Part shown: positions 1 to 10,629 of the stretch, one piece after another
How the letters are laid out: every line of letters begins with the position of its first letter
Position numbering within the stretch: the first letter of the stretch is position 1
Assembly: GCA_964609615.1 (NCBI GenBank)
Contig: CAZSRL010000027.1
Coordinates: 1-10,629 of the forward strand
Reading direction: 5' to 3'
DNA length: 10,629 bases
Origin: an uncultured Muribaculaceae bacterium
GTDB taxonomy: Bacteria > Bacillota_I > Bacilli_A > RF39 > UBA660
Made by a program: the position numbers and the translations under genes
Notes under the pieces: model-generated
What the model saw: the letters and a program-made list of their open reading frames with translations, nothing else
What the model was told of the DNA's origin: nothing
Databases searched by the model: none

Positions 1-2729
1 CCAGCCATTTTATCTCCAACACTCATTTTTCTTTTACTTGTTAAATAAATTCTTATTACTTTTGATACCCCAGATGGTAATTCATCGCTGTTTTCTTTTG
101 TAAATATTTTAATATCTTGAACTATTCCAGCACTTCCATGTGGAACACGTAATGAAGTGTCTCTTACTTCTCTTGTTTTTTCTCCAAATATTGCATGTAA
201 TAATTTTTCTTCACTACTTAATTCTTGTACTCCTTTTGGTGTAACTTTACCTACTAAAATATCATTTTCTTTTACTTCAGTACCAATTTTAATTATTCCA
301 TCTGAGTCAAGATTCTTACGAGCTTCTTCACTTACATTTGGAATATCCCTAGTGAATTCTTCAGGTCCAAGTTTAGTTTCTCTACATTCAACATCGTGTT
401 GTTCAATATGAAGTGATGTTAATACATCATCTCTTACAATTCTTTCATTCAATATTACAGCATCTTCATAGTTATAACCATTATAAGTCATGAACGCTAC
501 TACTAAGTTTTTACCAAGAGCAATTTCTCCTTTATCAGTAGAAGGTCCATCAGCAATAACCATTCCTTTTGTTACTTTGTCACCTTTTCTTACTATTGGT
601 TTTTGATTGTAACAAGTTTCTTGGTTACTTCTTTCATAATTGTATAAATTATATAAATCTTTTCCTTTTTCACGTTTTACAATTATTTGTTTTGAATCAA
701 CATAATCTACAACTCCATCAGCTTTAGCAACAACTACAACTCCAGAGTCCTTTGCTGCAACATGTTCAACACCAGTTGCTACATATGGAGCTTCGGCTCT
801 TAATAAAGGCACTGCTTGACGTTGCATATTTGCACCCATAAGTGCTCTTTTTGCATCGTCATGTTCCAAGAAAGGAATCATACTTGTAGTAATTGATACT
901 ATTTGTGAAGGTGCAACATCAACATAATCTATTTTTTCTCTCTCTACTATTAAATTATCTCCTTCAAATCTAGCAGGCACTTTTTCTTCTACTATTTCAT
1001 TTTTTGAATTAACATCTATTGTAGCTTGAGAAATATAATAATTTTCTTCTTCGTCAGCTGTCATATAAACAACTTCTTTTGTTAATTTTCCATTTGTTAC
1101 TTTTCTATATGGTGTCATAATAAAACCATATTCATTTACTTTTGCATAACTAGATAAACTAGTAATTAATCCAATATTTGGTCCTTCTGGTGTTTCAATA
1201 GGACAAATTCTTCCATAATGACTTAAATTAACGTCACGTACTTCCATACCTGCTCTATCTCTTGATAAACCACCAGGTCCAAGTGCACTTAATCTTCTTT
1301 TATCATTCATTTCACTCATTGGATTAGTTTGTTCCATAAATTTTGATAATTGACTACTTCCGAAGAACTCTTTTAAAGACGCTGTTACTGGTCTAATATT
1401 TATTAAACTTTTTGGTGTTACAGTTTCAATTTCTTGAGTTGTCATTTTTTCACGAATAACTCTTTCCATACGAGTTACACCAACTTTAAATTGATTTTGA
1501 ATTAATTCTCCACCTTGACGAACACGTCTATTTCCTAAATGATCTATTTCATCATAATTACCAATACCATAATGTAAATTGATATAATATGATATTGAAG
1601 CATACACATCACTTGTTGTAAGTCTTCTACTATCAATAGTAGGATCATTACCAATTACTTTTAAAACTTTATCACTTCCGTCATTAGCATATACTAAAAC
1701 TTCTTGAACTTTATTATAAGTATCAAGCTCATCATTTATTTTAACTTCTTTTAAAGCATATCCTTTTGCAAACAAGTCCTTTAATTCACTTAATTTTTCT
1801 TTTGTTACAGTTTCACCTTTTTTAACAATGATTTTATTTCCATCTTTTATATCCTGTGCTACTTTTTGGTTTAATAATCTTTCTAATACATTTAATTTTT
1901 TATTAAATTTATATCTACCAACTTTTGCTAAATCATATCTAAATTTATCAAAAAATCTAACAATTAATTGGTTTTTAGAACTATCAAGTGTAGCAGGTTC
2001 TCCAGGTCTTAATTTTTCATATATTTCTATTAAAGCTTCGTCTGTATTTTTTGTAGAATCTTTTGCAAAAGTATTATCTAACAATTCATCTTTACCAAAT
2101 ACATTTTCTATTTCTTCATTACTACTTAGTCCAAGTGCACGCAAAAATGTAGAAATAGGTACTTTCCTAGTTCTATCTATTCTAACATAAATAACACCAC
2201 GTGCATCAACTTCATATTCAAGCCAAGTTCCCTTTGTAGGAATCACTTCGCTAATTATAATATTTCTTCCATTTTTATCAATTTCACTTTTAAAATACAC
2301 ACTAGGAGATCTTACAAGTTGTGAGTTAATTACTCTTTCTGCTCCATTAATAATAAATGTACCAGTTTCTGTCATAAGTGGCATATCACCTAAAAATACT
2401 TCTTGCTCTTTTACTTCTCCTGTTTCATTGATATAAACCTTAGCATTAACTTTTAAAGGAGCTGCATAAGTAATTCTTCTTTCTTTAGCCTCTTTAATTG
2501 TATATCTAGGTTCTTCAAAGAAATAATCGCCAAACTCCAACGATAACGAACCAGAAAAGCTTTCAACTGGGAAAACATCATCAAATACCTCTTTTATTCC
2601 TTCATCCAAGAATTTTTTGTAACTGCTTTTTTGAATTTCCAACAAATCTGTTAATTCATAAACATTACGCATTTTAGAGAAATTTCTTCTCTCTCTATGG
2701 TCTCCAAACTTTTGTACTTTGTAAGCCAC
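1..2729 (-). CDS. rpoB: DNA-directed RNA polymerase beta subunit, N-terminal ~909 codons (3' end runs off the window at position 1)
   Basis: It is absent from the ORF track because there is no stop in the window. The minus-strand frame from GTG at 2729 (GGGGTGA RBS 4 nt upstream) stays open to position 3. My translation starts VAYKVQKFGDHRERRNFSKMRNVYELTDLLEIQKSSYKKFL. It contains GNRRVRQGGELIQNQF, LSALGPGGLSRDRAGMEVRDVNLSHYGRICPIETPEGPNIGLI and MGANMQRQAVPLL, and ends at the window edge with SVGDKMAG. These are hallmark RpoB motifs. Its position downstream of rplL plus the methyltransferase is the canonical one. Confidence 0.95.
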   Translation of the reverse strand, partial: MAYKVQKFGDHRERRNFSKMRNVYELTDLLEIQKSSYKKFLDEGIKEVFDDVFPVESFSGSLSLEFGDYFFEEPRYTIKEAKERRITYAAPLKVNAKVYINETGEVKEQEVFLGDMPLMTETGTFIINGAERVINSQLVRSPSVYFKSEIDKNGRNIIISEVIPTKGTWLEYEVDARGVIYVRIDRTRKVPISTFLRALGLSSNEEIENVFGKDELLDNTFAKDSTKNTDEALIEIYEKLRPGEPATLDSSKNQLIVRFFDKFRYDLAKVGRYKFNKKLNVLERLLNQKVAQDIKDGNKIIVKKGETVTKEKLSELKDLFAKGYALKEVKINDELDTYNKVQEVLVYANDGSDKVLKVIGNDPTIDSRRLTTSDVYASISYYINLHYGIGNYDEIDHLGNRRVRQGGELIQNQFKVGVTRMERVIREKMTTQEIETVTPKSLINIRPVTASLKEFFGSSQLSKFMEQTNPMSEMNDKRRLSALGPGGLSRDRAGMEVRDVNLSHYGRICPIETPEGPNIGLITSLSSYAKVNEYGFIMTPYRKVTNGKLTKEVVYMTADEEENYYISQATIDVNSKNEIVEEKVPARFEGDNLIVEREKIDYVDVAPSQIVSITTSMIPFLEHDDAKRALMGANMQRQAVPLLRAEAPYVATGVEHVAAKDSGVVVVAKADGVVDYVDSKQIIVKREKGKDLYNLYNYERSNQETCYNQKPIVRKGDKVTKGMVIADGPSTDKGEIALGKNLVVAFMTYNGYNYEDAVILNERIVRDDVLTSLHIEQHDVECRETKLGPEEFTRDIPNVSEEARKNLDSDGIIKIGTEVKENDILVGKVTPKGVQELSSEEKLLHAIFGEKTREVRDTSLRVPHGSAGIVQDIKIFTKENSDELPSGVSKVIRIYLTSKRKMSVGDKMA

Positions 2730-2801
2730 ATCTTCACCCCAATTTCTAAATTTTAAAAGAACATAAACTTTAAATATAAAAGTAAACGTTGCCAATTTAC
2801 A

Positions 2802-2830
2802 ATTATACTAAAGATTATTCCTCAAGTCAA
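2802..2830 (-). promoter_or_regulatory. Near-consensus sigma-A/sigma-70 promoter upstream of rpoB
   Basis: The minus strand reads TTGACT (2830-2825), an exact 17-nt spacer TGAGGAATAATCTTTAG, then TATAAT (2807-2802), about 70 nt upstream of the rpoB GTG. This is a sequence match only, with no transcript data. Confidence 0.55.
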
Positions 2831-2832
2831 CA

Positions 2833-3417
2833 TTATTTTGACTTAATTATGTAAAACCCTTTACTTTTATTCATTATTTCAACTTTATATTGTTTTTCTA
2901 ATAATTTTATAAAAGATTTTGCTCCACCATCTTTTCTAATAACGCACCAAAGCTCTCCATTATTTGTTAAATACTTTTTTGAATTTATTAAAATATTTTC
3001 AACTACAATTTTCCCTGCTCTAATGGGTGGATTAGTTATTATTAAATCATATTTATTATTTATTTTTTCATAGCAATTACTTTCAATTGCTTCTCCATTT
3101 ACTTTATTTAATTTAATATTTTCTAAAGACAAATGAACACTTCTTTTATTTATATCACATAACATAACTTTACAATTTTTAAGTTTTCCAATAACAATAC
3201 CTATAACACCATATCCACACCCTAAATCAAGTGCATTTGATATTTCAGCATTGGTAGATAGATATGTATCTAATAGTAATTTAGTTCCATAATCAACCTT
3301 ATTTTTAGAAAACACTCCATTATCAGACATAAATGTAAAATCAACGTCCCCTATATTATAATTTAATGTCTTTATATTACTTTTTAAATTTTCATTACTA
3401 GTAAAATAATGATTCAT
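2833..3417 (-). CDS. Class I SAM-dependent methyltransferase, RsmC/RsmD-like small rRNA methyltransferase (YbxB-like position between rplL and rpoB)
   Basis: 194-aa ORF. LDLGCGYGVIG matches SAM-binding motif I, and IITNPPIRAGK matches the NPP[I/F/H] catalytic motif of N2-G/N6-A methyltransferases. Bacillus-type genomes carry a gene of this kind at the same rplL-(methyltransferase)-rpoB position. The substrate is not inferable from sequence. Confidence 0.8.
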   Translation of the reverse strand: MNHYFTSNENLKSNIKTLNYNIGDVDFTFMSDNGVFSKNKVDYGTKLLLDTYLSTNAEISNALDLGCGYGVIGIVIGKLKNCKVMLCDINKRSVHLSLENIKLNKVNGEAIESNCYEKINNKYDLIITNPPIRAGKIVVENILINSKKYLTNNGELWCVIRKDGGAKSFIKLLEKQYKVEIMNKSKGFYIIKSK

Positions 3418-3446
3418 TTTGCCTCTTTCTATATCTCAATAAACGT

Positions 3447-3464
3447 AAAAAAGCCCAAAGGGCT
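3447..3464 (-). terminator. Intrinsic terminator/attenuator downstream of rplL
   Basis: The minus strand reads AGCCC-TTT-GGGCT followed by TTTTTT, 10 nt after the rplL stop. The stem is short (5 bp, GC-rich), so termination is likely partial, as is typical between rplL and rpoB. Confidence 0.55.
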
Positions 3465-3474
3465 ATTTTACATA

Positions 3475-3843
3475 TTAAACTAATTCTACAGTTGCGCCAA
3501 CTTCTTCAAGTTTTGCTTTAAGTTCATTTGCTTCGTCTGATGAAATATTTTCTTTAATATTTCCTCCAGCATCAGCTATATCTTTTGCTTCTTTAAGTCC
3601 TAAACCAGTAACTTCTCTTACAATTTTAATAACTTGTAATTTTTGTCCTCCTGCTTCTTTAAGAACAACAGTTTTCTTTGCATCTCCTGCTTCTTCTGCT
3701 GCCGCTGCTGGAGCTGCTGCTACTGCTACTGCACTTGGATCAACTCCAAATTCTTCTTTCATTGCATCTACAAGTTCTTTAACTTCTAGAATTGTCATTT
3801 CTTTAAGACCGTTAATAAAGTCTTCTTTTTTAATTTTTGCCAT
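3475..3843 (-). CDS. rplL: 50S ribosomal protein L7/L12
   Basis: 122 aa. It has an N-terminal dimerisation helix, an Ala/Pro/Glu hinge ([12 protein letters not shown]) and the C-terminal domain [22 protein letters not shown]...[28 protein letters not shown] upstream. Confidence 0.96.
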
Positions 3844-3858
3844 TATTAATCTCCTCCT

Positions 3859-4353
3859 TTAATTTTTTTCTAACCCTTCAGAATAAAGGTTAAGTGCAAT
3901 ACTTAAATTTTTAACATGTTCTATCATACCACCTGCTAACATAGTAAGAAGTCCTTCCATATTAGGTATTGACGCATAAGTTTTAATAAGCTCTTGATCT
4001 GCTTGTTCTCCATCAATCATTCCAACTCTAACTTCTAGTGCTGGATGCTTTTTAGCAAATTCACTTACTACTTTAATAGGTTCTATAATATCACTAGAGA
4101 AAAGATAAGCATTTGGCCCTTCCATGTATTCATCAAGGGCTATTTTATTTTCTTTTAATGCTAAAGCTACTAAAGTATTTTTATAAATTTTATAGTTAGC
4201 ATTAATTTCTCTTAGTTCTTTTCTAAGTAAAGATACTTCATCAACTTTTAATCCTTGATAATTAAGAATTAAAAATGTTTTAGAATCTTTTATATTATTT
4301 GAAATTTCTTTTACTACTTCTTTTTTAAGACTAAGACTCTTTTCGCTTGCCAT
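3859..4353 (-). CDS. rplJ: 50S ribosomal protein L10
   Basis: 164 aa. The N-terminal KKEVVKEISNNIKDSKTFLILNYQGLKVDEVSLLRKELRE matches the L10 pattern. It lies immediately upstream of rplL, with a GAAGGAGGAAG RBS. Confidence 0.93.
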   Translation of the reverse strand: MASEKSLSLKKEVVKEISNNIKDSKTFLILNYQGLKVDEVSLLRKELREINANYKIYKNTLVALALKENKIALDEYMEGPNAYLFSSDIIEPIKVVSEFAKKHPALEVRVGMIDGEQADQELIKTYASIPNMEGLLTMLAGGMIEHVKNLSIALNLYSEGLEKN

Positions 4354-4482
4354 ACACTTCCTCCTTCATATATCGATAAAAGCTTTCCCAAAGGAAAGCT
4401 TATAATCATTTTTATAAGTTCCTCGGTAGGATTTTTAAATTATTTAATCCCTACTGTCTTTGGTACTCGTTTTACGAACATT
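4354..4482 (-). promoter_or_regulatory. rplJ 5' leader, probable L10(L12)4-binding ribosomal-protein leader RNA
   Basis: 129-nt untranslated leader between the promoter and rplJ. The minus strand carries ACCAAAGACA-GTAGGGAT...ATCCTAC-CGAGG, a bulged hairpin (4426-4454) flanked by purine-rich strands. A perfect 9-bp hairpin AAGCTTTCC-TTTG-GGAAAGCTT (4380-4401) follows, just before the RBS. This layout resembles the Firmicute L10 leader as I recall it. It has not been tested with a covariance model. Confidence 0.5.
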
Positions 4483-4511
4483 ATTATATAACAATTATTT
4501 TTAATTGTCAA
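4483..4511 (-). promoter_or_regulatory. Consensus sigma-A promoter for rplJ-rplL
   Basis: The minus strand reads TTGACA (4511-4506, overlapping the last codons of rplA), an exact 17-nt spacer ATTAAAAATAATTGTTA, then TATAAT (4488-4483). Confidence 0.6.
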
Positions 4512-5196
4512 AAGAATTTTTATCTACTCTAATACCAGGTCCCATAGTACTTGAAACACTAATATTTTTTATATAAACGCCTTTTGAACCAGTTGGTTTA
4601 TTTTTGATAATTTCATTTACTAATGCAATTAAATTTTCTTCTAATTTTTTTTCAGTAAATGAAACCTTTCCAATAACTACATGTACATTAGCATATGTAT
4701 CAGTTTTGTATTCTATCATTCCTTTTTTGATATTTGATACTGCCATTTCTACATCAGTAGTTACTGTTCCAGTTTTAGGGTTAGGCATTAATCCTTTTGG
4801 CCCTAAAACTTTACCAATTTTACCTAAACTAGCCATCATATCTGGTGTCGCTACGATAACATCAAAATCGAACCAACCATCTTTTTCGATTTTTTTGATC
4901 ATATCATCGTCTCCAACAAAATCAGCTTTAGCAGCTTTTGCCTCAGCAACTTTAGTTTTAGTAATAACTAATACTTTAGGATTTTTACCTGTACCATTTG
5001 GAAGTACAAGTGATCCTCTTAATTGTTGATCAGATTTTTTTGTATCTAAATTTAATTTTATTGCAACATCTACAGTTGCATCAAATTTAGTTTTACTTAA
5101 TGATTTTGCTAATTTTATCGCTTCTTTATAAGAATATAAGTTTTTCTTATCTACTTTTTTTGAAGCTTCCACATAGTTCTTTCCGAATTTTTTCAT
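4501..5196 (-). CDS. rplA: 50S ribosomal protein L1
   Basis: 231 aa. The motifs KFDATVDVAIKLNLD, QQLRGSLVLPNGTGK, FDVIVATPDMM and LGPKGLMPNPKTGTVT are typical of L1. AAGGAGGT RBS. It follows rplK. Confidence 0.96.
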   Translation of the reverse strand: MKKFGKNYVEASKKVDKKNLYSYKEAIKLAKSLSKTKFDATVDVAIKLNLDTKKSDQQLRGSLVLPNGTGKNPKVLVITKTKVAEAKAAKADFVGDDDMIKKIEKDGWFDFDVIVATPDMMASLGKIGKVLGPKGLMPNPKTGTVTTDVEMAVSNIKKGMIEYKTDTYANVHVVIGKVSFTEKKLEENLIALVNEIIKNKPTGSKGVYIKNISVSSTMGPGIRVDKNSFDN

Positions 5197-5241
5197 TTTT
5201 TTACCTCCTTACGTGGTTATAAGTTAAGCGGATTATTTAAT

Positions 5242-5865
5242 TTATTCTTCTTTATTTTCTTCTTGATCTTCTTCTGTTTCAGATGATTCTTCTTCTGTTG
5301 CTTCTTCAGTTGATGTAGCTGCTGCTTCTGCCATTTCTTTAGCTTCTTCTTCCATTTGTTCTAGTTCAGCATCAAGCTTAGCCATTTCTTTTTCTGCTTC
5401 TGCTGCTTCTGCTGCTTGTTCAGCAAGCTCTGCATCATTAACTCCTTTTACTGCTATTCCCATATTTCTTGCTGTTCCTTCAATTGTTGACATAGCTTCT
5501 TCAAGAGTATAAGCATTTAAGTCTGGTAATTTTATTTCAGCTATCTTTTTTAAATCATCTTTCGTAATTGTTGCAACTATTTCATTAGCTCCTTTTACAG
5601 AACCTTTTTTAATTTTTGCTGCTTTAAGTAATAAAGTAGCAGTTGGTGGAGTTTTAAGTACGAAGTCAAATGTTCTATCTTCATAAACAGATATTTCAAC
5701 TGGTATTACATCTCCCATTTTATCTCTAGTTGCATCATTGTATCTAGTACAAAACTCTTGCAAATTGATTCCTGCTGGTCCAAGCACAGTCCCAACTGGT
5801 GGAGCTGGTGTTGCTTTACCTGCTTCAATTTGAAGTTTTACTTTTTGCATTATTGCTTTTGCCAC
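5242..5865 (-). CDS. rplK: 50S ribosomal protein L11 with an atypical acidic C-terminal extension of ~67 aa
   Basis: GTG start with a GGAGGTG RBS. Residues 1 to about 140 match L11 ([58 protein letters not shown]). Residues 141-207 are an in-frame Glu/Ala-rich tail. The same frame continues without interruption. Confidence 0.9.
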
Positions 5866-6003
5866 GAAAACACCTCCTATATTTTTAGATTTAATTTTTC
5901 GCGAGTGGTTATATCGCTATTATTCTTTCCGCTCCCACTTACTCACTTACATATAATAATATGCAAGCTGACTAAATGATAATAACATAAAAGATATAAA
6001 ATT

Positions 6004-7017
6004 TCAATGATTTTCTACTCTATTTAATAACTTATTAACATCTTGTAAGTTGCTATATTTAAAATAACCTTTATAGCTACTTATACTTTTATCATTCATA
6101 TATTTTATTTTTTTCTTTATTCTTCTTTTTGTTTTATTACATATTTTAATTATTAACTTTTTATTTTTTAATATAAAAGTATATCCTAAAAAACTAAAAC
6201 CATTATTAACATTATATATATTAGTTTTACTATTTAAATTAAGTTTTAATTTATTTAACTCTATATTTATATAATATAAACATTTTTTTAAATAATCTTT
6301 ATCATTACTAAATAATAAAAAATCATCCATATATCTAACATAACACTTTATTCTTAACTTTTCTTTTATATAATGATCAATATCATTTAAATAATATAAA
6401 GCAAGTATTTGACTACTCATATTACCTATAGGAAGACCTTTATTATACTTATATAAAGTAATATCTTTATTATTATACTTTAATATATTTTTATTAACAT
6501 AAGTTTTATTAGTACTATCAATAATATTAAATAATATCTTTTCTATTTCACTATCTAATTTAAGATTTAATAATTTTTCTTTTAAAATATCATGATCAAT
6601 ATTATAAAAAAACTTTCTAATATCACACTTTAAAACATATACATTACCATTTAATTTTAAACTATTTATAAAGCCTTTAACAAGCTTTATTCCTTCACCA
6701 CTACCTTTTCCCTCGCGACTTGCTATATTAGTGGATATAAGCCTTTTAAATATGTTTTCCTTTAAATAATATTCACTTATATAATAATTAACTATTTTAT
6801 CAATTAACTTTTCACTCATTATTACTCTACACTTAGGGTCACTTATTAAAAATATATTATAATACCCATGACTATATAAATCACTTTCTAATATATTTTT
6901 AATATTACAAACATTACTATTATAAAATAACTCAAACATAAATAACTTTTCTTTGTGTTTAGTATTTCTTTTAATATCTAAATAAACTTTATTTAATTTT
7001 TCAATATCAACTACCAC
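6004..7017 (-). CDS. DGR-type reverse transcriptase
   Basis: 337 aa. RT motif 4 reads GLPIGNMSSQILALYYLNDIDHYI, the [I/L/V]GxxxSQ signature that distinguishes DGR RTs from group II intron and retron RTs. Motif 5 reads YVRYMDDFLLF (YxDD catalytic box). GFSFLGY lies downstream. The size is typical of DGR RTs and there is no maturase or endonuclease domain. The annotated start is GTG and overlaps the upstream ORF by 11 nt with no obvious SD, so the exact start is uncertain. Confidence 0.87.
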   Translation of the reverse strand: MVVDIEKLNKVYLDIKRNTKHKEKLFMFELFYNSNVCNIKNILESDLYSHGYYNIFLISDPKCRVIMSEKLIDKIVNYYISEYYLKENIFKRLISTNIASREGKGSGEGIKLVKGFINSLKLNGNVYVLKCDIRKFFYNIDHDILKEKLLNLKLDSEIEKILFNIIDSTNKTYVNKNILKYNNKDITLYKYNKGLPIGNMSSQILALYYLNDIDHYIKEKLRIKCYVRYMDDFLLFSNDKDYLKKCLYYINIELNKLKLNLNSKTNIYNVNNGFSFLGYTFILKNKKLIIKICNKTKRRIKKKIKYMNDKSISSYKGYFKYSNLQDVNKLLNRVENH

Positions 7018-7345
7018 TTTTTAATAAACCATAACTAATCTTTCTAATTTCAATAATAAAATTAACTATCACTTCATACTTTCTTTTATTAATAATTTTT
7101 CTTTTATAACAAATACCCATATAATAATCAATCATACTTAAATTAACAATAAAGTCTTTTAAATTCTTTTCTTTGACTTTACCTATATTACATTTATAAT
7201 AAAATAATAATTCAATACTTTTATATAAACAAACCTCTAAATTACTTTTCAAAACAACTTCCTTTTTAGGACAATTAACTAATACTTTATTAATATAATC
7301 ATTTGTTTTTTTAACTTTATTTAATAATATAAAACTATAATTCAT
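7007..7345 (-). CDS. avd: Avd-like accessory variability determinant (small basic four-helix-bundle protein)
   Basis: 112 aa, Lys/Arg-rich. The pattern YINKVLVNCPKKEVVLKSNLEVCLYKSIELL...KRKIINKRKYEVIVNFIIEIRKISYGLLKS parallels Avd-family proteins (a P-K/R-K/E motif in helix 1-2 and a C-terminal EI.K...G..K). It sits immediately upstream of the RT and is translationally coupled to it. The similarity was judged by eye only. Confidence 0.6.
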   Translation of the reverse strand: MNYSFILLNKVKKTNDYINKVLVNCPKKEVVLKSNLEVCLYKSIELLFYYKCNIGKVKEKNLKDFIVNLSMIDYYMGICYKRKIINKRKYEVIVNFIIEIRKISYGLLKSGS

Positions 7346-7739
7346 TTATAAAATCCTTAATTTTACTATAATTATTAATATCCTTAACTAAACACTTATG
7401 CACTAAATTATTTAATAAATCTTCCTTATACTCAATATCGTAAAATAACTTAGCCATACTTAAATACCTATTATAATTATTAATATCTACTTTATAATAA
7501 ACAATATTATTCTTAGGATAACTAACTAATACACAAATACCACTATTATTTAACCCTAATATTACACTTTCAAGACTATTATCTGGAAAACCAACTATCA
7601 TATCATGTATTTTATACTTAAATATTTCATGTATTACTAACGCATCATCACCAAAACTTCTATAAAACTTTCCACAATTAACAATTACAACATACTTTTT
7701 ATTATTACTTTTCAAACTAAAATAAATACTCTTAAACAT
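7335..7739 (-). CDS. MutS domain I-like (mismatch-binding-domain-like) accessory protein
   Basis: 134 aa. [29 protein letters not shown]...[24 protein letters not shown] lines up with the E. coli MutS N-terminus [29 protein letters not shown]...[30 protein letters not shown] RBS 8 nt upstream of the ATG. It is the first gene of the three-gene operon. Confidence 0.5.
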   Translation of the reverse strand: [134 protein letters not shown]

Positions 7740-7762
7740 TAATACTTCACCTATCTATAATA

Positions 7763-7797
7763 ATAGTATCTCTCTCTCTCTCTCTCTCTCGTGTCAA
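7763..7797 (-). promoter_or_regulatory. Candidate promoter of the accessory/RT operon with an over-long spacer formed by the (GA)11 tract
   Basis: The minus strand reads TTGACA (7797-7792), then C + (GA)11 (23 nt), then TACTAT (7768-7763). TATTAT variants lie just downstream, followed by AGGTGA and the ATG at 7739. The -35 is consensus, but the spacing is 6 nt longer than the 17 nt seen in the three other promoters in this window. Confidence 0.3.
7769..7790. repeat. Perfect dinucleotide microsatellite, (TC)11 on the plus strand and (GA)11 on the minus strand
   Basis: Read directly: tctctctctctctctctctctc at 7769-7790. It is the only such tract in the window. Confidence 0.97.
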
Positions 7798-7807
7798 GAG
7801 TTTTTAG

Positions 7808-7849
7808 AAAAAAAATAACAAAAAAAGTACTAAACAAAATGTTTAGTAC
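7808..7849 (-). terminator. Intrinsic terminator ending the TR-containing transcript
   Basis: The minus strand has a perfect 10-bp stem GTACTAAACA-TTT-TGTTTAGTAC (7849-7827) followed by TTTTTTTGTTATTTTTTTT (7826-7808). It terminates only the minus strand, since the plus-strand side lacks a T-run after the stem. Confidence 0.6.
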
Positions 7850-8046
7850 GACCTAGTTATAGTCCTATAAATTAATAAAATATTAAGTCATAAAACATCT
7901 AAAATCATATATTTAGGTTTCCCATGGATAAATTTTGTTTCCAATCTATTTATATAGATTATTTATATCATACAATATAAATTACTTCCTCACAATATTA
8001 GCCTTAACCAATATTTCTCGGTTTAGTATTACTATTTATAGTAGGA

Positions 8047-8160
8047 ATCTGGGAAGACGCCGTTCGAGTTGTTCAGATTGTTGTTGTTCAGGTTACCATC
8101 ACTATTCACGTTCATCGCATTCACATTACCATTAGAGACATTCCAATTGTTAGGAGACAT
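8047..8160 (-). repeat. DGR template repeat (TR), non-coding
   Basis: This 114-nt stretch aligns without gaps to 8345-8458 (offset 298). In the VR frame it reads MSPNNWNVSNGNVNAMNVNSDGNLNNNNLNNSNGVFPD, with 16 AAY codons. The coding strand has 38 adenines. It is not inside any credible ORF. Confidence 0.88.
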
Positions 8161-8180
8161 CCATTCTATCAAATTTACCC

Positions 8181-8244
8181 AAAAATCAGCCCTCGGTGGC
8201 TTACCTCCCACCGATCGCCGTCAAAAAACAAGGAGTTGTTTTTT
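8181..8244 (-). terminator. Two hairpins downstream of the target gene stop (possible terminator and/or DGR RNA 5' structure)
   Basis: On the minus strand there is an AT-only hairpin, AAAAAACAA-CTCC-TTGTTTTTT (8244-8223). A GC-rich hairpin TCGGTGG-GAGGTAAG-CCACCGA (8214-8193) follows, then GGGCTGATTTTTGGG. The GC-rich patch is conspicuous in an AT-rich context. Its function is not established. Confidence 0.35.
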
Positions 8245-8263
8245 GATTCCCTCTTTACTTAGT

Positions 8264-9811
8264 TTACTGTACTACATATGGATTAGCACTCGTTCCAGGG
8301 TTCTCCACGTTAACAGTTGCCAGTGTTTCAGCGGAGAGCGATATAACTGGGAAGACGCCGCGCGAGTAGTCCAGATCGTAGCTGCGCAGGCGACCATCAC
8401 TATTCACTTCCACCGCAGGCACACTACCATCAGCGACACGCCAATTGAAAGGAGACATAGTCCATCTAGATACTCCTGATTTATAAAGATAATATGATGA
8501 ATTTCCAGTACCATATATTCCTCCTGCAAATGCTACTTCATCTCCAGTTAATAATCCTACATTTAAATTATATATATCATTTCCTTCACTTGTAGATGTT
8601 GGACATATAAAACTAGGACTAGCAGATGCTACTGGATATAATCTATTTCTTACTCCAAAACAATAATAATCTGTTCCTGTTGTGTATGTTCTATCATTAC
8701 AAAACTTTGTTGGTACTACTTTACTTGAATAGTTTGTATTATTTCCTATATTTGTGTTATACCATGTTTCTACATTTCCTTTTATTGTTGAATTTCCATA
8801 TGTTGCATATGTTATTGCTGTTTCCCATGTTTTACTTGAATAATTTGTATTCCATGCACTATCTATTCCTGTTGTTGTATTAAGTACCAGTCTTACACTT
8901 CCGTCTCCATTGATTCTGACTACTCTCCATAGCATTGGATCTCCTGCACTATGTATAACTTCCGAACATTCTTGTGCTGATTCATTATAATATTCATCAT
9001 CAATACATTCACTTAAAGAACTTGCTTCCCAAACTTGCCAATTATATAATGTTTCTGTATAATTTGGTCCAAATGTTACATAGTTATCTGGTGCTGTCCC
9101 TCTAAAGTAATATGTTTTATCTCCATAGTCATCATTTGGACCACTAATTAATCCTTCATCGGTTTTTGATACTGCTCTTCCTGGATATGTTGTATATGTT
9201 GTTGGTGGGTTATTTGTTTTTAGCATGTCTGCTAATGTTGGTTCACTTGATGTTGATGCATTTACATCTAGTACTTCTATCTTTCCACTTATACTTTTTC
9301 CTTGGTTTTCATTTTGATTTTCATTCCTACTTAGAAATCTAAAATGTAGTGTATATGTTTGAGTTACTCCTGTTGCTATTGTTGCATTACTTATTATACT
9401 TACATGGTCTCCACTATTTGGTAGTTGTGTTTCTGATAGTGTTGAACCAGAGTTATTACTTGTTACACTATATACCATATCTGTTTTGGTTGTGAATGTA
9501 TTTGTTAGCGTTGCCCAGTTTATATTATAGTGTACTTCCCCGTCTCCTGTATTAGTTACAGTAAATGTTTTTTCTCCTGTCCACCCTGGCATTATATTAT
9601 CTTCGTTATATTCTGGTCCTCCATTATATGTTATAGAAAGGTTTGCAGTTGTTACTGTTACTCCTTTTGCTGTATCATTTCCACTTACTGTTGCTGAAAA
9701 CCATGCATATGATACTCCTGCTATTGCTATTATTACCACTAGTGTTAATACTGCTATTGTTTCTTTTTTATGTGTTTTTAGTTTATTTAAAAGTTTTTTT
9801 ACTTTATCCAT
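8264..9811 (-). CDS. DGR variable (target) protein, secreted or surface-located, with the VR in its C-terminal ligand-binding-type domain
   Basis: 515 aa with an AAAGGAGAAG RBS. The N-terminus KKETIAVLTLVVIIAIAGVSYAWFSAT resembles a SipW-dependent/TasA-camelysin-type signal peptide. A Thr/Asn-rich beta-type region follows (IMPGWTGEKTFTVTNTGDGEV). The C-terminal part contains WRVVRINGDGSVRLV, VGLLTGDEVAFAG and RWTMSP...GVFPVISL. The VR encodes residues about 452-489. Confidence 0.85.
   Translation of the reverse strand: MDKVKKLLNKLKTHKKETIAVLTLVVIIAIAGVSYAWFSATVSGNDTAKGVTVTTANLSITYNGGPEYNEDNIMPGWTGEKTFTVTNTGDGEVHYNINWATLTNTFTTKTDMVYSVTSNNSGSTLSETQLPNSGDHVSIISNATIATGVTQTYTLHFRFLSRNENQNENQGKSISGKIEVLDVNASTSSEPTLADMLKTNNPPTTYTTYPGRAVSKTDEGLISGPNDDYGDKTYYFRGTAPDNYVTFGPNYTETLYNWQVWEASSLSECIDDEYYNESAQECSEVIHSAGDPMLWRVVRINGDGSVRLVLNTTTGIDSAWNTNYSSKTWETAITYATYGNSTIKGNVETWYNTNIGNNTNYSSKVVPTKFCNDRTYTTGTDYYCFGVRNRLYPVASASPSFICPTSTSEGNDIYNLNVGLLTGDEVAFAGGIYGTGNSSYYLYKSGVSRWTMSPFNWRVADGSVPAVEVNSDGRLRSYDLDYSRGVFPVISLSAETLATVNVENPGTSANPYVVQ
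8345..8458 (-). repeat. DGR variable repeat (VR) within the 3' end of the target gene
   Basis: The VR encodes MSPFNWRVADGSVPAVEVNSDGRLRSYDLDYSRGVFPV. It differs from TR at 24 of 114 nt, and 22 of those are at TR adenines (A->G 11, A->C 6, A->T 5). All 22 fall at codon positions 1 or 2. The 3' end CGGCGTCTTCCCAG (8360-8347) is identical to TR (8062-8049), and homology is lost right after it, which is IMH-like. Confidence 0.88.
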
Positions 9812-9836
9812 ACTTCTTCTCCTTTATTATATGTTA

Positions 9837-9865
9837 ATTATATTATCTTTTATTTTTTATGTCAA
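9837..9865 (-). promoter_or_regulatory. Consensus sigma-A promoter of the DGR target gene
   Basis: The minus strand reads TTGACA (9865-9860), an exact 17-nt spacer TAAAAAATAAAAGATAA, then TATAAT (9842-9837), about 25 nt upstream of the ATG at 9811. Confidence 0.65.
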
Positions 9866-9889
9866 TCTTAACCTCGTGTGTGTGGGATT

Positions 9890-9912
9890 AAAAAAAAGTG
9901 TATTTCTACACT
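9890..9912 (-). terminator. Weak intrinsic terminator after nusG
   Basis: The minus strand reads AGTGTA-GAAA-TACACT (9912-9897, overlapping the nusG TAG) followed by a T-run of 7-8 nt. The stem is only 6 bp and AT-rich, so termination is probably leaky. Confidence 0.4.
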
Positions 9913-10450
9913 AATTTTTACTTATTTGCATTAAATCTACTTCAACTGGAGTTTCTTGCCCAAATAAATCTATAAGTACATTTAATTTTTGGTTTTCCAA
10001 GTCAATATATTCAACTTTACCGCTCATACCATTGAATGGACCATCAATAATAGTTACAGAGTCTCCAACATTTATTTCTGTTTCAATGTCAACTCTACTC
10101 ATACCCATATTGTTTAGAATTTTATCTATTTCTTGAGGTAATAATGGAGTTGGTTTTGCACCTTTACCACTTGATCCTATAAATCCAGTTACTCCTGGAG
10201 TATTTCTTACCACATACCAAGCTTCGTCGCTCATAACCATTTCTACAATTACATAACCCGGAAACATCTTTTTAGTTTTTTCTTTTTTAACACCATCTTT
10301 AATTTCTATTTCTGTACTTTCTGGTACTATAACTCTGAAAATGTTATTTTCCATTCCCATAGACTCAGTTCTCATTTTTAAATTTTCAGCTACTTTTGTT
10401 TCATGACCAGAATAAGTATTAACTACATACCATAACTTTTGTTCTTCCAT
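9911..10450 (-). CDS. nusG: Transcription termination/antitermination factor NusG
   Basis: 179 aa. The NGN domain reads WYVVNTYSGHETKVAENLKMR...FPGYVIVEMVMSDEAWYVVRNTPGVTGFIGS. The KOW domain reads VGDSVTIIDGPFNGMSGKVEYID. The ATG overlaps the secE stop (TAATG). Confidence 0.96.
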   Translation of the reverse strand: MEEQKLWYVVNTYSGHETKVAENLKMRTESMGMENNIFRVIVPESTEIEIKDGVKKEKTKKMFPGYVIVEMVMSDEAWYVVRNTPGVTGFIGSSGKGAKPTPLLPQEIDKILNNMGMSRVDIETEINVGDSVTIIDGPFNGMSGKVEYIDLENQKLNVLIDLFGQETPVEVDLMQISKN

Positions 10451-10629
10451 TATTTCATCGACTCCCTTAAAAATGCAAATATTGTATCTAAACTATAAAA
10501 GAAAAGTGCAAAAAATATTATAAGCGATATACACACAATAGAATATTTTACTAATTCTTTCCCCTTAGGCCAATGTGTTTTAGAGCCTTCTTTTTTCACT
10601 CCTAAAAAGAATGTTTTTATTTTACCCAT
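10450..10629 (-). CDS. secE: Preprotein translocase subunit SecE (59 aa; the ATG lies exactly at the window edge)
   Basis: It is not in the ORF track, probably because it is short. My translation of the minus strand from 10629 is MGKIKTFFLGVKKEGSKTHWPKGKELVKYSIVCISLIIFFALFFYSLDTIFAFLRESMK, then TAA at 10452-10450. The W-P-K-G-K-E-L motif, the single TM segment and the length match Bacillus-type SecE. An upstream start outside the window cannot be excluded. Confidence 0.85.
   Translation of the reverse strand: MGKIKTFFLGVKKEGSKTHWPKGKELVKYSIVCISLIIFFALFFYSLDTIFAFLRESMK

Follow-up and report, generated by a model that had tools for sequence, protein, structure and literature searches.

A MutS domain I-like protein encoded first in a DGR reverse transcriptase operon

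A free-standing homolog of MutS domain I

The enzyme operon of a diversity-generating retroelement (DGR) opens with msl, which encodes a 134-aa MutS-like (MSL) accessory protein that, judged by sequence profiles and a predicted structure, is a homolog of MutS domain I alone, with similarity far beyond chance. The gene lies on the minus strand at positions 7335–7739 of the window, the 10,629-nucleotide stretch of DNA that we analyzed, and was defined by an ORF call, a Pfam MutS_I match, an AlphaFold2 model and Foldseek comparison. A preliminary description had seen the resemblance to MutS domain I by eye and proposed a profile search against PF01624 and a structural comparison of an AlphaFold model, and both analyses bear it out. 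In the Pfam search, the msl product matched MutS_I (PF01624) above threshold, scoring 35.7 bits where the gathering cut-off is 20.6 (E = 1.1e-8), over about 60 residues, with msl residues 4–63 aligned to profile positions 5–73 of 113. MutS_I was the sole Pfam family matched by the product: the connector, lever/core, clamp and ABC ATPase (domain V) regions of MutS gave no Pfam match in the 134 residues, which are also too few to hold them, in agreement with the earlier remark that the other MutS domains are absent. The NCBIfam MutS equivalog scored 12.2 bits on the msl product against a cut-off of 480. Comparison by hhalign of a profile of 61 relatives with E. coli MutS gave a match to residues 15–95 (probability 91%, E = 1.1e-6) that pairs V49-G-F-P of msl with A68-G-I-P of E. 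coli MutS; the F36/E38 numbering of the E. coli sequence used here is consistent.

AlphaFold2 run with a 37-sequence alignment predicts a fold that is confident across all 134 residues (pLDDT 95.9, pTM 0.83) and supersedes an unusable model from a two-sequence alignment (pLDDT 33.8). Every one of the best 50 Foldseek matches of this model in the PDB was a domain I of MutS, MSH3 or MSH6 (E 1e-6 to 4e-4), with alignments of 67–99 columns and rmsd values of 0.8–2.5 Å for matches of about 70–85 columns. Sequence searches of the PDB were weak, with a best E of about 0.9 (MSH3) for phmmer with the single msl sequence and of only about 3e-3 (MSH6/MutS) for the 61-sequence profile, so the case for homology is built on Pfam, hhalign and the structural comparison. 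The domain I-like fold is assigned from hhalign, Foldseek and AlphaFold2 secondary structure to residues 1–86 (7482–7739, minus strand), where the model places a helix at residues 2–12, strands at 16–21 and 25–29, a helix at 30–40, a strand at 48–52, a helix at 53–65 and strands at 69–74 and 78–82. A C-terminal extension at residues 87–134 (7338–7481, minus strand), delimited by the model and by conservation, is predicted to form two helices (89–119 and 123–133) and opens with a near-invariant N87-x-Y89 (Y89 in 141/144, N87 in 108/140). The hhalign match to MutS stops at residue 76, leaving the extension with no aligned MutS counterpart, and no Pfam family covering residues 87–134 was found in msl or its 61 relatives; this predicted two-helix extension is specific to the MSL family.

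Relatives of msl form a large family. An exhaustive search of representatives recovered 386 clusters of full-length proteins of similar size, most of 120–150 aa, and was used in place of a word-indexed search with the single msl protein that returned only two relatives. MutS_I was matched by all 61 of the 61 aligned relatives, and conservation was counted in 150 relatives taken from the 386 clusters at 50% identity. The counterpart of the MutS mismatch-contact motif G34-D-F36-Y-E38 is G23-K-F25-Y-R27 (7659–7673, minus strand), identified by hhalign and family statistics, with F25 paired to E. coli MutS Phe36 and R27 to Glu38. The preliminary description called the F-x-E motif altered, which holds in that the Phe is retained and the Glu is replaced by Arg, and msl thus departs from the Phe-x-Glu of functional MutS/MSH proteins; the arginine is not peculiar to this ORF, since the position varies across the 150 relatives (K 33, R 27, Y 16, N 15, I 13, V 10, E 10, others). 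The flanking positions are well kept (G 144/150, F 146/150, Y 138/150), and loss of the Glu with retention of the Phe is, in these alignments, a family-wide trait. Residues G23, F25, Y26, D32, A33, Y42, F51, P52, L63 and Y89 are each retained in at least about 84% of relatives, and basic residues prevail at family positions 10, 21, 43, 48 and 58.

The msl-avd-RT operon and its distribution

Downstream of msl on the minus strand lie avd, the accessory variability determinant (112 aa; 7007–7345), and a DGR reverse transcriptase (RT) of 337 aa (6004–7017). The avd product was identified with Pfam, NCBIfam and PHROG profiles: bAvd scored 39.8 bits, slightly below its 40-bit cut-off, NCBIfam DGR Avd gave E = 4.8e-9, under its cut-off, and the PHROG family "Avd protein of DGR" gave E = 5.4e-9. 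The RT was identified by RVT_1 (E = 2e-20) and by alignment with RTs of msl-bearing loci, and carries the motif LPIGNMSSQ, which is conserved through its RT clade; I/LGxxxSQ is a mark of DGR RTs. Overlaps of 11 nt join msl to avd and avd to RT, and msl-avd-RT is one translationally coupled operon with msl first, as the preliminary description had placed it. The 11-nt msl/avd overlap is common to the window and to loci L001, L002, L005, L006 and L007, whose MSLs are about 30–63% identical to that of the window. Against the 63%-identical L001 homolog, dN/dS is 0.36 for msl, similar to the 0.42 of avd and the 0.27 of RT, and msl is under purifying selection.

Upstream of msl, also on the minus strand, the sequence reveals a Shine-Dalgarno-like AGGTGA 7 nt from the ATG (7747–7752), replaced in L001 by AGGAGG, and a promoter-like element, TTGACA-C-(GA)11 followed by TACTAT (7769–7797), that is a candidate promoter of msl-avd-RT. 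The (GA)n tract inside this element varies in length, with n = 11, 11, 10, 10, 8, 8 and 8 across the window and six contigs related to it, and n = 8 gives a 17-nt spacer; a metagenome scan found no additional (GA)n alleles. Between the TR/spacer transcript and msl-avd-RT, a sequence scan further located a hairpin that resembles an intrinsic terminator and precedes a T run (7827–7849, minus strand). This hairpin is the sole terminator-like site within 5850–9950 and is kept in L001 with one stem pair changed on both sides.

The remainder of the DGR is likewise encoded on the minus strand. A template repeat (TR) with a 112-nt core and 37 adenines (8049–8160), recognized as repeat family D1 and by alignment and base counts, corresponds to a variable repeat (VR; 8347–8458), delimited by TR/VR differences, in codons 452–489 of a 515-codon target gene. 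TR and VR differ at 23 positions, 21 of them TR adenines (21/37 A versus 2/75 non-A; Fisher p = 8e-11). The target gene (8264–9811) is an ORF of 515 aa whose N terminus carries a hydrophobic, signal-like segment and weakly matches Peptidase_M73/camelysin (E = 1.7e-4), and it has a perfect promoter-like site, TTGACA-17-TATAAT, at 9837–9865. Target, TR, msl, avd and RT are packed in 3.9 kb, and between nusG and rplK the cassette holds the target gene, msl, avd and RT only, with no HRDC gene. The DGR of the window is intact. VR variants between samples were sought in other contigs; L090, the sole one that spans the VR, matches the window at 100% identity. The closest RT relative among GTDB genomes has 53% identity.

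We surveyed the RT clade of the window by scanning genomes with an RT alignment and searching for MSL with a custom HMM. Of 75 evaluable DGRs, 65 (87%) carry MSL, in the order msl-avd-RT or avd-RT-msl, and the clade is found mostly in uncultured gut MAGs labeled Bacilli or Tenericutes. In four proteins MSL is fused to the RT C-terminus after the thumb (P0057, P0122, P0143 and P0150), with the Pfam architecture RVT_1+MutS_I in P0057 and P0150, and in P0118 the architecture is MutS_I+bAvd. A second, degenerate MSL paralog that lacks the Phe occurs in 10 of 80 loci. The preliminary description had named absence of the ORF from otherwise intact homologous DGRs as grounds for abandoning the idea; MSL is missing from only 10 of the 75 (~13%). 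It is therefore accessory and not universal among the components of these DGRs, and the homology is unaffected. We also set this absence aside as an argument against a role, as "Mycoplasma sp. CAG:956" carries MSL in one DGR (L031) but not in another (L041), and MSL could thus act in trans.

Possible roles of MSL in diversification

MSL may well be a nucleic-acid-binding subunit of the RT–Avd complex that engages mismatch-rich heteroduplex and keeps host MutS off it. This reading, the likeliest of those considered and one in which we infer nucleic-acid binding, substrate choice and antagonism of mismatch repair for MSL, is held tentatively. MSL would travel with the RT–Avd complex as its nucleic-acid-binding subunit, and its MutS-type β-hairpin with the conserved Gly-x-Phe-Tyr would engage a distorted, mismatch-dense duplex, namely adenine-mutagenized cDNA paired with the parental VR. 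Such binding could not trigger repair, because MSL has neither the ATPase and clamp domains nor the repair-licensing Glu. By occupying or stabilizing the heteroduplex, MSL would stop host MutS from restoring the parental VR, and mismatch repair-proficient hosts would gain more diversified VRs. A more specific form of the proposal, possible in our view but doubtful, makes MSL a retroelement-encoded decoy mismatch sensor, a MutS head lacking the signaling body that is brought by RT–Avd and blocks host MutS on the cDNA:VR heteroduplex, with MSL and its Phe-less paralog, in the DGRs that have both, mimicking the asymmetric domain I pair of the MutS dimer; if true, the retroelement would bring its own dedicated factor against mismatch repair. 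The preliminary description had suggested that MSL could recognize or protect heteroduplex or exclude host mismatch repair, and these ideas are plausible.

In favor of the proposal stand the domain I fold and homology, the conserved residues and purifying selection, and the tie of MSL to the enzymes through the 11-nt overlap, the co-occurrence with the RT clade and the fusions to RT and Avd. Studies of other DGRs are consistent with host MutS as the obstacle. Deletion of host mutS raised VR mutagenesis 5–10-fold, in an all-or-nothing manner, in a Bacteroides DGR (bioRxiv 10.1101/2024.11.15.621889), E. coli DGR reconstitutions rely on ΔmutS strains or dominant-negative MutL, and RF39-type gut lineages, which are a candidate host group only, are reported to retain mutS/mutL (bioRxiv 10.1101/2020.01.21.914887). 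Counting against protection from host MutS, MSL is absent from 10/75 DGRs of the clade and from most DGRs altogether, with 16/372 carrying it. MSH2 domain I, moreover, keeps the Phe yet does not insert it into the mismatch, so that conservation of the Phe in MSL could be structural, and a lone domain I is without the clamp domains, on which most of the DNA affinity of MutS depends.

If MSL acted on the RNA:cDNA product, its fusions to the RT C-terminus would be explained no less well than if it acted on a DNA heteroduplex. It is conceivable, though on balance unlikely, that MSL is an RT cofactor that binds the RNA:cDNA template–primer duplex leaving the RT and tolerates or stabilizes the A:N mispairs newly made by the RT so that synthesis continues, as a mismatch-tolerant extension of the thumb. 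The position of MSL after the thumb in the four fusion proteins and the translational coupling of msl to avd and RT both suit this role, for which loss of the repair-licensing Glu would be of no consequence. However, Bordetella bRT–Avd yields adenine-mutagenized cDNA without MSL, MutS domain I binds B-form DNA via the minor groove and not A-form RNA:DNA hybrids, and MSL is found fused to Avd or free on either side of the RT as well as on the RT itself. The published survey of DGRs bears on both sides of the question, since it notes three RTs with MutS_I-like C-terminal extensions and finds MSL missing from most DGRs (Wu et al. 2017; PMC5758913).

We consider it improbable that MSL is instead an MSH2-like DNA adaptor, structure-specific or non-specific, that touches bent or branched DNA regardless of mismatches and helps to dock cDNA–RT–Avd at the VR end (IMH region, hairpin/cruciform or replication fork). 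An MSH2-like motif with Phe kept and Glu lost, the conserved basic residues of the domain, and a Phe-less paralog that recalls the asymmetric domain I pair of the MutS dimer are all consistent with an adaptor. The Legionella DGR is also said to require a DNA cruciform at its target, as Arambula et al. reportedly described in 2013. That DGR is reported as MSL-bearing (PMC5758913). Against an adaptor, conservation of the Phe in 146/150 relatives exceeds the obvious need of a protein that binds the DNA backbone.

A role as recruiter, in which MSL tags the heteroduplex so that host repair or replication factors resolve its mismatches in favor of the cDNA strand, is very improbable: it draws on the general logic that resolution must favor the cDNA strand to fix diversification and on the MutS ancestry of the domain, but the connector and ATPase domains by which MutS engages MutL are missing from MSL. 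Deletion of host mutS, in addition, raised rather than lowered DGR output (bioRxiv 10.1101/2024.11.15.621889). A decaying mutS fragment or functionless chance ORF, as might be suspected from a short protein with some 60 residues matching the Pfam profile in a window of 28% GC, is refuted by the 386 clusters of full-length, similar-sized relatives with 61/61 matching MutS_I, by the dN/dS of 0.36, by the fixed gene position with its conserved 11-nt avd overlap and by the confident fold over all 134 residues.

Replacement of the VR by mutagenized cDNA and survival of the heteroduplex through mismatch repair together form the main open DGR step, which also limits DGR-based directed-evolution tools that now rely on ΔmutS hosts or dominant-negative MutL. 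MSL is the one natural DGR component with an ancestry that points straight at this step. Family analysis supplies handles in the form of an invariant Phe, a missing Glu and RT/Avd fusions that place the protein, and an RT clade with 87% MSL-bearing and ~13% MSL-less DGRs provides a basis for comparison. If MSL does keep host MutS off the heteroduplex and is a portable shield against mismatch repair, it could replace host mutations in engineered DGR/retron editors.

Comparison with known systems

MSL shares with MutS and MSH6 domain I (PF01624) a predicted fold over about 75–85 residues (rmsd ~2.2–2.5 Å to E. coli MutS and 1.2 Å to MSH6) and the motifs Y-x-x-x-K, [KR]-x-G-x-F-Y, D-A and G-[FI]-P, in which the Phe corresponds to the mismatch-stacking Phe36. 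In contrast to these domains, MSL lacks the Glu of Phe-x-Glu and the MutS loop 57–65, and has a helical extension in place of the C-terminal third of MutS domain I. The connector, lever, clamp, ATPase and dimerization domains of MutS are likewise absent, and ATP-driven repair signaling is therefore impossible for MSL. As in MSL, a canonical Phe-x-Glu is lacking from the domain I copies of MSH2 and MSH3. The motif of MSH2, GDFYTAH, retains the Phe and has lost the Glu as in MSL, and MSH3 is the best single-sequence PDB match and has a Foldseek rmsd of 0.8–1.4 Å to the MSL model. In MSH2 and MSH3, however, domain I is part of a full-length ATPase that exceeds 900 residues and acts in heterodimers, whereas MSL occurs by itself or as a fusion to RT or Avd. 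Small stand-alone "MutS domain I" proteins predicted from phage genomes (BFVD A0A8S5PL02 and A0A8S5L9N2) share the free-standing fold, with a TM-score of 0.92 normalized to the 74-residue target, but at 74–84 aa lack the C-terminal helices of MSL, and a tblastn search with the window MSL found no msl relatives in 50,697 phage genomes.

The closest known system is the published MSL accessory class of Wu et al. 2017, found in 16/372 DGRs, to which the MutS-like class of DGR surveys mentioned in the preliminary description corresponds (PMC5758913). Published MSLs are proteins of 112–283 aa in "Architecture D" that co-occur with avd in DGRs with no HRDC gene (PMC5758913). The Bacteroides DGRs Bfr, Bth and Bun are described only as encoding Msl, as the protein is called there (bioRxiv 10.1101/2024.11.15.621889), and a 2026 preprint cites the class to justify suppression of mismatch repair, as reviews cite it too. 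In the DGR papers found, from Wu et al. 2017 to the 2026 preprint, no biochemical test of MSL is reported, in keeping with the earlier statement that no published biochemical function was known. The msl product of the window shares with published MSLs its small size, domain I homology and position in a DGR cassette with avd and no HRDC gene, and its relatives share RT–MSL fusions. Nothing places it outside the class, of which it is almost certainly a member, as assigned by published class features. To this known class our analysis adds details that go unmentioned in the DGR papers found: the family-wide loss of the Glu with the Phe kept, the predicted two-helix extension, the presence of MSL in 87% of one RT clade, an MSL–Avd fusion and a degenerate second paralog.

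MutS domain I homology of the msl product

The msl ORF (7335-7739, minus strand) encodes a 134-residue MutS-like (MSL) protein and is preceded by a Shine-Dalgarno-like AGGTGA ribosome-binding site read from the sequence (7747-7752, minus strand). MutS_I (PF01624) is the sole Pfam family on the product (E = 1.1e-8; 35.7 bits, curated cut-off 20.6 bits), with the match covering residues 4-63 and profile positions 5-73 of 113; the NCBIfam full-length MutS model reached 12.2 bits, under its cut-off of 480. Against PDB sequences the single-sequence comparison was weak (E ~0.9, MSH3), and a profile of 61 relatives retrieved MSH6 and MutS (E ~3e-3). Alignment of this profile by hhalign to residues 15-95 of what we take to be the E. 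coli MutS sequence, which reproduces the textbook F36/E38 numbering, gave a probability of 91% (E = 1.1e-6), pairing G23-K-F25-Y-R27-S-F-G-D-D-A of MSL with G34-D-F36-Y-E38-L-F-Y-D-D-A of MutS and V-G-F-P with A-G-I-P; the MutS loop 57-65 is absent from MSL. AlphaFold2 modelling with 37 relatives reached pLDDT 95.9 and pTM 0.83, against pLDDT 33.8 with a two-sequence alignment. The best 50 Foldseek matches of the 37-relative model in the PDB are domain I of MutS, MSH3 or MSH6 throughout (E 1e-6 to 4e-4, 67-99 aligned columns), with rmsd 0.8-2.5 Å in the shorter alignments of ~70-85 columns and a query-normalised TM-score near 0.5, the match being confined to the N-terminal ~80 residues of MSL. 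Model and hhalign together delimit a MutS-domain-I-like α/β unit at residues 1-86, followed at residues 87-134 by two predicted helices (89-119 and 123-133) to which nothing in MutS aligns; connector, lever, clamp and ATPase domains are all missing from the 134 residues. The preliminary description had proposed by eye a stand-alone MutS domain I, lacking the connector, clamp and ATPase domains, in which the Phe of Phe-x-Glu is kept and the Glu is Arg, and the Pfam, hhalign and structure comparisons bear out each point (F25 on F36, R27 on E38). Together, the profile matches and predicted fold confirm domain I homology far beyond chance.

Exhaustively searching 1.84 billion representative proteins with a profile yielded 386 clusters at E ≤ 1e-3, mostly of 120-150 residues with full-length matches, and Pfam matched MutS_I in 61 of 61 aligned members. 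Across an alignment of 150 relatives, the best-conserved residues are G23 (144/150), F25 (146/150), Y26 (138/150), D32 (144/150), A33 (126/150), Y42 (145/150), F51 (147/150), P52 (130/150), L63 (142/149) and Y89 (141/144), and positions 10, 21, 43, 48 and 58 are mostly Lys or Arg. The equivalent of MutS Glu38 varies (K 33, R 27, Y 16, N 15, I 13, V 10, E 10, others), and the altered F-x-E is therefore a trait of the whole MSL family and not of the window ORF alone: the Phe is near-universal and the Glu is dispensable. These counts show that selection has preserved the Gly-x-Phe-Tyr of the predicted β-hairpin and left the Glu position free to vary. Comparison of the window with L001, which holds a 63%-identical msl homologue, gave dN/dS values of 0.36 (msl), 0.42 (avd) and 0.27 (RT), and purifying selection on msl is therefore comparable to that on its partners; the proposal that msl is a functionless fragment, which we gave almost no credence, is refuted by this conservation. 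No MSL relatives were found by tblastn in 50,697 phage genomes; stand-alone phage "MutS domain I" proteins of 74-84 aa in BFVD share the MSL fold.

Association of MSL with the DGR enzymes

On the minus strand, the gene order around the diversity-generating retroelement (DGR) runs from secE and nusG through the target gene (8264-9811, 515 codons), the template repeat (TR; 8049-8160, 112-nt core), ~200 nt of conserved non-coding sequence, a terminator-like hairpin (7827-7849), TTGACA-C-(GA)11 (7769-7797), msl, avd (7007-7345) and the reverse transcriptase gene (RT; 6004-7017, carrying LPIGNMSSQ) to rplK-rplA-rplJ-rplL. The 112-nt cores of TR and the variable repeat (VR; codons 452-489 of the target gene) have 23 differences, with changes at 21 of 37 TR adenines against 2 of 75 other bases (Fisher p = 8e-11). 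Avd is recognised at 39.8 bits by Pfam (cut-off 40), E = 4.8e-9 by NCBIfam (below cut-off) and E = 5.4e-9 by PHROGs, and the DGR looks intact. The operon begins with msl, as initially described, and 11-nt overlaps join msl to avd and avd to RT. Five related loci (L001, L002, L005, L006 and L007) share the 11-nt msl/avd overlap at ~30-63% MSL identity to the window, and this recurrence despite divergence argues for translational coupling.

Using aligned RTs of msl-bearing loci, we searched GTDB species genomes and then scored MSL by HMM scans of all ORFs in the best 80 loci, whose RTs are 36-53% identical to that of the window. These loci lie mostly in MAGs labelled uncultured Bacilli, Tenericutes, "Mycoplasma sp. 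CAG:776/956", "Clostridium sp. CAG:451" and "Firmicutes bacterium CAG:822", many from human or animal gut-type samples. The order is msl-avd-RT in 47 loci and avd-RT-msl in 15 (several overlapping or fused with RT); 3 have only a shorter MSL match, 10 evaluable loci lack MSL and 5 are too truncated to judge. Among the best 80 loci of this RT clade, 65 of the 75 DGRs that could be evaluated (87%) thus have MSL; two of the 10 MSL-less loci are in Saccharibacteria-type (CPR) genomes. "Mycoplasma sp. CAG:956" carries two DGRs of the clade, L031 with and L041 without MSL, so MSL could serve in trans. Natural fusions confirmed by Pfam join RVT_1 to MutS_I (proteins P0057 and P0150) and MutS_I to bAvd (P0118). 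Translational coupling, fusion to RT or to Avd and co-occurrence in 87% of DGRs place MSL physically with these two partners. For one homologue (L009, 6001-6408), neither RT nor Avd is encoded within 6 kb in either direction; its neighbours are a 685-aa protein without Pfam matches and, on the other side, housekeeping genes.

Ten of the 80 loci (L036, L042 at 325-711, L047, L053, L061, L066, L072, L076, L084 and L085) carry, upstream of msl or downstream of RT, a second MSL-like ORF, degenerate and ~90-110 aa long, that is absent from the window. It aligns with the MSL family (hhalign probability 97.9%, E = 6e-13), lacks the Phe of G-x-F-Y and the Y-K...G-F-P segment, and could be the partner in an asymmetric MSL pair. 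A deletion derivative, the 83-aa P0003, fuses MSL residues 1-39 in frame to the last ~44 RT residues in three independent samples (L092 555-806, L093 478-729, L094 147-398), the deletion having removed the remainder of msl, the whole of avd and the greater part of RT. Upstream of the junction (about window 7618), L092 and L093 share 97-98% identity with the window, and rpsJ, not rplK, lies downstream of the ORF in L092 and L094. These three loci are a decayed DGR that retains TR, the promoter element and the (GA)n tract.

Genomic setting and transcription signals

In the region 5242-10629 the whole DGR cassette is inserted between nusG and rplK, within the conserved secE-nusG-rplKAJL cluster, and in L001 (2369-5183) msl-avd-RT leads directly into the S10 operon (rpsJ-rplC-rplD-rplW); a DGR adjoining ribosomal-protein operons in both is unusual. 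The L11 gene (5242-5865, minus strand) encodes 207 aa, with a ~65-residue Glu/Ala-rich tail past the normal end; L11 is usually ~140 aa. An ordinary, expected L10 leader (Rfam RF00557, 68.4 bits) precedes rplJ at 4366-4481 (minus strand). At its N-terminus the target protein has a hydrophobic signal-like segment weakly matching that of camelysin/TasA-type proteins (Peptidase_M73, E = 1.7e-4), and in related locus L008 (7843-11450) S26 signal-peptidase-like and sortase genes come after the target gene, which hints that such DGRs may diversify a secreted or cell-surface fibre-type protein.

The (GA)n tract lies between TTGACA and TACTAT boxes, 49 nt ahead of the msl ATG. Its length varies among contigs that are otherwise almost identical, with n = 11 in the window and L090, 10 in L091 and L093, and 8 in L001 (419-442), L092 and L094. 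The box spacer is 1+2n nt (17 at n = 8, 23 at n = 11), and a 2-nt gap in this tract is the sole difference between L091 and the window over 1036 nt. Two other, unrelated msl-avd-RT loci (L037 and L068) carry (GT)7 or (GT)9 in the corresponding position. This pattern suggests a candidate simple-sequence-repeat phase switch and phase-variable expression of the DGR enzymes.

Conservation between the window and L001 is higher across the ~200 nt that follow TR (within 7827-8048, minus strand) than in the genes on either side. A hairpin in this stretch carries a two-sided change (AATATTGG...CTAATATT against AATATTAA...TTAATATT), and the stretch ends in the terminator-like hairpin, which also has a compensatory change. 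Upstream of TR, a perfect TTGACA-17-TATAAT before the target gene (9837-9865) is the only strong promoter-like site. The target mRNA may therefore extend at its 3′ end to include TR RNA: TR and the conserved downstream RNA may be transcribed from this site to the terminator-like hairpin, separately from the enzyme operon.

Candidate roles and relation to known systems

In MutS, the Gly-x-Phe-Tyr hairpin acts as a minor-groove wedge in which Phe36 stacks on the mismatched base, and Glu38 couples recognition to ATP-dependent repair licensing. Most economically, MSL would be a non-signalling binder of mismatch or distortion, carried by the RT-Avd complex, that would shield or stabilise the cDNA:VR heteroduplex. 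We favour this role, tentatively and at a confidence just short of even that takes in the near-certain MSL identity, because host MutS reverts DGR heteroduplexes: deletion of host mutS raised VR mutagenesis 5-10-fold, all-or-nothing, in an Msl-less DGR (bioRxiv 10.1101/2024.11.15.621889). E. coli DGR reconstitutions use ΔmutS strains or dominant-negative MutL. Also bearing on shielding, RF39-type gut lineages are reported to retain mutS/mutL and RFN20 to be often without mutS (bioRxiv 10.1101/2020.01.21.914887). The RT-MSL fusions favour an RT cofactor acting on the mispaired RNA:cDNA hybrid, but DGRs without MSL mutagenise normally and we consider this role rather unlikely. An MSH2-like, mismatch-blind DNA adaptor for target docking seems less probable again, and recruitment of host repair is very improbable given the missing MutL-interaction domains and the ΔmutS phenotype.

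The MutS-like accessory class that the preliminary description attributed to large DGR surveys is the MSL class of Wu et al. 2017 (PMC5758913), comprising 16 of 372 DGRs, a Legionella DGR included, with proteins of 112-283 aa, avd always present and HRDC never ("Architecture D"); that study also reported three RTs with MutS_I-like C-terminal extensions. Msl has since been named in three Bacteroides DGRs (Macadangdang et al., bioRxiv 10.1101/2024.11.15.621889), and the association recurs in a review, in a 2023 genomic study that linked PF01624 to DGRs, and in a 2026 preprint, which considers mismatch repair implicated by MutS-like homologues in DGRs. We found no biochemical or genetic test of MSL in the DGR literature searched. 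The window gene agrees with the class of Wu et al. in every feature tested, and differs from a functional MutS in lacking the Glu of Phe-x-Glu and the ATPase and other MutS domains; it uses a part of MutS but is not a MutS. To this known class our analysis adds family-level details and a clean, compact example, and no new category.

Follow-up and report, generated by a model that had tools for sequence, protein, structure and literature searches.

The window, by which we mean the whole 10,629-nt stretch of DNA that was analysed, belongs to an uncultured low-GC gut Bacilli or 'Tenericutes'-like MAG lineage whose genome has 22-35% GC. A cassette lies entirely on its minus strand between nusG and rplK, an unusual site, and comprises the following features:

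9837..9865, minus strand: TTGACA-17-TATAAT, a promoter-like site for the target gene that agrees with the consensus at 12/12 positions and lies 26 nt ahead of the start codon.
8264..9811, minus strand: target (variable) protein gene, an ORF of 515 aa with the variable repeat in its C-terminal part.
8347..8458, minus strand: variable repeat (VR), encoding aa 452-489, MSPFNWRVADGSVPAVEVNSDGRLRSYDLDYSRGVFP(V); earlier coordinates 8345-8458.
8347..8359, minus strand: GC-rich 3' end common to VR and TR (TR copy 8049-8061), GGCGTCTTCCCAG, a candidate IMH-like homing boundary.
8221..8246, minus strand: hairpin TCAAAAAACAA-CTCC-TTGTTTTTTGA just past the target stop codon, a putative terminator or homing cruciform.
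8187..8220, minus strand: GC-rich hairpin (CGGCGATCGGTGGGAGGTAAGCCACCGAGGGCTG) that precedes the TR and is predicted by MFE and centroid folding alike.
8171..8182, minus strand: upstream strand of a long-range duplex, TTGGGTAAATTT, pairing with 7924-7935 at 11/12 positions.
8049..8160, minus strand: template repeat (TR), A-rich, non-coding and intergenic, with 16 AAY codons; earlier coordinates 8047-8160.
7936..8048, minus strand: Sp-like structured RNA directly 3' of the TR, starting ATTCCTAC, with two covarying hairpins.
7924..7935, minus strand: downstream strand of the long-range duplex, AAATTTATCCAT, pairing with 8171-8182.
7808..7849, minus strand: terminator-like hairpin with a 10-bp stem and a T-run, at the end of the target+TR module.
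7753..7797, minus strand: promoter-like region of MSL-avd-RT, consisting of TTGACA, C, (GA)11 (7769-7790) and then TACTATTATTATAGAT.
7335..7739, minus strand: MSL accessory gene, 134 aa, MutS domain I only (Pfam MutS_I 35.7 bits, cutoff 20.6).
7007..7345, minus strand: avd accessory gene, 112 aa, overlapping MSL and RT by 11 nt each.
6004..7017, minus strand: DGR reverse transcriptase (RT), 337 aa, with LPIGNMSSQ (IGxxxSQ) and YMDD; RVT_1 E 2e-20.

The relation between the two repeats is central to the reading of this locus. A first-pass annotation had aligned 8047-8160 to 8345-8458 by hand without gaps and counted 24 mismatches. Programmatic gap-free alignment of the same segments (114 nt, offset 298) returned an identical count, with 22 of the 24 differing sites at a plus-strand T, which is an A on the coding minus strand; the remaining two fall at a plus-strand G and a plus-strand A. 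Overall, 22/38 TR adenines were altered compared with 2/76 of the other bases, in agreement with the manual tally, and the enrichment test that the annotation had proposed (Fisher, one-sided, for mismatch at TR adenines) gave p = 2.3e-11. Read from TR to VR on the coding strand, A had become G at 11 sites, C at 6 and T at 5. The altered adenines were confined to codon positions 1 (13 sites) and 2 (9 sites); 14 of the 16 AAY codons in the TR were changed (to F, R, D, S, P, E, R, R, S, Y, D, D, Y and R); the codon table showed no newly created stop codon in the VR; and the VR was more GC-rich than the TR (56% vs 41%). The altered codons and their products are exactly those first described. The earlier figure of 15^16 (~7e18) variants is arithmetically correct for NNY codons, and the number rises to about 1e20-1e21 when the other TR adenines are included. 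The two non-A differences, TCT>GCT at repeat codon 9 and the third base of AAC>GAA, are private to the VR of the window among four alleles compared. They may represent ordinary mutation since the last homing event, or RT errors at other bases.

The repeat pair stood as a whole, but its bounds needed correction. The last mismatch (TR GAT, VR GTT, at plus-strand 8048/8346) had been counted as a mutagenised adenine. It is the same in all four VR alleles and sits at the junction beyond which the two copies part, the TR leading into the RNA element downstream of it (CCAG|ATTCC) and the VR into the gene (CCAG|TTAT). This site thus marks where homology ends and is not a mutagenised adenine. In the strict sense the repeat covers 8049-8160 / 8347-8458, with 23 mismatches, 21 of them at A (p = 8e-11). 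Directly before the divergence lies the shared 13-mer GGCGTCTTCCCAG, and the CCAG boundary likewise occurs in the TR/VR pairs of relatives. By analogy with the Bordetella IMH, GGCGTCTTCCCAG is a candidate IMH-like homing boundary.

The VR lies in frame within the ORF 8264-9811(-) and encodes the final structured part of its product, which consists of an N-terminal signal peptide or anchor, a putative TasA/camelysin-like beta-sandwich at about aa 50-182 and a DUF6273-like C-terminal domain at about aa 190-515. For the N-terminal module, PF12389 (Peptidase_M73, TasA/camelysin) scored 22.0 bits on the target against a cutoff of 22.5 and matched 23/63 members of the target family (best E 8e-9). 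The match of the target-family profile to the TasA chains 5of1 and 8aur was marginal (E 0.05-0.06), and Foldseek of the N-terminal domain against 8aur gave a probability of 0.98 but a TM of only 0.15-0.29. PF19789 (DUF6273) did not match the target at the Pfam threshold and matched 5/63 of its homologues. A search with the target-family sequence profile against PDB chains returned no solved DGR variable protein, and neither the target nor MSL had a match in NCBIfam or PHROGs. The full-length model of the target gave weak beta-sandwich matches only against the PDB. As it gave no information on the VR domain, a separate model was built of the C-terminal 326 aa, with a pLDDT of 88. The best viral matches of the separate model were DUF6273 proteins (E 1e-5 to 1e-4, Foldseek probability 1.0), and its best PDB match was the T. 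ramosa IgA peptidase 9qa6 (E 4e-5). The target behaves like a DUF6273 target, with strong likeness at the fold level only; by sequence, which is below threshold, its membership is no more than putative. Its likeliest function is that of an adhesin or a receptor-binding protein.

The sequences around the TR have the properties of a structured RNA. For the Sp-like element, which includes the invariant boxes GAGGAAGTAAT and AGATTGGAAACAA, an alignment of 16 sequences contained 27 pairs that were 96.8% paired, 11 of them with compensatory changes. None of 500 shuffles matched the observed percentage paired, the number of compensatory cells or the covariation score, and 1/500 reached the number of compensatory pairs; slid controls were 19-46% paired. 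The long-range duplex brackets both the TR and the Sp-like element and is present in 12/14 loci, with compensatory changes. Rfam searched over the window (E <= 1) returned the L10 leader only and no family for the TR-flanking RNA. Handa et al. described downstream stem-loops and an upstream/downstream duplex around the TR as conserved in Avd-containing DGRs, and the Sp-like element and the bracket duplex agree with these; we regard the bracket duplex as the analogue of their cPRT-stop duplex. The hairpin at 8221..8246 lies ~100 nt beyond the VR end and is kept at the same place in relatives. A Bordetella-type cruciform was also sought in 108 nt covering the VR 3' end and the downstream DNA, and no fold better than shuffles was found (z = +0.87).

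About 0.3-2 kb downstream of the repeats, on the same strand, are MSL, avd and RT. Avd was recognised by Pfam bAvd (E 7e-10), NCBIfam DivGenRetAVD (E 5e-9) and the PHROG 'Avd protein of DGR' (E 5e-9), and the RT matched phrog_1423 with E 2e-69. The best solved-structure match of the RT was 8ub7, a 328-aa 'Reverse transcriptase' (E 2e-20), in which IPIGSLTSQ / YMDD aligned with LPIGNMSSQ / YMDD of the RT; from its length and sequence we take 8ub7 to be bRT. MSL is kept at the same position in ~20 related loci. In an alignment with E. coli MutS, MSL corresponds to about residues 10-110, with GxFY and GFP/GIP conserved, and retains the mismatch-stacking Phe without the Glu of Phe-x-Glu. HRDC had no match in any cassette ORF of at least 80 aa. 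Upstream of MSL, the TTGACA-TACTAT gap is 21-23 nt for both (GA)10 and (GA)11, so the promoter of the RT operon may be weak or off. Relatives are without the promoter-like segment 7753..7797, and their MSL gene begins ~20 nt past the Sp element; dinucleotide tracts resembling (GA)n were sought in them, and only G10-12 tracts were found.

We interpret the locus as a chromosomal DGR of the MSL + Avd class that rewrites the end of a secreted protein at template adenines, with a probability of about 0.93. The mutagenic retrohoming that had been proposed from the repeats is supported by the placement of the VR, which is 3'-terminal in an ORF, and by the non-coding TR, the adjacent RT, Avd and MSL, and the population alleles. 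Since DGRs are well known, the finding is a confirmation and not a discovery.

The first-pass annotation had expected VR polymorphism in populations to coincide with TR adenines. We compared four alleles of the target gene from four samples, which represent different strains that are 95.5-98% identical. The VR varied at 33/38 A sites and at 8/76 others (p = 6e-16), and 36/38 TR adenines were substituted in at least one allele. The differences between VR and TR and those between strains are almost wholly at TR adenines; the allele L083, for instance, had 17 mismatches to the TR, every one of them at an adenine. This population comparison had been set beforehand as a possible refutation and came out in favour. 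Exact-pattern scanning for the VR 3' flank in JGI metagenome contigs returned 0 matches, and exact-protein look-ups of RT, L11 (two start choices) and L1 returned no record.

The same alleles bear on whether the element is still at work. A past DGR that is now silent in this strain, with the VR merely inherited, is improbable, though it is the strongest competitor. It would accommodate the two non-A substitutions that the window VR does not share with other alleles, the suboptimal hexamer gap upstream of MSL in both (GA)n alleles, and the identity of the VRs in the window and in L081, whose data sets may not be independent. By contrast, the ORFs of MSL, avd and RT are unbroken, with overlaps suggestive of translational coupling, and the RNA elements are intact as well. 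Moreover, the TR is conserved but for 1 nt in each of the contigs L085 and L086, while their VRs differ. Across the strains, VRs differ at 17-23 sites, almost all of them adenines, and the strains themselves are only 2-4.5% divergent, so that homing has far outpaced background divergence.

Assembly offers a second way out, in which the VR is a consensus or chimera of a mixed population and the 24 differences exist in no single cell. Many related contigs stop in or beside the target gene, as if VR heterogeneity or the TR/VR repeats broke the assemblies, and L086 has a coverage of 0.78 with five non-A differences. The independent Logan assembly L081, however, is identical to the window over 4049 nt, VR included, and the reading frame is intact with no stop codon. 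A VR of mosaic origin would in any case have been produced by a DGR, and we give this account very little credence. Segmental duplication followed by neutral decay or gene conversion, with the adenine bias produced by composition, could draw on the AT-richness of the genome and on an AT-to-GC asymmetry that might reflect selection on the coding copy, but it has virtually no chance against the per-base table (coding-strand differences at A 22/38 vs T 1/29), an A-only pattern that recurs independently in three more alleles and dozens of related loci, and the DGR RT, Avd and MSL adjoining the repeats, which bears out the earlier judgement that this is not ordinary duplicate decay.

By analogy with the Bordetella phage BPP-1 system, the retrohoming cycle may be envisaged as follows. 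The RNA from about 8182 to about 7924, comprising the upstream strand, the TR, the Sp-like element and the downstream strand, would be transcribed and would end at the terminator at 7849-7827; it might have its own promoter or arise when transcription from the strong promoter of the target gene reads through. RT-Avd would bind this structured RNA and prime cDNA synthesis in cis, and the RT would copy the TR while misincorporating opposite adenines. The cDNA would then replace the VR, with the common GC-rich GGCGTCTTCCCAG as the 3' limit of transfer. The MutS-domain-I protein MSL probably handles the mismatched cDNA/VR heteroduplex. The outcome would be a DUF6273-type domain whose ligand-binding face can take up to ~1e19-1e21 forms, displayed on a TasA/camelysin-like secreted scaffold.

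The prototype of these elements is the DGR of Bordetella phage BPP-1, with the order mtd-avd-TR-brt. The present element resembles it in the adenine-specific TR/VR differences, the 3'-terminal position of the VR in the target gene, Avd together with an RT carrying IGxxxSQ and YMDD, the GC-rich common 3' end, the structured RNA downstream of the TR and the duplex of TR-flanking sequences. Unlike the phage-borne BPP-1 DGR, it is chromosomal, its order is target-TR-MSL-avd-RT with the TR ahead of avd, it has an additional MutS-domain-I gene, its target is a TasA-like and DUF6273-like secreted protein and not Mtd, and there is no significant hairpin directly past the VR.

The class itself has been described as Architecture D of Wu et al. 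2018 (NAR 46:11; PMC5758913). DGRs of this architecture, which include the Legionella DGR, carry a small MutS-like protein of 112-283 aa, and avd is present with MSL while the HRDC gene is absent (PMC5758913). The 134-aa MSL adjoining avd and the lack of an HRDC match agree with this description. In contrast to Architecture D of Wu et al., the host here is from uncultured low-GC gut Bacilli, the site is inside the nusG-rplK cluster, and a terminator and an SSR-containing promoter-like segment separate the RT operon from the TR. As for the target, the Faecalibacterium prophages Lelie, CP11, Roos and Pioen have DGR targets with the VR at the DUF6273 C-terminal end (PMC11792537). The same placement at the C-terminal end of a DUF6273-type domain is found here, according to the predicted fold. 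The difference is that the present target has a TasA/camelysin-like N-terminal module and a signal peptide, and is a cellular protein instead of a phage tail or decoration protein as in gut-phage DUF6273 targets.

The order target-TR-MSL-avd-RT is common to ~20 MAG loci of gut Bacilli. In a scan of 81 sources, made up of the window plus 80 related RT loci, 49 proved to have an A-biased TR/VR pair of their own. The RT shares 46-54% identity with its closest ~20 gut MAG relatives and at most 38% with the nearest viral RTs. Neither nusG nor L11 was found beside the DGR in any of the 80 related loci, so the insertion site is lineage-specific. A tRNA gene was sought as a possible integration site, and none was found. 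A prophage origin was considered and rejected, with secE, nusG, rplKAJL and rpoB as neighbours and the viral RTs distant.

The value of the locus lies in a clean, compact and apparently recently active DGR in poorly studied gut Bacilli with reduced genomes. It offers population evidence of adenine-targeted variation, a covariation-supported RNA core of ~260 nt without an Rfam family, and a MutS-domain-I accessory protein with a putative role in retrohoming. The secreted TasA-like scaffold and the DUF6273-type variable domain point to adhesion or ligand capture as the function being diversified. In addition, the separable modules, the SSR in a promoter region, the TR arrays and the nusG-rplK insertion would bear on the regulation of DGR activity.

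The GA tract upstream of MSL is polymorphic in length, with (GA)11 in the window and (GA)10 in another sample (two lengths, three contigs). Phase variation through SSRs in promoters is known from nadA and porA of Neisseria and from the fimbriae of Haemophilus. The RT operon is similar to these in having a tract of variable length between -35-like and -10-like hexamers, and it differs in that, with either length, the hexamers of its putative promoter stand 21-23 nt apart, which is not optimal. A literature search found no report of SSR-promoter control of a DGR. If the GA tract does set the -35/-10 spacing, hypermutation would be phase-variable, and the locus would be a contingency locus toggling a diversity generator.

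The element may be made of two modules, target+TR-RNA and MSL-avd-RT. In another sample the target+TR module (+9896 to ~7815) also stands alone, flanked by ftsH and a DUF5698 gene. The module lacks an adjacent RT in the contig L085, whose homology ends at ~7815; this tells against the main reading. The target promoter-like site is within the 2.08-kb module that is also present in another genomic context. One RT module could serve dispersed target+TR modules in trans, in which case the TR-Sp arrays of relatives would be template libraries for the same machinery. Taken together, two separable modules, a GA tract that phase-varies hypermutation, an RT acting in trans and arrays serving as template libraries make a speculative and rather unlikely combination. 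The arrays themselves, found in relatives, are in tandem and contain up to seven TR-Sp units.

A repeat scan of the window returned one sole long direct repeat, 8049-8160 and 8347-8458 (112 nt, 79% identity, offset 298). Aligned without gaps by program, 8047-8160 and 8345-8458 showed 24 mismatches in 114 nt: in the first copy, 22 of them sit on a plus-strand T, one on a G and one on an A. Overall, 22 of the 38 T in the first copy differed, versus 2 of the 76 other bases (Fisher one-sided p = 2.3e-11). Since all genes lie on the minus strand, plus-strand T is coding-strand A, and the count of 24 mismatches with 22 at template adenines in the first-pass annotation was reproduced. The features of the locus, in the order of the minus strand, are:

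secE, then nusG: nusG at 9911-10450, minus strand (ORFs with Pfam, NCBIfam and PHROG matches)
Target gene: 8264-9811, minus strand, 515 aa, with the variable repeat (VR) at its 3' end; followed by the A-rich template repeat (TR)
MutS-like accessory gene (MSL): 7335-7739, minus strand, 134 aa, MutS domain I alone (35.7 bits, cutoff 20.6)
Accessory gene avd: 7007-7345, minus strand (bAvd E 7e-10; DivGenRetAVD E 5e-9; PHROG 'Avd protein of DGR')
Reverse transcriptase (RT) gene: 6004-7017, minus strand, 337 aa, with LPIGNMSSQ and YMDD motifs
rplK, rplA, L10 leader (Rfam), rplJ, rplL, a methyltransferase gene and rpoB: after the RT gene, minus strand

The codon table placed the second copy, the VR, in frame within the ORF 8264-9811 (minus strand). 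The TR contains 16 AAY codons; in the VR, 14 of these encode F, R, D, S, P, E, R, R, S, Y, D, D, Y and R instead, exactly the residues listed earlier. As had also been claimed, the altered adenines were confined to codon positions 1 and 2, no stop codon was created, and the VR was more GC-rich than the TR (56% vs 41%). The earlier diversity figure, 15^16 or about 7e18, holds up and errs slightly on the low side. The mismatch count needs one qualification: the numbers are right, but the last mismatch (GAT/GTT, plus-strand 8048/8346) was identical in all four VR alleles described below, and at this position the TR enters its own downstream RNA element while the VR continues into the gene. This mismatch thus marks where homology ends and is not a mutagenised site.

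Contigs from other samples were collected by exact-protein look-ups of nusG, avd and MSL and through the 90% cluster of the target protein. One (L081) was identical to the window across 4049 nt. Three others were 95.5% (L083), 96.0% (L086, contig coverage 0.78) and 98.0% (L085) identical over 2.1-2.5 kb, each with a different VR. The A/non-A mismatches to the window's TR numbered 22/2 for the window, 17/0 for L083, 22/1 for L085 and 20/5 for L086; the TRs of L085 and L086 each differed from the window's by one base. Among the four alleles, the 41 variable sites comprised 33 of the 38 TR-adenine positions versus 8 of the 76 others (p = 6e-16), and 36 of the 38 adenines were substituted in at least one allele. 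The two non-A differences of the window's VR were private to it among the four. The first-pass annotation had read the pair as mutagenic retrohoming, to be doubted if population variation fell away from TR adenines; these counts support that reading. Outside the VR, the target gene also carries dense non-synonymous clusters between the window and L083/L086, at codons 209-223, 260-273 and 316-334 (for example Y209V, A213E, V214N, K216V and S223E; I316T, D317Y, S325Q, K327T and T328D). These patches match no TR and are thus independent of the diversity-generating retroelement (DGR).

Leaving aside the 3' homing boundary and its DNA hairpin, the locus displays every feature of a DGR that can be tested in silico, together with the defining features of the MSL class. 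Its accessory-gene set is that of Architecture D, in which small MutS-like proteins co-occur with avd and never with HRDC (Wu et al. 2018, PMC5758913). The element is of an expected and already known kind; it is well supported and shows some oddities open to testing. Between MSL and avd, and again between avd and RT, there is an 11-nt gene overlap. Against solved structures, the top match of the RT was a 328-aa 'Reverse transcriptase' (8ub7-8ube, E 2e-20, both motifs aligned), which we take to be the Bordetella bRT, judging by length and sequence. The GC content of the MSL-avd-RT region (6004-7739) is 13-23%, versus about 30-35% in the flanking housekeeping and ribosomal-protein genes; it reaches 41-56% in the TR/VR and the intervening spacer. 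The neighbouring ribosomal protein L11 (5242-5865) has a C-terminal extension of about 65 aa, strongly acidic and Glu/Ala-rich. The protein scored 166 bits against NCBIfam PRK14539, 'L11/unknown domain fusion protein', under the family cutoff of 310.

We aligned MSL with 17 orthologues and E. coli MutS domain I. In MSL, G-x-F-Y and G-F/I-P are retained, and with them the mismatch-stacking Phe, while the Glu of Phe-x-Glu is replaced and the other MutS domains are absent. A plausible role would be the binding of mismatched cDNA/VR heteroduplex.

When the relatives' TR regions were compared, a conserved element emerged immediately 3' of the TR; by pattern it was found in 22 loci. In a 16-sequence alignment, the consensus fold of this Sp-like element has 27 pairs, with 96.8% of cells paired and 11 pairs showing compensatory changes. 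In no case among 500 shuffles were pairing, covariation score or compensatory-cell count as high as observed, and sliding the partners by 1-3 columns gave only 19-46% pairing. The pattern search located the element in the closest RT relatives (about 20, within L001-L031) and in none of L032-L080. There is also a 12-nt strand (8171-8182), 11-23 nt upstream of the window's TR, that pairs with 7924-7935, just past a conserved AGATTGGAAACAA box. In 12 of 14 loci the two strands of this bracket can pair at 11-12 of their 12 positions, despite sequence differences (window, TTGGGTAAATTT/AAATTTATCCAT; related loci L003, AAAGGGCAGTCT/AGGCTGGTCTTT, and L005, AGAGGTCAATCT/AGATTGATCTTT). The TR-flanking RNA (7924-8182, minus strand) is therefore a well-supported structured RNA, composed of the covarying element and the bracket duplex; it matched no Rfam family. 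Both parts fit the description by Handa et al. (bioRxiv 10.1101/2023.10.23.563531): in Bordetella, RNA on both sides of the TR wraps RT-Avd and positions the TR:Sp duplex for cis-priming, a distal upstream/downstream duplex halts polymerisation, and downstream stem-loops with such a duplex were predicted in 207 of 278 Avd-containing DGRs. Folding of the DNA downstream of the VR gave no evident Bordetella-type hairpin immediately after it; a hairpin follows the target stop codon, about 100 nt beyond the VR end, and a conserved hairpin is found there in relatives.

The putative target promoter (9865-9837, minus strand) has a perfect consensus, and a terminator-like hairpin lies at 7849-7827 (minus strand). 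Between the anatomy of the locus and the A-specific variation, both of which are seen directly, we infer the intervening steps by analogy with the Bordetella prototype, like which the element probably works. An RNA of about 8182-7924 would be made by read-through from the target promoter or from its own promoter, and the TR RNA would end at the terminator-like hairpin. RT-Avd would bind this RNA, the RT would copy the TR with misincorporation opposite A, and the cDNA would replace the VR up to the common GC-rich GGCGTCTTCCCAG.

The target family consists of two-part proteins of about 500 aa, nearly all unnamed. The N-terminus comprises a signal-peptide-like helix and a beta-sandwich with a weak TasA/camelysin match: PF12389 scored 22 bits in the window's target and matched 23 of 63 family members, the family profile reached E ~0.05 against TasA chains, and Foldseek gave a probability of 0.98 with low TM against the TasA fibre. 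The last 326 aa, modelled alone (8267-9244, minus strand), gave pLDDT 88 and pTM 0.88. The top viral Foldseek matches of this model were DUF6273 proteins (probability 1.0, E 7e-6 to 7e-4). In the PDB, its top match was 9qa6, an IgA peptidase of Thomasclavelia ramosa (E 4e-5, probability 1.0, TM 0.32), followed only by weak C-type-lectin matches; this gut-Bacilli protease may itself contain a DUF6273-like domain. The VR of Faecalibacterium prophages lies at the DUF6273 C-terminus (PMC11792537); by predicted fold, the variable domain thus belongs to a DGR-target type already described, in this case mounted on a secreted, TasA-like scaffold.

With the RT as query, a scan of a single genome for each species yielded 80 loci. 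Those closest to it (46-54% identity) came from MAGs of uncultured gut Bacilli, 'Tenericutes' and Clostridium sp. CAG, whereas viral RTs reached at most 38%; the element therefore belongs to a chromosomal lineage of gut Bacilli. The order target-TR-MSL-avd-RT recurred in about 20 of the 80 loci, and 49 of the 81 sources scanned had their own A-biased repeat pair. The secE-nusG-rplKAJL-rpoB cluster is otherwise conserved, and neither nusG nor rplK lay beside the DGR in any of the 80 loci. Insertion within this cluster is peculiar to the source organism. Many contigs of related MAGs, among them L002, L005, L008, L010 and L026, break off within the target gene or a short way before it, consistent with assembly breaks at heterogeneous VRs or TR/VR repeats. 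G10-G12 homopolymer tracts are present in several of the related DGR loci, whose genomes are very AT-rich (L012:44-55, L019:5710-5719, L023:348-359, L025:288-297 and L029:413-422).

Separable modules, a GA tract and TR arrays leave the assignment as a DGR unchanged. A block comprising promoter, target, TR, Sp-like RNA and terminator (+9896 to about 7815) was 98% identical in L085 (window 7815-9896 vs L085:340-2418), where its neighbours are the 3' end of an ftsH-like gene and a DUF5698 gene; nusG is absent upstream, as is MSL-avd-RT downstream. Both block edges lie at T-runs (TTTTTTTAATCCC... and ...GTACTTTTTTTGTTAT). The target+TR unit is thus separable from the enzyme unit and, on this sequence comparison, appears to be movable. 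After the junction the window reads TTGACA-C-(GA)11-TACTATTATTATAGAT-AGGTGA-ATG(MSL) (7753-7797, minus strand), which puts (GA)11 between TTGACA on one side and TACTAT/TATTAT hexamers on the other, shortly before the MSL-avd-RT operon. L082, from another sample, has (GA)10 (219-239) and is otherwise identical over 1036 nt; the TTGACA-(GA)n segment was entirely absent from the relatives' TR regions. Both alleles space the hexamers 21-23 nt apart; a tract with n = 8 would bring the distance to 17. Hypothetically, the tract could act as a slipped-strand switch or rheostat giving phase-variable control of the DGR enzymes.

Tandem TR-Sp arrays occurred in relatives, with seven units in L002 (480-3823) and two or more in L012 (3159-3914), L014 (6509-7119), L015 (6679-7154) and L026 (511-1103). 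A separate Sp-like element comes after each of the seven L002 units and both L014 units; for L012, L015 and L026, the pattern search located one solely behind the final unit. After the first L015 unit stands ATTCCTACTAC, though not the complete pattern, and in L012 and L026 the earlier units lead into TTTCCAAT... Differences between units fall at A and at non-A positions alike, and the resident VR matches only one unit at all non-A positions: unit 5 in L002 (15 A/0 non-A) and unit 2 in L015 (17/0). Such arrays may serve as libraries of templates, or may template remote targets.
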